Assembly: GCA_964388445.1 (NCBI GenBank)
Contig: CAYMAI010000009.1
Coordinates: 32,807 to 96,806 of the forward strand
Direction of reading: 5' to 3'
Length of the DNA: 64,000 bases
Source: an uncultured Planctomycetia bacterium
GTDB lineage: Bacteria > 4484-113 > JAGGVC01
Both the position numbers and the translations under genes were made by a program. Below the pieces are notes generated by a model. It had not been told where the DNA came from and did no database searches. It saw nothing but the letters and a program-made list of their open reading frames with translations. Of the stretch, positions 1-64,000 are shown in pieces. Position 1 is the first letter of the stretch. Each line of letters starts with the position of its first letter.

Positions 1-2
1 GC

Positions 3-224
<222 letters not shown>

Positions 225-309
225 TTGGTCTTGCGCTTGCCGCCGATTAATCGCCGATATTCGCGCAAAGTAAGCGAGATGCGCCACGCTTGCGATAAAA
301 TAGCCCGTC

Positions 310-1596
310 ATGCCTCAAAACCATTCTTTCGATTCGGCCGAAGCGGCGGTGCTCGCGAAGATAATGCCGCTCGGCGGCGAGATGATGCCGCTCAGGTGGT
401 GCTTTTTCAAGTATCTCTCCGCCGACCTTTATGCGGCCGGGCCGCTTCCGCCGTTTTCGCTGGTTACTACCGACGGTTTCGCGGTGGCGTCGCGCGAGCT
501 TGAAAAAGCCTCGCCGGAGCAGCCCGTCAAGCTGGAAATTATCGAATCGGTAACGGCGGGCCAGGCGCAGTCGAAAAGACTTAACGACAAATCCTGCAGC
601 TTCGTTGAAAGCGGATCGCCGGTGCCGAGAGGAGCGGACGCGGTCGTCGATGAATCGGCGGCAAAGCGCGTCCTCGAATTCGCTGAGTTCGCGTCGCCGG
701 TGAGGAAGGGAACGGGCGTCCAGATGGAAGGCTCAGTCGTACGGCAAGGCGACCTCGTGATGCGAAAGGGAGATTACCTTACTCCTGCTCGCGTTGGCAT
801 TCTCGCCGCTCTCGGCAATTCGGAAGCCGCCGTTTGCCGGCCGCCGGTTATCGGAATCATAAGTACGGGCAGCGAGCTTGCCGCGTTCGACGAGCAAATG
901 CCCCGCCCGGCCCAACTTCGCGATTCTAACACTCAAATGCTCGCCGCGAAACTCGCCGAAATGCGGCTGCCGAATATGGTTCTCGGCGTCGTTCCTGACA
1001 GCAGAAACGCTCTCGTGGAAGAAATAATGCAAGTCGTTCATCAGGTGGACGGCCTTATCGTCACTGGCGGCAAGGTGAAGGGCCGCCGCCAATTTTTGGA
1101 GGAAACCGTACAGTCGTCCGGCGAGTTAATCATATCCGGCGTGGATATGATGCCGGGCGGAAGTTTCAGTTTCGGGCTGTTCCAAGGCAAGCCGCTTTTC
1201 GCGCTTCCCGGCTCTCCGGCGGATGCGCTGCTAACTTTCGATTTGCTCGTCAAACCGGCGATTCTGAAAATGATGGGCGCACGCGATTACCGTCAGGTTT
1301 CGCGTCAAGGCGTGCTTTCGAGTCCGCTCTCCGCCGAATGTGCCTGCGACACGTTTATTTGGGCGAGGTTCGAAATGAGCGGAGACTCAAAGTTTCACGT
1401 TACGCCGCTCACGCCCGGCGCCGGCGCGACGCTTGCGGACACGATAAGGTCGAGCTGCGTCATTCGACTGCAACCCGGCGCTCATAACATGCGGGCGGGC
1501 GACCCGGTCAACTTCGTCGCGACAAGTCCGGACAGGCTTTTGACGCCGCCGCTCTTTGCCCCCGGAGCCAAGGATTCGTCCTCGAACGGCGCATAA
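310..1596 (+). CDS. moeA: Molybdopterin molybdenumtransferase MoeA-like
   Basis: 428-aa ORF with the MoeA/gephyrin pattern (PPF..S..DGFAV, PRGADAVV, ISTGSEL, DSN, TGGKV, GG.SFG). Start codon choice uncertain. Confidence 0.75.
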   Translation: MPQNHSFDSAEAAVLAKIMPLGGEMMPLRWCFFKYLSADLYAAGPLPPFSLVTTDGFAVASRELEKASPEQPVKLEIIESVTAGQAQSKRLNDKSCSFVESGSPVPRGADAVVDESAAKRVLEFAEFASPVRKGTGVQMEGSVVRQGDLVMRKGDYLTPARVGILAALGNSEAAVCRPPVIGIISTGSELAAFDEQMPRPAQLRDSNTQMLAAKLAEMRLPNMVLGVVPDSRNALVEEIMQVVHQVDGLIVTGGKVKGRRQFLEETVQSSGELIISGVDMMPGGSFSFGLFQGKPLFALPGSPADALLTFDLLVKPAILKMMGARDYRQVSRQGVLSSPLSAECACDTFIWARFEMSGDSKFHVTPLTPGAGATLADTIRSSCVIRLQPGAHNMRAGDPVNFVATSPDRLLTPPLFAPGAKDSSSNGA

Positions 1597-1733
1597 CGGC
1601 GCGTTTTCGCTGGAATTTCGGGTTTGCTCCGCCTGTTTTACGGTTTTTCACGGAATTTATGCGACAACCGCGCATATTCACGAGTAAAATATATCTGTCT
1701 TTATGTATCATTTCTATTTCAGCGGAGGCGGTC

Positions 1734-4700
1734 ATGCGCCTTGTCCACATTCCCGTTATCGTCTGTCTTTTCGCGCTTTTCGGATGTTCGTCCGGAAGCC
1801 GTACGTTCACCGGCGGCATCCCGGCGGAAAATAACGAATCGGTCAAACTGCCGAGCATCGCTTCCGCGCCGGGAGATGCGGGATTCATCCAAGTCTCGCC
1901 AGGCGCCGTGGCCGGCGAGGATTACATCCCCGGCGAAATCCTAATCGGGTTCGGCGCGGATATAAAGGCGCGTGAATTCGAAGGAGCCATAACCGGTTTC
2001 AATCCGGCGTCGGGAGCGGCGTTTGTTCCTCCGTCCAATCCGGGGCTATATCAAAACAGCACGCACGCGGCGTTCGCGCGTTTTCTCGCGGCGGAATTCA
2101 ATATGAGCGTCATTCCGAATTCGGAAGCGTACGTCGAAGAATTGAATTTTTGCACGTACAGGCTTGCGGGCGGGGAATCGGCGGAGGAAACCGCAAGGAA
2201 AATCAGGCTCAAGTATCCGTCCGAAGTCAAGTATATTCAGTACAACCAAATTTTCAGGCCGATGTTTGAACCGGACGACCCGGAGTATTTGAACGGAAAC
2301 CTATGGGCGATGCCGAAAATCGAAGCGAACGTGGCGTGGGACACGACCGCCGGTGCGGGTGCGACGGTCGCGGTAATCGACAGCGGAATACGCGAAACGC
2401 ACGAAGACCTTAACTGGATTCAGCCGCCGGGTTACATTCTCGACCTAGTGAACAACGACACGATTCCGGACGACGAAAACGGCCACGGCACTCACGTCTG
2501 CGGCACGGTCGGCGCAATCGGCAATAACGGAAAGGGCGTCATCGGCGTCGCTTACGAATGCGACATTATTCCGATTAAAGCGCTGGGTTCGCAAGGCTAC
2601 GCCACATCCGGCAGCGTGGCGACCGGAATCACTCTGGCGCGAATTCTCGAAGCGGATGTAATAAATCTAAGCCTCGGCTCGTATTCCGCGGACAGGGCGA
2701 CGTTCGAAGCGTCGGTGAACGCGTGGAACGCGGGTCTAGTCATTATCGCCGCCGCCGGCAACGACAGCACGTCGAATTACTTTTTATATCCGGGATCGCA
2801 TCCGCACGTAATAAACGTCGGCGCGACAACGAGCAACGATAACCGCGCAAGCTATTCTAATCGCGGAAGAACGCTTGACATCGCGGCGCCGGGCGGCGGT
2901 ACGTTCGGCACCGGAAGAATTCGCAGCACTTCGTTCGGCGGATTCACGGGATACACGTGGATGAACGGCACCAGTATGGCGAGTCCGCACGCCGCGGGCG
3001 CCGCCGCATTGATACTCGCGAACGACCCTACGCTTACGAACAACGAAGTTCGCGGACTTCTCGAAGGCGCGGGCGACGACGTTCTTAACCAAACGGACTG
3101 GCGCGTTTTAACCAAAATCCTGCGGCTCAATCCAGCGAAATCGCTTTCCGCATCCGTAACGGATTTTCCCGAAGTGAACATTACGAGCCACACCGACGGC
3201 GACGCGGAATCGGGCAACTTTACGCTTTCCGCGAGCGTGACCGCGCCGAACGGCGGCGAGAAAATGCGCTGGTACATCGACGGCGAATACATCGGCCATT
3301 CGACCGACGCGCCATGGGAGCGTGCGATAAACGTCGTGGGAATGATACCCGGAGTGCACACTTTCACCGCGGAAGTTATCGACGCGGCGAATCTGCATGG
3401 TTATTCGTCCGTGGAAATCAACATCGCGCTTCCGTCGATGGATACGCCGTATTGGACTACCGTACAGGATCCGCCGTTTACGGACGAATGGAACGCGCTC
3501 GACTATGCCGGCGCATCGAGGTGGCAGGAAGTTGAAAAAACGCCGGGCGAAAAAATGCTCTATTTCGGCGACCCCGACAAATCCGGCGGGCCGGGATATT
3601 ATAACGACGACACCGACGCGCTTCTTTCTCCGAACTTCAATCTCGCGGGCTTAACTTCGCCGTTTTTCAAATTCGAAATGGCGTTCGAGCTTGGCGCCTA
3701 CATGATTATGACTCTGCGGGTTATCGACAGCTCCGGCAAAGACGACATAATCGGATACATCGGCACTTCGAGCGGCACGATCAGAAATCCAAACTGGCCA
3801 AATCTGTCGAAGTACGAAATCAACCTAAGCGCGTATCAGGGGAACGTGGCGCGCGTCGAGTTTTGGATGCAGCGCTATTCGCAAAGCGTCGGGCTCGGCG
3901 AGGGCGTGTACATCGACAACGTTCTCGTTTCTGAAACTTCCGCGCAGCCGATTGTGCAATTGGTTTCGCCCGACAGAAATTCTGTTATATACGGCGAAAA
4001 GGAAATCGTTACGAACATAACGGACGACAAGGGCATCGTTATAAAGGCGGAACTGGTGGAGACCGTGTCGGGCGACGTGCTTCAGACCCTGACGAACGAG
4101 CCGTTCACGTTCACGCTCGACACCACGGCCTATCCAGACGGGCTGCGCGAGTTTCACATCGTCGCTTACGACGAAATTTCGTATATGGGATTTTTCACGC
4201 CGACGGCGGTCTCGATGTTCCAAGTAATACACAATACCCCCGTCGTGATAGACGAATTCGCGCCGGTTTACGGCACGGTCGCGACGCCGGTAACGCTTAG
4301 CGGAAGCGGGTTCGGCGATTTTTACGCGGGCGGTATCGGGCCGACGGCGTACAGACATTCGTTCCTGTTTTTCACGGGCGAAGACGGGCTTGTCGAAGCC
4401 GAAGTGTCCGAAGAAACCTGGACGCAATCCTCGATTACGGCGGCGGTGCCGGATGGCGCGATAACCGGCCCGATTTACGTCGTCATCGGCGACATCGAAA
4501 CGCCGACTCCGGGCGATTTCGCGGTGGGCGAAGTGGCGGGATTCGCGTTCGTCGAACCCGCCGGCGGCGCGCTAATGCCGATGAACGGCTCTCTGAATTT
4601 CAAACTCACGCCCCAACCGTTCGCGTCCGCGGTCAGCCTCGCCTGTTTGGACGAGTCCGGCAACGCGCTGGGGATTCCATTCCCGAAAATCACTTCTTTC

Positions 4701-5009
4701 GACGACATACAGTTTCTGCTCGGCACGATTCCGTTTCCGAAAAACGGAAAATACACGCTCAAAGCGACGGCGTTCGCCTCATCCGGCGACCTGATAGCCG
4801 AAGTCGATTTTTGGGTGGAGAAACTTCGCGGCGATTTCAACGGCGACAGATTCGTGACGATGGCGGACCTCGATTTCCTACGCGCGCGGCTTTGGAAAAC
4901 GCCCGCCGACCCCGAATGGATTCCATATCTCGACGTTGACCGAAACGGAATAATCGACGAAGGCGACGCTACAGCCGTCGGATATTTTTACCTTCTCTCG
5001 TCCGGCTAG
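1734..5009 (+). CDS. Subtilisin-like serine protease (peptidase S8) lipoprotein with long C-terminal extension ending in a dockerin-like module
   Basis: Signal peptide with lipobox (LFALFGCSS) after GGAGG RBS. D/H/S catalytic triad motifs present (AVIDSGI, HGTHVCGTVGA, GTSMASPHAAGAAAL). C-terminal DFNGDRFVTMADLDFL...DVDRNGIIDEGDATAV resembles paired Ca-binding dockerin repeats. ORF track start 1659 is probably upstream of the true ATG at 1734. Confidence 0.85.
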   Translation: MRLVHIPVIVCLFALFGCSSGSRTFTGGIPAENNESVKLPSIASAPGDAGFIQVSPGAVAGEDYIPGEILIGFGADIKAREFEGAITGFNPASGAAFVPPSNPGLYQNSTHAAFARFLAAEFNMSVIPNSEAYVEELNFCTYRLAGGESAEETARKIRLKYPSEVKYIQYNQIFRPMFEPDDPEYLNGNLWAMPKIEANVAWDTTAGAGATVAVIDSGIRETHEDLNWIQPPGYILDLVNNDTIPDDENGHGTHVCGTVGAIGNNGKGVIGVAYECDIIPIKALGSQGYATSGSVATGITLARILEADVINLSLGSYSADRATFEASVNAWNAGLVIIAAAGNDSTSNYFLYPGSHPHVINVGATTSNDNRASYSNRGRTLDIAAPGGGTFGTGRIRSTSFGGFTGYTWMNGTSMASPHAAGAAALILANDPTLTNNEVRGLLEGAGDDVLNQTDWRVLTKILRLNPAKSLSASVTDFPEVNITSHTDGDAESGNFTLSASVTAPNGGEKMRWYIDGEYIGHSTDAPWERAINVVGMIPGVHTFTAEVIDAANLHGYSSVEINIALPSMDTPYWTTVQDPPFTDEWNALDYAGASRWQEVEKTPGEKMLYFGDPDKSGGPGYYNDDTDALLSPNFNLAGLTSPFFKFEMAFELGAYMIMTLRVIDSSGKDDIIGYIGTSSGTIRNPNWPNLSKYEINLSAYQGNVARVEFWMQRYSQSVGLGEGVYIDNVLVSETSAQPIVQLVSPDRNSVIYGEKEIVTNITDDKGIVIKAELVETVSGDVLQTLTNEPFTFTLDTTAYPDGLREFHIVAYDEISYMGFFTPTAVSMFQVIHNTPVVIDEFAPVYGTVATPVTLSGSGFGDFYAGGIGPTAYRHSFLFFTGEDGLVEAEVSEETWTQSSITAAVPDGAITGPIYVVIGDIETPTPGDFAVGEVAGFAFVEPAGGALMPMNGSLNFKLTPQPFASAVSLACLDESGNALGIPFPKITSFDDIQFLLGTIPFPKNGKYTLKATAFASSGDLIAEVDFWVEKLRGDFNGDRFVTMADLDFLRARLWKTPADPEWIPYLDVDRNGIIDEGDATAVGYFYLLSSG

Positions 5010-6502
5010 GCTTCGCTTTCGCTCTTTGCGCCGTCTTCTTCCGGAATCCAACGGGGAACCAGATTGCGCGCCGCGCCGGTTTCGTCCGGATTCACGATTT
5101 GCAGTTTCGAGCCGTCCAGCTTTTTGAATCCGTCCGGGTCTTTCTTGATTTCCTCCGCGAACCTAAGCATTACGCCGCAGAAATTGTCCAGCGTTTCCTT
5201 GCTTTCGGTTTCCGTCGGCTCTATCATCATCGCCTCGTGGACGATTAGCGGAAAATATGTCGTCGGCGCGTGAATTCCGTTTTCGAGAAGTTTCTTGGCG
5301 ATTATTTTCGCCGTCACTCCGTAATCGCGTTTGAAGTTGTCCGCGCTGGCCACGAATTCGTGCATACAGTGTGAGAGAAATGGAATTTCGAATTCGCCCT
5401 TTAGCCGCGCCTGAATGTAGTTTGCGTTGATAATCGCATTTTCGGATATACGCTTAAGCCCGTTTTTTCCGTGATGAACGATGTATGTATAGGCTCGGAC
5501 AAGAACGAGGAAGTTGCCCCACCACGCCTTCATTCGTCCGATGGTTTTTTCCGGCGTTTTGACCAGCGCGCCGCCTTCGCCGCTTTCGAATATCGCGCCC
5601 GGCAAATACGGCGCGAGAAACGCCTTAACGCCTATCGGGCCTGCGCCCGGCCCGCCGCCGCCGTGCGGAGTCGAAAACGTTTTGTGCGTGTTTAAGTGCA
5701 TCAAATCGAAACCCATATCGCCCATGCGAGCGATTCCGAGAAGCGCGTTAAGATTCGCGCCGTCGTAGTATAAAAGCCCGCCCGCGTCATGAATGAGTTT
5801 GGCGATTTCCAAAATGTGCGTTTCGAATAGACCCAAAGTGTTTGGATTCGTGAGCATTATTCCGGCTATTTTATCCGCGCCATGCTTTTCGATTACGGCT
5901 TTTATAGCCGCGGGATCGGTCAGCCCGTCTCCGCAACTGACGACCTCGGCCACCCGAAAACCCGCCACCGCGGCGCTCGCCGGATTCGTTCCGTGCGCGC
6001 TGTCCGGCACGATCATCACGTCGCGTTCCGGCTGGCCGATTTCGTCGAAATACTTGCGGAAAACCAGCATTCCGGAATATTCGCCTTGCGCGCCGGCCGC
6101 GGGCTGAAGCGCGAACTCGTCCATGCCGGTGATTTCGCAAAGCCACGCGGACAAATCGGCGAGCATTTCCACCGCTCCCGGTACTGTCTCAACGGGCTGG
6201 GATGGATGTATCTGCGAAAATCCCGCCGCCGCCGCCGCCGCGTCGGTAAGCCGGGGATTGTATTTCATCGTGCAACTGCCGAGCGGATAAAACCCGCTGT
6301 CCACGCCGAACGTGCGCTGAGACAAGCGCGTATAGTGGCGCACCACGTCTAGGTGCGATACTTCCGGCATCGCAAGCTCATGAGCCAGCGCAAATTCCGC
6401 GTCCGCCTTGAACTCCGCTTCGAAATCTCTCGCCGGAAATTTGACGCCGCGGCGGCCGGGTACGCTTTCCTCGAAAATCAATTTGTCTTTTACGTGGGTC
6501 AT
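5006..6502 (-). CDS. gcvPB: Glycine dehydrogenase (decarboxylating) subunit 2
   Basis: 498 aa with PLP-lysine region HLNTHKTFSTPHGGGGPG typical of GcvPB. 4-nt overlap with gcvPA. Confidence 0.95.
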   Translation of the reverse strand: MTHVKDKLIFEESVPGRRGVKFPARDFEAEFKADAEFALAHELAMPEVSHLDVVRHYTRLSQRTFGVDSGFYPLGSCTMKYNPRLTDAAAAAAGFSQIHPSQPVETVPGAVEMLADLSAWLCEITGMDEFALQPAAGAQGEYSGMLVFRKYFDEIGQPERDVMIVPDSAHGTNPASAAVAGFRVAEVVSCGDGLTDPAAIKAVIEKHGADKIAGIMLTNPNTLGLFETHILEIAKLIHDAGGLLYYDGANLNALLGIARMGDMGFDLMHLNTHKTFSTPHGGGGPGAGPIGVKAFLAPYLPGAIFESGEGGALVKTPEKTIGRMKAWWGNFLVLVRAYTYIVHHGKNGLKRISENAIINANYIQARLKGEFEIPFLSHCMHEFVASADNFKRDYGVTAKIIAKKLLENGIHAPTTYFPLIVHEAMMIEPTETESKETLDNFCGVMLRFAEEIKKDPDGFKKLDGSKLQIVNPDETGAARNLVPRWIPEEDGAKSESEA

Positions 6503-7860
6503 TTAGCCACCTCTTCGGCTATCGCCGCCGCGAATTCGTCCAAATCTTCCTTTTTGTGCTGTTCGGTCGTGGCGATTAGCCACATGTTCGCTGCGCCGCC
6601 GAAATCGGACAGCCGGATTCCGGGCAGAAATCCTCTTGCTACGAGTCTGTCGAAAACCGAAGCGCAATCTTTGCAGTCGAGCTTTATCGTGAATTCGTTG
6701 AAAAACTCCGAGCCTGGATTCGCGTTCGTTATGCCGTCTATCGCGGTCAGCTTCGCTTCCAAATAGTGCGCCGCTCCGCTTTCAAGTGCGCCGACTTCCC
6801 GAAATCCTTCCTTGCCGATTGACGACAGATAAATCGTCGCGGTAAGCGCCATGAGCGCCTGATTCGTGCAAATGCTCGAATTCGCCTTGTCTCGCCGTAT
6901 ATGCTGCTCCCGCGCCTGCAAAGTCATTACGTAAGCGGTTTTGCCGGTTTCGTCAACGGTTTTGCCGATTAGCCTGCCCGGCAGGAATCTGACTAGGTCT
7001 TTCGTGCAAGAGAGAAAGCCCAGCGCAGGCCCGCCCCATCCCATCGGGATGCCGAGAGGCTGCCCCTCGCCGTACGCGATGTCCGCTCCGAAATCGCCCG
7101 GACGCTTTACATGCGCGGCGCAAAACGGGTAATAACCGATTGCGAGCAGCGTTTTATATTCGCTGCAGATTCCGGCAAGTTTAGATATTCCTTTTTCGAA
7201 ACAGCCATAGAAATTCGGTATCTCGACGGCTACGCAAGCCACGTCGCCGCCGGAAAGCAGTTCCCGCAATTTCTCCGAATCGATTTCGAAATGTTCGGAG
7301 TCTTTGTACGGCAGCGGAATACGCTCCATTTTCCAGCCGACGTTGTACGTATCGAACGTTTCGATGTGGTGCGGATGCAGGTGATTGCTGACGATTACTT
7401 TCCTGCGTTTCGTCGCGCAACGGGCGATGTTGAGCGCGTCGGCGCATGCGGATGCGCCGTCATAGCTCGACGCGTTCGAAACCGGAAGACCCGTTATTTC
7501 GGAAATGTAGGTTTGATATTCGAAAATCGTCTGCAGCAGGCCTTGGCTTACTTCCGGCTGGTACGGAGTGTACGCGGTCACGAACTCCGAGCGGGTCGAA
7601 AGCTGCGCGGAGACGGGCGGAATATAGTGGTTGTATATGCCGCCCCCCGCGAACATTTTGCCGGGCGGGAACACCGTGTTGCGGGCGGCAAGCGCGCGCA
7701 GTTTTTCAAGCGTTTCCATTTCGGAAAGGCCTTCCGGCAGCCGAAGCTCGCCGGAGCGGACATCGGCGGGAACGGCATCGAGCAGACTTTCGAAATCCGC
7801 GACTCCGATTTCGGCGAGCATCTCCTTGCGCTGTTCGCCGGTATTCGATATATAAGGCAT
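6499..7860 (-). CDS. gcvPA: Glycine dehydrogenase (decarboxylating) subunit 1
   Basis: 453 aa, GcvPA-like throughout. GGAG RBS 8 nt upstream of ATG. Confidence 0.95.
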   Translation of the reverse strand: MPYISNTGEQRKEMLAEIGVADFESLLDAVPADVRSGELRLPEGLSEMETLEKLRALAARNTVFPPGKMFAGGGIYNHYIPPVSAQLSTRSEFVTAYTPYQPEVSQGLLQTIFEYQTYISEITGLPVSNASSYDGASACADALNIARCATKRRKVIVSNHLHPHHIETFDTYNVGWKMERIPLPYKDSEHFEIDSEKLRELLSGGDVACVAVEIPNFYGCFEKGISKLAGICSEYKTLLAIGYYPFCAAHVKRPGDFGADIAYGEGQPLGIPMGWGGPALGFLSCTKDLVRFLPGRLIGKTVDETGKTAYVMTLQAREQHIRRDKANSSICTNQALMALTATIYLSSIGKEGFREVGALESGAAHYLEAKLTAIDGITNANPGSEFFNEFTIKLDCKDCASVFDRLVARGFLPGIRLSDFGGAANMWLIATTEQHKKEDLDEFAAAIAEEVAK

Positions 7861-7961
7861 GTTTACTCCAAAGAGGCTTGTCGGACGGCTGATTTTACCC
7901 TCGAAAACGGGCGCCGCAACCCATGTGACGCTTACGCCCCGTTATCACATGCGCCGCGCCT

Positions 7962-8690
7962 TTATTCCGGGCCGGACACCTCAAGTTCGCTTATGCTGAC
8001 GTCGTTCCACTTTCCGGTCGGATAAACCGATTTGATTTTTATTTTGAATTCTTCACACGTCACTGGCGGCTGAACGGGCACGGATTGTAGCGCCGGCGAA
8101 TCTTCGAATTTATGCGATACGGCGGTTCCGTCCGGAAATTCGAAATCCACTTCTTTAATCCGGTAGTTCAATTTGAAAATGTTGCCATATTTTTCATGCG
8201 TGGTTTTCGAAAAACCGGGCACGAGCGAAATCGCCGCAATCGCCGCCTCTTCGCGCAAATACACGGCGAGCCAGGCGTCCTCTCCCTCCTTGTATTCCGC
8301 GCTCCAAGCCGTTTCTTTATCTCCGTCGAGCATTTTGGACGGTTCATAGCTTCCGAACGTTGTCGGTTGGCTTTCTGCGTACGCTTCGATTCGGTCAATT
8401 CTCGGCGTGATTATTATCTCGACTCCGGGCGGGGGAATGTCTTCCGCATCGAGTCCGGAGTGTGCGGATTCGTCAATCGCCGCCGCGGCAAGCTTGAGCG
8501 AGCGCAGCTCTTCCAGTTTCGGTTTGGTATTGAAATAATAAATGACGAAAAATGCCAGAACGACGAAGAAACCCGCGCCGAAAACTATGGAAAGCGCCAA
8601 CAATGTCGTTCCGTGCGCGCCGCGTTCTTGCTCGTAGTACTCCTCTTCAAACACGTCCGCGTCTTCAACGCGCGGCTCCAATTCGCTCAT
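7962..8690 (-). CDS. Membrane-anchored protein with extracytoplasmic F5/8 type C (discoidin)-like domain
   Basis: AAGGAG RBS then ATG at 8690 (MSELEPRV). Acidic N-terminus, one TM (LLALSIVFGAGFFVVLAFFVIYYF). C-terminal region shows discoidin-like pattern (MLDGDKETAWSAE...AWLAVYL...ISLVPG). Longer ORF start 8744 would overlap cdsA. Confidence 0.6.
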   Translation of the reverse strand: MSELEPRVEDADVFEEEYYEQERGAHGTTLLALSIVFGAGFFVVLAFFVIYYFNTKPKLEELRSLKLAAAAIDESAHSGLDAEDIPPPGVEIIITPRIDRIEAYAESQPTTFGSYEPSKMLDGDKETAWSAEYKEGEDAWLAVYLREEAAIAAISLVPGFSKTTHEKYGNIFKLNYRIKEVDFEFPDGTAVSHKFEDSPALQSVPVQPPVTCEEFKIKIKSVYPTGKWNDVSISELEVSGPE

Positions 8691-8706
8691 CGGAAACTCC
8701 TTTCGA

Positions 8707-9588
8707 TTACCGGCTGACGAAGCCGTATATAAAAAACGCCGCAACCGCGATGCTTACCGGAAGAAAACTGTCCAGCTTGTCCAAAACGCCGCCGTGTTCC
8801 GGAATGAACTTTCCGCTTTCTTTCCGCTCGCTCCTTCGCTTTATCACCGACATCATCAAGTCGCCCAAATGGCCGAATCCGGCGATAAACGCTCCCATAA
8901 ACGCATAGCCCAATAGCTGGACCGTATCCGGGCGGGCATCCAAGGGCGCGATTATATAAAAAAACCACGGCGTGGCGAATGCCGCGGCGAGCATTCCGCC
9001 GAAAAGCCCTTCCTTCGTTTTTTTCGGGCTCACTTTCGGCGCAAGCGGCGTTTTACCGAAAAGCCTTCCCGTGAAAAACGCCCCGGCGTCCATTCCCCAA
9101 GACAAAATGCAAACCAAAAACCAAAGATAATCGCCGCCAAGCGCATAAACCATCGCGAAAGACGCCATTCCGGCGAACAAGTATCCGAAGCCGAAATAGA
9201 CGTAAAGCGCCTGCTGAAGCGAAAAGCCGCCGTCCGGGTAATTCGAAACGGTAAGGTATGCCGCCGCGAAAAAAACGAGCATATACGCCAACGTCGCGGT
9301 GAAAATGAAAAACGCCGCCGCGGCGAACGCGTCCTCCGACCTGGGCGCGAAAATCGCCAGCTGTACGATGCAGGTAACGAACGCGGCCGCGAAAACGAAC
9401 TTGAGCGCGCTCGATATGTGCTTTTCCGCTTGAGGATTCATCAATCCGATAAACTCGGACGACGCAAAGACGAAAACCGCCGCAATAAGCGCAAGGCCGA
9501 TGTACGTGCCGGCCATCAGCGCCGATATTGCGAGCACGCCGGCAACGATACCGATGGCGATTCTGCTCACGAAACCAGTATAGCGCAC
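8707..9588 (-). CDS. cdsA: Phosphatidate cytidylyltransferase
   Basis: Multi-TM protein with CdsA signature near C-terminus (HGGVLDKLDSFL). Sits in conserved uppS-cdsA context. Confidence 0.9.
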   Translation of the reverse strand: MRYTGFVSRIAIGIVAGVLAISALMAGTYIGLALIAAVFVFASSEFIGLMNPQAEKHISSALKFVFAAAFVTCIVQLAIFAPRSEDAFAAAAFFIFTATLAYMLVFFAAAYLTVSNYPDGGFSLQQALYVYFGFGYLFAGMASFAMVYALGGDYLWFLVCILSWGMDAGAFFTGRLFGKTPLAPKVSPKKTKEGLFGGMLAAAFATPWFFYIIAPLDARPDTVQLLGYAFMGAFIAGFGHLGDLMMSVIKRRSERKESGKFIPEHGGVLDKLDSFLPVSIAVAAFFIYGFVSR

Positions 9589-9617
9589 GGCCGCGATAAC
9601 TTTTCCGCTTTCGGCAA

Positions 9618-10394
9618 TCAGGAATCAACCTTGCCGAACCTGCGTTCGCGCGACTGATAATCGAGAATCGCCTGCACGTATTCCCGTTTGGAAAACTCGG
9701 GCCAAAGCGAATTCGTGAACCACATTTCCGTGTAAGCGCTTTGCCAAAGCAGAAAATTCGAAATTCTGTATTCGCCGCTAGTCCTGATCAAAAGGTCGGG
9801 GTAGGGCAGGTCGGGATGATAGAGAAACTTTCGGAAAAATTCCTCCGACAGCTCTTCAACCTTTAGTTTTCCGTCTTCGAGCGCGGTCGCGATGCGCTTT
9901 ACGGCGTCGATTATTTCCTGCCGGCCGCTGTAATTGACCGCTATGTTTAGAACAAGGCCGGTGTTGTCTTTCATCAGCTCGACGGCGTCATCGAACCGGC
10001 TTCTAAGCCCGTCCGGAAGTATGGACAAATCGCCGGAAATAATCAGCCGGATTTTTTTCTCGTTTAGCTTTGCCGCTTCGGCGACGAGAATTTCCTCGAA
10101 CAGCCCGAACAGAGAACTGACCTCGCTGAGCGGACGAAAAATATTGTCGGTCGAAAACGCGAACAACGACAAATGCTTCACGCCGAGGTCGAGGCTCGTT
10201 TCCACTACCGTCCTGACGGTTTCCACGCCTTCGCGGTGGCCGATTACGCGCGAAAAGCCGTACTTTTTGCCCCACCTGCCGTTTCCGTCCATAATGATGG
10301 CGATGTGCCTCGGCAGGTTTTCCCTGTCCACGAGTTCGTAAAGGTTGATGTCTTCAAGGGATAAACTCCCCCGATCGTAAGCCAAATTTTCCAA
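9618..10394 (-). CDS. uppS: Isoprenyl transferase (undecaprenyl diphosphate synthase)
   Basis: HIAIIMDGNGRWGKKYGFSRVIGHREG... classic UppS motifs. Conserved frr-uppS-cdsA order. Confidence 0.95.
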   Translation of the reverse strand: MENLAYDRGSLSLEDINLYELVDRENLPRHIAIIMDGNGRWGKKYGFSRVIGHREGVETVRTVVETSLDLGVKHLSLFAFSTDNIFRPLSEVSSLFGLFEEILVAEAAKLNEKKIRLIISGDLSILPDGLRSRFDDAVELMKDNTGLVLNIAVNYSGRQEIIDAVKRIATALEDGKLKVEELSEEFFRKFLYHPDLPYPDLLIRTSGEYRISNFLLWQSAYTEMWFTNSLWPEFSKREYVQAILDYQSRERRFGKVDS

Positions 10395-10427
10395 ATAGCG
10401 CCTCCGGCACCAGCGGGCAAGCCGCGC

Positions 10428-10988
10428 CTAAAATTCCTCGATTTCCTTTACCTTTAGGCGAAGCAAATTCTCTATTTCCTCGAGCTGTTTTTCGATTAGC
10501 TTTTCGATTTCGTCGTTGGCGCGCTTAAGCTCGTCTTCGCTGATATCCTTCGCTTTTTCCAGCTTCTTGTTTCTGTCGATGGCGTCGCGCCTAATGTTTC
10601 TGAGAGCGACCTTTCCTTCTTCCGCGATTCTGTGGGCGATTTTCGCAAGCTCCTTCCGGCGCTCCTCGGTGGGCTGCGGAATGTTGATGCGAAGCACTCT
10701 GCCGTCGCTTTGCGGAGTAAGTCCAAGGTCGCTTTGCAAAATTCCCCGCTCTATTGCCTTCAGCGTTCCCGGATCGTACGGCTGAACGAGCAAAGTTGAC
10801 GCGTCCGGCACGCTGATGGTGGCGAGTTGATTGAGCGGGCATTTCGTTTCGTACGCGTCGACGAGCACCCGGTCGAGCAGCGCGGGGTTCGCCCTTCCCG
10901 CACGCAGGTGCGCAAGTTCCTCATGGGTGGTATGGATGGTTTTCTCCATCCTTTCCTTGGTGTCGCTGTAAATTTCGCTAACCGGCAT
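10428..10988 (-). CDS. frr: Ribosome recycling factor
   Basis: 186 aa, full-length similarity to Frr (LRAGRANPALLDRVLVDAY...). Confidence 0.95.
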   Translation of the reverse strand: MPVSEIYSDTKERMEKTIHTTHEELAHLRAGRANPALLDRVLVDAYETKCPLNQLATISVPDASTLLVQPYDPGTLKAIERGILQSDLGLTPQSDGRVLRINIPQPTEERRKELAKIAHRIAEEGKVALRNIRRDAIDRNKKLEKAKDISEDELKRANDEIEKLIEKQLEEIENLLRLKVKEIEEF

Positions 10989-10997
10989 AACCGCCTC

Positions 10998-11708
10998 CTA
11001 ATCCGATACGATCGTGCCGACCGAAAGGTCGCCGTCGATTATTTTAGCAAGATTGCCCGGTATGGTCAGGTTGAACACGATAATCGAAAGCTTGTTTTCG
11101 CGGCAAAGGGCGAAGGCTGTTCCGTCGAGAACCTGCAAATCGCGTTCCAGCGCCTCTTTGAACGTAATCCGCTCGAACTTTTTCGCGTTGGGCTCGATTT
11201 CGGGGTCCGCGTCATACACGCCGTCCACGCGCGTGCCCTTCAGAAATACGTCGGCCTTGATTTCGAGGCCGCGAAGCGCGGCTGCTGTGTCGGTGGAAAA
11301 ATACGGATTTCCCGTGCCTGCCGCGATAAGCGCCACCCGGCCCTTTTCAAGATGCCTGTCGGCCCTGCGCTGGATATACGGTTCGCATACACGAGGCATT
11401 TCGATTCCGCTCATCACGCGCGTGCTCACGCCCATGTTTTCAAGCACGTTTTGAAGCGCCAAAGCGTTGATGACCGTTGCCACCATTCCCATATAGTCCG
11501 CGGTCGTGCGGTCGAGACCGGTCTCCGCCAGCTCCTTGCCGCGTATGAAATTGCCGCCGCCGACCACGAGCGCAACTTGAACGCCCCTTTCGACCGCGCT
11601 TTTGATTTCATTGCCGTAATGGTGGAGGGAAGCCGTGCAAAGCCCGCTTTCCGAGTCGCCCTTGAGCGATTCGCCGGAAAGTTTGATTAATATGCGCCGG
11701 AAACTCAT
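10998..11708 (-). CDS. pyrH: UMP kinase
   Basis: 236 aa, carbamate-kinase fold motifs (RILIKLSGE, VVGGGN, DGVYDADP). Confidence 0.95.
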   Translation of the reverse strand: MSFRRILIKLSGESLKGDSESGLCTASLHHYGNEIKSAVERGVQVALVVGGGNFIRGKELAETGLDRTTADYMGMVATVINALALQNVLENMGVSTRVMSGIEMPRVCEPYIQRRADRHLEKGRVALIAAGTGNPYFSTDTAAALRGLEIKADVFLKGTRVDGVYDADPEIEPNAKKFERITFKEALERDLQVLDGTAFALCRENKLSIIVFNLTIPGNLAKIIDGDLSVGTIVSD

Positions 11709-11726
11709 GGCACCTCCGGAAGGCCG

Positions 11727-12626
11727 CTAGCCCCCGAGCTGAATGCGCGAATACCTCTTGACGGATACGTTTTTGCCGCCCGCGGCGGTTTTGATGAAGT
11801 CCTCTACCGTTTGCTTGCCGGTTTCGTCCCTGTAAAACGCCTGCTTCAAAAGACAAACTTCGGAATAAAACTTGCCGAGCCGCCCCGTTACTATTCTGTC
11901 AACTATATTTTCGGGTTTGCCTTCCGCAAGCGTCTGCTCGCGGTAAATCTGCTTTTCCTTTTCGAGGACTTCCGCAGGTATTTCTTCCGGACTAACATAT
12001 TCGGGGCTGAATGCGCAAATGTGTATCGCAACTTCTTCCGCGATTGCCGCCAGCTCCGGCGAACCCGCGAATTCGGCGTCGTCCGCCGCAAGTTCGATGA
12101 GTACGCCAACTTTGCCGTTCATGTGGTTATAGAAATTGACCGCTCCAAGTGCGCCCTCGACTTGAAAGCGTGAAAATTTCCCGATGCGCATGTTCTCGCC
12201 GAGTTTCGCTACGCCTTCTTTTACGAATTCCTCGACGGTTTTCGAAGAATCGCCGTGAAAAGTTTCGCCGAGAAGCGTTTCTCCGTCGCCGCCGGAAAAA
12301 TCGCCGGATTTGCCTTCGAGGATGTGATCAACGATGCCGCCTGCCACGGCCTTGAAGTCGTCCGTGCGGGCCACGAAATCGGTTTCGCAATTCACCTCGA
12401 CTATGGCGCCGCTTTTGGCTCCGTCGCCGAGCTTCATTACCACGAGGCCTTCGCGGGTTGCTCTGTCGCTCTTTCCCGCGGCTTTGGCTATGCCTTTGAC
12501 GCGCAGGATTTCGACGGCTTTTTCGACGCTTCCATCCGCTTCGGTAAGCGCCTTTTTGCAATCCATCATTCCGGCGCCGGTCATTTTTCTAAGTTCCGCA
12601 ACGTCCTTTGCGGATATTTCGCCCAT
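11727..12626 (-). CDS. tsf: Translation elongation factor Ts
   Basis: EF-Ts N-terminal UBA-like motif (ELRKMTGAGMMDCKKAL). ATG at 12626 preceded by GAGGTGA RBS. The ORF-track GTG start 12635 is 3 codons upstream. Confidence 0.93.
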   Translation of the reverse strand: MGEISAKDVAELRKMTGAGMMDCKKALTEADGSVEKAVEILRVKGIAKAAGKSDRATREGLVVMKLGDGAKSGAIVEVNCETDFVARTDDFKAVAGGIVDHILEGKSGDFSGGDGETLLGETFHGDSSKTVEEFVKEGVAKLGENMRIGKFSRFQVEGALGAVNFYNHMNGKVGVLIELAADDAEFAGSPELAAIAEEVAIHICAFSPEYVSPEEIPAEVLEKEKQIYREQTLAEGKPENIVDRIVTGRLGKFYSEVCLLKQAFYRDETGKQTVEDFIKTAAGGKNVSVKRYSRIQLGG

Positions 12627-12698
12627 TCCAATCACCTCACGCGGCCAACCGGCCGGTTATTTTAATATGCAAGTTTAACGCGCCAAAATGCGCGCAAG

Positions 12699-13616
12699 CT
12701 AAAACTGCGGCGAAGGCTCGCCCGAAACCTTCTGGTTGTCGTCCGCGGCAGGTTCGGTTGACGGCGCAGCCGGTTCCGCGGTTTCGGTCTTGACGGCTTC
12801 TTCCGCAGCCGGTTTTTCGGATTGCGCCTGCGATTCCTGCTTGGCCGCACGGTGCATGGCTTCCGCCGAAAGCATCGAATCGGGCTCGTCGTCGCCCATC
12901 GAGCTTTGAATAAGCACCGAATCGGGCGGCAGATAGCCGTGTTTCGCTTCGAGAACGCTGTCCGAAATGATTTGGCAGAACAGCCTTATCGAGCGGATGG
13001 CGTCGTCGTTGCCGATAATCATGTAGTCCACGAGGTCGGGGTCGCAGTTGCTGTCGAGAATTCCGATAACCGGAATTCCAAGCTTCTTCGCCTCACGGAT
13101 TGCGTTTTCCTCTTTCTTTACGTCGATTATGAAAAGCGCCTGAGGCGGCGAGTCGAGTTCGACAAGCCCGCCGATGAACTTCTCCAGCCTTTCTAGCTCG
13201 TCGAGTAGGGCTTTCGCCTCTTTTTTGCCGACGGCTCCGAAATAGCCGGATTCCTTCTTTTCGCGCAATTCCAGCAGCCTTAGCACGCGCTTGCGGATAG
13301 TGCGGAAGTTCGTTAGCGTTCCGCCCAGCCAGCGGGTGTTGACGTACGGCATGCCGCATTTGACCGCCTCTTCCCGAATAGCGTCCTGAGCTTGCTTTTT
13401 AGTACCTACGAACAGGATTTTTCCGCCATCGTTCACGACTTTTACTATATAGTCGTGGACGGCGTCTATCATTTTCGTGGTTTGTTGAAGATCGAGGATG
13501 TGAATGCCATTCCTCTTCGTGAATATAAACGGAGCCATTTTCGGGTTCCACTTGCGCGTGGGATGTCCGAAATGCGCGCCGCATTCCAATAATTGCCTGA
13601 GCGAAATCAGTGCCAA
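12699..13616 (-). CDS. rpsB: 30S ribosomal protein S2 with acidic C-terminal extension
   Basis: MALISLRQLLECGAHFGHPTRKWNPKMAPFIF... canonical S2 N-terminus. Heads the rpsB-tsf-pyrH-frr-uppS-cdsA cluster. Confidence 0.95.
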   Translation of the reverse strand: MALISLRQLLECGAHFGHPTRKWNPKMAPFIFTKRNGIHILDLQQTTKMIDAVHDYIVKVVNDGGKILFVGTKKQAQDAIREEAVKCGMPYVNTRWLGGTLTNFRTIRKRVLRLLELREKKESGYFGAVGKKEAKALLDELERLEKFIGGLVELDSPPQALFIIDVKKEENAIREAKKLGIPVIGILDSNCDPDLVDYMIIGNDDAIRSIRLFCQIISDSVLEAKHGYLPPDSVLIQSSMGDDEPDSMLSAEAMHRAAKQESQAQSEKPAAEEAVKTETAEPAAPSTEPAADDNQKVSGEPSPQF

Positions 13617-13748
13617 ACCGAGAACTCCTTGCCTTTCGAATTTGTTAAAAGCGAACGCGACTTATACCACATAAGACGCTTTCGTTCAAGCAATTCCATT
13701 TTGAGGTCGCGAATTTGGATTATCGAAGAGGTTTCAAGCGCGAAATTG

Positions 13749-13756
13749 GTGTATAA
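13749..13756 (+). promoter_or_regulatory. Extended -10 element (TGTATAAT) 8 nt upstream of the mmuM-like ATG; likely leaderless transcript
   Basis: Sequence ggTGTATAATcggcgagATG. No SD between -10 and ATG. Confidence 0.45.
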
Positions 13757-13764
13757 TCGGCGAG

Positions 13765-14682
13765 ATGGCTGGAAACGGAGAGAGAATTTTGGCTCGGCTC
13801 GCCGCCGGAGAAGTCCTGATCCTAGACGGAGCGTTCGGCACGGAGCTTGAGCGGATGCGCGCCATATCGAATTCGCCGATATGGAGCGCGGAAATATTGG
13901 ACAAGCAGCCCGAACTCGTCTTGACCGTTCACCGCGAATACATTCAGGCCGGGGCCGAAATAATTACCACCGGAACTTTCAGAACTACCAGGCGCGCGCT
14001 CGCAAAAGTGGGCAGGGCTGCGGAGTTCGAGGTTCTTACCGGTATCGCCGTCGGGCTTGCAAAACAGGCGGCCGCCGAAGCGCAACCCGCGCGTGAAATT
14101 GCTGTTGCGGGGAGCATTGCGCCGCTAGAAGACTGCTTTTCGCCGGAACTAGTTCCATCGCAAAGCGAATGCGAGGACGAGCATCGCGCACAGGCGAGGG
14201 CGCTCGCGAACTCCGGGGTCGATTTTTTGCTCGCCGAAACTTTCAATTCCGTCCGCGAATGTGCGGCGGTCGTGGCTGCTGCAAAGGAAACCGGGTTGCC
14301 GGTTTTTCTCGGCGTCACATGCAAACCGACGGGCGAGCTACTAAGCGGAGAACAGATTTCCGGGCTTGTCGGCGCGCTATCAGGGGCAAGGCCGGATTGT
14401 CTTCTTATCAATTGCACGCCGGCCGAAGTGCTGGAAACTGCGCTAAGCCAGCTTGCGGCGGAGTTTGATGGGCCGATCGGCGCGTACGGAAACGTCGGCA
14501 GGGCGCAAACCAGGCCTTGGGAAAACGAAAGGCAGCTGAGTTCCAGTTCGTATCTCGAATACGCCAGGAAATGGCTGCTTATCGGGGCGCAAATAATTGG
14601 CGGATGCTGCGGAACGACCCCGGAATTTATCCGCCACCTTGCGTTTCATCTGCCGAAAAACTCCGCGCGCAGAATCCCATAA
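13765..14682 (+). CDS. Homocysteine S-methyltransferase family protein
   Basis: 305 aa with N-terminal ILDGAFGTELE and C-terminal zinc-site IIGGCCGTTPEFI, typical of the Hcy methyltransferase domain. Confidence 0.8.
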   Translation: MAGNGERILARLAAGEVLILDGAFGTELERMRAISNSPIWSAEILDKQPELVLTVHREYIQAGAEIITTGTFRTTRRALAKVGRAAEFEVLTGIAVGLAKQAAAEAQPAREIAVAGSIAPLEDCFSPELVPSQSECEDEHRAQARALANSGVDFLLAETFNSVRECAAVVAAAKETGLPVFLGVTCKPTGELLSGEQISGLVGALSGARPDCLLINCTPAEVLETALSQLAAEFDGPIGAYGNVGRAQTRPWENERQLSSSSYLEYARKWLLIGAQIIGGCCGTTPEFIRHLAFHLPKNSARRIP

Positions 14683-14742
14683 TCAGGCGCACATTGGAGC
14701 GCAAATTGCAGGGATTCCGCGCGCGATAATTCGATTGCGGAT

Positions 14743-15168
14743 TTAGAAATCTTCGAACTTGCTGAAAACGCGATAGTTCTTCTTGCGCGGCTTTTCGGTG
14801 CCCTTTCCGGCCCAATTCATCAGCCCGCGTACCACGCGCGCAAGGTCGGATTTGCGGATGCACTTGATGCGGCGCGCCACGCCGCCGTAACCTTGAATCT
14901 CGCCCCAAGGAATTTCCTTGCCGGCCGCATTCGCCGCGGTAATGAACTTATCCACGACGATGCTGTTGCCGATCTTTTCCCCGCGACGGTTGGTCTTCGA
15001 AAGTTTGTAACCTTCCACCTCCGCACCTTTCTTCTCGGCGTTAAGTGCGACTTCGCCGAAAGAAACGTACTTCGACGTCGAATCTACAACTTTCGTCGGC
15101 TTGGGCTGTGGAGCCCGCGCTCTGACCTTCGCCTTCGCCTTGGGCTTGGCTTTCTTAACTTTTGGCAT
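14743..15168 (-). CDS. Small basic protein with Lys/Ala/Pro-rich histone-H1-like N-terminal tail (possible nucleoid-associated protein)
   Basis: 141 aa beginning MPKVKKAKPKAKAKVRARAPQPKPTK, then a globular segment. Preceded by a strikingly AT-rich ~130-bp region (15169-15298) in a high-GC genome. Confidence 0.5.
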   Translation of the reverse strand: MPKVKKAKPKAKAKVRARAPQPKPTKVVDSTSKYVSFGEVALNAEKKGAEVEGYKLSKTNRRGEKIGNSIVVDKFITAANAAGKEIPWGEIQGYGGVARRIKCIRKSDLARVVRGLMNWAGKGTEKPRKKNYRVFSKFEDF

Positions 15169-15298
15169 TAAAGTAACCTCCGATGCAAATTAACAACACG
15201 CAACCATTGTATCATGCATTAAATATATATATCAAATTATTCAATACGAAAAGCAATAAATATACCGATTAATCGAAGTCGATAAGTAAATATATATG

Positions 15299-16993
15299 CT
15301 ATACGCTTGTATCGTCATAAAATCTGCCCCATATTTCTACCATCGCGCCTGCTATTTCTCCTTCCGTCGCTCCCGCGCGAATCGCGCCGACTATTCTATC
15401 GACCATTCCGGTTCCGGCTTCGCACGCGCGCTTTAATTCGCCGAGCGCATTATCGAGCTTGGCAATTTTATTTTCGTCGCGCGATTCGATGTAATCATTC
15501 AATCGTTTTACTTGTTCGATTTCCGCGAGTTCGTTATGTTTTCTAATAGGCACTCCCGTGTCGCCAACGTCTTTGAATGCGTTTACGCCGACCACGGTTC
15601 TTTCGCCGGATTCCACCTGCCTCTGCCATCTGTACGCGGAGTTTTGTATTTCGCGCTGCGGAAATCCGTTTTCTATAGCGCGAACCATTCCGCCCATTTC
15701 ATCGATTTTCGATATATACGTTTGCGACTCCGCTTCGATTCGGCCGGTTAAATCCTCGATGAAATAACTTCCGGCGAGCGGATCGACAGTGTCGGCAACT
15801 CCGCTTTCGTAAGCCATGATTTGCTGAGTGCGAAGGGCGATTTCGACGCTTTGCTGTGTAGGAAGAGCGAGAGCTTCGTCATAGCTGTTCGTATGAAGAG
15901 ATTGAGTTCCGCCAAGCACCGCGGCGAGAGCTTGATAAGCGGTGCGTACGACGTTGTTCAGCGGTTGTTGCGCGGTCAGCATGCTTCCGGCGGTTTGTGT
16001 GTGAAAGCGAAGAAGCATGGATTTGGAGTCTTTCGCGCCGAATCTGTCGCGCGCTATTTTTGCCCAAAGCCTTCGCGCAGCTCTGAATTTCGCGACTTCT
16101 TCGAGAAAGTTATTGTGCGCGTTGAAGAAAAACGAAAGCCTGGGAGCGAAGTCGTCTATTGCAAGTCCCGACGACACCGCTGCCTCGCAATATGCAATGG
16201 CATCAGCAAGAGTGAACGCCACTTCCTGCACCGCGGTGCAGCCCGCTTCTCGAATATGATATCCGCTAATGCTTATCGAATTCCATTTGGGCAAATGCTC
16301 CATGCAATATCTGAAACAATCGACGGTCAATTTCATGCTCGGCGCGGGGGGGAAAATGTATGTTCCGCGCGCCATGTATTCTTTCAGGATGTCGTTTTGT
16401 ATGGTGCCGCGCAAACTTGTTGATGGAACGCCAGCTTCTTCCGCGACGACTTGATAAAACCCCAAAAGTATCGCCGCCGGCGCGTTGATTGTCATGCTGG
16501 TCGATACTTTGCCGAGGGGAATTCCGTTAAACAACGTCCGCATGTCGTCGATAGTGTCTATCGGAACTCCGACTTTTCCTACTTCACCCAATGCCATCTG
16601 GTCGTCCGACGCATAGCCCATTTGCGTCGGCAAATCGAAGGCGACGGATAGTCCGGTTTGTCCGGCTTCGAGCAAAAAGTGATAACGCTCGTTCGTTTCT
16701 TTCGCGGTCGAGAAGCCCGCATATTGACGCATCGTCCAAAGCTTTCCGCGATAACCGGTCGGCGTGATTCCGCGAGTATATGGATATTCTCCGGGCCAGC
16801 CGATGTTCGCTTTATGCCACTCCAAATATTCTGCGTAGCTCTCGAAATCGTGCGGACCCTCAGCGGGCGCAGGGGGCCAGCCGCTTGTGGAATCGAGAAT
16901 GTCGTCGCGTTCGCCGTGTTTTTGTGCGTAAGGGGTGAACGCGTTTTTCAGCCAATTTTCGAACCCGGATGATTCGCTCATGAAAACCGCCAT
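15299..16993 (-). CDS. Methylmalonyl-CoA mutase family, catalytic (large, N-terminal) domain protein, no fused B12-binding domain
   Basis: 564 aa with full-length similarity to the MCM substrate-binding TIM barrel. ORF ends before the cobalamin-binding Rossmann domain expected in a fused enzyme. Confidence 0.88.
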
Positions 16994-17069
16994 AATAAAG
17001 ATATTTCATTCTACCAATCATGCGCGTATGTCGCGGCTTTTCGCGGCGCTTGCATTGAAAATTGCATTC

Positions 17070-18854
17070 TTAGCGCCTGACCAGACCTTTTGCGATTGCT
17101 ATGCTTTTTACGATTTCCGTCGCGATAGGCACCGCGCTGTCGGACGATTTTCCTGCGTTTTCGAGAAGCACGACTATCGAATATTGCGGGTCGTTGTAAG
17201 GAAAAAAACCGACGAACCACCCGTGAGGCATTTGTCCGTGCGCCACGTCCGCGGTTCCGGTCTTTCCCGCCGCGGACACTCCGGCGGCTTTCATTTGCTG
17301 GCATGTTCCGTACGACACAGCCCGCCGCATCCCTTCTCGAATAATCCGCATCGTATTCGGGCTGATTTGGGTTTCGAGCGGCCGGCTTTGCATGGCTTCC
17401 TTCACTTTGCCCTCTATCATCTCCGCCTTCATCACGCGCGGCGGCGGCGCGCTGCCGTCCCCGATTATCGTATTCACGCACCATAGAATTTCCAGCGGCG
17501 TCGCGGTCACGAAACCTTGGCCGATAGCCATGTTCGCCGTGTCCCCGTCCCACCATTCTTCGCGCCAATATTTAAGCTTGTAATCCCTGTCGGGGATTCT
17601 GCCCGCCGCTTCTCCCGGCAGGTCGATCCCAAGCTTGTCGCCGAATCCCAGCTGCCGGGCGTATTTGCTGATTTGCCGGCTGCCGATTTTTACGCCGGCG
17701 TCCCAAAACGTAATGTCGCAGCTCTTCGCGATGGCGTCCTTGAAAACTATCGGCCCGTGTCCCTGCGGAGTGAAATGCTCTTTGAACGTGCGGTTTCCGA
17801 TGTCCAAATGTCCGCGGCAGGTCCACTGCATGTTTTCCGTAACCCGGCCGGCTTCCAGCCCCGCGGCCGCCGTCACGAGCTTGAAAGTGGAGCCGGGGGG
17901 ATATTTGCCCGCGATTGCCCTGAAAAACAGCGGCAAGCCGCCTTTGTCGGCGAGCAGCGAGTTCACATAGTCGGCATTTTCCCTGCCGTGAAGTCTGTTC
18001 GGGTCGAAACTGGGGCTTGAAACGATGGCGATAATTTCGCCGGTTTTCGGCGCGCTCACGATTACGGTGCCGCGTCTGCCTTTCAGCGCATTGAACGCGA
18101 TGTTCTGGATTTCGAGGTCGATTGTGAGATATACGTCCGTTCCGCTGATTGGCGGGTTATATCTGATTTCGCGTTTGAAAAAGCGGTCTTTGGTTATTTC
18201 GATTTCACGGCTGCCCGCCCGCCCGTGCAAAATCGCTTCGTACGCTTTTTCGATGCCGGTTTTGCCCACGAATTCGTCGCGTTCGTATCCGAAATCCACC
18301 ATCCTGCTCGGATCGTCTTCGCTTATCAGGCCCGTATATCCTATTACATGAGCTGCCGCCGGCCCCGCGATGTATTTCCGCCGGTAATTGTTTTCCTCGA
18401 CGAAAATGCCCGGAAAATCGGTTCGATGTTCGGAAAAATAAACTACTTGTTCTAGAGTAAGGTTGTCGTACAGCGCAATCGGCTGATATGGATAGCGCCT
18501 CTTTCTTTCCGCTTCGATGCGCGTCCTGATTACGTCCTCGGTTACGCCCAGCCTGCTTGCGATCACCGGTATCGTTTCGTCTTTTTCTTCCGCGAGCGGG
18601 GGAAAATACATCAGGCTGAACACCGGCTCGTTGATTGCGAGAGAGCGTCCCGCCCTGTCGAATATCTGGCCGCGAGGCGCGATTATCTGTACGCGTTTCA
18701 CCTTGTTCGACGCCGCCCTCGAAAGAAAGTCCGGATATTTCAAGACCTGCATCCAGAACAGTCTCAAAACGAGCAGGATGAAAACGGTCACGATTATCCT
18801 GCGATACCAGACCGCGAATACGTCGATGTTTTCGTCTCTTTCCTTACCTGCCAT
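17070..18854 (-). CDS. mrdA: Peptidoglycan D,D-transpeptidase PBP2
   Basis: 594 aa, N-terminal TM, dimerisation domain, transpeptidase motifs STFK, SCD-like and KTG(T). Directly follows mreC-mreD. Confidence 0.9.
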   Translation of the reverse strand: MAGKERDENIDVFAVWYRRIIVTVFILLVLRLFWMQVLKYPDFLSRAASNKVKRVQIIAPRGQIFDRAGRSLAINEPVFSLMYFPPLAEEKDETIPVIASRLGVTEDVIRTRIEAERKRRYPYQPIALYDNLTLEQVVYFSEHRTDFPGIFVEENNYRRKYIAGPAAAHVIGYTGLISEDDPSRMVDFGYERDEFVGKTGIEKAYEAILHGRAGSREIEITKDRFFKREIRYNPPISGTDVYLTIDLEIQNIAFNALKGRRGTVIVSAPKTGEIIAIVSSPSFDPNRLHGRENADYVNSLLADKGGLPLFFRAIAGKYPPGSTFKLVTAAAGLEAGRVTENMQWTCRGHLDIGNRTFKEHFTPQGHGPIVFKDAIAKSCDITFWDAGVKIGSRQISKYARQLGFGDKLGIDLPGEAAGRIPDRDYKLKYWREEWWDGDTANMAIGQGFVTATPLEILWCVNTIIGDGSAPPPRVMKAEMIEGKVKEAMQSRPLETQISPNTMRIIREGMRRAVSYGTCQQMKAAGVSAAGKTGTADVAHGQMPHGWFVGFFPYNDPQYSIVVLLENAGKSSDSAVPIATEIVKSIAIAKGLVRR

Positions 18855-19398
18855 ATATTCCGCTTCTGAATTTCACGTCGCTCGACTTGCCAGTAAGCCA
18901 AATACCGAGCGAATTCCAGAATAAAAACGTGACTCCGCCAAGCACTCCGGCGCCCCACCAGTTGATGTAAAACAAAAGCGCCGGCCATTCGCCGTGGCCC
19001 AGCGGGATAAGCCAGAAATACTGAGCGACAAACTTCGCGATGACGAGCGCAAGGACGAGAATCATGGCGAGAAGGTTCGACCTTGCAATCAGCCCTTCGC
19101 CGATTAGGAGCACTATGGAGCCGGGCAGGCAATAGTAAATCGAGTGAAAAATGAACAGCCGGTCTGAATAGGCATCGGCGATGATGCCCGTTAGCAGTCC
19201 CGCGGCAAGAGCCAGCTTGGGGCTTACGAAAACCGCAATCGCGGCGAGAACGAAAACCGGCACGTCGAAACCTTTGGCGAAATACGGATGTTCAATGTTG
19301 AGCGCCAAAAGCCAAAGGACGGACAGCGCAAGCGCAACCGACGCCTTAACGAAAGCGGGGCCAAGTTCTTCCCGGTAAAGTTTCGGTCTGCTGCTCAT
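18844..19398 (-). CDS. mreD: Rod shape-determining protein MreD (putative)
   Basis: 184-aa polytopic membrane protein between mreC and mrdA. Assignment mainly by position and hydrophobic profile. Confidence 0.6.
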   Translation of the reverse strand: MSSRPKLYREELGPAFVKASVALALSVLWLLALNIEHPYFAKGFDVPVFVLAAIAVFVSPKLALAAGLLTGIIADAYSDRLFIFHSIYYCLPGSIVLLIGEGLIARSNLLAMILVLALVIAKFVAQYFWLIPLGHGEWPALLFYINWWGAGVLGGVTFLFWNSLGIWLTGKSSDVKFRSGIYGR

Positions 19399-20294
19399 CG
19401 TGCGCCTTCCGGTTTTTCGCCGTCCGCCGGCAATCTATGAAGTATTACAACGACCTCTTCGAGCGAATTCAAATCTACGGCGGGAGTAACTTCGATTGTT
19501 TGCGTTATTCTGTTCGGCTCTTCGACAACTTTGGTAACTTGCCCGATGTAAATTCCGCCGGGTCTTCCGGTCGCGAGACCGCTGGTGAAAACCTTTTCGC
19601 CAACGGATATTCTGTTTTTCTTCGCCACGAAAGCCAAATCGACGGTGTTGACGTACGCCGCCTTCCCGCGCTTCGTGCCCGAAACGACCCCTTGCTGGCG
19701 GGAGATCGCCGTAATCGCGCCGATGGCGAAGTCCGGATTGAGTACCAGCCTCACCTGCGAGCGCCCCGCTTCGGCTTTGACGACCTCTCCGACGAGTCCG
19801 TCCAAATTCACGACGAGATCGCCTTCGTGCACGCCCGACCGCGAGCCCCGATTTATCCAAACGGAATCGAACCAAAGCTCCAGACTTCTTCCGATAATTT
19901 TTGCCGAAACGTAATCGAATTTGGATTTTTCGGGCAGCTTCAAAAGCTTTCGGAGCCGTTCGTTTTCCGCCCGCGTGGCTTCTAGTTCGCCGAGCTGTTT
20001 TCTAAGCGCGGCGTTTTCGCCTTCCAGCTCAATGTTTTCGAGCATTATGGGCCGGAGCCGGAAAATCAAGCCGAGGCTGGAAAATCCTTCTCCGGCGTAT
20101 CTTGCGCCGGAAACGAATACGGACGATACCGCGACTATGCCGGAGCCTATAAAGTTGTGCCGCCCTGCCAATTCGAAAACCAGCGATAGCGTGAAAATGA
20201 AAACGAGCACGATTCCCGTATAGAAAAGCGTGCGGGACTCGCGCTGCGGTTTCGAATCGGGACGGACAAGCCTTACTCTGCGTTTTAGCGGCAC
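19395..20294 (-). CDS. mreC: Rod shape-determining protein MreC
   Basis: N-terminal TM, coiled coil (LRKQLGELEATRAENERLRKLL), C-terminal beta domains. 4-nt overlap with mreD. Confidence 0.85.
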   Translation of the reverse strand: MPLKRRVRLVRPDSKPQRESRTLFYTGIVLVFIFTLSLVFELAGRHNFIGSGIVAVSSVFVSGARYAGEGFSSLGLIFRLRPIMLENIELEGENAALRKQLGELEATRAENERLRKLLKLPEKSKFDYVSAKIIGRSLELWFDSVWINRGSRSGVHEGDLVVNLDGLVGEVVKAEAGRSQVRLVLNPDFAIGAITAISRQQGVVSGTKRGKAAYVNTVDLAFVAKKNRISVGEKVFTSGLATGRPGGIYIGQVTKVVEEPNRITQTIEVTPAVDLNSLEEVVVILHRLPADGEKPEGAR

Positions 20295-20350
20295 TTTAAA
20301 AGTTTATCAAATTCCTCGCCGAACCCGGCATGTTCCCATTCGTCTATATA

Positions 20351-21301
20351 ATGTTGCGCGTGAATATCAATATCAGTTTCGAGACCATCTTCCGGCGCCT
20401 GGCTGCAACGCTCGCCGCATTCGTACTTGCGAATGCAGCGGTTTGCACCTTCGCGTCGGCAGAGGACGACCCCTCAGAGGCGCTTTCCGGACATTTCGAT
20501 GCAATTTCCGAGCAAGATTTTTCCGAGGCGGAGCGCTTTTTTTCCGGGTCTTTCAGGGCGGCGATAATGCCGAAGGTGAAGTTCGTCAATTCCTATTTGC
20601 TCGAAATCAAAGCCTCGCTGTTTGGCGGTTACGAATTATCCGCGCCGGCGGTTTTGGAAGACGAAAGATTCGTCCGGGTAAAGGCCGACTTCGCCGAAAC
20701 TTCGGTTTATTACTATTTAATACGCCAGGCAGGCGGATGGCGCATCGAAGCGTTTTCCGAAAACGAGTATTCGACAATGGCGGACGGAAGGCGCGAGCTT
20801 TATTTGTTTACGAACCGAGACTGGAACGACGACGTAAGCAAAGATTTGAAGTGTCGCGCCGCGCTGTACCAAATCCAGCGCGAACTCGAGGCTTTTCGCG
20901 ACGAAAAAGGCGAAGGGTTTTATCCGCCCTACCTTCGGGGCGGCAAAGCTCGCGACGCGCTAACCTCGTGGGGATATTTCGACCCGGAAAAAGGTTATCC
21001 GGCAAACTATCACACCGGAAGGCCGATGGAAGCCGCGGAATTCGGCATTTCGGTTAGAAAGCCGAGCCCCGGCGACTTCACGTATTTGCCGGTGGATGCG
21101 GACGGCGACGGGAAAATAGAAGCGTACTTTCTGGCCGGATGGGGCAAGCCTGATTCGCCGGCCGCGCTGTTCCTTGGCGGCTCGATTGTCGGGCTTGTGG
21201 CGTCCGCGGACGAGCGCAGAGAAGCAATGGTCGTTATGGATTTCATCGAATTCGCCCTAAGCGAGTTCGGAATAACGCTCGTTTGGACAGGCGGCGATTG
21301 A
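20351..21301 (+). CDS. Hypothetical secreted protein
   Basis: Signal peptide (MLRVNINISFETIFRRLAATLAAFVLANAAVCTFASA). No recognised domain. Confidence 0.55.
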   Translation: MLRVNINISFETIFRRLAATLAAFVLANAAVCTFASAEDDPSEALSGHFDAISEQDFSEAERFFSGSFRAAIMPKVKFVNSYLLEIKASLFGGYELSAPAVLEDERFVRVKADFAETSVYYYLIRQAGGWRIEAFSENEYSTMADGRRELYLFTNRDWNDDVSKDLKCRAALYQIQRELEAFRDEKGEGFYPPYLRGGKARDALTSWGYFDPEKGYPANYHTGRPMEAAEFGISVRKPSPGDFTYLPVDADGDGKIEAYFLAGWGKPDSPAALFLGGSIVGLVASADERREAMVVMDFIEFALSEFGITLVWTGGD

Positions 21302-21344
21302 AACTTCGCGACCGGCGGCTTTCTGATGATAGAATGACTACGGT

Positions 21345-22223
21345 ATGTCAGTTTATTGCTCCAAATGCGGCGCCGAAAATCAGGATGATGCGCGCTTTTG
21401 TTTCGAATGCGGCGCCAGGTTCGTAGAGGCCGGCTTTCGGCCGGAACCGGCGCGGCATAACTTCGACGTTAAAAAACCGGACGCCGAAGATTTGGGCGAA
21501 AAATCATCACCGGCCCCTCCACACGAAGACCATTCCTCCGGCATTGACGGCGGCGGCCGCGCCGATAGCGTGCGGGATTTCACGGGCGAGCGCGGCGAGG
21601 AAAGAGAATTCCGCCAGTCATATAGAGAAGATTACGGCCGCTACGGCGAAGCCCCTAAAATGCCCGAAATCGCAAAGGCTGAAGAGCCCAAACTGGAATT
21701 CGCCTCGTTCGGCTTACGGCTCGGAGCATGGGTTCTGGATTGGATTGTGCTCAGCTTCATGACGCAAATCGCCGTTCTCGCGGCGGGCATAAGGCAGCCC
21801 GCAAACGAAGATATGAGCCAATTCATGTCCGACTATATGGCGTCGATAATGTCCGGCACGCTGCATGGTTCGATGGCCGATTACTTCCAAAACATGATGC
21901 TTACGTTTTTCATAATGACAATGGTTTGCCTTGCGTATTACGTTGTATTCCACACGATAGGCGGACAAACCCTCGGCAAGCTCGCTCTCGGAATTCGCGT
22001 CGCTCGCAGAGACGGAAGCGCGATTGGCATTGGCAGAAGCCTACTTCGCTACATTATCTACTGGATTGGCTCGAAGCCGTTTTATTGGGGAGCGTTTCCG
22101 GCGATGTTCGGAAAAGAAGCCGCCGCGGTTCACGACCATGCCGCCGACACGCGCGTATATAAGGTCGCTTCGCTCGAAGCCTATCAGGATTTTCACTCCA
22201 CAAGTCAATCTTCCGGCGGCTAG
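21345..22223 (+). CDS. RDD-family membrane protein with N-terminal zinc ribbon
   Basis: Starts MSVYCSKCGAENQDDARFCFECGARF (double CxxC zinc ribbon). C-terminal TM region with RDD motif (GIRVARRDGS). Confidence 0.75.
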   Translation: MSVYCSKCGAENQDDARFCFECGARFVEAGFRPEPARHNFDVKKPDAEDLGEKSSPAPPHEDHSSGIDGGGRADSVRDFTGERGEEREFRQSYREDYGRYGEAPKMPEIAKAEEPKLEFASFGLRLGAWVLDWIVLSFMTQIAVLAAGIRQPANEDMSQFMSDYMASIMSGTLHGSMADYFQNMMLTFFIMTMVCLAYYVVFHTIGGQTLGKLALGIRVARRDGSAIGIGRSLLRYIIYWIGSKPFYWGAFPAMFGKEAAAVHDHAADTRVYKVASLEAYQDFHSTSQSSGG

Positions 22224-22269
22224 CTTCGCCGTTCTCTTGAGCCTCGGATAGTTTGCCGAAAGCGGCGCT

Positions 22270-23730
22270 GTGCTAAAATACCGCGCCGATTTTGTCCCGC
22301 GGAGCGTTGAATTGTCGCATAATCTTGGCGTTGTCATTCTCGCGGGCGGGCTTTCGACCCGCTTCAAATCTAGGCGCTCGAAGCTTCTGCACCTTTTGGC
22401 CGGACGGCCTTTGCTCGGCTGGGTGCTCGAAGCGGTGAAGGCGCTCGACCCCGCGCAAATCGTGGTCGTTCACGGCCCGCAAGGGGAAGATTTGAAAGAC
22501 AAGTTTCAAGGCGTAACGTGGGCGCTGCAGCCGTCCGCGAAAGGCACGGCGGACGCGCTGCTTTGCGCGCTTCCCGCCCTTCATCCCGGAATCGATACGA
22601 TTTTCCTGACGGGCGGCGACTCCCCGCTCGTTTCGCCGGAATCGCTGCGCCAGGCTCGCCTTGCATACAAAGGCAGCGGCGGGGCCGCGGCGATGGTTTT
22701 GACCGCGACTGCGGACAATCCTTTCGGATACGGCAGAGTCGTCCGGGAAGGCCAGCTCGTGAATAAAATCGTGGAAGAGCGCGACGCAAATCTGGACGAA
22801 AAGAAGATTTGCGAAGTCAACAGCGGAATGTATTTTTTCCACATCGGCGGACTCGAAGCCGAACTGAAAAAAATCGGCACGGACAACGCGAAAGGCGAAA
22901 TGTATTTGACCGATATCGCGGGCGAACGGCGCGCCCTCATTTTTCCGCTCGAAGATTTTAGCGAAATAATGGGCATAAATACCCGGCTCGAGCTAGCCAA
23001 GGCAGAAGCGATAGTCCAGCAAAAAATAGCGGAAAGCCTGATGCTTTCCGGCGTTTCGATGATAAGGCCCGAATCGTCCTACGTGGAAGCCGGTGTTTCC
23101 GTAGCTCCGGATACTACGATTCTCCCCGGCACCTACCTTCTCGGCAGCACCTCGATCGGCGAAGGCTGCAAGCTCGGACCGGACACGGTGATAGACGACT
23201 GCATCGTCGGCGAAGACTGCGTAATCACGTTCAGCCAGCTTCACCGCGCGAAAATCGGAAACGGCGTAAAAATCGGCCCTTACAGCAACGTCCGGCCGGA
23301 TACCGTTCTCGAGGACGGCGTAAAGCTCGGCGATTTCGTCGAACTTAAAAAGGCGTACGTGGCGAAGGGAGCGAAAATCCCGCACTTGTCGTACGTCGGC
23401 GACGCGGAAATCGGCGAAGGCGTCAACATAGGCGCAGGCACGATAACTTGCAACTACGACGGCTTCGAAAAGCACCTGACAGTGGTTGAAGACGGGGCGT
23501 TCATAGGGTCGAATTCGACGATAATCGCGCCCCGGACGATCGGCAAAGGTGCGTACGTGGCGGCGGGAAGCGTCGTAACGGAAAACGTACCGCCCGGCGA
23601 TCTCGCGGTCGGTCGCGGCAGGCAAGTCAACAAACCGGGATACGCCGACCGTCTCAGGGCGAAAAAGTCGGCTAAGCGGGCCGATGGGCAAACCCCCGCA
23701 GTGGAAAACGGAGAGGGACATGGTTCGTAG
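22270..23730 (+). CDS. glmU: Bifunctional UDP-N-acetylglucosamine pyrophosphorylase / glucosamine-1-phosphate N-acetyltransferase
   Basis: N-terminal nucleotidyltransferase (LAGGLSTRFKS), C-terminal left-handed beta-helix hexapeptide repeats. Confidence 0.9.
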   Translation: MLKYRADFVPRSVELSHNLGVVILAGGLSTRFKSRRSKLLHLLAGRPLLGWVLEAVKALDPAQIVVVHGPQGEDLKDKFQGVTWALQPSAKGTADALLCALPALHPGIDTIFLTGGDSPLVSPESLRQARLAYKGSGGAAAMVLTATADNPFGYGRVVREGQLVNKIVEERDANLDEKKICEVNSGMYFFHIGGLEAELKKIGTDNAKGEMYLTDIAGERRALIFPLEDFSEIMGINTRLELAKAEAIVQQKIAESLMLSGVSMIRPESSYVEAGVSVAPDTTILPGTYLLGSTSIGEGCKLGPDTVIDDCIVGEDCVITFSQLHRAKIGNGVKIGPYSNVRPDTVLEDGVKLGDFVELKKAYVAKGAKIPHLSYVGDAEIGEGVNIGAGTITCNYDGFEKHLTVVEDGAFIGSNSTIIAPRTIGKGAYVAAGSVVTENVPPGDLAVGRGRQVNKPGYADRLRAKKSAKRADGQTPAVENGEGHGS

Positions 23731-23773
23731 AAAAACGAAAACCAACGAAGGGCCGATTTTTTCGATCCGCGAA

Positions 23774-24736
23774 ATGAAAATCATCGCGGGAAACGCCAAC
23801 CGCCCGCTGGCGCGGAAAATCTCCGATAGGCTGGGCGTCGAGCCCGGAAAGGTATCGGTTTCCAAGTTTTCCGACGGCGAAATCCAGGTGAAAATCGAAG
23901 AGAGCGTGCGCGGCCTCGACGTATTCGTCGTACAGCCGACCTGTCATCCCGTCAACGAAAATCTGATGGAGCTGCTGATAATCATGGATGCGCTCCGCCG
24001 CGCCAGCGCAAGGCGGATTTACCCCGTTATTTCCTACTACGGCTACGCCAGACAGGACAAAAAAATCCAGCCGCGAGAGCCGATTAGCGCTAGGCTCGTG
24101 GCGAATCTTATCGAGGGCGGCGGTGCGGACAGAGTGCTTTCGATGGACTTGCACTCGAATTCCATACAGGGTTTTTTCAACATACCGGTTGACCATCTTA
24201 CCGCAGCTAATTTACTGGTCGGCGCGATGCACCGGAACGGTCTCATAGACGAAAAAATGATTCTCGTCAGCCCCGACGTCGGCGGCGTCCAGCGCGTAAA
24301 CGACGTGAGCAACAAAATCGAGCGGTTTTACGGCCTGAAAGTTCCGCTGGCGATTATCGCCAAACGGCGGCCCGAGCCGAACGTCAGCGAAGTGCTGGAA
24401 GTCATCGGACAGGTGAAAGGCAAGGTCGCCGTTTTATTCGACGACATGATTGACACAGCTGGCAGTACGACGAACGGCGCGCAGGAACTGATGGAGCGCG
24501 GCGCAAAAGAAGTGCATTTATATGCCACGCACGGACTGATGTCCGGCCCGGCATACGAAAGGCTGGGCGAAAGCTCAATCAAAAGCGTGGTCGTGACCGA
24601 CACGATTCCACTGCGCAAAAACCGGCCGAAGAACGTGCAGGTTGTAAGCACCTCGGGCATTTTCGCCAGAGCGATACGCAACTGCTTCGAAGACCAGTCG
24701 ATTAGCCAGATATTTAACGAAAGCGATTTGGACTGA
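23774..24736 (+). CDS. prs: Ribose-phosphate pyrophosphokinase
   Basis: MKIIAGNANRPLARKISDRLG... PRPP synthetase N-terminus and PRPP-binding loop (VLFDDMIDTAGS). ORF-track start 23684 overlaps glmU; ATG 23774 fits homologue length. Confidence 0.9.
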   Translation: MKIIAGNANRPLARKISDRLGVEPGKVSVSKFSDGEIQVKIEESVRGLDVFVVQPTCHPVNENLMELLIIMDALRRASARRIYPVISYYGYARQDKKIQPREPISARLVANLIEGGGADRVLSMDLHSNSIQGFFNIPVDHLTAANLLVGAMHRNGLIDEKMILVSPDVGGVQRVNDVSNKIERFYGLKVPLAIIAKRRPEPNVSEVLEVIGQVKGKVAVLFDDMIDTAGSTTNGAQELMERGAKEVHLYATHGLMSGPAYERLGESSIKSVVVTDTIPLRKNRPKNVQVVSTSGIFARAIRNCFEDQSISQIFNESDLD

Positions 24737-24835
24737 TTTCTTCACCCCCCATTTTTGGCTAAAAACCGTATATTCGAACGCACAGGCAGTTCCTGCGCGA
24801 TAATATACGCGCCGGAAGGCATTGGAGTGAGCAGT

Positions 24836-25801
24836 ATGATGCGATTTTTGACAATTTTGTTGACGATTTTGCTTTCGGCGGCTGCCATCGCCGCGCTCGC
24901 GGGCTGCCCCGCACAGCCGGAAGGCGAGTCCGAAGGAGTACGGGTAATTACGTCTGAAGGCGGCGAGACAGTTGACGGCGAAGTGACGCGTCCGGCGGAA
25001 GGCGGAGACGGCGCTGCTTCCGGCGAAACCGGCGAAGAACAGCCGGCGGGCGATTCAACCGATGCCGCCGAAGGCGATGGCGAACCGGACGGCGTCGCGG
25101 ATGAGCCGGATACAGGTCAAGACGATCCGGAAGCGGGCGGCGCGGATAGCGGCTCGGCTGCGGATACTCCGGTTGATAACGGCGGTGGCGGAAGCCAATC
25201 CGCAGGCGGAAAAAGTCCGTTCCCGGCCGAAGGCGAGCTATGGGGCTACGACGACCTTGGAAAAAACCAGAACGAAAAAGTGCAGGTTTTGATAGAAACC
25301 GACAAGGGCAACATAATGTTCGAGCTTTATCCCGAAATCGCCCCCAAAACTGTATCCAAGTTTGTCGATTACGTGAACTCGGGCTTTTACAAAGATACCT
25401 ATTTTTATCGCGTCGAAAAGGGCTTCGTAACGCAAGGCGGAAATCCCTTGACCTCTACCGAAATCGAAAAAGTGGGATATGGCGTTTCGTCATGGCCCGA
25501 CAGCGCCGCGGACAAAAAGCGCGCTGCCGAGCGCATCGGCAACGTTCCCGACGAAAAGAACTACGCGCGCTGCGACGTCGGTACGATTTCGCTGGCGAAG
25601 CTTGTCGAAGCGGGTTACGGCGAAGACGGAAAAGCGGGATACAAACCGGGCAGCGCCGCGTATGAATTTTTCATCAACACCGCGAACAACAGCCATTTGA
25701 ACGATTACTTCACGGTTTTCGGAAAAGTAGTCGCAGGAATGGACGTCGTACAAAGGCTAACGAAAGACGACGTAATCAGAAACATGCGGGTGGTCCAATA
25801 G
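24836..25801 (+). CDS. Lipoprotein peptidyl-prolyl cis-trans isomerase (cyclophilin type) with long acidic disordered linker
   Basis: Signal/lipobox MMRFLTILLTILLSAAAIAALAGC. ~130-aa D/E/G-rich segment, then cyclophilin motifs (FYKDTYFYRV, FVTQGG). Confidence 0.85.
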   Translation: MMRFLTILLTILLSAAAIAALAGCPAQPEGESEGVRVITSEGGETVDGEVTRPAEGGDGAASGETGEEQPAGDSTDAAEGDGEPDGVADEPDTGQDDPEAGGADSGSAADTPVDNGGGGSQSAGGKSPFPAEGELWGYDDLGKNQNEKVQVLIETDKGNIMFELYPEIAPKTVSKFVDYVNSGFYKDTYFYRVEKGFVTQGGNPLTSTEIEKVGYGVSSWPDSAADKKRAAERIGNVPDEKNYARCDVGTISLAKLVEAGYGEDGKAGYKPGSAAYEFFINTANNSHLNDYFTVFGKVVAGMDVVQRLTKDDVIRNMRVVQ

Positions 25802-25812
25802 CGGGCGGCGGT

Positions 25813-26901
25813 ATGACCAACGAAGATTCCACAACCGGCGCGCTTAGCGAAGGCATGCGCGAAGTAATCTCGCGGCTCACTCCGCGTCAGCGCCAGATAC
25901 TCATCGCCCTCGTGAAGACATACGTGCGAACCGCCGCGCCGGTCGCCAGCGGCGCGCTGGCCGAAATAATCGACGCATCCAGTGCAACCATCCGCTCCGA
26001 GTTCGCGTTTCTCGAAGAACTGGGTTTTCTATCCAAAGACCATCAGGCGTCGGGCCGCATGCCGACCGACCTGGCATACCGTTTTTTCGTGGATGAAATC
26101 CGTGACCGAATCGAGCCGGTCGAAGGCGAGCAGGCGCGCGTCGAGCGTGCGCTGGCGGGGCTTAGGCGCGAATTTTCGCTCTTGATGGACGGCGCGCTCC
26201 GTCACCTCGCATCCGAAAGCGGACAGGCGGCGTGGGTTTCCGTTCCCGTTTTGCCGGACCTTATCATCCGCTCGATAGATTTCATTCCGACCGCCGAGCG
26301 CAGTTTTCTGATACTCATCGTGACGACGAAAGGCTATACGCGCCATCGCATGGCGACGCTTGGCGACAAAGTGGACGAAACAATACTGCGATATTTGAAG
26401 GAGCAGCTCAACAACTACCTTTCGGGACGTCCGATTACCGAAGTGGATTTTCGTATCATCGGCAGGATTTTCGAGGACGTCGGGCGCGTGCCGCGCACGG
26501 TGCTTGAGCATATTTCGGCGTTTCTCGACGAACTTACGTTGGGCCATGAGCGCATTTACATAAGCGATTCGCGGCCGCTTCTCGCTCAGCCGGAGTTTCG
26601 CAACGTTGCGCTTATGAACGCGGTGTTGGACATCCTTAACGACCATTCGTCGTTCAGCACCTACGTGCGTGACGTAATGGGCGACGAAGATATGAGCATC
26701 GTTATCGGCAAAGAAAACGCGGACGCGAAGCTAAAGGCGATGAGCCTCGTATTCGCCAGATACAGGTTGTCGGGCGAGCTTAGCGGCACCGTAGGCATTA
26801 TCGGGCCGACCCGCCAAACTTACGACTTGAACATTCCGCTCGTCGCGGTCGTGGCGGATTGCCTCGCCGAGCTATTAAGAGAAACGCCGTTTTCGCTTTG
26901 A
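25813..26901 (+). CDS. hrcA: Heat-inducible transcription repressor HrcA
   Basis: N-terminal winged-helix LTPRQRQILIALVKTYVRTAAPVASGALAEII... full-length HrcA-like. No CIRCE inverted repeat seen upstream (see rejected). Confidence 0.9.
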   Translation: MTNEDSTTGALSEGMREVISRLTPRQRQILIALVKTYVRTAAPVASGALAEIIDASSATIRSEFAFLEELGFLSKDHQASGRMPTDLAYRFFVDEIRDRIEPVEGEQARVERALAGLRREFSLLMDGALRHLASESGQAAWVSVPVLPDLIIRSIDFIPTAERSFLILIVTTKGYTRHRMATLGDKVDETILRYLKEQLNNYLSGRPITEVDFRIIGRIFEDVGRVPRTVLEHISAFLDELTLGHERIYISDSRPLLAQPEFRNVALMNAVLDILNDHSSFSTYVRDVMGDEDMSIVIGKENADAKLKAMSLVFARYRLSGELSGTVGIIGPTRQTYDLNIPLVAVVADCLAELLRETPFSL

Positions 26902-26904
26902 TTT

Positions 26905-26945
26905 CCGCCGGCTGGAAGACACATTCGTACTGCCGGGTTTTTTTT
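26905..26945 (+). terminator. Possible rho-independent terminator after hrcA
   Basis: CCGGC...GCCGG stem with long loop followed by T8 (gccgggtttttttt). Stem is weak, so tentative. Confidence 0.4.
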
Positions 26946-27030
26946 CAATCCGGCGCGCCGAAGCTCGATTTGGCTAATGCAGCCTCGATTGGGTATGATT
27001 TTGCGGCCGCCTTGACAGGCGATACGGCTT

Positions 27031-28392
27031 ATGGAAAAGGTATATCTGAAAAACTTCGGGTGCAAGGTCAACGCCGCCGAGCTTTTCGAAGCGGCTGAGA
27101 CTCTGGACTCGCGCGAATTCGACACGGCGGAAGTGCAATCCCACGTCGAAATTCCCGCCGGCGCCGCGGGAACGCTCATCGTAAACAGCTGTACGGTCAC
27201 GGCGACCGCGGACGCGAAGCTAAGGGCGTTCGTCAGGCGCGTACAAAAGCGCTCCCCCGGTGTAAAAATAATCGTCGGCGGTTGTTCGGTCAGGCTTCCG
27301 CAATTCGACATTACGGCGCTCGGCGGCGCGTCCGTCGTGCCGCGCGTTAAAACCGCGGTCGAAAATCTGGTCGAAGGCGCGCTTCAAAACGGCGGGGACA
27401 GAGCTCAAGCGATTGGCTTGAATTTTGCGGGTGCATTTTCAGGCCCGAAACAAGACAGGACGCGTGCGTTCATAAGAATGCAGGACGGCTGCGCAAGCAA
27501 GTGCTCGTTTTGCATCATCCCGACGGTCAGGCCGGCAGAGTCGCTCGATAGGACCGAAATACTCGCCCGACTCGACCGTGTGCTCGAAGAAGGCTCGAAG
27601 GAAGTCGTTCTCACCGGAACGAACATAGGCAAATTCGAGGACGGACACGGCGGCGGTTTCGTCGAACTTGCGCGGGAGTTTTTAAGCCGCGCCGAAACTG
27701 CCGGGGCCAGAATCAGGATCAGCTCTATCGAGCCGGAAGACATGAAAGAGCCGGTTTTCGAGCTTTTCGAGCATCCGGCGCTGTGCGGTCACCTGCACCT
27801 TCCCCTTCAAAGCGGCAGCGCGAAAGTTCTTGCGGCGATGCGCAGGCGATATAACATCTCGCGGTATCGCAATATCGTCGAGGAATTCCGCTCGAGGTTT
27901 CCGCGAGCGTCCATTACGACGGACATTATCGCCGGATTTCCCGGCGAAACGGATGAGGATTTCGCCGAAACTTTGGGCGTAATGGAAGAAGCCGGCTTCG
28001 AGCGCGTGCATGTTTTCAGGTTTTCGCCAAGGCCAGGCACGCCCGCCGCAGAGATTAAAGGCGCGCCGGAGCGCATCGTCCGTGCGAGAATGGAAAAAGC
28101 GATAGCCCATAGTGATAAAATAATATTCGACCGGATGAAGCGCCATGTTGGCGCTTTTGCGCAAATTCTGGTCGAGGAAACGGTCGGGAATATGGGTGTC
28201 GGCTATACCGGCGAGTATTTTCGTGCCTGCGTCGAGGACCTTCCTGCTGCGAAGGGCGCCCTCGTACGCGTCAAACTTGGCGAGCCGGACGCCGCCGGGC
28301 TGTTTTCCGCAAGGGTTGCGGACACGGATACCGGCGAAGGATTGGGCGTTGCCGGAGGCCGCGAGCGCAAACTTTCATTGAGGGTGAGCTGA
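27031..28392 (+). CDS. Radical SAM tRNA methylthiotransferase (MtaB/MiaB family)
   Basis: N-terminal MTTase domain (YLKNFGCKVN), radical SAM CASKCSFCIIP, C-terminal TRAM-like region. Confidence 0.85.
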   Translation: MEKVYLKNFGCKVNAAELFEAAETLDSREFDTAEVQSHVEIPAGAAGTLIVNSCTVTATADAKLRAFVRRVQKRSPGVKIIVGGCSVRLPQFDITALGGASVVPRVKTAVENLVEGALQNGGDRAQAIGLNFAGAFSGPKQDRTRAFIRMQDGCASKCSFCIIPTVRPAESLDRTEILARLDRVLEEGSKEVVLTGTNIGKFEDGHGGGFVELAREFLSRAETAGARIRISSIEPEDMKEPVFELFEHPALCGHLHLPLQSGSAKVLAAMRRRYNISRYRNIVEEFRSRFPRASITTDIIAGFPGETDEDFAETLGVMEEAGFERVHVFRFSPRPGTPAAEIKGAPERIVRARMEKAIAHSDKIIFDRMKRHVGAFAQILVEETVGNMGVGYTGEYFRACVEDLPAAKGALVRVKLGEPDAAGLFSARVADTDTGEGLGVAGGRERKLSLRVS

Positions 28393-28495
28393 AATAGAAA
28401 ACAACACGGTCATAAAAGTTGACAGCTACGACGAACTCCACGAGCTTTTCGGCGATTACGACTCTAATTTAAGACACATCAAGAAACAACTGAAA

Positions 28496-29380
28496 GTGCG
28501 CGTCTATACGCGCGGACTCGAAGTGGTGGTCAGCGGCGAAAAAACGCGCGTGGATGCCGCGCGCGAAATCTTGGAGCGAATGCTCGGCGATATACGTGCA
28601 CGCGGATTCATCGAAGACGATTCGGTGGACGTTTATTTGAGCGATACCGAACTCGAACTCGCCGCGGGCAACGTACCGCAAGTGCCCAATTTCGCGCCGA
28701 AAAGCGACGGTCAGCGCCGCTATCTCGAAACGATGGAAGGCCACGAGCTTACGCTTTGCTACGGCCCGGCGGGAACGGGGAAAACCTACTTGGCCGTCGC
28801 GATGGCGATTAGCTTTTTCAAGCGCAATTTGGTCAGGCGAATAGTCCTTTGCCGTCCGGCGGTCGAAGCCGGGGAATCTCTCGGATTTTTGCCAGGCACT
28901 ATGCAGGAAAAAGTGAATCCCTATCTCATTCCGCTTTTCGACGCGCTCAACGACCTTTTGAAGTTCGACCGCGTCCGCAAACTGATGGACCAAAACGTAA
29001 TCGAAGTCGCCCCGCTCGCGTTCATGCGCGGCCGAAGCCTGAACAACAGCTTTATCATTCTCGACGAGGCGCAGAACACTACCTATTCCCAAATGAAAAT
29101 GTTCCTAACGCGCATGGGCAGAAATTCCAGAGTCGTCGTCACCGGCGACATTACGCAAGTTGACCTCGACGAAGGAAAGCAGAGCGGTTTTTCGATCGCT
29201 CTCGACCTTGTGCGTCCGCTCGCCGGCGAAGGAATAGCCATCTGCGAATTGACCGAGCGCGACGTCGTGCGCCATCCGATAGTTCAGCAGATAATCAACG
29301 CGTATGAAAGATACGACTCCGAGCGCGCCCATCTAAAACGCAATCGAGAATCGAACGGCGGCGAATTCGGCGGAAGGTAA
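28496..29380 (+). CDS. phoH: PhoH-family ATPase
   Basis: Walker A CYGPAGTGKTYLAV and full PhoH core. GTG start in ORF track, but PhoH-like sequence (DSYDELHELFGDYDSNLRHIKKQL) continues in-frame upstream with no ATG/GTG/TTG. Confidence 0.88.
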   Translation: MRVYTRGLEVVVSGEKTRVDAAREILERMLGDIRARGFIEDDSVDVYLSDTELELAAGNVPQVPNFAPKSDGQRRYLETMEGHELTLCYGPAGTGKTYLAVAMAISFFKRNLVRRIVLCRPAVEAGESLGFLPGTMQEKVNPYLIPLFDALNDLLKFDRVRKLMDQNVIEVAPLAFMRGRSLNNSFIILDEAQNTTYSQMKMFLTRMGRNSRVVVTGDITQVDLDEGKQSGFSIALDLVRPLAGEGIAICELTERDVVRHPIVQQIINAYERYDSERAHLKRNRESNGGEFGGR

Positions 29381-29394
29381 CCGGAGAAACCGAT

Positions 29395-31512
29395 ATGACG
29401 AGCGGCGGCGAATCGGGCAAAAAGAAAACCACTGCGGCGCACAGAACCGCCGTAATCGCGGTCAGCACCGCGCTTGTCGTTGCGCTTTTTTACGCTCACC
29501 TTTTTCTTTTCCCGATTAAGCTTCAAATCGGTCAGATAGTTCCGTTTACGATTGCCAGCCCCGGCGACGGCGAATGGGTTGACAGTCAAGAGTTTGCAAA
29601 AATCAAAACCGAGGAATCCCAGGGCTTCGTACTCGACCAAAACGCCGCGGGCGAAGCCGTCCGGGCGCTGGCGACGTTCTTTTCCGAGATAAAGCGCACC
29701 GCGGAAATGCCGCCCGAATCGCGGCAATCCGCCCAGCTGGGCATCGGACTCAAATATCCGCCGGACGACCTTATGATTCAAAAACTCCTGACGACGGACT
29801 CCGGCCGGCTTGAGGAAATAGAAAGGGAAGCGACGCGGCTTCTGTCGGAATTCATGAACGAGCCTCTCGACGACGAGCGCGTGGCGACCTTGAAAAAGAA
29901 CTCCGAAAACGTCTATCTTTCGATTCAAGAGCAAATCGCCGTCAGTTTTCTAAATCCGAACTTAATTTTCTACGAAGCGCGCAATCCGGAAGAGCTTTTC
30001 AAGGACTTTTTCACGTTCAGAATCAAGAAAGGCGACATAATCATTTCCGAGGGTCAACAGGTTACACAGCAGGTTCTCGACAAACTCGAAGCCGTGAAAG
30101 ACGCGCGGAAACGCCAGGATTTGCTGACGTTCACCGGCCTTTCGCTGATGTACCTGATTATGATGATTCTTTGGGGCTACTACTTGAGGCGTTTCAAAAA
30201 CTTCATTTGGAAAAGCCCCCGCTCCCTCGCCATCGTGTACGGAATTCTTATTTTCAGCCTTGCGGTTTGCCTTGTCATTATCAGAATTCCGTTTCCATAT
30301 TTCTATTTTTCGGTGAATCTTCCGCTAATCATCGGCTGCATTCTTACATGCGTCGTGTTCGACCCGATATTCGCGCTTTACCTTTACGGCTCGCTTAGCC
30401 TGCTTTCGAGCTGGATGTTCGGGTTCAATACCGACCTTCTAATTTACAGCGTCGTCGGCGTCGTCACGCCTCCGGTGTTTCTTACGAGAATGAGCGACAG
30501 ATACCGGATAATCAGGCTCGGAATTATTCTCGGAATCATCAACGTTTATCTTGTCGGCATTGTTATTCTGGTCGGCGTTCAATCGTACTCGGTTTCGCCC
30601 TTCGTTATCGCGTTCGTCGCGGGCATAGCCGCGGCGATTTTCGCTCTCGGCAGCCAGCTTTTTCTCGACCAGCTTGCCGTTCCGCTTACTCGCACGAGAT
30701 TGGACGAGCTTTCCGATACGAACTCGCCGATTTTGCAGCAGCTTATGCTCAAGGCGCCCGGCACGTACAACCACTCGCTTGTAATGGCGCAAATGGCGGA
30801 AGAAGCCGCACGCGCCATCGGCGCGGACGCCCAGCTCGCACGCGTCGGCGCTCTTTATCACGACATCGGCAAAATCGCCCAGCCGAAGTTTTTCGGCGAG
30901 AATCTGGCGGATAAAACCAAAAATCCGCACAACAAACTGGAGCCGAAATCAAGCTATAACATCATTCTTCAGCACATCGAAAAAGGCGTGGAACTCGCGA
31001 AGAAAAACCGCCTTCCGCAGGAAATCGTCCAATTCATAATCACGCATCACGGCACGAGCGTTATGAAATATTTCTATCATCAAGCGTCCGGCACCGAAAA
31101 CGGAGTGCCGGTGACGCCGGACGAATTTTCATATCCCGGGCCGCTTCCTTCCGACCGGGAAACGACAATCGTGAACATCGCCGACAGCTGCGAGGCAATC
31201 GTTAGGGCGCGCGAGCTTGCGACCGAAGAAGAAATACGCAAAGTCGTCGAAGACGTTATCGACGAAAAAATCAAAACGAATCAGCTTGCGAAAAGCAATT
31301 TGAGCATAAAGGACTTAAATACAATCGCGAACGCATTCGTTTCCGTACTCTGCGGCATTTACCACAGCCGGATAAAGTATCCCGACGACATAAAGAAACA
31401 GCAATCCGCGGCAGCCGATTCCGCGGATTCCGGCGAGAGCGAAATCGCCGCGCCTACCGGTGAAGTCTCTCGCGCCCCGGCGGAGCCGAAGGGCGATTCT
31501 TTGGATTCGTAA
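29395..31512 (+). CDS. 7TM receptor with intracellular HD hydrolase (PgpH/YqfF-like)
   Basis: N-terminal extracellular domain, 7 TM helices, C-terminal HD domain (HSLVMAQ..., HDIGK, ITHHGTS). Conserved phoH-pgpH adjacency. Confidence 0.85.
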   Translation: MTSGGESGKKKTTAAHRTAVIAVSTALVVALFYAHLFLFPIKLQIGQIVPFTIASPGDGEWVDSQEFAKIKTEESQGFVLDQNAAGEAVRALATFFSEIKRTAEMPPESRQSAQLGIGLKYPPDDLMIQKLLTTDSGRLEEIEREATRLLSEFMNEPLDDERVATLKKNSENVYLSIQEQIAVSFLNPNLIFYEARNPEELFKDFFTFRIKKGDIIISEGQQVTQQVLDKLEAVKDARKRQDLLTFTGLSLMYLIMMILWGYYLRRFKNFIWKSPRSLAIVYGILIFSLAVCLVIIRIPFPYFYFSVNLPLIIGCILTCVVFDPIFALYLYGSLSLLSSWMFGFNTDLLIYSVVGVVTPPVFLTRMSDRYRIIRLGIILGIINVYLVGIVILVGVQSYSVSPFVIAFVAGIAAAIFALGSQLFLDQLAVPLTRTRLDELSDTNSPILQQLMLKAPGTYNHSLVMAQMAEEAARAIGADAQLARVGALYHDIGKIAQPKFFGENLADKTKNPHNKLEPKSSYNIILQHIEKGVELAKKNRLPQEIVQFIITHHGTSVMKYFYHQASGTENGVPVTPDEFSYPGPLPSDRETTIVNIADSCEAIVRARELATEEEIRKVVEDVIDEKIKTNQLAKSNLSIKDLNTIANAFVSVLCGIYHSRIKYPDDIKKQQSAAADSADSGESEIAAPTGEVSRAPAEPKGDSLDS

Positions 31513-31528
31513 CCGATCGTCTTCCGGT

Positions 31529-32473
31529 TTAATCCGTCCGCATCGCGTCGAGGTTCAAAATCGTTTTGCCGTCCGAAATCACAAGATTCGCGTTGGGATT
31601 CAGCCTGTCTATGGCGTACCACTGCAGATATTCAGGATATCTTTTAAGCGTCGCGGCGACGATTTCGATAGCCGCCGCCTGACCGCCGGCCTCTATTTTC
31701 TTGCGCTCGGCTTCCTGTTCTTCTTTTTCGAGTATGTACTGCATACGCTCGGCTTCCTGCTGCGCGCTTTTCTTTTCCTCGATGGCCGCTTTCACTTTGT
31801 CGGGCAGGTGTATGTTTCTGAGCAGAAATTCGTCTAGAACAATTCCGTCGTGTTCCAGCGCGGTTCTTATCGTGTCGTTCAGACTGCTTTGGATTTCGAT
31901 TCGTTTGAACGAATAGCTTTCCGTCGCTTCGTACTGGGCGAATTCCGAACGCATCGCTTCTCGCACTTTCGGGCGTATCGCTACCATCTGATAATTCGGC
32001 CCGAGTTTTTTGTGAAGTTCCGCCAGTCTTTCGAAGTCCGGTCGGAACCTGACGGTGATGTCCAGGCGCATTTCGAGTCCGTCGGACGAAAGCGCGATTA
32101 TCGAATCGTCCCCCGCCATTTCGCCTTCGTCGCGCGTACTGCTCATCGTATAAATCTGGCTACGCACGTTGTAGATGAACCTGCGGTTGGTAACGGGATT
32201 GATTAAATAAATGCCCTCCGGTTTCGCCTTCATGTCGAGGCCGCGGAAAATGTTGAAGTTGACCAGCGCGTGGCCGGGCTGGACGACTACGATGCTCGCG
32301 AACACCACGATGACGAATAGAATCGCCGCGGGAATCGCGATTAGCATATACGGCGGGGCGGCGCGCTCTCCGGGAAATACGTAGCCCCGTTCAAGCCGGT
32401 TCTTTTTGATTTTGTCGTAAATAAACGCCGCGACTATGATTAAAAAGATAATCAGCCCGAAATAATTGCCCAT
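31529..32473 (-). CDS. SPFH/band-7 (prohibitin/flotillin-like) membrane protein
   Basis: N-terminal TM (MGNYFGLIIFLIIVAAFIY), SPFH-like core and C-terminal coiled coil (EKKSAQQEAERMQYILEKEEQEAERKKIE). Confidence 0.75.
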   Translation of the reverse strand: MGNYFGLIIFLIIVAAFIYDKIKKNRLERGYVFPGERAAPPYMLIAIPAAILFVIVVFASIVVVQPGHALVNFNIFRGLDMKAKPEGIYLINPVTNRRFIYNVRSQIYTMSSTRDEGEMAGDDSIIALSSDGLEMRLDITVRFRPDFERLAELHKKLGPNYQMVAIRPKVREAMRSEFAQYEATESYSFKRIEIQSSLNDTIRTALEHDGIVLDEFLLRNIHLPDKVKAAIEEKKSAQQEAERMQYILEKEEQEAERKKIEAGGQAAAIEIVAATLKRYPEYLQWYAIDRLNPNANLVISDGKTILNLDAMRTD

Positions 32474-32539
32474 ATTAGCTCCTCCATTCCCTCGATTGCG
32501 CTTGGCGCACCGGTTATGTTCGATGCACGCGCCGCGCGA

Positions 32540-32752
32540 TTACCTCTCGTTCGAATCCACGGTCACGCCCGCATAGCCGGTAGATTGCGTTTGATACCAC
32601 TCGGACGTGCGCTCTTCCTTGACGACCCGCCCGACGGCGCTTGCGATTTTGTCCGCGACCGGCTTGCACTCCGGCCCCTTTATGCCGCGCGTCGTTATGT
32701 GAACGTCGCCGTTTTTTTTGATTACGATTTCCAGTTCCTTCATGTTCGACAT
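32540..32752 (-). CDS. Small conserved protein, DUF2997-like
   Basis: 70 aa, KELEIVIKKNGDVHITTRGIKGPECKPVADKIASAVGRVV..., matching my recollection of the DUF2997 pattern. 10 nt downstream of the DUF1257-like gene. Confidence 0.55.
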   Translation of the reverse strand: MSNMKELEIVIKKNGDVHITTRGIKGPECKPVADKIASAVGRVVKEERTSEWYQTQSTGYAGVTVDSNER

Positions 32753-32762
32753 GCGAATACTC

Positions 32763-33191
32763 CTAATACTTGCGCAAAATCACTTTGATGCTTCCGTCCG
32801 TCTCGTTTTTTTCCTCGACAAGCCTATAGCCCTGCTTGCCGGCTTCGTCCATGGCTTTAAGGTACGAGTATTTCTGCGAGACTTCTTCTACGAATGCCTT
32901 TTGCGATACCCCGCGCTTTTCGAGAGCCTCCCAATCCGCGATGAATTGATAGCTTCCGTCTTCGATTTTCCTGAAACCGATGTCGATGCCCTTCGCTTTG
33001 CCCACTTGAACGACGAAATCCACCTGTTCACGGCAGCCTTTTGCGTCCCTAACTTCCCTTATCTGATTGTTGACGATATGCCCCAGTTCGACCAGCGCGG
33101 CGCATAGAATCGGCAGGTCCAAAAAGAGTGTACCGACAGAAACGGCAATGAAAGTGCTCATATCCGTACTCCTTTGAAAGAGCCCCCGCAT
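32763..33191 (-). CDS. Conserved protein, DUF1257-like
   Basis: 142 aa with motifs recalled for DUF1257 (MS.F..V.....L..AL.ELG, IDIGF...DGSYQFIADW). First gene of a tight three-gene operon with DUF2997-like and SPFH genes. Confidence 0.55.
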   Translation of the reverse strand: MRGLFQRSTDMSTFIAVSVGTLFLDLPILCAALVELGHIVNNQIREVRDAKGCREQVDFVVQVGKAKGIDIGFRKIEDGSYQFIADWEALEKRGVSQKAFVEEVSQKYSYLKAMDEAGKQGYRLVEEKNETDGSIKVILRKY

Positions 33192-33267
33192 TAATCATAC
33201 CTCATCGAGTGCTGCGCCGCGCGATTCCGCAGAAAATTTCCGCCCATTCATTTCTTTTGCGGCAATC

Positions 33268-33762
33268 GTGGTAAAAATAGGCGTGTTGTTTCAAGAAAAA
33301 GAAAAGTACGAGTTCGCCGACCTCGTGGAAGTGATGCGAATCCTTCGATCTCCGGCCGGATGCCCTTGGGATCGGGAACAAACCCTCGAATCGCTCAAGC
33401 CGTATTGCGAGGAAGAGGCGGGCGAAGTGGTCTCGGCAATGGAACGCGTTCTCGAAAGCGGCATGGAAGACGGATGGGACGAGCTTTGCGAAGAGCTTGG
33501 AGACCTTCTTTTACAGGTGGTTTTTCAAGCGCGTCTTGCGGAAGAATTGAATAAGTTCGGCGCGGGCGAAGTTGTGGACGGCATTGTGAAAAAGCTCGTA
33601 CGAAGGCATCCGCACGTCTTCGGCGAAACCAGCGCCGAAACCAGCGGGGAAGTCCTGACGAATTGGAAGGCCATCAAAAACGCAGAAAAGGCAGCAAAAC
33701 TTGAGGGGCGCGAGCTTTCCGCGCTCGAAGCCGAAGGAATGTTGAAAAACCGTAAAGATTGA
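33268..33762 (+). CDS. mazG: MazG-family nucleoside triphosphate pyrophosphohydrolase
   Basis: LVEVMRILRSPAGCPWDREQT...EE.GEV... EELGDLLLQVVF, hallmark MazG motifs. Confidence 0.85.
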   Translation: MVKIGVLFQEKEKYEFADLVEVMRILRSPAGCPWDREQTLESLKPYCEEEAGEVVSAMERVLESGMEDGWDELCEELGDLLLQVVFQARLAEELNKFGAGEVVDGIVKKLVRRHPHVFGETSAETSGEVLTNWKAIKNAEKAAKLEGRELSALEAEGMLKNRKD

Positions 33763-33841
33763 TTTTTTACCAATCAGGTATAGAATATCGGACTTCGATT
33801 CCGGGGGCGCTTTGCCGGCGGAATTAAAAGCGAGGTAACGC

Positions 33842-34609
33842 ATGGGCATAGAAGGAAAGGCGATGAGCGGCCGCAAGGCGCTTATAACGGGCGGAAGCCG
33901 CGGCATCGGCCGCGCTTGCGCGGTGCATCTGGCGGAGCATGGATGCGACGTAGCGATTAACTATCTGCGCAATTCGGCGGCGGCGGAAGAAACCGCCGAG
34001 CTTGTTCGCAGTCACGGCTCCGAGGCGCTTTTGTTGCGCTACAACGTCGGCAAGGTGGAAAACATTCAAGAGATGTTCTCCGAAGTCAAAGACAAATGGG
34101 GGCATCTCGACATTTTCATTTCGAACGCCGTCCTCGGCGTTCTCAGGCCCGCGGAAGTCTTTCCGGAAAAAGGCTGGGAAATGACGGTTGACATAAACGC
34201 GAAGGCATATTTGTTTTGCGCGCAGGAGGCGGTAAAACTGATGAACGGACGCAACAAAGGCCACATCGTCGCGCTGTCGTCAATCGGCAGCATCCGTTGC
34301 ATGCCCGGCTATTCGGTCATCGGCGCGTCGAAAGCGGCGATTGAAACCCTCACTCGCTATCTGGCTCTCGAACTTGCGCCGAAACATATCAATGTCAATT
34401 GCGTGTCCGGCGGCCCGATAGATACGGAGGCGCTCCGGGCGTTTCCGAATTACGACGAGTTGGTCGCCGACACGGAAAAGAACACGCCGCTCGGAAGGAT
34501 GGGTACGCCGGAAGATTTGGCGAACGTCGTCGTTTGGCTTTGCAGCGACGAATCGAGTTGGGTCACCGGTCAGACGATTATCGCCGACGGCGGCCTCACG
34601 CTAATGTAG
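33842..34609 (+). CDS. Short-chain dehydrogenase/reductase (FabG/FabL-like)
   Basis: TGGSRGIG Rossmann motif, catalytic S...Y..AK region. 255 aa. Confidence 0.85.
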   Translation: MGIEGKAMSGRKALITGGSRGIGRACAVHLAEHGCDVAINYLRNSAAAEETAELVRSHGSEALLLRYNVGKVENIQEMFSEVKDKWGHLDIFISNAVLGVLRPAEVFPEKGWEMTVDINAKAYLFCAQEAVKLMNGRNKGHIVALSSIGSIRCMPGYSVIGASKAAIETLTRYLALELAPKHINVNCVSGGPIDTEALRAFPNYDELVADTEKNTPLGRMGTPEDLANVVVWLCSDESSWVTGQTIIADGGLTLM

Positions 34610-34666
34610 CAATCGCTCCGCCCGCTTTTGGCGCGGCGGCTTCATTCATTTTTTCGGAGGAATAGG

Positions 34667-35176
34667 ATGAGTGCATTTCGTGTTTCGCATTTGGTTCTTG
34701 CCGTTTCGATTTTCTTGCTTGCGCTCGCCGGCGCCGCGCCGGCACAGATGCAGGGCGAACATTCCAACTTGGACGACGCCACCGAGCTCGCATACGCATA
34801 CGCGATGAACGACCTGAGCGTCGAAATAGTGGCGGTAATCTACAACTACTCGGGAATGGTGTGGGAGTCGTTCGACGGAGGCGCGCTCGACAGCAACAAC
34901 GCCCAGCTCGAACTTGTATACGTGGAAAACGTGCTTTTTTCCGCATCGGAAGCGGTTGGCGGGATTCTCGACACCGTCGAGGACGGCCATCCGGTTTTCG
35001 AAATCCTCAACCCACACATGGACTGCTATTATTACTTCGTTGACTACGTCGGCGCGCTTTACGAGTATTTCGGCAATCCCACCGACGCCAACTACCAGTT
35101 CGTTCTCGATTCGAAGCGCATAGTCGAGCCCTATATGGAAGCCATCGGCCTCGATATAAAGGGCAGGGGCGAGTAG
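34667..35176 (+). CDS. Hypothetical secreted protein
   Basis: GGAGG RBS then ATG. Signal peptide MSAFRVSHLVLAVSIFLLALAGAAPAQ. No known domain. Confidence 0.55.
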   Translation: MSAFRVSHLVLAVSIFLLALAGAAPAQMQGEHSNLDDATELAYAYAMNDLSVEIVAVIYNYSGMVWESFDGGALDSNNAQLELVYVENVLFSASEAVGGILDTVEDGHPVFEILNPHMDCYYYFVDYVGALYEYFGNPTDANYQFVLDSKRIVEPYMEAIGLDIKGRGE

Positions 35177-35215
35177 TATTTTGCCCGTAATCCCTCGCGG
35201 AGGGGAAGAAACCGG

Positions 35216-36400
35216 ATGAGCTACAGGCTCAACATCGGCATCGCCTGCTATCCGACCTATGGAGGAAGCGGCGTGGTTGCGACGGAGCTGGCGCGCTATC
35301 TTGCGCGCATCGGCCATAATCTGCACGTCGTCAGTTACGACTTTCCGGTGCGAATGCCGGCCTGCGACCCCAACATCACATTCCACGCGGTCACGCCGAA
35401 GGACTATTCGCTTTTCAACAGCCAGCCTTACGCAATAAGCCTTGCCTCGAAGCTCGCCGAGGTCGCGCTGGATTACGAACTTGACATATTGCATGTGCAT
35501 TACGCGATTCCGCATGCGGTTTCCGGCTATCTGGCGCGCGCGATGGTTAACCGTTCCCGGCCACTAAAATTGATTACTACGCTTCACGGAACCGACATTA
35601 CGCTCGTCGGAAGCGACCCGAGCTATTACGAAATCGTAAAATTCGCTATCGAGGAAAGCGACGGCGTGACCGCGGTCAGCCGCCATTTGGTTGACGAAAC
35701 CGTCGCAAGATTCCAAATAAACCGCCATATAGACATGATTCACAACTTCATCAATCCTGATGAATACAAAGGACGCGGCGGACAAAACAGGCTGAAAAAA
35801 CAGCTGGCGCCTGGCGGCGAGCGGATTCTTTGCCACATTTCCAACTTCCGGCCGGTCAAGCGAGCGGCGGATGCTGTCGCCGTTGCGGCGAAAGTCGCAA
35901 AAAAACACCGTGTCAAGCTCTTGATGGTCGGCGACGGCGTGGATATGCCCCATGTGAGGCAAGTAACCAAAGACCTCGGCGCGGAATGTTTCGTTTCGTT
36001 TCTCGGCAACCGCTCGGACGTGATGGACATTCTCGAAGCCGCGGAAGTTTTCATAATGCCTAGCGAGAGCGAAAGCTTCGGTCTTGCGGCGCTCGAAGCG
36101 ATGGCGTCGAAGTGCGCCGTCGTCGCCTCGACTGCCGGCGGAGTCCCGGAAGTAGTAACCCCGCAATGCGGTTTTCTGCATCCGATAGGCGATATAGACG
36201 GGATGGCTGCAAGTCTCGATTCGCTTTTATCAGATCCCCCGCTGCTCGACGAAATGCAAAACGCCGCACGAAAGCGCGCGTTCACGAATTTCGACGTCCG
36301 CTCGATAGTTTCGGAATATTTGAATTGCTATCAGCGCGTTCTAGGCAAAGCCGAATCGCTCGGCCCGGAATACCGCTCGCCGCGTCCCCAGCACGATTGA
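35216..36400 (+). CDS. GT4-family glycosyltransferase, BshA/MshA-like (N-acetylglucosaminyl-malate synthase-like)
   Basis: N-terminus LNIGIACYPTYGGSGVVATELARYLARIGHNLHVVSY closely resembles the B. subtilis BshA N-terminus from memory. C-terminal GT1/GT4 EX7E region (ESESFGLAALEAMA). Confidence 0.7.
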   Translation: MSYRLNIGIACYPTYGGSGVVATELARYLARIGHNLHVVSYDFPVRMPACDPNITFHAVTPKDYSLFNSQPYAISLASKLAEVALDYELDILHVHYAIPHAVSGYLARAMVNRSRPLKLITTLHGTDITLVGSDPSYYEIVKFAIEESDGVTAVSRHLVDETVARFQINRHIDMIHNFINPDEYKGRGGQNRLKKQLAPGGERILCHISNFRPVKRAADAVAVAAKVAKKHRVKLLMVGDGVDMPHVRQVTKDLGAECFVSFLGNRSDVMDILEAAEVFIMPSESESFGLAALEAMASKCAVVASTAGGVPEVVTPQCGFLHPIGDIDGMAASLDSLLSDPPLLDEMQNAARKRAFTNFDVRSIVSEYLNCYQRVLGKAESLGPEYRSPRPQHD

Positions 36401-36485
36401 CGGCGGACGGAGCAATTCGGCAAACCGGTCAAGCGTGCGGCAAATCCGCCGATAAAACTGATGCCGGAAGGCGGAGGTTTCGCGC

Positions 36486-36998
36486 TTGCAAAAGGTGCTT
36501 TCAAGTTACACGGAAAACGAAATATTGACCGCAGAGCCGGAAAAGCTCGTGCTTCTGATGTACGACGGCGCGGTCAAGTTCATCCGACAGGCCAAGGCGG
36601 CGGTTCGCGAAGGCCGGGTCGAAGACGCGCACACGGCGATTCTCCGTTCGTACGCGATTATCGCCGAATTGCAAGCCACGCTGGACAAGGAAAAGGGAGG
36701 CGAAATCGCCGCCGGTCTGGACAAATCCTACGATTTCATGCTCAATCACCTGCGCGAAGCCGACATGAAAAAAGACGAAAAACTGCTTGCCGAAGTCGAA
36801 AACCTGCTAACTCCGCTTGCCGAAACTTGGAAGACGGCTTTCTTCAGCCGCAATGGCAACGGCGCGACGGCGGAAGGCCGGATGCCGCATGGCGACGCCG
36901 CCCCGGCGCAGCCGCCGAAACCCCAAAAAATCGAACCAGTCGCGCGCGTCTCGCCGCCCGCGGACAAACCATCCATTTCCATCGACCTTCGCGGATGA
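36486..36998 (+). CDS. fliS: Flagellar export chaperone FliS-like, with Pro-rich C-terminal tail
   Basis: TTG start after GGAGG. YTENEILTAEPEKLVLLMYDGAVKFIRQAKAAVREG...GGEIAAGLDKSYDFMLNHL matches the FliS helical bundle. No other flagellar genes in window. Confidence 0.7.
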   Translation: MQKVLSSYTENEILTAEPEKLVLLMYDGAVKFIRQAKAAVREGRVEDAHTAILRSYAIIAELQATLDKEKGGEIAAGLDKSYDFMLNHLREADMKKDEKLLAEVENLLTPLAETWKTAFFSRNGNGATAEGRMPHGDAAPAQPPKPQKIEPVARVSPPADKPSISIDLRG

Positions 36999-36999
36999 C

Positions 37000-37416
37000 A
37001 TGAAAAACACCGCAACAAACAATTCGCATCGTTCCGACTCGCGGTCTTTCGCGGGAATTTACGCCGACCTTTTGCGGCTTCAAGACTCTATAAAGGAAAA
37101 GCTTCTGGACGGCGAACTCGAAGGGCTTGCGGAATTGATAGATACGAAGGGAGATTGGGAAAAAGCGCTCGCCGAATCGTCGGAATCGCTTTCGCCCGAA
37201 GCCGTTCTCGAAAACGCCGCTCTAATGGAAGGCTATTTCAAAAACGACCGCGAAATAGCGGAGATTCTCGCCGCCAAAATGAAACTCGCGAATACCGCAA
37301 TTCAAAAGGCATCCATCGCGAGGAAAATCATGTCGAATTTTCAAAAAGCCGGCACGGAATCCGCAAATGAAAAGAGCCGGCCCCCCTCCGGCTCTTTCTT
37401 CGACGCATCCGGCTAG
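37000..37416 (+). CDS. Hypothetical helical protein immediately downstream of fliS (FliT/FlgN-like position)
   Basis: ATG at 37000 overlaps fliS stop (TGAcATG). 138 aa, predicted all-helical, acidic. Functional call by position only. Confidence 0.4.
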   Translation: MKNTATNNSHRSDSRSFAGIYADLLRLQDSIKEKLLDGELEGLAELIDTKGDWEKALAESSESLSPEAVLENAALMEGYFKNDREIAEILAAKMKLANTAIQKASIARKIMSNFQKAGTESANEKSRPPSGSFFDASG

Positions 37417-37457
37417 AACTCCGCTTATCCGCAAAGGGAATTCGGGAATCTAGCGGG

Positions 37458-38474
37458 CTATTGCGTAATGTCCTTCGGCGGATTTTCGCCATCGCCTTTG
37501 CCGCCGTCTTCGCCTTCCGTAAGCTGTTTCATCAATCCTTCTCCGGAGGCAAGCCCGACGAGACCGCCGAGATTCATACTGTCTATGGCGCTCGAAGGAA
37601 CAATCATCAAGCTGCCTTTTTCTTTAAGCCCTTCGAAAAGCATGTTCATCGCGCGAAGGTGAAGCGCGGTCGGATTTTTCAAGTACGCCTTCGAGGCTTC
37701 GGCGAAGCTGTCCGCGATTTGCCTTTCGCTGTCGCCTAGGATTATTCGCGCTTGCCTTTCCCGCTCCGCCTGCGCTTGGCGGCTCATCGTGTCCTGCAGC
37801 TCTTGCGGTATCCGAATGTCGCGCACTTCGACGCTTTGCACGGTTACGCCCCAAGGTTCCGTGCGGCTGTCTATCAATTTTTCAAGCGCGGCATCGATTA
37901 CGTCGCGTCCCACCAAAAGGTCGGCGAGCTCGGTTTTGCCGATGATATCGCGCAGCGCGGTTTGCGCGGCCCATGTCACGGCTTCTTGATAGTTTTCAAC
38001 TTCGAGCGCGGCCTTCTTCGGGTCGTACACCATCCAAAACATGACGGCATCCACGTTCACCGGCACGGTGTCGCGCGTCAGCGTCTGTTCCGCCAGAAGG
38101 TCGGCGGCGCGCACGCGAATGTCCGTCCACTTGCCGATGGTGTCCACGAAAGGAATCAACATAAACGGCCCCGGTCCGTATATCCCGCAGAATTTGCCGA
38201 ACCGCAGTACGGCGACTCTGTCCCACTGGTCGGCAACCTTCAGGCAGAACATGAAGATGAAGCCGAGAATCATCCAGCCGAAAAACCATCCTAGACCGGG
38301 GAGAGCTTTCGCGTCTTCTCCTTCCGGCCCCACGATAATCAAAAGACCCACTATGCCGATAATGATGCAAATCGTGAACAGAAAAATCGCGAACGGATGA
38401 ATTTTCTGCGAAGGACTCGCAACGTAATTCTGCTTCGCGGCGAGCCCCGCAACTCCAAGCGGAATGTAACCCAT
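37458..38474 (-). CDS. SPFH/band-7 stomatin-like membrane protein
   Basis: N-terminal TM helices then stomatin-like core (RVAVLRFGKFCGIYGPGPFMLIPFVDT...). Confidence 0.8.
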   Translation of the reverse strand: MGYIPLGVAGLAAKQNYVASPSQKIHPFAIFLFTICIIIGIVGLLIIVGPEGEDAKALPGLGWFFGWMILGFIFMFCLKVADQWDRVAVLRFGKFCGIYGPGPFMLIPFVDTIGKWTDIRVRAADLLAEQTLTRDTVPVNVDAVMFWMVYDPKKAALEVENYQEAVTWAAQTALRDIIGKTELADLLVGRDVIDAALEKLIDSRTEPWGVTVQSVEVRDIRIPQELQDTMSRQAQAERERQARIILGDSERQIADSFAEASKAYLKNPTALHLRAMNMLFEGLKEKGSLMIVPSSAIDSMNLGGLVGLASGEGLMKQLTEGEDGGKGDGENPPKDITQ

Positions 38475-38505
38475 CTCAATTACTCCTTTGAAAAGCTTAA
38501 ACTAT

Positions 38506-38952
38506 TCAGCTTCGGAGCGCATCGTCGGCCTTTTCCCTAAGGAAGTCGGCGATTCTCCTTTTGTCCCCTCCTTCGTTGAGCGCAAGCCCAAGAAGGTTTG
38601 AAACCTGGTCAAGCAAGTCGTCGATTCGGTCTCTCGAAGGTGCAGGCGCTGTTTCCGGCACATACGAGCCGGTACCCCGCCGCATTTCGATTACGCCCTC
38701 GGCGGCAAGCTCTCGATAAACTCGAGCCACAGTATTGGCGTTGATTCCAAGGTCCACGGAAAGGGCGCGCACCGTGGGCAACTGCAATCCCGGCTTAAGC
38801 GCACCGCTCGTAATCAAATAGCGCAGGTTGTTTTTCAGCTGTACGTAAATCGGTATTTCGCTTCCCGCGTCTATCCCGATTTCCAGCCCGGATTCCCACT
38901 TGCGGCTCCTCGTAGCCTTAGCCATCGCACCGTCCCAAGACAAATTAGTCAA
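38506..38952 (-). CDS. GntR-family transcriptional regulator
   Basis: Winged HTH (LPTVRALSVDLGINANTVARVYRELAAEGVIEMRRGTGSYV). Confidence 0.8.
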   Translation of the reverse strand: MTNLSWDGAMAKATRSRKWESGLEIGIDAGSEIPIYVQLKNNLRYLITSGALKPGLQLPTVRALSVDLGINANTVARVYRELAAEGVIEMRRGTGSYVPETAPAPSRDRIDDLLDQVSNLLGLALNEGGDKRRIADFLREKADDALRS

Positions 38953-39032
38953 CTAGCGTACTAGTCAACTAATACAATAATACCACGCGAATCCTGAAAG
39001 TCAATGGTTTCGAGTTTAAAAAATAAAAAAAA

Positions 39033-40034
39033 TCAGCCGCAGGAAATAAGCGCTTCTTTTAGCTCCGGCAATCTGCCGAGACAATGCGCAAGAACGGCCG
39101 CCCTAGATGCAACACCCATGGTTACTTGTTTTCTGATTCTGCAGCGCGGGTCCAAATAAACTTCGCCCGAAATTTCGACGCCGACGTTCGCAGGTCCGGG
39201 ATGTAGTATCAACGCGTCCGGCCTAAGCTTTTTCAGCCGTGCGCCGTTCAAACCGAATTCATCGCAAAGCTCGGCGTCCGATTTGTTAAGCGAATCTTTT
39301 ATCCTTTCACGCTGTATCCGGAGCATCATTATCACATCCGCTTCCGCCAAAAGCTCATCTCTAAATTCTGCGATTGTTTCGCCTGCGCGCGCTTCTCCGG
39401 TTTCCGCAAGCGAATTTGGAACCGCAAGCGTGACTTTATGGCCGAGGAATTCCCAAAGCTCCTTATTGCTTCGCGCCACCCTCGAGTTCAATACGTCCCC
39501 GATTATTGCCAAATGTAAAGGTTTGAAAGAATCGTGATGGACGCCGGTTCCCGGTTTTTCCGCCCAGAGCGGCTTTTCCATATGTACCGTAAAGGCGTCC
39601 AGAAGCGCTTGAGTCGGATGATGCGCTATGCCCTCGCCGCCGCATATCACGGGAACTCCGCCGATTTTTTTAAGCGATTGAGCCGAGCCTTCGAGAGAAT
39701 GTCTGATTACGAAAAGGGAAGGGCGCATCGCGGCTAGCGTATGCGCCGTGTCTTCGAAGCTTTCGCCTTTGACGACGCTCGAATCCGCGGAAGTAAAAAG
39801 CACGGTTTTGGCGCCGAGAACTTTCGCCGCCGTTTCAAAGCTGATTCTCGTCCTCGTGGACGGCTCGAAAAACGCCAGGAAAATCGCCTTGTCTTCGAGC
39901 ACTTCGTTGAGCGCAGTGCCCATTATTCCCGATTTGGTTTCGGAAATCAGCTTGAAACACTTGAGCGAAATCGCCGCGATATCCTTGATTTCCGCCGCGG
40001 ACAAATCCGAGCATTCGATAACAGATTTTGGCAT
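39033..40034 (-). CDS. pyrB: Aspartate carbamoyltransferase catalytic subunit
   Basis: STRTR carbamoyl-phosphate motif (FFEPSTRTRISFE), HPTQ motif, HPGP near C-terminus (ATCase-like rather than OTCase HCLP). Confidence 0.8.
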   Translation of the reverse strand: MPKSVIECSDLSAAEIKDIAAISLKCFKLISETKSGIMGTALNEVLEDKAIFLAFFEPSTRTRISFETAAKVLGAKTVLFTSADSSVVKGESFEDTAHTLAAMRPSLFVIRHSLEGSAQSLKKIGGVPVICGGEGIAHHPTQALLDAFTVHMEKPLWAEKPGTGVHHDSFKPLHLAIIGDVLNSRVARSNKELWEFLGHKVTLAVPNSLAETGEARAGETIAEFRDELLAEADVIMMLRIQRERIKDSLNKSDAELCDEFGLNGARLKKLRPDALILHPGPANVGVEISGEVYLDPRCRIRKQVTMGVASRAAVLAHCLGRLPELKEALISCG

Positions 40035-40130
40035 CCATCCCTCGTGAACTTTGAACTCGGCGCGATATTATCACGCCGAAGGCCGCGTCTGGGATAAAAT
40101 TCGACCGCCGGCAGGCAAGCGGAGAAAAAT

Positions 40131-40733
40131 ATGGACGATTTTCTTGATAAGTTTTATTCGATAGTTACCTCCAGAAGGAGCGTACGCAAGTTCAAACCCG
40201 CCGAAGTTCCGGTTGAGAAGCTCGACAGAATCGTCGAGGCCGGTCTTTGGGCGCCTTCCGCGCTCAACATGCAACCGTGGTTCTTTCACGTGTTAACCGG
40301 CGCTCGCAGAAACGAATTTGCGATTTTATGCCGCGGAATCTGGGACAAACTTAAGCCCGCAATCGAAAAACGTTACGGCGAAGACGGCGTAAAACTTCGC
40401 GAGCCGTTTTACCGCGATTTGGGCGGCGCGCCGGTGGCCATAGCCATTTTCGCCGACAAAGACGCCGGCGATGAATATGCGTGGGTCAGCTGCGCGATGG
40501 CGGCGCAAAACATGCTGCTTGCGGCAACCGCCGAAGGACTGGGCAGCCTGTATATGGCGGCTCAACTGCTGATTAAAAACGAAGTGGCAGAGTTTTTCGC
40601 CGAAGACCGCCGTCTAATCGGTTGTTTGTTAATCGGCTATGCGGAAGACGGCGGAATAATATGGCCGCGCCGTGACAGGCGCGTCGATTGGGGCGAAATC
40701 CATTCGGAAGACGGCCATCCGGGCTGGCATTAG
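40131..40733 (+). CDS. Nitroreductase-family protein
   Basis: RRSVRKF motif and nitroreductase fold pattern. 200 aa. Confidence 0.85.
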   Translation: MDDFLDKFYSIVTSRRSVRKFKPAEVPVEKLDRIVEAGLWAPSALNMQPWFFHVLTGARRNEFAILCRGIWDKLKPAIEKRYGEDGVKLREPFYRDLGGAPVAIAIFADKDAGDEYAWVSCAMAAQNMLLAATAEGLGSLYMAAQLLIKNEVAEFFAEDRRLIGCLLIGYAEDGGIIWPRRDRRVDWGEIHSEDGHPGWH

Positions 40734-40887
40734 GAACTTTTCAAGCCGGTTTATCATCCAATCGGTGTTGCGTGAAAGAACCTGTTCGGCCGCCCGCAAT
40801 TCGATTTCCTGCGTTGGCTGGTGGTAAAGTATCCGTTTGCGGCTGCGGAAAAGTTATTGCGCTGCCGGCATTTGAGGTGATTGGCTG

Positions 40888-43764
40888 ATGGTTGACGTAA
40901 TCGGCATGATGTTCGACACGAACAAGCGCGACCTTGCGCGCATACGCGCGCTCGTGAATCCTGTCGGCGAACTCGAGCCGAAAATCAAGCAAATGTCTTC
41001 GGAAGAGATAACGGCGCGCGCCTCCGAAATTCGGGACGAAATCAGGGCGCAAATCGACAAACTGACTTTGCACCTTCGGAAAGACGACCCGAATTTCAAA
41101 TCCGAACACAAGAAGCTCGATTCGATTCTCATTAAATACCTCGTCGAAGTGTTCGCCCTCGTTCGCGAATCGTCGATTAGAACGCTGAAACTGCGCCACT
41201 ACGACGTTCAACTCATCGGCGGCGTCGTGCTTCACGAAGGCAGAATCGCCGAAATGAAAACCGGCGAGGGAAAAACGCTCGTCGCCACGCTTGCCGCAAC
41301 CCTGAACGGAATGACGGGGCTCGGCGTACATCTCGTCACGGTCAACGACTATCTTGCGCGCCGCGACGCGGAGTGGATGCGCCCGATTTACGAAATGATG
41401 GGGCTTACCGTCGGCTGCATACTGCACGGACAATCGAAAGCCGAGCGAAAGGCGGCGTACGCCTGCGACATTATTTACGGCACGAACAACGAATTCGGCT
41501 TCGACTATCTTCGCGACCACATGGTGATGCGCAAAGACGACATGGTCCAGCGCCCGCTGGTCTTCGCCATCGTGGACGAAGTGGACAGCATCCTGATCGA
41601 CGAAGCGCGGACGCCGCTCATCATCAGCGGCACGTCGAACGAAGACGTCAGCATTTATTCCCGCATTGACAGCATAATTAGACGGCTCGAAGGCAAGAAC
41701 GTGACCGGACAGGAAAAGGCAAAGGACATTTTCGAGCAAATCGAAGCCAAGAGGGCGCGCAAGGCTGCCGTTGACGAACCGGAACCCGAGTGGGATTACG
41801 AATATGACGAAAAAGGGCGAACGGTTTCATTAACCTCGCGCGGCCAGCGCCGCGTCGAAGAAATGCTCGGCATAGACAGCCTTTTCGACTTCGAGCATAA
41901 AGACGTCGCCCACGCCGTCCAGCAGGCGCTGAAGGCAAAGGCGCTTTTCAAACGCGACGTGGATTACATCGTAAAAGAAAGCCAGGTCGTAATCGTTGAC
42001 GAGTTCACGGGCAGGCTGATGTTCGGACGGCGATATTCGGACGGACTTCACCAAGCCATCGAGGCGAAGGAAGGCGTAAAAGTCGCCGGCGAAAGCCAGA
42101 CGCTTGCTTCGATTACGTTGCAGAATTATTTCAGGCTCTATCACAAACTCGCCGGCATGACCGGAACCGCGAAAACCGAAGAAGACGAATTCAAGAAGAT
42201 TTACAGCTTCGACGTCGTTTGCATTCCCACGCACATGCCGATGATTCGTAAGGACCAAAACGACGTAATTTATAAAACCGAAAAGGCGAAATACCGTGCG
42301 ATTATCGGCCAAATCAAAGAATGTCACGAAAGAAAACAGCCCGTTCTCGTCGGTACGATTTCGATAGAAAACAGCGAGCTTCTGGCGCGCATGCTCTCTT
42401 CAGAGCGCATTCCGCACGAGGTGCTTAACGCTAAATATCACGAAAAAGAAGCATACATCGTCGCGCAAGCTGGGCGTCCCGGACAAGTTACCATTGCGAC
42501 GAATATGGCGGGCCGCGGAACCGACATCGTTCTCGGCGGCAATGCGGAATTCCTGGCGAAATACGAGCTATTCCGGCGCGGCATCGACCCGTTCGACCCG
42601 GACAATTTCGGCGAAGTGCAGGAGCTTTCGAAAAAGTACGAAGACGATTGCAAAGCGGGGCGCGATACCGTCGTCCGTGCGGGCGGTGTGTATATTCTAG
42701 GCACGGAGCGTCACGAATCCCGGCGAATCGACAATCAACTGCGAGGCCGTTCCGGCCGCCAGGGCGATCCCGGCGAATCGAGATTTTTCCTTTCGCTCGA
42801 AGACGATTTGATGCGGCTTTACGGCATGGACAGGCTGACCGGAATAATGGACAGGCTGAACGTCCCGGAAGACCAGCCCATCGAAGCCGGAATCGTCACG
42901 AAAAGCATCGAGCGCGCGCAAAAGAAAGTTGAAAGCCGGAACTTCGATATCCGCCGCCACGTTCTGCAGTACGACGACGTAATGAACAAACAGCGGGCGG
43001 TCATCTATCAGGACAGAGAGAACATCCTGTCCGGCGTGGATATGCGCGAGCAAGTTTCAAGCTTTCTCGCGACCGCGATGGAAGACGTCGTTCGCGGCAA
43101 CTTACATTACACCGATCGAAATCAGGAAGTCATAGACGTCGAAGGTCTTTGGCGGGAGCTGAACCTAACCTTGCCGATTCCCGATTACTTCACGGCCGCT
43201 AGAATCGAAGGTAAAGACGCCGGAGCGCTGATTTCGGAGCTTCAGGAACTCGCCGAAGAGCTTTACGAGGCGAAAGAAGCGGAAATCGGCGTCGAAACGA
43301 TGCGCGAACTCGAACGATACCTTACTCTGCGCAGCATAGACGAGCAGTGGATCGACCACCTGAACGTGATGGACCACTTGCGCGAAGGCGTGGGTCTGCG
43401 CGGTTACGGACAGGAAGATCCGGTTGCCGTGTACGCGAAAGAAGCGTTCGACCATTTCGAAACGCTGAAAACCAGCATCCAAAAAGACGTCGTCTCGAAG
43501 ATATTCCGCGTGCGGATAATGACCCACGAAGAGGAAGAGCAAAAGAAAAGCGCCTACAACATCGCCGGTTACTCCTCTGCGGACGGCGGCACGGCGCAGC
43601 GCCAGCGGACGGTAAGGCGCAAGGAAGAAAAAGTCGGCCGCAACGACCCGTGCCCGTGCGGCAGCGGAAAGAAATACAAGCAATGCCACGGTCGCGAAGA
43701 AGCGCCGGCAGAGGCAGTTCCTATAACAGAAGTCACCGCGGGAAGGAAGAAAAAGCGGCGGTAA
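40888..43764 (+). CDS. secA: Preprotein translocase ATPase SecA
   Basis: 958 aa with DEAD motor motifs, preprotein cross-linking domain, helical scaffold and C-terminal zinc finger [14 protein letters not shown]. Confidence 0.97.
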
Positions 43765-43784
43765 AGCCGTAATCGTTAAATGTG

Positions 43785-44102
43785 CTACTTATGTGCGAGC
43801 GCAGGCTTTTCGGACTCCACGGTCTGTATTTCCTTTTCTGGCTCCCTAAACTCGAACTCGAATTCAAGCGCGTCAGCAAGCTTATGCATCGTGAGAAGCG
43901 TCATATTACTGGCGCTGCCGGACATTAGTTGTGAAATCCGTCCTTTGGTAACTCCAATCCTTTTGGCAAGCTCCGAATAAGATAATCCCAGTTCCTCGCG
44001 CCGCCGCTCGCAAACTACGATGAAGTTCATCGCCGCGACTTCCGCCCGATATTCGGGCGTCCCGCGTGCTTCTTCAAAAATCTGGCCAATTCTTTTCGAC
44101 AT
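43785..44102 (-). CDS. XRE-family HTH antitoxin (HigA-like)
   Basis: MSKRIGQIFEEARGTPEY...LSYSELAKRIGVTKGRISQLMSG helix-turn-helix. Start overlaps stop of upstream toxin gene by 29 nt in +1 frame. Confidence 0.75.
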   Translation of the reverse strand: MSKRIGQIFEEARGTPEYRAEVAAMNFIVVCERRREELGLSYSELAKRIGVTKGRISQLMSGSASNMTLLTMHKLADALEFEFEFREPEKEIQTVESEKPALAHK

Positions 44103-44490
44103 AACTAAAAACCTCTCTTGCAAGCCGCTCCGCTTTCTTAACATCTTCCGGAGCCAGTTTATCCTTCTTTTTAGCGAGCCAGTGAAGGATGACGATATTT
44201 GCTCCCATCATGCAACAAAGCAGTCTTGCCTGATTTTTGCGGATTTCATAAATAGGTGGTTCCGTACCTGCAAGCTTCTTGAACAGATGTCCCGCTCGTG
44301 TTAAATCGGAAAGGCTATAACGCGCAATGCTGTCCAATGCCGCCGTTAGAACGAGCTTGCTCGGGCGCTGAATTTGGGACAACCAATCGGCGAAAGCCTC
44401 GGAGTCCCCAAAAACGTAAATTCCGCGCTCGGCGTCCGAAACCGGCAAACGCACCAATCTTGAAATGCCATTTCCTGAATTCAGGCTCAA
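44074..44490 (-). CDS. RelE/HigB-like toxin (Gp49/DUF891-type addiction module killer protein)
   Basis: 138 aa with pattern recalled for Gp49-like toxins (...KKLAGTEPPIYEIRKNQARLLCCMMGANIVILHWLAKKKDKL...). Toxin-first order typical of higBA. Confidence 0.65.
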   Translation of the reverse strand: MSLNSGNGISRLVRLPVSDAERGIYVFGDSEAFADWLSQIQRPSKLVLTAALDSIARYSLSDLTRAGHLFKKLAGTEPPIYEIRKNQARLLCCMMGANIVILHWLAKKKDKLAPEDVKKAERLAREVFSYVEKNWPDF

Positions 44491-44553
44491 TTCATTCTAC
44501 CCTGAAAAACTAAAAAAGTATAGTTTTAACTAAACCCGCGAAATTCTTCGCGA

Positions 44554-46680
44554 TTGCCGAATTATATATTATACATCCGTTCCGGCTATCTTTGCGAAAC
44601 GCCCGTTTCGCAGTATAATAGCTTCGTGCCAATACGCAGAGACGAAAAATTCAAACTCGTTTCGGATTTCAGTCCGACCGGCGACCAGCCCGAGGCCATC
44701 GACGCGCTCGCTCGCGGCCTTAATCGCGGCGACAGATTCCAAACGTTGCTCGGCGTGACGGGAAGCGGAAAGACCTTCACAATCGCGAACGTCATCGCAA
44801 AATTACAGCGCCCCACGCTGGTCGTTAGCCATAACAAAACCCTCGCCGCCCAGCTTTGCGCTGAATTCCGGGAATTTTTCCCCGATAACTGCGTGGAATA
44901 TTTCGTCAGCTACTACGATTATTATCAGCCCGAAGCCTACATTCCCTCGACGGACACCTATATCGAAAAGGATTCGGCGATAAACGAGGAAATCGACCGG
45001 CTGCGCCATTCGGCGACCGAAGCGCTTCTCACGCGACGCGACGTCATCGTCGTCGCAAGCGTGAGCTGTATCTACGGCCTCGGCAGTCCGGAGGACTACG
45101 CACGGCTCGTGGTCGAGCTTAGGCGCGGCGAAAGCTGGGAGCGCCAGAAGCTAATCCGGCGGCTCGTGGACATGCAATACATGCGCAACAGCTTCGAGCT
45201 CGTTCGCGGAACGTTCAGGTTCGTCGGCGAAACTTTGGAAATCTACAGCGCGGACAAAGAAGAAATTACCCGCGTCGAATTCTTCGGCGAAACCATAGAC
45301 CAGATATACGAAATCGACGCTACGACGAGAAAGGTGAAATCGAATCCGGAATTCACATATATTTTCCCCGCCACCCATTACGTGCTACTGCCCGAGAAGA
45401 TACAAATCGCGCTAGAAGGCATCGAAGACGAGCTTGCAAAAAGGCTTGAGTTTTTCAAGTCGCAAGAAAAAATACTCGAATATCAGCGGCTTAAAGAGCG
45501 CACGAAATACGACATAGAAATGATTAGAAACATCGGATATTGCAAGGGAATCGAAAACTATTCGAGGCATTTCGAAGGCAGAAATCCTGGCGATACGCCG
45601 AGTAACCTAATAGAGTATTTCCCGGACGATTTTTTGATGGTAATCGACGAAAGCCACGTTACGCTGCCTCAACTGCACGCGATGTATAACGGCGACCGCA
45701 GCCGCAAATCCACGCTCGTCGAATACGGGTTCCGTTTGCCCTCCGCTCTCGACAACCGTCCGCTCCGGTTCGAGGAATGGGAGGAAACGGTAAGGCAATG
45801 CGTTTTTATAACCGCCACGCCCGGCCCATACGAGCTTAAAAATTCGTCGCAAATCGCCGAGCAAATAATCCGGCCGACCGGTCTCGTCGATCCCGAAATA
45901 ACCATCGTAAGTTCTAAAAATCAAATAGACCATTTAATCGAGCAATGCCACGAAACGATTTCCCGCCGCGAGCGCGTGCTTATCACCACGCTAACGAAAA
46001 AAATGGCAGAGAATTTGTCGGAATATCTTGCTAACGCCGATTTCAAAGTTCAATATCTGCACAGCGACGTTGACACCGTGGAGCGCATAAGAATATTGAA
46101 AGACCTGCGGCTCGGCGTGTACGACATTATCGTCGGAATCAACCTACTTCGCGAAGGTCTGGATCTACCCGAAGTTTCGCTCGTCGCAATTCTCGACGCG
46201 GACAAGGAAGGCTTTTTAAGAAGCGACAAAAGCCTTATTCAAACGATGGGCAGAGCGGCGAGAAACTTGAACGGCAGAGTAGTTTTGTATGCCGACGAAG
46301 TGACGCCGTCCATGGCGCGCGCGATCGACGAAGCGAACCGCCGGCGCGCGAAACAAATCGAATACAACGAAAAGCATGGCATCACGCCGCGCAGCATCGA
46401 AAAGGCGATAAAGGCGATTTCGGACGAGCTCGAAGAAGCGAATCTCAGGGTAATAAAGAAGGCCGGGGCCGACCCGACCGACGTGCCCGGCGCGCAGCTT
46501 TCGATAGGCGAGCTGATGATGGTTATCGACGAAATCGAAGCGCAAATGTTGAAATATGCGGAAATTCTGGAATTCGAAAAAGCCGCCGAGCTCCGTGACC
46601 AAATGAAAGGCTTGCAAGCCACGCTACGAAAGAAAATCGAAACCGAAACCGGCAAAAAGGTAAGGGAAAAAGTGGGGTGA
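44554..46680 (+). CDS. uvrB: Excinuclease ABC subunit B
   Basis: Full UvrB (helicase motifs, beta-hairpin, C-terminal UvrB/C interaction helix AAELRDQM). Homology begins near EKFKLVSDFSPTGDQPEAI, so the real start is probably GTG at 44626. The TTG at 44554 lies in AT-rich promoter-like DNA. Confidence 0.93.
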   Translation: MPNYILYIRSGYLCETPVSQYNSFVPIRRDEKFKLVSDFSPTGDQPEAIDALARGLNRGDRFQTLLGVTGSGKTFTIANVIAKLQRPTLVVSHNKTLAAQLCAEFREFFPDNCVEYFVSYYDYYQPEAYIPSTDTYIEKDSAINEEIDRLRHSATEALLTRRDVIVVASVSCIYGLGSPEDYARLVVELRRGESWERQKLIRRLVDMQYMRNSFELVRGTFRFVGETLEIYSADKEEITRVEFFGETIDQIYEIDATTRKVKSNPEFTYIFPATHYVLLPEKIQIALEGIEDELAKRLEFFKSQEKILEYQRLKERTKYDIEMIRNIGYCKGIENYSRHFEGRNPGDTPSNLIEYFPDDFLMVIDESHVTLPQLHAMYNGDRSRKSTLVEYGFRLPSALDNRPLRFEEWEETVRQCVFITATPGPYELKNSSQIAEQIIRPTGLVDPEITIVSSKNQIDHLIEQCHETISRRERVLITTLTKKMAENLSEYLANADFKVQYLHSDVDTVERIRILKDLRLGVYDIIVGINLLREGLDLPEVSLVAILDADKEGFLRSDKSLIQTMGRAARNLNGRVVLYADEVTPSMARAIDEANRRRAKQIEYNEKHGITPRSIEKAIKAISDELEEANLRVIKKAGADPTDVPGAQLSIGELMMVIDEIEAQMLKYAEILEFEKAAELRDQMKGLQATLRKKIETETGKKVREKVG
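44593..44619 (+). promoter_or_regulatory. uvrB promoter -10 (TATAAT, 44614-44619) overlapped upstream by inverted repeat TGCGAAAC-GCCC-GTTTCGCA (44593-44612): candidate SOS/LexA-type operator
   Basis: Perfect 8-4-8 palindrome with GAAAC-N4-GTTTC core (one base longer per arm than the Cheo box GAAC-N4-GTTC). Lies between putative -35 (TTGCGA) and -10. uvrB is a canonical SOS gene. Confidence 0.5.
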
Positions 46681-46745
46681 GGAATTGCTCCGCATTTCGG
46701 TACGAATATTCCGGACAACATTCCTTAGGGTATAATCTAAATGTT

Positions 46746-46961
46746 ATGGCAATTCGTGAATTAATCTTTGAAGTGGTGGAAGACCCGGAATGCGGTTTTC
46801 GCGCAAGGGCACTCGGCGAAAGCATTTTCACTTTCGGCGCTACGCTTGAAGAACTGCGGACGAATGTAAAAGAGGCCGTGGAATGTCATTTTGACGAAGG
46901 CGAAGCATTCCCAAAGCTAATTCGTCTTCATTTTGTAAGAGATGAGGTAGTTTCGATTTGA
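46746..46961 (+). CDS. hicB: HicB-family antitoxin (UPF0150)
   Basis: MAIRELIFEVVEDPECGFRARALGESIFTFGATLEELRTNVKEAVECHF matches the HicB N-terminal RNase-H-like domain. Short form without DNA-binding domain. Overlaps hicA by ATGA. Confidence 0.7.
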   Translation: MAIRELIFEVVEDPECGFRARALGESIFTFGATLEELRTNVKEAVECHFDEGEAFPKLIRLHFVRDEVVSI

Positions 46962-47200
46962 AAATTCCGCGGGATGTTTCCGGCGCAGAGCTTGAAAAGG
47001 CTTTGGCAAAGCTGGAGTATGTGCGAATCAGACAAGCTGGAAGCCACGTTAGAATGAAAACTGAATTATGCGGAACACACAAAGTGACCATTCCTATGGC
47101 AAAGTCAATTCCGGTCGGCACTCTTCACGATATTTTGAAAGATGTTGCGGACCACCATAAGATTGGTCTGCCAGAATTGGTTATCTTGTTATGCATGTAG
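46958..47200 (+). CDS. hicA: HicA-family mRNA interferase toxin
   Basis: 80 aa MKIPRDVSGAELEKALAKLEYVRIRQAGSHVRMK...KVTIPMAKSIPVGTLHDILKDV, the HicA dsRBD-like pattern with catalytic His (GSH). Confidence 0.75.
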   Translation: MKIPRDVSGAELEKALAKLEYVRIRQAGSHVRMKTELCGTHKVTIPMAKSIPVGTLHDILKDVADHHKIGLPELVILLCM

Positions 47201-47216
47201 GTTTAATTGCCAATTT

Positions 47217-47245
47217 AAAAAAAGCCCCGGTGGGGGTCCGGGGCT
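47217..47245 (-). terminator. Rho-independent terminator (minus-strand orientation); may also stop hicA read-through
   Basis: 8-bp GC-rich stem AGCCCCGG/CCGGGGCT with 7-nt loop, followed on the minus strand by U7. Confidence 0.8.
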
Positions 47246-47461
47246 CATTACAGGAGTTCGACATGCCCGGCAATGCCGGGAGATGTGAATTTCGGTTTTA
47301 CAGCGGCGCTTACGGAAACTTCGATGACAATCCGCATTGTGCGCTTCCGGAAACCTCGATTTGAATTCCGCATTTTGCGCTTACGGAAGGCGGAGACTGA
47401 TTCCGGGCCGGGCGCAAGCGAAAAACGTCGCGACGTTCACGGTGCGCAAGCCGCTCTTCGC

Positions 47462-47803
47462 TTAAATGACGTATTCCTCGCAGTACATGGTCCCTTCCGG
47501 TTTTTCGTAAGTGCATTTGCCGTGGCTGTCGCAGTTCGAGCACACGCCCATTTTCGCGTCGCGAACGTCGGGTTCTTTGCCGATTAGCAGCCTCGCCGCG
47601 ATAACCGCGGTTTCGTCGCGCCTCGCTTTTGCGCCTTCCGGCTCGCTGTCGTGAAACTCGTCGCAGTACCATACCGGCGTGCGTGCCGCGGAATAATAGA
47701 GGCAGCTCGCCCTGTGGATGCAAGTCGAGCATATTCCGCTTACTTTCGAGATCGGCGCTCCGGCGATCTCCAACGTTTCGGTTTTCTTCAAAGTCAAAGT
47801 CAT
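47462..47803 (-). CDS. Small cysteine-rich protein, paralog A (twin CxxC-x5-C-xn-C modules)
   Basis: 113 aa from ATG after GAAGGAGG. GICSTCIHRASC...PVWYCDEF and GVCSNCDSHGKC...PEGTMYCEEY. Clear paralog of 50623-50955. Confidence 0.65.
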   Translation of the reverse strand: MTLTLKKTETLEIAGAPISKVSGICSTCIHRASCLYYSAARTPVWYCDEFHDSEPEGAKARRDETAVIAARLLIGKEPDVRDAKMGVCSNCDSHGKCTYEKPEGTMYCEEYVI

Positions 47804-47892
47804 CTCAAAATCCTCCTTCGCGATATCCATCGCGGGTAAGTTCAAACCGGCGGACGAATTCCTCGTTCGTCGTGCAGATTATTCCCCGCGAA

Positions 47893-47990
47893 AAATCGAT
47901 GCACAATGGGATTTCTACTAAGTTTGCGCCTAGAAATATCCCTATGGGAATTTCCCTAAAACCGCGTTTGCGAGTCTAGGGGATTTTCGG
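47893..47990 (-). promoter_or_regulatory. Conserved promoter/operator block upstream of Cys-rich paralog A with three AAATCCC-containing motifs
   Basis: Minus-strand sense: GAAAATCCCCTAG ... GGGAAATTCCCATAGGGATATTTC ... GAAATCCCATTG, then GGAATAAT (-10-like), then identical SD-start GGAGGATTTTGAGATG as paralog B. Confidence 0.6.
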
Positions 47991-48039
47991 CGCGCAATTC
48001 CGCCCGTTTATCCGGCGGAAATCTCGAGTTGCAGTGCGC

Positions 48040-50262
48040 TTAATCGAGTTTCGTCAGCCCTTCTCTCAGGGCGAATTTCGTAAGCTCGGCAAGGTTGCGT
48101 ATTTCAAGCTTGTCCATAACGTTTTGCCTGTGCGCCTCTATCGTCTTTACGCTAACCCCGAGTTTTCTCGCTATTTCCTTCGTGTTCAAACCCTGAGTTA
48201 TAAGGACCAGCACTTCGGTCTCCCGCGGCGTAAGGTCGGCGACCGTGTCTTTTCCTGCCGGTTTCCCGGCTTCCGGCTGCCTCGGCTTGACGTATCCGCT
48301 CACCACGGTTTCGGCAATTTCGTGGCTAAGGAACGTCAGGTCCGCCTTGACCGTCCGGATCGCTTGCGCCAAATCGGACTGCGCGCAGTCTTTGAGCAAA
48401 TAACCGGATGCGCCGGCTTTGAGCATTTCCATTACGAAATAGCCGTCGGTGTGCATCGAGAGCGCGATAACCTTCACGCCGGGAAAATCCGCGGTTATTT
48501 TTGCCGTGGCTTCGATGCCGTTCATATCCGGCATGCTTACGTCCATAACGACGACGTCGGGATTCAGTTTTCCGGTCAGTTCCACCGCTTCGATGCCGGT
48601 TTTCGCCTGTCCGGCGACTTCGATGTCGTCGAGATTGTCGAGCAGCGCGGTAAGGCCTTCGCGTATAATCTTTTGGTCGTCTGCGATTAGTATTCTAATC
48701 GGCTTTCCGGCTCCTTCCTTTTCGTCGCGCACTTCGAGCTTACCGGTCGCAACTACGCTTGGCGTCGGCCGCTCTTCCTTGCGGACGGGAACGTTCATAT
48801 ATACGGCGGTGCCGAGTCCCGGCGAACTCTTGATTTCGAAACTTCCGCCGAGATTTATCACGCGCTCCCTAATGCTGAACAAACCGAATCCGGTGTCCAT
48901 ACTTTGCGTAGCCGTCACTTTCATATAATCGAATCCGACGCCGTCGTCTTCGACCGAAATCTGAATGTTCCCGCCGATTCTTCTCGCCGCGACCGTCACT
49001 TTTTTCGCCTTTGCGTGTTTGACGACGTTGACCAAAAGTTCTTGCACGCTTCTGAAAAGCATGAATCTGGCGTTTTCGTCCAGCGGTTTCGGCCAGCCGT
49101 CGTCGAAAAAGTCCGCATCCAAGCCGTATTCCTCGCGTACGCGGCGCACGAGCCATCCAAGCGCCGCCTCAAAGCTGAGTTCGTGCAGAACCGGCGGGCT
49201 GATTTCGAACGTGAGCCACCTGGTCGCGTGAACCGCCTTGTCGAGATGTCCGATTATCGGCGCAAGTCCGTTCACCGGGTTTTCCTCGTATTCCTGCAGC
49301 TTAATTTTCGCAATCGCCAGCACATGTCCGACGTTGTCGTGCAGCAGCGCCGCGATTCGTTTGCGCTCACGCTCTTCGATAATGGAAAGTTCCGAGGCGA
49401 GATAGCGCAGCTGACGCTGATAATCCATAATCATCGCATCCGAGCGCTTGTTTTCGATAATCTCCGCCATCAAGTCCGCAATCGCTTTTAAAAGCAGCGA
49501 TTCTTCCTTTAAAAACGGCCCGTCGTCCGCGGGCGGCATTTCGCGAGAGTAACAAACTTCGATTTCGCCGAGTGCGACTCCGCCCGAAATTATTCTGCAC
49601 GCCTGCCGCCATTGGGATTTATCAAACCCCACGGTGGCGAACTCCCGGTCTTCGACCAGAATTCTTGCGCTCGTTATTTCGGGATACTGCCACGCCGGCG
49701 GTATCGCTTCCGCCGCTTTGCGCAGGAATTCGTTCAACGATAGTTCCTTGTGCTGTGCCAAGCTCGAAATTGTATAAAGGCAGTTAAGCTCCTTTACGCG
49801 TTCCTTTAGTTCATGCTCCCGCTTCCGCAGTTCCATGCCGGTGCGCCACTGCTCCGTAATGTCCTCGAAAAAGCCGAGCGCGCCAAGAAACTCCTTTTTG
49901 TCCGACATTACGCCGATGAAAAAGGCGCGAATCGCCGCCTGCCTTCCGCCGGTTACGGACGTATATTCGCCCTCGAACAGCCCCAATTTTCCGGCGAAGG
50001 CCTTTCGCACTGCGGCCGCCATCTTTTCGTCGGCAATGTCTTCGAGCATGTTGAAGCCGACTATTTTGCCCCGCGTGGCTCCCATCATTTCCGCGATTTT
50101 CTCGTTACAATCGACGATGACGCCGTCGGTGCTTAAATTGATTATGCCGATAGGGGAGTGTTTGAAAATGATTTTGCAAAGCTCTTCCGAGTTGGGATGA
50201 GCCGGACGCGCATTTGCGCCTCCGGATTTCTTACGGCCGGGTTTCGCTTCGCCGCTGCCCAT
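48040..50262 (-). CDS. Fused sensor histidine kinase / response regulator: PAS - GAF-like - HisKA_3 - HATPase - REC - LuxR HTH
   Basis: HisKA_3 H-box ERERKRIAALLHDNVGHVL, HATPase G-boxes, receiver ILIADDQKIIREGL...MDVSMPDMNG, C-terminal LuxR HTH (LTPRETEVLVLITQGLNTKEIARKLGVSVKTIEAHRQNVMDKL). ATG 50262 preceded by AAAGGAG; ORF-track start 50298. Confidence 0.85.
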   Translation of the reverse strand: MGSGEAKPGRKKSGGANARPAHPNSEELCKIIFKHSPIGIINLSTDGVIVDCNEKIAEMMGATRGKIVGFNMLEDIADEKMAAAVRKAFAGKLGLFEGEYTSVTGGRQAAIRAFFIGVMSDKKEFLGALGFFEDITEQWRTGMELRKREHELKERVKELNCLYTISSLAQHKELSLNEFLRKAAEAIPPAWQYPEITSARILVEDREFATVGFDKSQWRQACRIISGGVALGEIEVCYSREMPPADDGPFLKEESLLLKAIADLMAEIIENKRSDAMIMDYQRQLRYLASELSIIEERERKRIAALLHDNVGHVLAIAKIKLQEYEENPVNGLAPIIGHLDKAVHATRWLTFEISPPVLHELSFEAALGWLVRRVREEYGLDADFFDDGWPKPLDENARFMLFRSVQELLVNVVKHAKAKKVTVAARRIGGNIQISVEDDGVGFDYMKVTATQSMDTGFGLFSIRERVINLGGSFEIKSSPGLGTAVYMNVPVRKEERPTPSVVATGKLEVRDEKEGAGKPIRILIADDQKIIREGLTALLDNLDDIEVAGQAKTGIEAVELTGKLNPDVVVMDVSMPDMNGIEATAKITADFPGVKVIALSMHTDGYFVMEMLKAGASGYLLKDCAQSDLAQAIRTVKADLTFLSHEIAETVVSGYVKPRQPEAGKPAGKDTVADLTPRETEVLVLITQGLNTKEIARKLGVSVKTIEAHRQNVMDKLEIRNLAELTKFALREGLTKLD

Positions 50263-50487
50263 CGAAGTTTGCTCCTTTGCGCACAAGACGCGAATCAATT
50301 ATGCCTGCCACGGCTTGCCGAATCGCTTCCGGTCAAGCAAGATACGAATTAATACTGTCTTCACAAGCGCACCCAAAAGGCCGGCTTTTTTATCGCCGTA
50401 AATTATCGAAAAAATTATTCTCTTGCAAATCCTTTATTCATGCTGCTTCTGCGCATTTCATTCGACATTTAGTGTACTAATCCGATA

Positions 50488-50545
50488 GGTAAAAATCCCA
50501 TAGGGATAATTCTTAGTAACTTCATGGGGAAAATCCCATTGCCGC
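50488..50545 (+). promoter_or_regulatory. Conserved promoter/operator block upstream of Cys-rich paralog B (AAAAATCCCATAGGGATAAT and GGGGAAAATCCCATTG)
   Basis: ~50-nt block alignable with the block upstream of paralog A. Followed by GGAATAAT and the identical GGAGGATTTTGAGATG start region. Confidence 0.6.
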
Positions 50546-50622
50546 CGTTAAATTCACAAGGAATAATTTGAGCGACTTTGAAACAAACGCGGGCGCGCCC
50601 GCGAAACCCGGAGGATTTTGAG

Positions 50623-50955
50623 ATGGGCAAGTTTTTAAAGGAGCAAACCGGCATACGCGAAATATATGCCGCACGGCTGATTACCGCCGCCGGAATCTGC
50701 GCCACTTGCAGCCGGCACCTCGATTGCATGTACTTGAAACATGCGAGGGGTCCGGTTTGGTTTTGCGACGAGTTTGACGAAAACGGAGAAAACGACCTCG
50801 AAGAGGAAGCTTCTCCCGCCGCAAAAAACTTCGTCGCGGCGATGGAGCCCGACCAGCGCAACTCGAAAGAAGGGCTGTGCGCCAACTGCGAAAACGGCCG
50901 CAGGTGCGTTCTCAGGCGTCCCGAAGGCACAATGTATTGCGAAGAATATAGGTAA
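50623..50955 (+). CDS. Small cysteine-rich protein, paralog B
   Basis: 110 aa. GICATCSRHLDC...PVWFCDEF and GLCANCENGRRC...PEGTMYCEEYR. Divergent from the kinase gene. Confidence 0.65.
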   Translation: MGKFLKEQTGIREIYAARLITAAGICATCSRHLDCMYLKHARGPVWFCDEFDENGENDLEEEASPAAKNFVAAMEPDQRNSKEGLCANCENGRRCVLRRPEGTMYCEEYR

Positions 50956-51090
50956 TCCGCCGCAAAAGGTATAATTTCCATCCCGACCGCCGCGCCGATG
51001 CCGCGCGTGCGTCTTTCGGAAAGCCGGGAGTAATTGCTTGGTATTGCGGATTGTTTTGCAGAGTCACGTTCTGTGAAAAGGAGCATTTTG

Positions 51091-52434
51091 ATGTACAAAA
51101 CCGTTGATGAGTTCATGCAGCCGCTCATCGAAAAACACCCCGGCGAGCCGGAGTTTCATCAGGCTGTGCACGAAGTTGCGGAATCGATTCTTCCGATTAT
51201 CGACCGCCATCCGAAGTTTATCGACATGCAGGTGTTGGAGCGGATGGTCGAGCCGGAGCGGGCGATAATTTTCCGCGTCCCGTGGATCGACGACGAAGGC
51301 AAAGTCATTGTAAACATCGGATATCGCGTCCAAATGAACAGCGCCATCGGGCCGTACAAAGGCGGACTGAGATTCGACAAGTCGGTCAACCTCGGCATCT
51401 TGAAGTTCCTTGCATTCGAGCAAATTCTTAAGAACGCGCTTACCACGCTTCCAATCGGCGGCGGAAAGGGCGGCTCGGACTTCAATCCAATCGGCAAGAG
51501 CGACGTCGAAGTAATGCGGTTTTGCCAGTCATTCATGACCGAGCTTTACAAATACATCGGCCCGGACATCGACGTACCCGCCGGCGACATCGGCGTGGGA
51601 GCTCGCGAAATCGGATTTCTCTACGGTCAATACAAGCGACTCACTTCGTCGTTCGGCGGCGTTTTAACCGGAAAAGGCGCGGAATGGGGCGGCAGCCTTA
51701 TCCGTCCCGAAGCCACCGGATACGGCGTAATTTATTTCGCGAGCGAAATGCTTCAGCGTATGGGCAAGGGCATTCTCGGCAAGACCTGCTTGGTGTCGGG
51801 GGCCGGAAACGTTGCCCAATACGCGGTCGAAAAGCTGATCCAACTCGGCGGCAAAGTCATTGCCATGAGCGACATCGAAGGTTCCATCCACGACCCTGAC
51901 GGAATAGACGAAGAAAAGCTGGAATGGATAAAGGAACTTGTTTACGTAAAGCGGGGATTTCTCAATCAATACGCCGAGCATTTCAAAGTGGATTTCTACC
52001 CGAAGAAAAACGTATGGCACATCCCCGGCGCATCTTTGGCTTTTCCCTGCGCAACCCAGAACGAGCTTCACCTCGACGACGCGCAGGCGCTGGTGAGCAA
52101 CGGAATCGAGCTGGTCTGCGAAGGCGCGAACATGCCGACTACGCCCGAAGCGGTCAAATACCTGCAGGACAGCGGCGTCATTTACGCGCCGGGCAAAGCG
52201 GCCAACGCGGGCGGCGTGGCGGTAAGCTGTCTCGAAATGTCGCAAAACGCCCAGCACCTATATTGGACCCGCGAGGAAGTGGACGAGAGGCTATTCAACA
52301 TAATGCGGTCCATACACAAGAACTGCATCGCCACAGCGGACGAGTACGAAATGCCCGGAAACTATGTCGCCGGCGCGAACATTGCGGGCTTTTTAAAGGT
52401 CGCACGCGCGATGGTCGCACAGGGGGCGGTGTAA
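51091..52434 (+). CDS. gdhA: NADP-specific glutamate dehydrogenase
   Basis: AAAGGAG RBS then MYKTVDEFMQ... GDH signature region (KGGLRF, GGGKGGSDFNP). 447 aa. Confidence 0.92.
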   Translation: MYKTVDEFMQPLIEKHPGEPEFHQAVHEVAESILPIIDRHPKFIDMQVLERMVEPERAIIFRVPWIDDEGKVIVNIGYRVQMNSAIGPYKGGLRFDKSVNLGILKFLAFEQILKNALTTLPIGGGKGGSDFNPIGKSDVEVMRFCQSFMTELYKYIGPDIDVPAGDIGVGAREIGFLYGQYKRLTSSFGGVLTGKGAEWGGSLIRPEATGYGVIYFASEMLQRMGKGILGKTCLVSGAGNVAQYAVEKLIQLGGKVIAMSDIEGSIHDPDGIDEEKLEWIKELVYVKRGFLNQYAEHFKVDFYPKKNVWHIPGASLAFPCATQNELHLDDAQALVSNGIELVCEGANMPTTPEAVKYLQDSGVIYAPGKAANAGGVAVSCLEMSQNAQHLYWTREEVDERLFNIMRSIHKNCIATADEYEMPGNYVAGANIAGFLKVARAMVAQGAV

Positions 52435-52526
52435 GTGATTATGTGCACAATTTATCTAGCTGACACAAATACCCGCACGGCGCAGAACGGACATATAATT
52501 CATCATGTGCCTGGAAGGAGAATTCT

Positions 52527-52904
52527 ATGACGAAAATCATCGGATATCTTGAAGGAACGAACGCGGCGTGGCTTACGACGCTTGCGATGAAAGGCTACGA
52601 CGTATTGCCGCTTTCGAACGGATACGACGGCCACGGCTTGAACATCCAAATGATCCACCTAACCCGCAAGCCGGGTCTGGTCATCGCCTACCTTCACAAG
52701 CTCCTTCCGTCCGCGCCTTACGAAACGACGATCGACGAACTGCTGTACCGGACGAAAATTTTCGACATTCCCGTTATCGTTGTTTGCCCGCAGGAATTCC
52801 ACGACAGGGCAAGGCAGGTAACGCCGGAAATGCCGGCCAACGCGATTCTCGTGGATCCCAAAGACGTCCTCGCCAAAGCGCTCGAGGTTTTGGGCGAAGA
52901 CTGA
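52527..52904 (+). CDS. Hypothetical protein (125 aa)
   Basis: GGAAGGAG RBS, compact alpha/beta-looking sequence. No domain recognised. Confidence 0.5.
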   Translation: MTKIIGYLEGTNAAWLTTLAMKGYDVLPLSNGYDGHGLNIQMIHLTRKPGLVIAYLHKLLPSAPYETTIDELLYRTKIFDIPVIVVCPQEFHDRARQVTPEMPANAILVDPKDVLAKALEVLGED

Positions 52905-52956
52905 CCGCGTGCGTCCGTTTCCAGGCAAATTTGCCAATTGCGCCTTGAGCCGCGGA

Positions 52957-53481
52957 TTAGGCCGCATCCGAAATGCGCTTCAGTATCACTTTTCCGTCAC
53001 GGCGGACTTCGCTCACCGAAAAGTCGAAGCCTTTATCGCGCGGCGTAACCTTGCCGATTGCGACAACGGACTCCATAGCATTCGGCACCTCGCCGCTGAA
53101 TTCGGTCGCGGGAACTTTCGCCGGAACCGTGAACTCCGCGCATCCCGCTTCCGGGCAGCATTCCGCTTCCTTAAGGTCCGCCATTACAAACGCGCCGCGG
53201 TCCGGAAACGATTGAGTAACGTAGCCTTCGAGCGCAACCAATCCTTCGTAGGCGGCAGGATCGCTCCACAGCTTTTCGACGCCGACCTCTATCGCGCCTT
53301 CGGGCAACGGCTCGACAGGCGCTTCGGGCGCGGCTTTTATATCCGCAATCGCCGCATTCGGCGCCGCCGCGGTTTGCGTGCCGGACGCGCCTTGCGGCTG
53401 CAATTTGAAAAACGCGGACGCCGCAACCGCCAGCATCGCCACTACCATTAACGCCGATAGAACAGAATATTTCGCCTTCAT
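52957..53481 (-). CDS. Secreted hypothetical protein, last gene of ABC efflux operon
   Basis: Signal peptide MKAKYSVLSALMVVAMLAVAASA. Contains CCPEAGC cysteine cluster. 9 nt downstream of the permease gene. Confidence 0.55.
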   Translation of the reverse strand: MKAKYSVLSALMVVAMLAVAASAFFKLQPQGASGTQTAAAPNAAIADIKAAPEAPVEPLPEGAIEVGVEKLWSDPAAYEGLVALEGYVTQSFPDRGAFVMADLKEAECCPEAGCAEFTVPAKVPATEFSGEVPNAMESVVAIGKVTPRDKGFDFSVSEVRRDGKVILKRISDAA

Positions 53482-53490
53482 TTTTTCTCC

Positions 53491-54648
53491 TTAGCTTGAA
53501 CGTAAAGCTTCCACCGCGCCAATCCGGGCGACCGAAGCCGCAGGCGCGGCCGCGCCGATAATTCCGATAACGGCCGATATTGCAATCCCCAAAAGCGCAA
53601 CTTCGGCATCCGCGCTGAATCTGAACGCGCCCATAACCGTTTTCATCGGCATCCCGTTAAGCGCAATGCCCGCCGCTGTGCCGATAACGCCGCCGATTCC
53701 GCAAAGCGCCAGCGATTCCAAAATAAACGATGCCAGAACCGCCCGCCTTTTGAATCCCATCACCAGCAAAACCGCCATTTCCTTCGTTCTGCCCAAAATC
53801 GAAGTGAACATGGTATTCATGGCGACCAGCATTCCGCCCAGCGCGAGCATAACCGTCATCAGGTTTGCGACAACCTGAACCGGTTTCATCGCTCTCGCCA
53901 TTCCGCCGTAATACTCGGTCTCCAGTTTCGCCTCCACGCGAATGTCCGTGCGCGTAATAAGGTCGAACAACAAGTCGTCCGCCGCAGTTTGCCCTCCGGT
54001 TTTAACCGTAACGGCCGAAAAATCGGTCCGCTTCGCCGCCGCCATAAGGTCGTCCAGATTCGCCCAAATCTCGCTTTCGAATGCCGTGCCGGGCGCGTCG
54101 AGAATACCGGACACGGTCCACTTTGTGCCCTCGAATTCTATTTCGCTGCCGATTCGAAGCGCGCTTTCGTGAATTCCAAGTTTCGTTGCGGCCAATCTTC
54201 CGACGGCTATTTTCCCGCCGCGTTCGGGCGGGGAACCGGCGGCCATTCCGGTCTGCTCGTGAACGTCGAACGCGACGGGCAATACGCCGCGAACGAGGCC
54301 GCGCATCGCCGGCCCCCCGTGCATTCCGGGCATAGTAACTATCGTGTTGATATAAGTTTCCGGCGAAACGAGCGGCTCGCCATTCTTATCCGCGGCGTAT
54401 CCGGTGCTTTTGAGAACGTGAAAATCCGACGGCTCTATCGCCGAAAATTCCAGCGATTCCGCGCCGCGGCTTAGCACGATTACATTATCCGGCGACCCTG
54501 TGCTTTTCGCGCTTGCGACCAGACCTTTCGAGAGCGACATCATCAATACCGCGACGAACACGGCTACCGAAACTCCGAGCATCGTTATCGCGCTTCTGCC
54601 CTTTCTGCGGGCTAGAGATTTCAGGTTGTACGCCAGCGGCATCCGCAT
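53491..54648 (-). CDS. ABC transporter permease (FtsX/MacB family)
   Basis: N-terminal TM, large periplasmic loop, C-terminal 3 TM FtsX domain. Confidence 0.85.
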   Translation of the reverse strand: MRMPLAYNLKSLARRKGRSAITMLGVSVAVFVAVLMMSLSKGLVASAKSTGSPDNVIVLSRGAESLEFSAIEPSDFHVLKSTGYAADKNGEPLVSPETYINTIVTMPGMHGGPAMRGLVRGVLPVAFDVHEQTGMAAGSPPERGGKIAVGRLAATKLGIHESALRIGSEIEFEGTKWTVSGILDAPGTAFESEIWANLDDLMAAAKRTDFSAVTVKTGGQTAADDLLFDLITRTDIRVEAKLETEYYGGMARAMKPVQVVANLMTVMLALGGMLVAMNTMFTSILGRTKEMAVLLVMGFKRRAVLASFILESLALCGIGGVIGTAAGIALNGMPMKTVMGAFRFSADAEVALLGIAISAVIGIIGAAAPAASVARIGAVEALRSS

Positions 54649-55793
54649 CAGTCAACCCCCTTCAGAGCATATACGATTCGCGCTCCTGCGCCTCGCGCTG
54701 CCGGAAGATACGAACCCGCCACTCCTAGCGCCGCCCCGATTCCCGCCGTCAGCACAAGAAAACTCGCCGGCAAATGAGGCGTTATCGTAAAGCCTTCCAC
54801 GCTCACCGCGAATCCGCCGGACAAAAGAACCGCGTAGGCTATTCCGAAGCCGAGCAATGCGGCGGGAACGGATACGAACAGCGATTCCAAGACCGCTACC
54901 GCGGCCACTTTCGGCGACTCATAGCCTAGCGTTTTCATTATCGCCATTTCGCGCATTTGGTCGCGTACGCTCATCGAAATGCTGTTCGCCACCGCCGCGA
55001 ACAAAAGCACGAGCGCAAGATAGCCGACGACCTGCGCGAAGCCGACGAGCCCCTTGAAATCTTCGATGTTTCCGGCGATGAACGCCTTCTCCGGGCCTGT
55101 CGTCGTCTGCGTGCCGCTGTTTGCGAAGGCGCCGTCGATTTCGAAGCCAAGTTTACCGGCGTTTTTCTCGCTATCCACTAGCACGAGTATCATCGTCGCC
55201 ACGCCCACCTGGTCTATCGAATATTCCAAATACTCTCTGTCTAGAAGTATCACGTTTTCGAGGCTCGACCCCGGCGCCGCGAAAATCCCGCGAAGCGTGA
55301 ACGACACGCCGCCGAGTTCTTTCAGCGTAACCAAATCTCCGTTTTTCCAGCCGTATTTTTTCGCAATCGCCTGTCCCGCAATCGCCGCACCGCGTTCGCT
55401 TTCGAATGCGGCATACTCGCTTTCGCCTATTTGTATTTCGCGAAACTTGCGGAATTTGCCCGGCTCGACGCCATGAACCGCCACGAGATCCGTGGTGGTC
55501 TGGCAGTTGGACAAAAGAAACCTCACCGGCATCGCGTCTTCGACGTGCTCCATTCCGAGAATCTTGTCGTTGTAATGAACTGGCACTCTGGAAAACGGCG
55601 GACAGGCTTTGAACTTCTCAAACACGACCAGCACCTTGTCCCCGCCGGTTTCGGCGATCATCCTGCCGAGTCCGCGGTCTAGCGAAAAAAGCGACGCAAA
55701 CACGAACATAGCGGCCGCAATGCTTAGCAGCGTAAGGCCGGTGCGCACGGGCCGCCGCATCGCATTTCTCGCCGCAAGTTTCGCGATTATCAC
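54648..55793 (-). CDS. ABC transporter permease (FtsX/MacB family)
   Basis: Same architecture as downstream paralogue. Translationally coupled. Confidence 0.85.
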   Translation of the reverse strand: MIIAKLAARNAMRRPVRTGLTLLSIAAAMFVFASLFSLDRGLGRMIAETGGDKVLVVFEKFKACPPFSRVPVHYNDKILGMEHVEDAMPVRFLLSNCQTTTDLVAVHGVEPGKFRKFREIQIGESEYAAFESERGAAIAGQAIAKKYGWKNGDLVTLKELGGVSFTLRGIFAAPGSSLENVILLDREYLEYSIDQVGVATMILVLVDSEKNAGKLGFEIDGAFANSGTQTTTGPEKAFIAGNIEDFKGLVGFAQVVGYLALVLLFAAVANSISMSVRDQMREMAIMKTLGYESPKVAAVAVLESLFVSVPAALLGFGIAYAVLLSGGFAVSVEGFTITPHLPASFLVLTAGIGAALGVAGSYLPAARGAGARIVYALKGVD

Positions 55794-56509
55794 GCCGCAT
55801 TCTCCTTTCGAGTGCTTCCGGCTTCCGATATTTCGCCTTTGTCAATATGGACGAGGCGCTTTGCCCGTTCCGCAACCGCCGGATCGTGAGTAACCATCAG
55901 TATCGTCTTGCCGAACCTGTCGTTAAGCGAACACAGAAGTTCGAGTATTCCGTTTGCCGATTCTCGGTCCAAGTTGCCGGTCGGTTCGTCGGCGAGGATT
56001 ATTTTCGGGTCGGTCGCAATCGCGCGTGCAATCGCGACACGCTGCTCTTGTCCGCCGCTTAGCTGGCGCGGATAATGGTGCATTCTGTCGGCCAACCCGA
56101 CAAGTTCGAGAGCCGTCAACACAAGTTTTTTGCGCTTTTCCTTCGTCAGCGGAAGCAGAAGAAGCGGAAGTTCGACGTTTTCATAAGCGGACAGCACCGG
56201 CATCAAATTAAACTGCTGAAAAATGTAACCTATCGTCCTTGTCCGCCAGGAGGCAAGCTCGTCTTCATTGAAATCGGTAATGTCTTCGCCGGCGATAATC
56301 ACCCTTCCCGCGTTCGGTTTGTCGATTCCCGCGGCAATGTTCAAAAGCGTGGATTTGCCGCTGCCGGACGGCCCCATAAACGCGACGAACTCGCCTTTCC
56401 CGACTGTCAAGTCCACGCCGTCGAGCGGCGTAACTTCGGTATCGCCTTTGTAATAGGTTTTAACGATGCCCCGCATCGAAACCAATATGTCGTTTTTCGC
56501 CGCCGTCAT
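55790..56509 (-). CDS. ABC transporter ATP-binding protein (MacB/LolD-type)
   Basis: [22 protein letters not shown]...[12 protein letters not shown] (Walker A), [14 protein letters not shown] signature, [11 protein letters not shown] Walker B. The 395-aa ORF-track version (to 56977) is an upstream GC-artefact extension; ATG 56509 overlaps HlyD stop (ATGA). Confidence 0.9.
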
Positions 56510-57843
56510 TCCTTCGCCGCCACCTTTTGCCCATGTTTGATACCGGAGGGATTGAGGATAATTCTGTCGCTGGCGGATAATCCGGAAACCGCAAGCGCCA
56601 TCCCCTGTTCTTCTCCTTCGAATTGGACCGCCCTGAACGCCGCCCGCCCATCGATAAGGAGCATTACGCCCTGCCGTCCCGCTTCGTACGCGACCGCCTG
56701 CGCCGGAATTCGAATCGCGCTTTTTGTTTTTTCGGTCTCTTCTTTGCCGGTTTCTTTTTTGAGGAAAATGACTTTCACGCTCATGTCCGGAATGAAATCC
56801 GGCGGCGCGTCCGGTATTTCGATTTTCGCCTGTATCGTGTTTTTCTGCAGGTTCGCCCGCGGCATAATCGCCGATACGCGTCCCTCGACCACGCGATCGG
56901 GCAAGGCGTCCGTCGTTATCGCAACGCGCTGTCCTTCGAACACGCCTTGCATTTCCCGCTGATTCACGTCCACCCAAGCCTGAATGCTTCCCGGTTTCAT
57001 AATGCTGAAAATCGCGCCGGGAGATTCCGAATCGTAGCCGGGCGAAATCCAGTCGCCTTCACCGGCAAATCTTTCGAGTATTACGCCCGATACCGGCGCT
57101 TTAACCGCGCATTGCGCGGCGTTCCAATTCGCCCGTTCGTACGCGGCGATTTCGGCGGCAAGCTCTGCACGAGCGATTTCCACGTCCTCTTTTCTCGCTC
57201 CTCGCCGCCTTATACTTACTTCCGATTCCCTTACCGCAACTTCGGATTTTGCAGATGCCAGTTCGGCGCGCGCTTCGTCAAGCTGTCGTTGCGCGACGAC
57301 ACCCGACGCGAACAGGCTCTCCGCCCTCTCGCATTCGGATTCGACTCTCGCGAGGCGCGCCTTTGCGCCCGATAAATCCGCTTCGGCCTGCGCGATTTCT
57401 TCGTTCCTGAATCCCGCCTCCAGCCTTTCAAGCCTTTTGCGGGCAACTTCGACCGAGCTTTTTCTAACCTTCGCTTCCTGCGCAAAAAGCGAGTCGTCCA
57501 GCCGGGCGATGACTTGGCCCGCCGTTACGAAATCGCCTTCGATCGCGGAAATCGATTTCACTTTTCCTTCCACCAAAACGGATGCGATAACCGGGCCGGG
57601 CGGCTTGACTTCGAGATATCCGCCCGCGGAAATATCCCCAGCCGCCGCACGCGATTCGCCGGGCTTTGCCGCGACGAAGATTTTCACTGCTGGCGGCGGA
57701 AAAAATCTGTCTCGCAATTCGAAATGCCACGCCGCCGCCGCAACGGCGGCAATAACCGCAATCGCCGCCGGCGCGCTCGACCGCCGCCGTTTTCTCGGCC
57801 TTCGTTCCGGCAAATCGATTTTCAAATCCTCGATGTCAGCCAT
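56506..57843 (-). CDS. HlyD-family periplasmic adaptor (membrane fusion protein)
   Basis: N-terminal TM, long coiled-coil hairpin (LERLEAGFRNEEIAQAEADLSGAKARLARVESE...), beta-barrel/MPD regions. Confidence 0.85.
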   Translation of the reverse strand: MADIEDLKIDLPERRPRKRRRSSAPAAIAVIAAVAAAAWHFELRDRFFPPPAVKIFVAAKPGESRAAAGDISAGGYLEVKPPGPVIASVLVEGKVKSISAIEGDFVTAGQVIARLDDSLFAQEAKVRKSSVEVARKRLERLEAGFRNEEIAQAEADLSGAKARLARVESECERAESLFASGVVAQRQLDEARAELASAKSEVAVRESEVSIRRRGARKEDVEIARAELAAEIAAYERANWNAAQCAVKAPVSGVILERFAGEGDWISPGYDSESPGAIFSIMKPGSIQAWVDVNQREMQGVFEGQRVAITTDALPDRVVEGRVSAIMPRANLQKNTIQAKIEIPDAPPDFIPDMSVKVIFLKKETGKEETEKTKSAIRIPAQAVAYEAGRQGVMLLIDGRAAFRAVQFEGEEQGMALAVSGLSASDRIILNPSGIKHGQKVAAKE

Positions 57844-57886
57844 CTATTCCTTTCGTGTCGCGCCCAATTGGGACGCGCCGCGGCGT

Positions 57887-58342
57887 TCAGCTTTCCCGGC
57901 GGGATGCCGCTTCGCCCGCATCACCAGTGACGCAGATTCCTTTTTCCAACAGCTCGACTACGCACGGATCGACAATCCGGTAAAGCATCTGATTTCCGCA
58001 TCGCCTCGCCTCGATAATCCTTCGATTGGCAAGCCGCTGCAATTGATTCGAAACGGCCTGTGCGCTCATACCGATGGTTTCCGCCAGACAGCTTACGCAC
58101 ACCTCGCCTTCGCGCGCCAGAGTATGCAGCAGCCTTAGCCGCGTGTCGTTTGCGAGCACCTTGAAAACTTCCATCAGCGACCGCGCGTCTTCCTCGGTAA
58201 TCAGACTGCGCCGGGACAGCTCGAGTTCGGTTGCGCAACAGGGCAGCGACCCCGCCGCTTCCGTGCCGCGTACTCCGGCCGTTTGCACGCCGCCGGCCGC
58301 GCCGGCAAGCTCGAATTCAACTGCGGTAATGGCAATCGTCAT
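57887..58342 (-). CDS. ArsR/SmtB-family transcriptional regulator with Cys-containing N-terminal extension
   Basis: LANDTRLRLLHTLAREGEVCVSCLAETIGMSAQAVSNQLQRLANRRII winged helix. N-terminal ~45 aa has a CC pair. Heads the efflux operon. Confidence 0.8.
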   Translation of the reverse strand: MTIAITAVEFELAGAAGGVQTAGVRGTEAAGSLPCCATELELSRRSLITEEDARSLMEVFKVLANDTRLRLLHTLAREGEVCVSCLAETIGMSAQAVSNQLQRLANRRIIEARRCGNQMLYRIVDPCVVELLEKGICVTGDAGEAASRRES

Positions 58343-58459
58343 AAAACACCTCCGGTCAACTATTACATTAACACGTTTAATTGTTTATTTCAATAATTCG
58401 ACCGCCGAAGTATGAAATTATTTTTAGATTTTCGGCCGTTATTGCGCCAGCGGCTTCGG

Positions 58460-60364
58460 TCAGCTTCCGGTCTCCAGCTTGTCGAGTATTTCCACGCGCC
58501 GCGTTTCGATTAGAGTTTCGATTTCGCCTCGAAGCGCCGATATCGCTTCCGCCGCGTCGGCGGCATCGCCGTTTTCCTTCGCAAGCCGTTTTTCGAATGC
58601 GTCGAGCGTTTGAATCAGGAGCGCGCTCGTTTCTCCGATAATGTCGTCGTAAACGATGCCCACGCTTTGAGTCCGTGTCAGGGGCAGGGCGGATGACTCG
58701 GTCCAAGCCGGAAGTTCGGCGTCTATTTCGCCGAGAACGAATCCGGCGTCGGCGATTTCCTTATGCAGCCACCTCAAATATCTGCTTATGCGGTTTTCCG
58801 CGCTGTCGCCCGGATGCGCCGGACCTTGCAGCGCATATTCGCCGCCCGCTTCGACCTTTTCCGCCGCCGCCTTTTCGTATCGAACGCCCGGCTTCGGCGC
58901 CCTCGCACGCTCGCGCACGGTCGCCTCGGTTTTCGCGATTTCCACGCCGTGAACGAGCGGCAGTTCGACGGTTTCGTCCTCGACGGCGACCGCAGCGTTA
59001 TATCCAATGTTTTGAAGATGTTCCCGGAAAGATTCCAGCGCGTTTTGCTCGCCGTGAACGAGAAAAACGTTCGCCGGTTTTTCTTCCATCTGCTCAAGCC
59101 AGCCTGTCAGGTTGTCCCGGTCGGCGTGCGCGCTAAACCCGTGAATCGTCGAAATTCTCGCGTTCACCTTCACGTTTTCGCCGTAAAGTTTCACGCTTTT
59201 CACGCCTTCGACAAGCATCCTTCCAAGCGTGCCGTGCGCCTGATATCCCACGAAAAGCACGCTCGCGCGCCCTTCCGCAAGGTGGTTCGCAAGGTGATGC
59301 CTTACCCGCCCCGCCGTGCACATTCCGCTGGCGCTGATGACCACGCGCGGCCCCTTCAGGAAGTTTAGCTTTTTCGAATCGTCAACGGTGTCGGTGAATT
59401 CCAGCCACTCCGCCTTGAACGGATTAATGCCTTTGCCGAGAAGCGCCGATAGCTCTTTGTCGAAACACTCCGGATGCGCGCCGACGATTTCGGTCGCCCG
59501 CCTCGAAAGCGGCGAATCCACGTACACCTTGAACGAGGGCCAATCCTTCCGCTCGCGTTTCAGCATCGAAAGGTAATACAAAAGCGTCTGCGCCCTTCCG
59601 ACCGCAAAACTCGGGATTATCAGCGGCCCCTGCAATTTCAACATCTCCTCGATTTCCGCCGCGAGCTGGTCTTTGCGCATTCCGAAGTTTTCGTGGTTTC
59701 TGTCGCCGTACGTGCTTTCGAGCAGCAGATAATCCGCCCGCTCGAACGCCTTCGGGTCTTTCAATATCGCCGTATTCGGCATTCCAATGTCGCCGGACGC
59801 CACTACGGTCGCCGCGCCTTCCATCGTTTTCACGACTATTTCGACAGACGCGCTGCCGAGAATGTGTCCGGCGTCCCTGAACCGCACGGTGATGTTTCGG
59901 GAAAGCTCTATGCGCTCTTCATACTCCACTCCCCTGAATCTTCGCATCGCCGTTTCTACGTCCGCCGCGGTATACAGCGCATGCGACTGGACGCGGTCCC
60001 TGTCAACGTTTCGCTTTCGGGAATATTCCGCATCGCGCTCCTGTATGTGCGCGCTGTCCAGAAGTAGCGGATGCGCAAGGTCTTTCGTCGCTTCCGTGCA
60101 TACGATCGTTCCCTTGAATCCGAACTTTACGAGCCGCGGAATAAGCCCGCAGTGGTCGATATGCGCGTGCGTCAGAAGCAGAAAGTCTATGTCCGACGGG
60201 TCGAACCCGAAGCCTAGGTAATTGCGCTGCTCCAGCTCGCGGCTGCCTTGAAACATCCCGCAATCGACCAGGATTTTGCCGACGCCCGTGTTGATAAGGT
60301 GGCAGCTGCCCGTAACCGTGCCCGCGGCGCCGAGAAATGTAATCCGAATTCCTTTTGTCATCAC
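58460..60364 (-). CDS. MBL-fold beta-CASP hydrolase (RNA-metabolising metallo-beta-lactamase family) with ~180-aa C-terminal extension
   Basis: HAHIDHCG metal motif, beta-CASP and RMMBL-like regions through ~450 aa. C-terminal third unassigned. Confidence 0.8.
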   Translation of the reverse strand: MMTKGIRITFLGAAGTVTGSCHLINTGVGKILVDCGMFQGSRELEQRNYLGFGFDPSDIDFLLLTHAHIDHCGLIPRLVKFGFKGTIVCTEATKDLAHPLLLDSAHIQERDAEYSRKRNVDRDRVQSHALYTAADVETAMRRFRGVEYEERIELSRNITVRFRDAGHILGSASVEIVVKTMEGAATVVASGDIGMPNTAILKDPKAFERADYLLLESTYGDRNHENFGMRKDQLAAEIEEMLKLQGPLIIPSFAVGRAQTLLYYLSMLKRERKDWPSFKVYVDSPLSRRATEIVGAHPECFDKELSALLGKGINPFKAEWLEFTDTVDDSKKLNFLKGPRVVISASGMCTAGRVRHHLANHLAEGRASVLFVGYQAHGTLGRMLVEGVKSVKLYGENVKVNARISTIHGFSAHADRDNLTGWLEQMEEKPANVFLVHGEQNALESFREHLQNIGYNAAVAVEDETVELPLVHGVEIAKTEATVRERARAPKPGVRYEKAAAEKVEAGGEYALQGPAHPGDSAENRISRYLRWLHKEIADAGFVLGEIDAELPAWTESSALPLTRTQSVGIVYDDIIGETSALLIQTLDAFEKRLAKENGDAADAAEAISALRGEIETLIETRRVEILDKLETGS

Positions 60365-60485
60365 GGCGCATTCTATCAGCTTTGAATTTTTCCCGCCGAA
60401 GTCTAGAAAGCCCCATTGTTAAAAAAGACACAAGGCCGCTAGACAAGCGGCAAAGAGGCATTATGGATAGAATAAATTCGGGGAG

Positions 60486-60830
60486 ATGCATATTTTCGAA
60501 CTATATTCCGCGCTCGGGGACGAGATTACGTACCGGATCGCGATTTTGCTCGCCAGGTATCGGTTGAGCGTGGGCGAGATTGTTTACGCGCTCGAACTCA
60601 AACAGCCTCACGTCTCGCACAAACTGGCCAAACTCAGGAAATACGGATGCGTGGCCGCCGTCAGGGAAGGGCGGCAAATCTATTACGAAATGCGGCGGCC
60701 GTGCAAAAGCGTGGTGATTTCCGGCGACGAGAGATGGCGGGAGTTGCACCCCGACGAAAGCGCCGCCTGCAGCCGCGACCTCGCAAAGCTCTCCGAAATC
60801 GTCAAAGACCTCGCCGCACGCCGCCACTGA
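60486..60830 (+). CDS. ArsR-family-like winged-helix regulator
   Basis: MHIFELYSALGDEITYRIAILLARYRLSVGEIVYALELKQPHVSHKLAKLRKYGCVAAVREGRQIYYEM fits the ArsR/SmtB HTH. Confidence 0.65.
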   Translation: MHIFELYSALGDEITYRIAILLARYRLSVGEIVYALELKQPHVSHKLAKLRKYGCVAAVREGRQIYYEMRRPCKSVVISGDERWRELHPDESAACSRDLAKLSEIVKDLAARRH

Positions 60831-60883
60831 CGGCGAAAAGCCACAGCCGCATCGCAAAACCGTGCCGCTTATCGCCCGCTTTT

Positions 60884-61202
60884 CTTGGGAGTAAGCCACG
60901 GAAGTGGCTTCTTTATATAATGCACGGAAGTGCCGCAATGAAAATTCCAGCCTTTTGCCTTGGGAGTAAGCCACGGCAGTATTTTCGCTATGTATTCCTC
61001 GGAATAAGCCAGCTTGGGAGTAAGCCACGGAAGTGGCTTCTTTATATAATGCACGGAAGTGCATTTGATAAAAAAACCGATCTAAAATCCACTTCCGGTA
61101 CCGCCTTCCGTCAAAGTCCCTCCCGGCGCATTTGCCCGACGCGCTATTCGCCGCACTTCCGTGCGGCGCATAAAGAATTTACTTCCGTAAATTACTCCCA
61201 AG
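60884..61202. repeat. Intergenic repeat array: three direct units beginning CTTGGGAGTAAGCCACGG (60884, 60959, 61013) plus one inverted unit (61152-61202); at least six GGAA/TTCC-centred palindromes
   Basis: AAGCCAC-GGAA-GTGGCTT at 60893-60910 and 61022-61039. (A)TGCAC-GGAA-GTGC(AT) at 60922-60933 and 61049-61064. CGCAC-TTCC-GTGCG at 61152-61165. AATTTAC-TTCC-GTAAATT at 61176-61193. Confidence 0.85.
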
Positions 61203-61382
61203 CGCGACCGCGGCCGCTGCCGCTGCGCGCGATGAGATACGTATCGCCCGTCGTGGTTTCGGCGCGCTCGTAGCCGTATGTATTCGATGGCAGGCCGCCG
61301 GGGGAATAGTCGTAATCGTATTGTTCGAGCGTGCTAAAGCGGGCCGTCGTCGTCCTTCAAAACGTGCTGCGTCTTAAAGCTA

Positions 61383-62219
61383 TTAATCATGGTGCACATT
61401 CTTGCTTCCATTACTTGCAACGTTTTTTTGATTAATTCCACGAATTGCGTATCCAGACAGAAACGCCACCACTCCTAGTATTATCATCATTATTGCCCAA
61501 ATATCATTCAGTTTAGATTTTGTCTGTACAATATTAGGCATACTTTTGTCTTGCAACAACGTCATTCCTTGGGTCTGAGAATCAGGATCGAAGCTTTGCC
61601 CAGGGGCATAAATGTAAACAATGTAGCGCGATACATTTTCATTGCCGCTCACTAGCGATGAAATAGAAGGAGAATACCACTCCAATACATCTGTTTTCGC
61701 AATGTCAACAAAATCCAAGTGTCGCGTAACAAGTATATATTTACCGGGATTAATGTCTGGCACAAAAAGCAGTTCTAGGGTCGGTTCATAAATATCTTGA
61801 AACTCAACATTATTAAATCCTGTATCAGCATACATATCGTATTTTGCCATAAACTTAACAACTCGTATAGTATAGGTGTAGTCTAATTCCTCGATAATGC
61901 TGTTTAACTTTATGTTAGATTGCAATGCCGAAAGATATTTATTATATGGTAGAAAATATACTTTGGTATGCTGAGACTCAATACCAGATGCTTTTAATAA
62001 AATAGGGGATCCTACTTCAGCTATATTGTTCATAACACCCTCAATCTGGTATGATGAATCGGTAGTGATACGGATACTACTATACTTACTCGCCAATGTC
62101 GCGTAATTTGGCCTGTTTGCGTTATTACTTGCAGTCGCAAACATACATAATATGTATGCTAGCATTAGAACCATTGAAAGTATAATAAATCTCATAATTA
62201 CTAAACTGCCGAAAAACAT
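61383..62219 (-). CDS. Hypothetical membrane-anchored protein encoded in low-GC island
   Basis: 278 aa, N-terminal TM/signal (MRFIILSMVLMLAYILCMF), large Asn/Ser/Tyr-rich domain, C-terminal TM. Local GC far below window average. Confidence 0.5.
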   Translation of the reverse strand: MFFGSLVIMRFIILSMVLMLAYILCMFATASNNANRPNYATLASKYSSIRITTDSSYQIEGVMNNIAEVGSPILLKASGIESQHTKVYFLPYNKYLSALQSNIKLNSIIEELDYTYTIRVVKFMAKYDMYADTGFNNVEFQDIYEPTLELLFVPDINPGKYILVTRHLDFVDIAKTDVLEWYSPSISSLVSGNENVSRYIVYIYAPGQSFDPDSQTQGMTLLQDKSMPNIVQTKSKLNDIWAIMMIILGVVAFLSGYAIRGINQKNVASNGSKNVHHD

Positions 62220-63514
62220 TCCTCAAAACAGCACTTAATGAGTTGAACGGCAAGGTTGTTTAAATTCCCTGTAGTTGGACCCGCCAAGTGCGACCAGCAA
62301 CCTGGATGGCAATGGTGCATTAACTCGTGTGCCAGCCACATAGCAGGGCTGCAAAAATCGGCCAAATTGCCGACTGCCCCGATTCCAGGTTTTTTGCAGC
62401 CAAGAATATAGCCTTGAGCCCTTGGCGTACAATCTGGGGTAAAACATGCACCGCAGGCAACCATTACTGCTTTGGGGTCAAAAGCACAGCCTTCGCATTT
62501 CCTGATTCCATAACAATTACTTTGACTCGGTACGGGGAAAAAAAAGCGGTTAACTTCGACGCAAATGAACTTTCCTGCGCCTGCCGATAACCACTTAAGC
62601 ATACATAACAAGTCGCTCTCCAGCAACTTGTACTGACCAACAGATCCACTTGACGGTAAATCCATTGGTTTATTCCTTAACGAATCAAGCCAGCAAAGAA
62701 TACAATGTTTTAATTTGGTAGCCGCGTTAAGATAAAATGAAAATGAATTTGCTGGGCATAATATTGGCATAGAAGAAAGTTCGACCTGGGAAGAAATACA
62801 GGTTCTAACGTCACAGCAAAAGGAAAGAAACTCTTCTTCAGTTTGCGCTTTTGGTCCTTCACTTGAGCACCGCCGACAATTTGATTTCGGATAATTCTTA
62901 CCTCCTCCGTCTAGTCCTTCTCCCCCTCCTCCCGTTCCTCCCGGCCCCGTTCCGCCGCCGCCGAAGCCGACCGTCGGCGTGACGGACGCCTGCGGGCGAA
63001 GATTGCCGATTTGAAACATTCCATGGGGGAAGAAATCGCCGTATCCTCTTCCGCCCGGATTAAGGTCCCTGCCCAGCATCCAGCTTTTGACGCGCGCACC
63101 TTCGTACATCAGGTTCGCACCGTTCGCAAGGCAGGATTTGCGCAAGTGGAACTTGCGCCGTGGAGTGCGGCGGTCTTGCCGCCGCCCTGTTTCCGCAGGC
63201 TTGCCTGCGGGAGACGCCGGAGCAAGCTTAGGCATTGACGGCGCGAGCAAGCTCCCGCACTCCATGGAAACGCTTCGCGTTTCACGAGGACGAGCGCGAC
63301 TCGCCGCTATATCGGATTTTTCCTGAAATGGATTTTGCAGGCTGGAAGCATGCGCTACGGACATTATTGGAAATGGATTTTGCAGGCTGGAAGCCTGCGC
63401 TACATACGAACTGCGCGCCTTTTGTGAAATAGCCCCAGATTTAAAAAAACGCTTCGGCATGTTTTCTCCGCCGGGGAAAGAATACCATGACATTGCAGTA
63501 ATTGCAAAGTTCAT
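62201..63514 (-). CDS. Cysteine-rich protein with C-terminal HExxH (zincin-like) motif; 5' boundary uncertain
   Basis: C-terminal ~230 aa (low-GC DNA 62201-~62900) have >20 Cys and WLAHELMHHCHPGCW. Upstream part (high GC) is Gly-rich (GFGGGGTGPGGTGGGGEGLDGGG) then low-complexity R/P/S-rich sequence that may not be coding. No convincing RBS found. Confidence 0.4.
   Translation of the reverse strand: MNFAITAMSWYSFPGGENMPKRFFKSGAISQKARSSYVAQASSLQNPFPIMSVAHASSLQNPFQEKSDIAASRARPRETRSVSMECGSLLAPSMPKLAPASPAGKPAETGRRQDRRTPRRKFHLRKSCLANGANLMYEGARVKSWMLGRDLNPGGRGYGDFFPHGMFQIGNLRPQASVTPTVGFGGGGTGPGGTGGGGEGLDGGGKNYPKSNCRRCSSEGPKAQTEEEFLSFCCDVRTCISSQVELSSMPILCPANSFSFYLNAATKLKHCILCWLDSLRNKPMDLPSSGSVGQYKLLESDLLCMLKWLSAGAGKFICVEVNRFFFPVPSQSNCYGIRKCEGCAFDPKAVMVACGACFTPDCTPRAQGYILGCKKPGIGAVGNLADFCSPAMWLAHELMHHCHPGCWSHLAGPTTGNLNNLAVQLIKCCFEECFSAV
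63325..63403. repeat. Tandem direct repeat, two ~34-bp copies with 45-bp period (GAAATGGATTTTGCAGGCTGGAAGC[A/C]TGCGCTAC)
   Basis: Second copy contains perfect palindrome GCAGGC-TGGAA-GCCTGC (63382-63398). The same repeat yields duplicated SSLQNPF on the minus frame. Confidence 0.85.
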
Positions 63515-63639
63515 TTGAATATCCGTTTCGCGGAGCTATACAGCTCGCGAGCCTGCGAGCGCCAACCAATCGCCTGCGCCGTCGTCATTGGCGGAATTGA
63601 CTTGGCAAATTCTTCAAATGCCGAATATCTGATTTCCGC

Positions 63640-64000
63640 CTACACTTCGATCAGCACGGCGTCGCCTTGGCCGCTGCCGCTGCAGATGCAGGCCACGCCC
63701 TTGCCGCCGCCCCTGCGCCTAAGTTCGAATGCCAGCGTCATTATGATCCGAGCCCCGCTCATGCCGATCGGGTGGCCCAGCGCGATCGCGCCGCCGTTCA
63801 CGTTCACCTTGTCCTCGTCCCATTCGAGAATCTTGCCGCACGCAAGCACCACTGCGGAAAACGCCTCGTTGCACTCGAACAGGTCTATGTCCGATACCTT
63901 CAGCCCGGCCTTTTCGAGCAGCTTTTTCGCCGCGTGCGCCGGCGCAATCGGGAACTGATACGGCTCCATCGCCACGTGGTCGTGCGCGATTATTTTGGCG
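63640..64000 (-). CDS. Acetyl-CoA C-acetyltransferase (thiolase), C-terminal fragment; gene continues beyond window end
   Basis: ...[21 protein letters not shown]...[16 protein letters not shown], the conserved thiolase C-terminal active-site region (His/Cys). Confidence 0.85.

What the first reader, a model, noticed from the sequence alone, without database searches (positions are those of the whole stretch)
60884..61202. Dense array of GGAA-centred palindromes (operator array, REP-like elements or tandem structured RNA) next to an ArsR-like gene
In ~320 bp of intergenic DNA there are three direct units (start CTTGGGAGTAAGCCACGG) and one inverted unit. Together they carry at least six palindromes of the form NNNCAC-GGAA-GTGNNN. 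The most perfect are AAGCCAC-GGAA-GTGGCTT (twice), ATGCAC-GGAA-GTGCAT, CGCAC-TTCC-GTGCG and AATTTAC-TTCC-GTAAATT.

The central GGAA is asymmetric and would form a GNRA tetraloop if transcribed from the plus strand. The units also contain TATATAAT. The geometry does not match CRISPR (irregular spacing, palindromic units, no cas).

Possibilities:
- a multi-site operator for the flanking ArsR-like regulator (60486-60830), or for the efflux ArsR (57887-58342);
- a REP/MITE-like family;
- tandem small hairpin RNAs.

The array sits exactly at the border of the low-GC island.
Basis: seen in the sequence. Interest (0 to 1): 0.65.

Follow-up and report, generated by a model that had tools for sequence, protein, structure and literature searches.

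The report
REP-type palindromic repeat cluster (RAYT-associated)
The hairpin array is a cluster of small mobile palindromic repeats (REP/REPIN type) that occur at several places in this uncultured bacterium's lineage and also flank their own tyrosine transposase gene, so it is an ordinary kind of bacterial repeat and not a regulator's binding site.

Summary
Window 60884-61202 holds three direct units and one inverted ~60-nt unit. Each unit has a head (CTTGGGAGTAA) followed by two 7-bp hairpins that share the core AC-GGAA-GT.

It is not specific to the ArsR-like gene:
- The same units lie beside unrelated genes on metagenome contigs whose tetranucleotide signature matches the window.
- On two of those contigs they flank, in inverted orientation, a 181-aa REP-associated tyrosine transposase (RAYT; NCBIfam equivalog; only PDB hit is E. 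coli TnpA_REP).
- The syntenic ArsR-like locus of a related species has no array.
- Both stems covary, which points to folded single strands.
- Related RAYTs (57-59% identity) carry the same head and double-hairpin layout with GCAA or GCGA loops.

Best reading: a BIME-like REP cluster. Positions 61013-61202 form a head-out inverted dimer (REPIN-like), preceded by two tandem units. The cluster is spread by the RAYT on single-stranded DNA and may act incidentally as a terminator between convergent genes.

The operator reading is not supported, and nothing favours a dedicated-RNA reading. This is a new member of a known kind and of low interest. The mildly unusual features are the two-hairpin unit and a (T/A)TGG head instead of GT(A/G)G.

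The parts
60846..60883 (+). Left accessory module (GCCGCATCGCAAAACCGTGCCGCTTATCGCCCGCTTTT) that precedes the head of terminal units
   Evidence: It is homologous to the sequence in front of the unit in L011 and L019 (two tandem copies in L019) and partly in L015, where the neighbouring genes differ.
60884..60943 (+). Unit 1: head CTTGGGAGTAA, hairpin 1 at 60893-60910 (AAGCCAC-GGAA-GTGGCTT), T-rich linker, hairpin 2 core at 60921-60932
   Evidence: The covariance model scores it 74.8 bits. Hairpin 1 plus CTTTATATAA matches the terminator-like pattern on the + strand. Short-read contigs carrying the ArsR-like gene break inside this unit.
60959..61012 (+). Unit 2: degenerate unit with an intact head and decayed hairpins
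   Evidence: It is 72% identical to unit 1 and scores 21.2 bits, E 6e-4. The same unit 2 + unit 3 composite is found next to an acylphosphatase-like gene in L015.
61013..61072 (+). Unit 3: left arm of the head-out inverted dimer; hairpin 1 at 61022-61039, hairpin 2 at 61048-61065 (AATGCAC-GGAA-GTGCATT)
   Evidence: The covariance model scores it 86.1 bits. Both stems are perfect 7-bp stems.
61073..61142 (.). Conserved spacer of the dimer; it contains a decayed inverted hairpin remnant (AATCCACTTCCG, 61086-61097)
   Evidence: The spacer travels with the arms. L018 13635-13766 is 97% identical to 61013-61144 behind a different gene, and L011 is 93% identical over 61013-61220. A weak minus-strand model hit covers 61041-61099 (13.3 bits).
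61143..61202 (-). Unit 4: right arm of the dimer, inverted; hairpin 1 at 61176-61193 (AATTTAC-TTCC-GTAAATT on +), hairpin 2 at 61149-61168
   Evidence: The covariance model scores it 80.0 bits on the - strand. The hairpin 1 stem shows compensatory changes GCC/GGC to TTT/AAA relative to units 1 and 3.
61013..61202 (.). REPIN-like element: two units with heads outward and a conserved 70-nt spacer (190 bp)
   Evidence: The arms are 51-53 nt and 77-78% complementary. The whole region folds with z = -6.4 (+ strand) and -7.5 (- strand). A second copy sits at a different locus, L018.
60486..60830 (+). ArsR-like gene (context only, not part of the element); the array lies 3' of it
   Evidence: Pfam HTH_5. 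Orthologue loci lack the array.
61383..62219 (-). Convergent 278-aa membrane-protein gene of the strain-variable low-GC cassette (context only)
   Evidence: ORF list. It has no Pfam family. Homology between strains stops at 61372.

Best explanation
The array is a cluster of repetitive extragenic palindromes, comparable to a BIME, belonging to a lineage-specific REP family whose cognate enzyme is a REP-associated tyrosine transposase (RAYT, a Y1 HUH enzyme).

Each ~60-nt unit has a head, (T/A)TGGGAGTAA, followed by two hairpins that share the invariant core AC-GGAA-GT. Positions 61013-61202 form a head-out inverted dimer with a conserved spacer (REPIN-like). Units 1 and 2 are extra head-to-tail copies.

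Inferred mechanism: when the DNA is single-stranded, the hairpins fold. The RAYT recognises the head plus the hairpin, cleaves and rejoins, and so copies or rearranges units. Tandem copies then arise and are lost locally.

At this site the cluster sits between two convergent genes, and each gene meets a sense-oriented hairpin followed by a T-rich tract. It therefore probably also serves, incidentally, as a transcript 3'-end or terminator structure.

What is shown: the repeat structure, the stem covariation, the dispersal to other loci, the RAYT flanked by inverted units, and the absence of the array from orthologous loci.

What is inferred: RAYT-mediated mobilisation, the single-stranded DNA substrate, and terminator activity.
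For: 1. A metagenome scan for the unit found 12 stretches. Judged by their flanks, they represent at least 7 gene contexts besides the window: panD, an sdhB-like gene, an acylphosphatase-like gene, an exonuclease-like gene, a glycosyltransferase-like gene, the RAYT, and other toxin-cassette variants.
2. L017 and L021 encode a 181-aa protein that meets the NCBIfam equivalog for REP-associated tyrosine transposase (81.9 bits, cutoff 80, E 4e-23) and Pfam Y1_Tnp. Its only PDB match is E. coli TnpA_REP (4ER8), with the HUH and Tyr motifs aligned.
3. That gene is flanked by one unit on the + strand abutting its stop codon and by at least 4 tandem units on the - strand upstream of its start, heads outward.
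4. The RAYT contig and the other unit-bearing contigs share the window's tetranucleotide signature. Their correlation with the window is r = 0.96-0.985. The window against itself gives 0.968, and the highest of 69 control loci is 0.778.
5. Stem covariation: three hairpin 1 positions switch CG/CG/GC to TA/TA/TA. Hairpin 2 positions 5-7 show two to three pair types each, with 16 of 18 copies paired. The loop and its closing pairs are conserved.
6. Related RAYTs (52-59% identity) are flanked by REPs with the same GGAGT head. Two of them (L113, L114) have the same double-hairpin layout with GCAA or GCGA loops.
7. The inverted dimer with its spacer recurs at 97% identity behind another gene, in L018.
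8. The syntenic locus of a related species (ArsR-like protein 75% identical) has no unit.
9. Published definitions fit. RAYT genes are always flanked by two inverted REPs, and REPs cluster in BIMEs (PMC2817692). Head-head dimers have conserved spacers, clusters include tandem units, and some RAYT-like genes carry double-palindromic inverted repeats (PMC3733652).
Against: - No RAYT gene lies in the 64-kb window. The link between the window's genome and the RAYT contig rests on identical repeat sequences, the same metagenome project and the composition signature, not on an assembled genome.
- The copy number per genome is unknown. Only one cluster occurs in 64 kb, and only 12 stretches were found in the metagenome collection. 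The family may number in the tens rather than the more than 100 typical of classical REPs.
- The head is (T/A)TGG, not the canonical GT(A/G)G.
- No transposition, cleavage or transcription data exist.
- The pattern found nothing in 185,579 reference genomes, so no complete genome could be counted.
Confidence: 0.85

Rival explanations
1. The palindromes are a multi-site operator bound by the adjacent ArsR-like regulator (60486-60830) or by the efflux-operon ArsR (57887-58342).
For: The palindromes are near-perfect and lie beside a winged-helix regulator gene.
Against: - The array is 3' of the gene, between convergent genes, and no promoter-like site is found in it.
- The syntenic orthologue locus and other homologue loci have no such units.
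- The same units lie next to unrelated genes and around a transposase.
- Stem bases covary while the asymmetric loop is fixed. This fits folding, not recognition of duplex half-sites by a dimer.
Confidence: 0.03
2. The units are primarily RNA elements: tandem structured small RNAs, or selected 3'-UTR terminator and stabiliser hairpins with GNRA tetraloops. On this view, their dispersal reflects selection at the RNA level.
For: - The GGAA loops are GNRA-type, and related families have GCAA or GCGA loops.
- Hairpin 1 plus a T-rich tail fits a terminator-like pattern.
- Each convergent gene meets a sense-oriented unit (inferred).
- The stems covary.
Against: - No Rfam family matches at gathering or at E<=1.
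- Units occur both upstream (L015) and downstream of genes, and in tandem arrays of four or more, which a terminator does not need.
- The units flank a Y1 transposase heads-outward, the signature of a DNA-level element.
- The two roles are not exclusive, because REPs are known to affect mRNA 3' ends.
Confidence: 0.07
3. The 319-bp region is a conventional MITE with 53-bp terminal inverted repeats, mobilised by a DDE transposase.
For: Inverted arms of 53 nt bound the region, and the element recurs elsewhere.
Against: - No target-site duplication is visible at the ends of the window, L011 or L018 copies.
- The only transposase found flanked by these arms is a Y1 RAYT.
- Single units and head-to-tail arrays are common, which is typical of REPs and not of MITEs.
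Confidence: 0.03
4. The array is a recombination site that mediates exchange of the adjacent strain-variable toxin-like cassette.
For: - Strains differ immediately to the right, from 61373 onward.
- In L016 the cassette has a unit on both sides.
- In L011 the left flank has been replaced, leaving the last 14 nt of the ArsR-like gene.
Against: - The homology break at 61372/61373 is 170 bp from the array, not at it.
- Units occur at loci with no such cassette, such as panD, the sdhB-like gene and the exonuclease-like gene.
- No site-specific recombinase lies nearby.
- REP clusters as passive rearrangement hot spots would explain the same facts.
Confidence: 0.05

Closest known systems
REP / BIME / REPIN elements with their RAYT (for example E. 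coli REP-TnpA_REP, Pseudomonas fluorescens REPINs, Stenotrophomonas REPs)
   Same: - Short hairpin-forming extragenic repeats with a conserved 5' head; TTGGGAG here against GTGGGAG in P. fluorescens SBW25 (PMC2817692).
- They occur singly, as inverted head-out dimers with a conserved spacer, and in clusters.
- The cognate Y1 HUH transposase gene is flanked by inverted copies.
- Compensatory changes keep the stems paired.
   Different: - The head is (T/A)TGG instead of GT(A/G)G.
- Each unit carries two hairpins with the same loop core, rather than one.
- Head-to-tail tandem arrays with a 75-nt period are prominent, whereas PMC3733652 reports HT dimers as rare in most families.
- The copy number seems modest.
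- The host is an unclassified uncultured bacterium.
TIRtrons / TIRYT (RAYT-like genes flanked by long inverted repeats, some of them double palindromes; Di Nocera et al. 2013, PMC3733652)
   Same: - A RAYT-like gene is flanked by ~55-nt inverted repeats containing two self-complementary tracts.
- The repeat family is moderately abundant and organised in dimers or clusters.
- The closest named homologues of the transposase include Acidobacteria MAGs, the phylum where the sharpest TIRYT group was described.
   Different: - The GGGGWSAS motif reported for many such inverted repeats is not present.
- The first hairpin with its head looks like a genuine REP, related to the GTGG-headed REPs of sister RAYTs.
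- Membership of a TIRYT protein group was not tested.
Subterminal hairpins of IS200/IS605 insertion sequences
   Same: A Y1 HUH transposase recognises folded single-stranded hairpins near the element ends, and no target duplication is made.
   Different: - Here the transposase carries the RAYT signature (NCBIfam REP_Tyr_transpos; 4ER8 is the only PDB hit).
- The repeats far outnumber the gene and are not IS ends.
BOX elements of Streptococcus pneumoniae and Correia elements of Neisseria
   Same: Modular small repeats with complementary ends and a variable number of internal modules, lying in intergenic regions and able to form long stem-loops.
   Different: Those families have no associated Y1 transposase and no head-plus-hairpin REP architecture. 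There is no sequence similarity.

Membership tests
REP/RAYT system (REPtron, REPIN) | A cognate RAYT: a Y1 transposase with an HUH motif, a catalytic Tyr and the RAYT-specific signature | tested here: met
   The 181-aa protein of L017 and L021 scores 81.9 bits against NCBIfam NF047646 (cutoff 80) and 24 bits against Pfam PF01797. In the alignment to 4ER8, NHYHFI matches EHMHCI and YVNQNPVKHG matches YIYINPVKHG. The gene is not in the window. It lies on a contig whose tetranucleotide signature matches the window (r = 0.983).
REP/RAYT system (REPtron, REPIN) | The RAYT gene is flanked by two repeats in inverted orientation | tested here: met
   In L017 a unit lies at 1686-1745 (+), abutting the stop codon. 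Units at 2341-2401, 2416-2476, 2491-2551 and 2566 onward (-) lie upstream of the start. L021 has the same arrangement.
REP/RAYT system (REPtron, REPIN) | The repeat is a short palindrome that folds as a hairpin, with stems kept by compensatory change | tested here: met
   Both hairpins have 7-bp stems. Hairpin 1 is paired at all seven stem positions in 18 of 18 distinct units, with three covarying positions. Hairpin 2 positions 5-7 are paired in 16 of 18 units, with two to three pair types each.
REP/RAYT system (REPtron, REPIN) | A conserved GT(A/G)G head at the 5' end | tested here: not met
   The head is CTTGGGAGTAA, with CATGGGAG in some copies, so the tetranucleotide is (T/A)TGG, or GTAA next to the stem. 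Sister RAYTs have GTGGAGT (L111, L115), TTGGAGT (L113) and CGGAGT/TTGGGAGT (L114). The head is therefore homologous but not canonical.
REP/RAYT system (REPtron, REPIN) | Extragenic location | tested here: met
   In the window the array lies between the stop codons of convergent genes. In L012, L013, L015, L016 and L018 the units lie between ORFs. The RAYT-proximal unit overlaps only the stop codon.
REP/RAYT system (REPtron, REPIN) | Many dispersed copies per genome (tens to hundreds) | not testable with these tools
   No genome of this organism is available (0 hits in genome contigs). The lower bound is about 8 distinct gene contexts across related strains and one cluster in the 64-kb window.
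REP/RAYT system (REPtron, REPIN) | Inverted doublets with a conserved spacer that behave as a unit (REPIN) | tested here: met
   The dimer 61013-61202 recurs with its spacer in L018 (97% over 132 nt, up to the contig end) and in L011 (93% over 209 nt).
ArsR/SmtB operator | An inverted repeat overlapping the promoter of the regulated operon, conserved together with the regulator gene | tested here: not met
   The array is 3' of the gene and contains no promoter-like site. It is absent from loci L102-L110, which carry homologues at 56-75% identity.
CRISPR array | Identical repeats separated by unique spacers of similar length, usually with cas genes nearby | tested here: not met
   In tandem arrays the whole 75-nt period repeats, including the inter-unit sequence. 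Spacing in the window is irregular (75 and 54 nt), and one unit is inverted.
Known RNA family (Rfam 15) | A match to a curated covariance model | tested here: not met
   There are no matches at gathering score in the window and none at E<=1 in 60700-61400.

The most novel reading that the evidence does not exclude
This RAYT clade may use a two-hairpin recognition element. A conserved GGAGT-headed hairpin and a second hairpin with a free-varying stem carry the same GNRA-type loop and closing pair: AC-GGAA-GT here, and GCAA (or GCGA in hairpin 1) in sister systems. The enzyme would then read loop identity on two folded single-stranded DNA hairpins at once. That would be a substrate architecture different from the single hairpin plus GTAG seen in the solved E. 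coli TnpA_REP complex. It might also explain the unusual head-to-tail 75-nt arrays.
Probability: 0.25. Interest if true: 0.45.

Novelty: new member of a known kind. Interest (0 to 1): 0.25.

Why it matters
The main value is in annotation. The result removes a tempting but wrong reading (an operator array or a novel RNA) and explains why short-read assemblies of this organism break just after the ArsR-like gene.

It adds a REP-RAYT system from an unclassified, uncultured bacterial lineage whose closest named relatives are only about 60-65% identical in UvrB.

It also shows that a double-hairpin unit with matched GNRA-type loops is shared by several related RAYTs. This gives biochemists a compact, testable substrate for asking how RAYTs choose their DNA.

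The cluster also marks a strain-variable spot next to a toxin-like cassette, which may be useful for strain typing.

Tried and rejected
- Rfam found nothing at gathering score over the whole window, nor at E<=1 over 60700-61400.
- A scan of 185,579 reference genomes for CTTGGGAGTAANNNACGGAAGT gave 0 hits. A scan of viral contigs also gave 0 hits.
- I used the second genome scan on the neighbouring beta-CASP protein, hoping for close relatives with orthologous loci. The best matches were only 41-49% identical and taxonomically scattered, so they were useless for synteny or naming.
- A literature search for the assembly and run accessions found no papers.
- The UvrB homologue search, meant to name the organism, found the nearest relatives labelled only 'bacterium'. 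The nearest named ones are Armatimonadota and Bacillota at about 60-64%.
- I first took all 12 metagenome stretches for independent loci. Comparing flanks showed that several are the same locus in other strains, so I lowered the dispersal count.
- I considered the TATATAAT as a -10 box and rejected it. There is no -35 partner, and the linker is not conserved among units.
- I considered CRISPR and rejected it (see the membership test).
- I looked for target-site duplications at the element ends and found none.

Full report
**The observation**

The repeat finder reports three direct copies of a 50-nt unit at 60884, 60959 and 61013. The first and third are identical; the second is 72% identical. 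It also reports a 53-nt inverted arm at 61150-61202 that is 77-78% complementary to the direct units.

A scan for perfect stems around GGAA/TTCC finds five stems of at least 7 bp, all in this region. All six exact ACGGAAGT and all five exact CACGGAAGTG in the 64-kb window lie here. The neighbouring gene at 60486-60830 is ArsR-like (Pfam HTH_5). The array lies between that gene's stop codon and the stop codon of a convergent 278-aa gene at 61383-62219.

**Anatomy of the unit**

Comparing the four window units with copies from elsewhere gives this consensus: CTTGGGAGTAA, then N3-ACGGAAGT-N3 (hairpin 1), then TTCTTnnT plus a variable linker, then N2-3-GCACGGAAGTGC-N2-3 (hairpin 2).

Among 18 distinct units, hairpin 1 is paired at all seven stem positions. 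It exists in two forms, GCC/GGC and TTT/AAA, which amounts to three compensated positions. In hairpin 2 the inner pairs and the loop are almost invariant. Positions 5-7 carry two to three different Watson-Crick pairs each and are paired in 16 of 18 units.

The stems are therefore maintained as stems, while the asymmetric loop GGAA and its closing A-C/G-T pairs are fixed. No sigma-70-like promoter is called in the array.

**Dispersal**

Within the window the family is confined to this one cluster. A covariance model built from 15 units (R1) and run without filters scores only 61013-61072 (86 bits), 61143-61202 on the minus strand (80), 60884-60943 (75), 60959-61012 (21) and a 13-bit remnant.

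Outside the window, the pattern found nothing in reference genomes or viral contigs. It found 12 stretches in metagenome contigs of the JAANMU and JAANMV assemblies. The related JAANMW assembly holds a near-identical copy of the window locus (L008).

Comparing flanks shows that several of these stretches are the same locus in other strains (L010, L014, L020, and one end of L016). Others lie in different surroundings:
- L012: a tandem array with a 75-nt period, downstream of panD.
- L013: a single unit between a large exported protein gene and an sdhB-like gene.
- L015: a unit 2 + unit 3 composite upstream of an acylphosphatase-like gene.
- L018: unit 3 with the same internal spacer, downstream of an exonuclease-like gene.
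- L016 (11188-11247): a variant unit downstream of a glycosyltransferase-like gene.
- L011 and L019: versions beside toxin-cassette variants, with two units and one unit respectively.

These contigs have the same tetranucleotide signature as the window. Their correlation with the window is r = 0.964-0.985. The window against itself gives 0.968, and 69 unrelated control loci average 0.27 with a maximum of 0.778.

**The transposase**

In L017 and L021 the units surround a 181-aa ORF. The protein meets the NCBIfam equivalog for REP-associated tyrosine transposase (81.9 bits against a cutoff of 80, E 4e-23) and Pfam Y1_Tnp. Its only match among solved structures is E. coli TnpA_REP (4ER8), with the HUH motif (NHYHFI) and the tyrosine motif (YVNQNPVKHG) aligned.

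One unit on the plus strand abuts the gene's stop codon. At least four tandem units on the minus strand lie upstream of its start, so the heads point outward. [quoted passage not shown] No RAYT lies in the window itself.

**Sister systems**

The RAYT has thousands of homologues. I fetched four of them, at 52-58% identity to it, and looked at their flanks.
- L111 and L115 carry classical GTGG-headed single hairpins arranged in inverted doublets.
- L113 carries CTTGGAGT-GAGAAAC-GCAA-GTTTCTC-CTTCAAAT-CTGAAC-GCAA-GTTCAG on one side. On the other side it has the same head and first hairpin with a different second stem but the same GCAA loop.
- L114 carries (T)TGGGAGTAA- or CGGAGTAA-headed double hairpins with GCAA or GCGA loops.

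The head GGAGT is thus shared by all four sister systems. Two of them (L113, L114) also share the layout of a conserved first hairpin, a short linker and a second hairpin with a free-varying stem. Within each of the double-hairpin systems, hairpin 2 keeps a single loop (GGAA here, GCAA in L113 and L114), and hairpin 1 has the same loop or, in some L114 units, GCGA.

**Against the operator reading**

The ArsR-like protein family is small (20 proteins).
- The syntenic locus of a related species has the same beta-CASP, ArsR, HlyD and ABC neighbours and an ArsR-like protein 75% identical. There, a 170-bp spacer with no unit is followed by a urocanase gene.
- Loci with homologues at 56-63% identity also lack units.
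- The units are found at loci with no ArsR-like gene, and the array is downstream of the gene, not at a promoter.

**Against a dedicated RNA**

Rfam gives nothing. The whole region folds much better than shuffles on both strands (z = -6.4 and -7.5), as any inverted-repeat cluster would.

Hairpin 1 of units 1 and 3, followed by CTTTATATAA, fits a terminator-like pattern on the plus strand. Unit 4 presents the same layout to the convergent minus-strand gene. A terminator or 3'-end role is therefore plausible as a side effect, as is known for REPs in enterobacteria (background knowledge; summarised in PMC3733652 and PMC3479197).

**Interpretation**

The array is a BIME-like cluster of a REP family. 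Positions 61013-61202 form a head-out inverted dimer with a conserved spacer, which Di Nocera et al. call an HH dimer and Bertels and Rainey a REPIN (PMC3733652, PMC3116915). It recurs with its spacer at another locus (L018, 97%). Units 1 and 2 are head-to-tail additions.

Copy number at related loci differs between strains: one unit in L019, two in L011, four in the window and L008. This variation, together with the identical 50-nt copies, explains why nearly all short-read contigs carrying the ArsR-like gene stop about 80 nt after its stop codon.

Departures from textbook REPs:
- The head is (T/A)TGG rather than GT(A/G)G.
- Each unit has two hairpins. This has a precedent in the 'double palindromic TIRs' of RAYT-like genes and in REP-plus-stem-loop composites (PMC3733652).
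- Tandem head-to-tail arrays are prominent.
- The copy number appears modest.

**Limits**

No complete genome of the organism is available, so copy number and the presence of the RAYT in the very same genome are inferred. No biochemical or transcript data exist. The organism could not be named. Its UvrB has a 100% match in NCBI and Logan records without a name, and the nearest relatives are labelled only 'bacterium'.

Noticed in passing
window 61373-63514 (ORFs 61383-62219 - and 62201-63514 -): The low-GC segment looks like a polymorphic toxin-type cassette. One long ORF has an N-terminal part conserved in other strains (LMYEGARVKSWMLGRD; also in L011 and L019), a Gly-rich linker and a variable Cys-rich C-terminal part with an HExxH motif (HELMHH; LVHELTH in L019). 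It is followed by a 278-aa membrane protein. Neither protein has a Pfam family. Homology between strains stops exactly at 61372/61373, and other strains carry different genes there.
   Followed up: partly
window 63325-63403: Two 34-nt direct copies (GAAATGGATTTTGCAGGCTGGAAGC[A/C]TGCGCTAC, spacing 45) contain another GGAA-type hairpin, GCAGGC-TGGAA-GCCTGC. Similar sequence occurs in L011 (4940-5104) and L016 (11409-11480). On the minus strand they would encode AQASSLQNPFP repeats near the start of the toxin-like ORF. It is unclear whether this is a coding repeat or a second small repeat family.
   Followed up: partly
L011 6560-6600 compared with window 60817-60883: In L011 the sequence before the unit keeps the last 14 nt of the ArsR-like gene, including its stop codon, and the following ~50 nt. 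The gene itself is replaced by an isoaspartyl-peptidase/asparaginase-like gene. This is a rearrangement junction right beside the repeat cluster.
   Followed up: partly
L001-L007, L009 (Logan contigs), ends: Eight of the nine contigs shown that carry the exact ArsR-like protein end 79-82 nt after its stop codon, inside unit 1. The assembly breaks are caused by the identical 50-nt copies.
   Followed up: yes
L113 268-335 and 958-1018; L114 873-925, 969-1020 and 1596-1646: Sister RAYTs (57-59% identical) are flanked by double-hairpin units with the same GGAGT head but GCAA or GCGA loops. Hairpin 2 keeps the GCAA loop in every copy (hairpin 1 has GCAA or GCGA), and the second stem differs from copy to copy.
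   Followed up: partly
L115 2750-2940 and 3555-3735 (sample SRR21120499, which also yielded the syntenic ArsR-like locus L103): A RAYT 52% identical to the one found here is embedded in complex clusters of GTGG-headed REPs (TGTGGAGTGCGGAGGCCTCAGACTCCGCT). If this contig comes from the related species, that species has a different REP family and none at the ArsR-like locus.
   Followed up: no
window 58460-60364 (-) and 60486-60830 (+): The small ArsR-like gene is divergently paired with a 634-aa beta-CASP metallo-beta-lactamase RNase-like gene. The pairing is kept in the related species (L102-L105) but not in more distant homologues, where DinB-like (IMS family) or other genes are the neighbours.
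   Followed up: no
L020 2034-2093 compared with window 61143-61202: A strain 99.5% identical to the window over 2.1 kb has CATGGGAG instead of CTTGGGAG in the head of unit 4. The same A variant appears in the RAYT-proximal unit (L017 1686), so the second head position is polymorphic.
   Followed up: no

Follow-up and report, generated by a model that had tools for sequence, protein, structure and literature searches.

The last few kilobases of the window (the whole stretch of 64,000 nt analysed here, from an uncultured Planctomycetia bacterium) hold a 437-aa open reading frame and an overlapping 278-aa gene, set between a thiolase gene and the gene of an ArsR-family regulator (Table 1). The segment 61383-62900 has a GC content of 0.398, compared with a mean of 0.549 (sd 0.021, minimum 0.488) in all other 1.5-kb windows upstream of 61200 (z = -7.2), and is the sole island of this kind in the 64 kb. 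The sharp fall in GC described in the initial annotation is confirmed by this recalculation, and uniform GC was not found. The upper edge is abrupt, with 60-nt GC values dropping from 0.73-0.80 (62910-62999) to 0.32-0.47 (62700-62909), and the lower edge lies at about 61380. The elements listed in that annotation for the span 61383-63514 are all where it placed them, but the feature is larger, since conserved cassette sequence runs from about 63507, at a promoter-like site, down to about 60819, at the end of a 3' inverted-repeat block.

Table 1. Features of the cassette and its immediate surroundings (positions in the window)
Feature	Position	Strand	Description
Thiolase	63640-63975		Neighbour of cassette
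Promoter-like site	63479..63507	-	TTGCAA (63507-63502), 17-nt spacer, TATTCT (63484-63479); 5' edge of conserved cassette
SD and ATG	63458..63469	-	GGAG (63469-63466), 5 nt, ATG (63460-63458)
Long ORF	62201..63514	-	437 aa
Leader	63131..63457	-	Basic, low-complexity ORF segment
Rhs core tip	62960..63130	-	(L)ANGANLMYEGARVKSWMLGRDLNPGGRGYGDFFPHGMFQIGNLRPQASVTPTVGFG, conserved end of RHS-repeat shell
Gly-rich linker	62900..62962	-	GGGGTGPGGTGGGGEGLDGGG; junction of native-GC and low-GC DNA
Putative C-terminal toxin domain	62204..62899	-	~232 aa, 23 Cys, predicted zincin-like
Probable cognate immunity gene	61383..62219	-	278 aa; overlaps toxin ORF by 19 nt
rhs YD-repeat relic	61228..61373	-	Native GC; translates ..STLEQYDYDYSPGGLPSNTYGYERAE..
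Conserved 3' block	60819..61230	-	Inverted-repeat pair of small GGAA/TTCC-loop hairpins
ArsR-family regulator	60486-60830		Neighbour of cassette

The same step from native to low GC is found at the related loci L001, L003, L004 and L033. Low GC is a trait of the cassette pool, present at every related locus examined, and therefore provides no evidence for a recent acquisition by this genome, as had been proposed from the composition of the island. A break in GC where tips are dissociated has been described as characteristic of rhs loci (PMC2935791).

The position of the promoter-like site is kept in alignments of four unrelated loci (the window, L001, L004 and L034), where the -10 element reads TATTCT, TACAAT, TAATAT or TATAAT, and the sequences upstream of the site are unrelated to each other. 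The site scores below the cut-off of a consensus promoter scan (threshold 9/12) and is a candidate promoter by virtue of its conservation. The ATG behind it opens a 419-aa reading, MPKRFFKSGA... (= P0001); CGGCGGAGAAAACATGCCGAA does not differ between the window, L004 and L034, and L001 has a near-identical version. The N-terminus MP[KN]RF.K.GA is also present in P0004, P0005, P0008, P0011, P0020 and P0031, and P0006 has a diverged version, MPKRDSTIGA. Within the leader that follows lie two hairpin repeats of 34 nt each (63325-63358 and 63370-63403; core GCAGGCTGGAAGCCTGC; 0 expected by chance), which translate as VAQASSLQNPF. About 130 nt of the leader are 100% identical to L034, its length differs between relatives while the frame stays open, and a metagenome scan with a leader 21-mer recovered four loci only, all in two assemblies. 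Its GC by codon position is 0.60/0.60/0.51, versus 0.63/0.41/0.69 in a native gene. Earlier doubts about the translation of the N-terminal frame thus retain some force as regards the leader, which lacks the native codon-position signature, but they are weakened by the conserved SD and ATG that precede it. Given the conserved promoter-like site, SD and ATG, the cassette is probably transcribed on its own, unlike classical orphan rhs elements.

The long ORF has native GC in the segment GANLMYEGARVKSWMLGRDLNPGGRG..., which represents the last ~60 residues of the RHS/YD-repeat shell of a small protein clade and has a native-like codon-position GC of 0.61/0.55/0.70. Among 1.84 billion proteins this core tip occurs in about 37 cluster representatives (39 phmmer hits), and a broader alignment located it at 20 genome loci, mostly in Planctomycetes MAGs; a contig scan with orphan-specific peptide patterns gave chance matches only. 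Full-length relatives possess a shell of ~2000 aa, which ends ...LMYEG.RVKSW.LGRD.NP.GRG...GNS[VI]NN. RHS/YD repeats lie N-terminal to the tip in the longer relatives, as detected by PF05593 in P0030 (E 5.5e-12) and by eye in P0012, P0016, P0021, P0022 and P0024. At the MAG locus L016, the tip occupies residues ~1716-1781 of a 2091-aa protein, which matches PF05593 (E 4e-38), TIGR01643 (E 8.7e-22) and DUF6531; behind the tip come a C-terminal domain of ~310 aa and, overlapping, an ORF of 276 aa. The Rhs-associated core domain, TIGR03696, has no match at E <= 1 in the window ORF, the full-length L016 protein, P0016, P0022 or P0030, and the tip reads GRD.NP.GRG...GNS[VI]NN in place of the canonical PxxxxDPxGL, a motif of demarcation and autoproteolysis; the clade is therefore not filed as canonical Rhs. 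A search with the last 467 aa of a full-length shell yielded no PDB sequence match.

Compared with these relatives the window copy is reduced. The ORF itself contains no YD repeats, as expected of an orphan, its core tip lacks the usual closing motif GNS[VI]NN, and about 170 nt of Rhs tail upstream are missing relative to L034. Every relative with the exact GANLMYEGARVKSWML tip is a leader-type orphan, and none is full-length. A reading of ANLMYEGARVKSW as the H-X9-DG tail of a DUF1559 pseudopilin was dropped once the YD-repeat relatives appeared.

Beyond GNS[VI]NN, the 40 sequences that share the tip diverge into unrelated, mostly Cys-rich C-termini. Over 97 upstream residues, P0001 matches P0002 at 96% identity, after which the two continue into HExxH domains that are only remotely related. 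P0002 and P0006 share the glycine run GGGTGPGG[STM]GGGG, P0009 and P0010 have one related to it, and in each case the HExxH domain follows directly. The GC drop begins right after the linker in the window, L001 and L003; GGGGTGPGGTGGGGEGLDGGG lies in native or high-GC DNA directly before the drop, in agreement with the initial placement of the Gly-rich part in native-GC DNA, and this run is the actual swap junction. In P0002, P0006, P0009 and P0010, a Cys-rich pre-toxin domain is also present; the window copy has neither this domain nor GNS[VI]NN and might remain undeliverable even after its transfer to an Rhs protein. Matches of the Gly-rich segment to scFv linkers in a sequence search were low-complexity noise.

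The last 235 residues of the long ORF comprise 23 Cys and the motif WLAHELMHHCHPGCW, with HELMH at 62315-62329, as first described (a C-terminal part of ~230 aa with >20 Cys and a zincin-type motif). A possible third ligand lies in WSH, and the C-terminus bears CCF.ECF. The HExxH motif and every Cys invariant among homologues are kept in the 232-aa domain, which was found behind the Rhs core tip only. Structure prediction, at moderate confidence (pLDDT 60.5), places HExxH on the active-site helix of an alpha+beta fold, and the domain is accordingly modelled as zincin-like. Structurally nearest, at 11-16% identity, are extracellular proteases of family M35 (deuterolysin 1eb6, peptidyl-Lys metalloendopeptidase 1g12 and AsaP1 2x3a), small HExxH peptidases that are disulfide-bonded. 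Membership in the M35 aspzincins was rejected, since their third-ligand motif GTxDxxYG (Asp) is absent, the segment reading TTGNLNNL (window), THGNLDSL, NQGDFNML and STGAYNRV in four homologues; a conserved His in WSH stands in place of the Asp motif, Pfam M35 does not match the window ORF, and the likeness is one of fold only. Pfam-A, which includes the Tox-MPTase families, gave no match at E <= 1 for the window ORF or at E <= 0.1 for the C-terminal domains of nine relatives, and Pfam, NCBIfam and PDB sequence searches with both proteins and a C-terminal profile found no family, nor any ordinary housekeeping peptidase.

The 278-aa protein downstream has the position, the 19-nt overlap and the hydrophobic termini ascribed to it at the outset. 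An N-terminal signal or anchor (aa ~6-30, ATA|S) is followed by a beta-rich part of ~200 aa and a C-terminal transmembrane segment (aa ~240-260); hydrophobic 19-mers occur at aa 1-32 and 235-263 only. M9, situated 5 nt beyond the stop codon of the toxin ORF, is an alternative start. The AF2 model reached a pLDDT of 48 and was left out of the fold search, and neither Pfam nor NCBIfam contains a matching family. The homologues are limited to four. P0043 is 57% identical and co-linear, with both hydrophobic ends kept, and in P0031 the core tip is fused straight to a homologue (C-terminal half, 27%, E 2e-15). Downstream of the closest toxin homologue lies the weakly homologous L003:1981-2835 (BLASTP E 0.13), which shares the motifs G..N..A..G.PI.L and VPDI..G.Y.L; L033:4305-5165 aligns by hhalign at E 0.004 with a probability of only 8%. 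Of the three relatives with homologous C-terminal domains, two (P0009 and P0022) could be checked, and in both the downstream proteins have the same architecture and shared motifs; P0006, whose C-terminal domain is non-homologous, is followed by a different, small multi-TM ORF. C-terminal domain and downstream partner therefore co-vary in these comparisons, and the 278-aa protein, judged by layout and weak homology, is the probable cognate immunity protein.

On the 3' side of this gene, native GC returns with a short YD-repeat fragment. It is 67% identical over 36 aa to residues 43-78 of P0033 (E 2e-15), and its DNA is 87.6% identical to L013 24-128, ~840 nt upstream of the L013 core tip, and 82% identical to a part of L033 that lies inside a full-length rhs gene. 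The fragment represents the truncated start of the next orphan of an ancestral array. The adjoining conserved block contains an inverted repeat (arm 61150-61202 versus arms 61012-61062 and 60884-60936; 0 expected by chance), with three direct copies of one arm, folds as a long hairpin (z = -6.0), has no match in Rfam, and extends at its end into the final codons of the ArsR-family gene. In the window, L001 and L004 taken together (~99 kb), the 28-mer GAAGCCACTTCCGTGGCTTACTCCCAAG occurs beside orphan cassettes only; it also matches L002, L005, L008 and L012, each of which duplicates either the L001 or the window locus. The arms of the inverted repeat all lie inside the 3' block, and no inverted repeat pairs the 5' edge with it; a MITE or an integron cassette was rejected for the whole unit, as terminal inverted repeats joining both ends and an integrase are lacking.

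No RHS-repeat family matches were obtained among ten large window ORFs scanned, and there is no full-length rhs gene in the 61 kb upstream; on the other side, the window ends ~500 nt beyond the cassette. Neither an integrase nor a tRNA gene was found nearby. In relatives the cassettes occupy differing loci and are solitary there as well, so that the syntenic conservation initially named as evidence to the contrary is absent. Tandem orphans are present in L033 and L039, and L033 shows the classical order of main rhs end, orphan and then a 286-aa gene. The housekeeping DNA of the window has its nearest matches, ~66% identical, in unclassified "bacterium" MAGs.

We conclude that the island is very probably a displaced (orphan) unit of toxin and immunity gene from an Rhs-type polymorphic toxin system. 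The polymorphic-toxin layout proposed initially is supported by an Rhs-type conserved segment, unrelated C-termini, the switch to another domain in P0002 and co-varying membrane partners. The type of system can now be named, and what lies in the window is a displaced Rhs-type tip rather than a full toxin gene. The relatives show the shell repeats, variable C-termini and co-varying downstream gene of the broad RHS-repeat class. The orphan status follows from the missing YD repeats, the ~170 nt of Rhs tail lost relative to L034 and the truncated YD fragment downstream, and ~60 tip residues with homology to full-length cores are kept.

According to this reading, the C-terminal domain, when carried by a full-length Rhs protein, would be delivered to a competitor, there to work as a peptidase, either in the oxidising periplasm or on the surface of the membrane. 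The 278-aa membrane-anchored partner, its gene translationally coupled to that of the toxin and its beta-rich domain extracytoplasmic, would block the domain in the producer and its kin. An orphan cassette may thereby keep the cell immune to the matching toxin type and, at the same time, store an alternative warhead, which could be loaded onto a full-length rhs gene or swapped between cassette loci. Homologous recombination would use the core tip or the Gly linker as 5' arm and possibly the 3' block as 3' arm, and transcription of the cassette on its own would at least secure expression of the immunity gene.

A self-expressed defence or addiction module, to which we assign somewhat less than an even chance, would use the same parts differently: the cassette would be an independent transcription unit for the immunity protein, or a TA-like pair whose truncated toxin is translated from the MPKRF start and not exported. 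The retention of promoter-like site, SD and ATG at four dispersed loci agrees with such a module, as do a frame that stays open from MPKRF through leaders of varied length in at least seven relatives, the overlap of the toxin and partner genes and the fact that the exact-tip relatives are all leader-type orphans; in Salmonella, an orphan rhs element is reported to act as a TA-like module (PMC7043789). Yet translation is uncertain, as the leader has no native codon-position GC and consists largely of hairpin repeats, and the open frames are subject to ascertainment bias, because proteins are called from open frames only. An intracellular TA role is doubtful, given that a domain so rich in Cys would probably fail to fold in the cytoplasm. 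Moreover, self-expression is compatible with the reservoir role of an orphan cassette and does not exclude it.

Less probable, and in our view unlikely, is a decaying relic, in which the toxin part is the non-functional remnant of an old rhs array, with a frame open by chance, and in which importance would be confined to the flanking repeats and perhaps the immunity gene, if any part matters at all. The loss of two internal segments that relatives possess (the Rhs tail, and GNSINN with the pre-toxin domain), the truncated YD fragment downstream and the lack of an export signal are what such decay would leave, and elsewhere in the family the toxin has been lost altogether (P0031) or reduced to short stubs (P0003, P0004 and P0020). 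The window domain, however, has kept HExxH and all homologue-invariant Cys, the 278-aa gene is intact and has a co-linear homologue with both hydrophobic ends, and the flank is overlapped by seven contigs, derived from several sequencing runs, that agree with the window at 100% identity, and by an eighth at 99%. An ordinary secreted metalloprotease of horizontal origin, paired with a membrane protein and without a tie to toxin systems, which the initial annotation offered as a recently acquired pair, is very improbable despite the low GC, the many Cys typical of secreted proteins and a predicted HExxH fold nearest to extracellular M35 proteases, since the 437-aa ORF has no signal peptide or hydrophobic segment (maximum 19-mer hydropathy 1.25), ~40 residues of the domain precede the first Met within the low-GC part, an Rhs framework surrounds the domain, which occurs only behind the core tip, the GC step recurs at every related locus, no peptidase family matches and no tRNA or integrase is near.

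The closest known systems are the orphan rhs-CT/rhsI modules of Salmonella LT2 (STM0292) and Dickeya dadantii (PMC3150448, PMC3967940, PMC2935791). The orphans of Enterobacteriaceae likewise combine a shell-end fragment, a demarcation motif, a variable toxin and a small cognate gene, show a GC step at the junction and near-identical cores with different tips, and form tandem arrays, as in the window's relatives L033 and L039. In contrast to these orphans, the window cassette stands alone between thiolase and ArsR-family regulator rather than downstream of a main rhs gene, its demarcation is GNS[VI]NN and/or a Gly-rich linker instead of PxxxxDPxGL, with no TIGR03696 match, and a conserved inverted-repeat block lies 3' of it. 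Classical orphans "usually lack translation initiation signals" (PMC3967940), a usual and not an obligatory feature, whereas the cassette has a promoter-like site and, at four loci, GGAG-N5-ATG. For Rhs and CDI systems, orphans, the expression of orphan immunity genes and recombinational loading are experimentally established (PMC3150448, PMC3967940). The VENN-demarcated cdiA-CT/cdiI orphans follow the same logic of junction motif, variable toxin and immunity gene, with orphan copies from which immunity is expressed and which recombination can load anew (PMC3150448); CDI differs in using a two-partner-secretion filament in place of an RHS shell, and there is no sequence relationship.

Among known toxin families, Tox-MPTase1-5 and Tox-HopH1 are likewise HExxH alpha+beta metallopeptidases at the extreme C-terminus of RHS proteins, and RHS-borne metallopeptidase toxins have been reported in Planctomycetes (PMC3482391). 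Unlike the Tox-MPTase families, the window domain has no Pfam match, contains 23 Cys in 235 aa, follows a Gly linker (in relatives also a Cys-rich pre-toxin domain) and is linked to a candidate immunity protein. The 2012 census of polymorphic toxins assigned no immunity protein to metallopeptidase toxins (PMC3482391), and the immunity assignment of the 278-aa protein is therefore without precedent there.

Rhs tips as swappable warheads, and orphan copies that store alternatives, are already established, and the window is an ordinary, clear example. New are an RHS clade, mostly of Planctomycetes-type MAGs, whose junction lacks DPxGL and TIGR03696 and uses a Gly-rich linker as swap point, a family of very Cys-rich, predicted zincin-like C-terminal domains that belongs to no database family, bitopic membrane proteins, linked to these domains, that form a family of candidate immunity factors, and solitary orphan cassettes at several housekeeping loci with apparent expression signals of their own and a 3' repeat block. 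If these points hold, they would provide a handle on the neutralisation of protease-type polymorphic toxins and on the shuffling of toxin repertoires outside classical rhs arrays. A bolder and rather improbable extension is that the cassettes, rather than being passive leftovers, form a distinct, self-contained class with a conserved promoter and leader, the core tip or Gly linker as 5' homology arm and the hairpin-rich inverted-repeat block as 3' homology arm. Seeded at many housekeeping loci of one genome, they would trade their low-GC payloads through double crossovers or gene conversion without a neighbouring main rhs gene. If true, this would amount to a dispersed cassette-exchange system for undescribed, periplasm-acting, Cys-rich zincin toxins with membrane-anchored immunity proteins.

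The cassette also leaves its mark on the assemblies. The seven contigs identical to the window end within the 3' block (60909-60912), the eighth, L012, ends at 61223, and on the other side the metagenome contig L036, which matches the window at 100% identity, stops at 63145, shortly before the core tip begins (63130). The conserved arms thus break short-read assemblies on both sides, and such loci will consequently be under-represented in MAGs in a systematic manner.

On sequence grounds, the cassette is best read as an orphan tip, standing alone, from a non-canonical clade of RHS toxins, and this refines the polymorphic-toxin layout proposed in the initial annotation; that interpretation gains support from core tips with unrelated C-termini, from a payload switch between the window toxin (P0001) and its relative P0002, and from toxin/partner co-variation. 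The sharp GC drop described there is real and unique within the window, since GC is 39.8% in 61383-62900 and averages 54.9% in the other 1.5-kb windows (sd 2.1%, minimum 48.8%; z = -7.2). The overlapping ORF pair was likewise found as described, the NCBI start of the toxin ORF being an ATG at 63460 that yields 419 aa (P0001). Its final 235 residues hold 23 Cys and WLAHELMHHCHPGCW, in agreement with the claimed Cys-rich HExxH C-terminus, and the upper GC edge directly follows GGGGTGPGGTGGGGEGLDGGG, the Gly-rich run said to border the island. Hydrophobic stretches of the 278-aa partner are confined to aa 1-32 and 235-263, where terminal membrane segments had been placed. Pfam, NCBIfam and PDB sequence searches gave no match for either protein.

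Coordinates of the cassette, its flanks and selected related loci (window positions unless a locus is named)
Feature	Position	Strand	Remarks
Toxin ORF	62201..63514	-	437 aa
Partner ORF	61383..62219	-	278 aa; 19-nt overlap with toxin ORF
Promoter-like TTGCAA-N17-TATTCT	63507-63479	-	common to four loci
GGAG-N5-ATG	63469-63458	-	common to four loci
Leader	63131-63457		variable length, with 34-nt hairpin repeats
Leader repeats	63325-63403		two 34-nt repeats, 45-nt spacing
Truncated YD fragment	61228-61373		STLEQYDYDYSPGGLPSNTYGY; native-GC DNA, directly after 278-aa gene
3' block	60819-61230		~400 nt
3' block repeats	60884-61062 and 61150-61202		three direct ~50-nt copies (two identical) and inverted partner
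Closing hairpin of 3' block	60819-60839		CGCCGCCACTGACGGCG
ArsR-family gene	60486-60830		
Full-length RHS-repeat relative	L016 4853-11128		carries core tip
Core-tip/partner fusion P0031	L004 6001-7239		
Array of rhs fragments	L039 (ERZ25039527 contig_135738) 2959-9497		

An exhaustive phmmer search retrieved 39 matches, and no more, among 1.84 billion cluster representatives. About 37 of them are restricted to query residues ~10-66 (GANLMYEGARVKSWMLGRDLNPGGRGYGDFFPHGMFQIGNLRP), a segment that in all of these closes with GNS[VI]NN and beyond which the sequences are unrelated, most C-termini being Cys-rich (13-37 Cys); HExxH lies near the C-terminus in 16 of the 40 core-tip sequences, and in the longer matches the segment is preceded by YD/RHS repeats (P0030: PF05593). 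Scanning the family alignment against 185,579 species-representative genomes located 20 core-tip loci, mostly in Planctomycetales/Planctomycetia MAGs. The L016 locus encodes a 2091-aa protein that contains RHS_repeat (E 4e-38), DUF6531 and YD repeats and in which the core tip spans aa ~1716-1781; a ~310-aa C-terminal domain and an overlapping 276-aa ORF come next. From this relative, the upstream YD/RHS repeats and the variable C-termini it follows that the native-GC segment is the end, or "core tip", of the shell of an RHS-repeat toxin, the window toxin ORF being a tip that has been displaced. TIGR03696 (the DPxGL core) had no match at E <= 1 in the window ORF or in the full-length RHS-repeat proteins of the clade that were tested, and the last 467 shell residues of the full-length relative had no PDB sequence relative; the clade is non-canonical.

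The Cys-rich domain is matched by P0009 (43% identity) and P0010 (36%), and the C-terminus of P0022 aligns with it at 26%. In an alignment of these three with the window domain, HExxH and 11 Cys are invariant, and the His of WSH is kept in three of the four. The comparison list for the toxin domain is headed by deuterolysin (1eb6; 8.9), followed by Wss1 (6.7), the ERAP1 catalytic domain (6.6), peptidyl-Lys metalloendopeptidase (6.5), Pra1 (6.3), AsaP1 (5.8) and, below these, more zincins. Aspzincin membership was ruled out, as the GTxDxxYG motif is absent, and for this reason we call the domain a predicted zincin outside the described families. HExxH toxins carried by RHS proteins have been recorded before, in Planctomycetes among others, without listed immunity proteins (PMC3482391).

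P0001 and P0002 are 96% identical across 97 residues, including the idiosyncratic junction RRKFHLRKSCLAN. Past this stretch P0002 has a pre-toxin domain rich in Cys and then, behind the same Gly linker, an HExxH domain other than that of the window, to which it is only remotely related (hhalign 95%, E 4e-8). Compared with P0002, P0006, P0009 and P0010, the window copy is without GNSINN and the pre-toxin domain, and ...TPTVGFG is joined straight to GGGTGPGG. The GC step starts immediately past the Gly linker in the window and at the related loci L001 and L003, so that in this sub-family the linker probably is the junction where low-GC payloads are exchanged; L004 and L033 likewise show a step from core tip to low GC. 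As the step recurs across related loci, and as GC discontinuity marks dissociated tips at enterobacterial rhs loci (PMC2935791), low GC is a trait of the cassette pool and no sign of recent acquisition in the window genome. The pre-toxin domain (~130 aa between GNSINN and the linker; CCCP.TGC...GCNCC...ERC...W.CC..YC), found in P0002, P0006, P0009, P0010 and P0026, is common to cassettes with different HExxH domains and might serve in translocation or processing.

Relatives of the 278-aa protein are limited to the co-linear P0043 (57% identity), the C-terminal half of P0031 (27%, E 2e-15), L003:1981-2835 and, weakly, L033:4305-5165. The L003 gene, next after the closest toxin homologue P0009, encodes the same architecture and shares the motifs G..N..A..G.PI.L and VPDI..G.Y.L, the L033 gene follows P0022, and a different small multi-TM ORF stands behind the HExxH C-terminal domain of P0006, which is unrelated. 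A partner that co-varies with its toxin in this way is the mark of a cognate immunity gene, for which the 278-aa gene is a candidate. With a predicted signal/anchor (ATA|S), a C-terminal anchor and a beta-rich region between them, the bulk of its product would lie outside the cytoplasm; taken with the toxin's 23 Cys, this suggests the periplasm or the membrane surface as the site of action of the putative peptidase. P0031 is an in-frame fusion in which leader and core tip run straight into the 278-aa-protein homologue, the toxin domain being deleted.

Solitary cassettes lie amid unrelated housekeeping genes in the window (thiolase/ArsR-family regulator), L001 (SurE-PAS/amidase), L004 (SDR/asparaginase) and L034 (MlaE), and no full-length rhs partner is visible in the window; L033 has the classical tandem order of main rhs end, orphan and 286-aa gene. 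The window cassette is nearly identical to that of L034 except that ~170 nt of Rhs tail have been lost from it. The YD fragment beside the window cassette is 67% identical to P0033 over 36 aa, and its DNA is 87.6% identical to L013, there ~840 nt upstream of a core tip; this likeness makes it the beginning of a former next orphan. Very probably, then, we are dealing with an orphan Rhs-type toxin/immunity cassette, which would confer immunity on its cell and store an alternative warhead. Recombination via the tip or linker, possibly the 3' block, would load this warhead onto a full-length rhs gene or, alternatively, exchange warheads between cassette loci. Immunity and recombinational loading by orphans have been shown experimentally for Salmonella (PMC3967940) and CDI (PMC3150448). 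The orphan-tip principle is textbook knowledge; as far as the searched libraries and literature show, there is no earlier description of the junction type, of the toxin and immunity families, or of cassettes that are dispersed, bear a promoter-like site and have conserved arms. The array in contig L039 combines rhs fragments, small ORFs and an IS3-family transposase and adjoins PKD and T2SS-ATPase genes; these genes occur in the same order and orientation near the single orphan of L001, and this common arrangement may mark a place where rearrangements are frequent among related organisms.

A self-expressed defence or TA-like unit, a reading compatible with an orphan cassette, has a real chance of being correct, if somewhat below even. 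Similarity of the four solitary loci starts ~45 nt upstream of the ATG, further upstream being unrelated, and they have in common the N-terminus MP[KN]RF.K.GA, diverged to MPKRDSTIGA in L001/P0006. The initial annotation had doubted that the N-terminal frame is translated: the leader indeed misses the native codon-position GC pattern (0.60/0.60/0.51 vs 0.61/0.55/0.70 in the core tip), and on the other side its frame is open in every relative seen, which leaves its translation uncertain. Each leader repeat contains the hairpin GCAGGCTGGAAGCCTGC and translates as VAQASSLQNPF, an element also present in the leaders of P0004, P0005, P0008, P0020 and P0031; the L034 leader has a single, diverged copy of the 34-nt repeat. 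That the cassette is a decaying relic is unlikely, and that it encodes merely an acquired, secreted protease of an ordinary kind is highly improbable.

The 3' block is kept in the window, L001, L004 and L012, and it lies downstream of orphan cassettes at loci that are unrelated. It comprises an inverted-repeat pair of small hairpins (GCCAC-GGAA-GTGGC and GCAC-GGAA-GTGC), with extra direct copies in the window, and is predicted to fold as a long hairpin (z = -6); in the ~99 kb that L001, L004 and the window comprise, a 28-mer of it occurs exclusively beside cassettes. The block may serve as a terminator, stabilise the mRNA or act as an arm for recombination. No inverted repeat pairing both cassette ends was found in the window, nor an integrase or tRNA near the cassette. 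The closing hairpin of the block extends over the final codons and the stop codon of the ArsR-family gene, and the block ends in the same way in L004, which has no ArsR gene; the 3' end of the ArsR-family gene may thus have come from the cassette or been reshaped by it. Seven contigs with 100% identity to the window stop at 60909-60912, the L012 contig (99%) ends at 61223, and the L036 contig (100%) ends at 63145, just upstream of the core-tip start; these breaks at both arms indicate multi-copy or polymorphic sequence. The source organism also occurs in the metagenome assemblies JAANMU, JAANMV and JAANMW and in runs SRR365190xx. L012, from another assembly, carries at the same ArsR-adjacent locus a mosaic 3' block (1340-1751, compared with window 60830-61223 and L004), part of which resembles the L004 rather than the window copy and part of which has the window's extra repeat units, and this suggests gene conversion between cassette copies.
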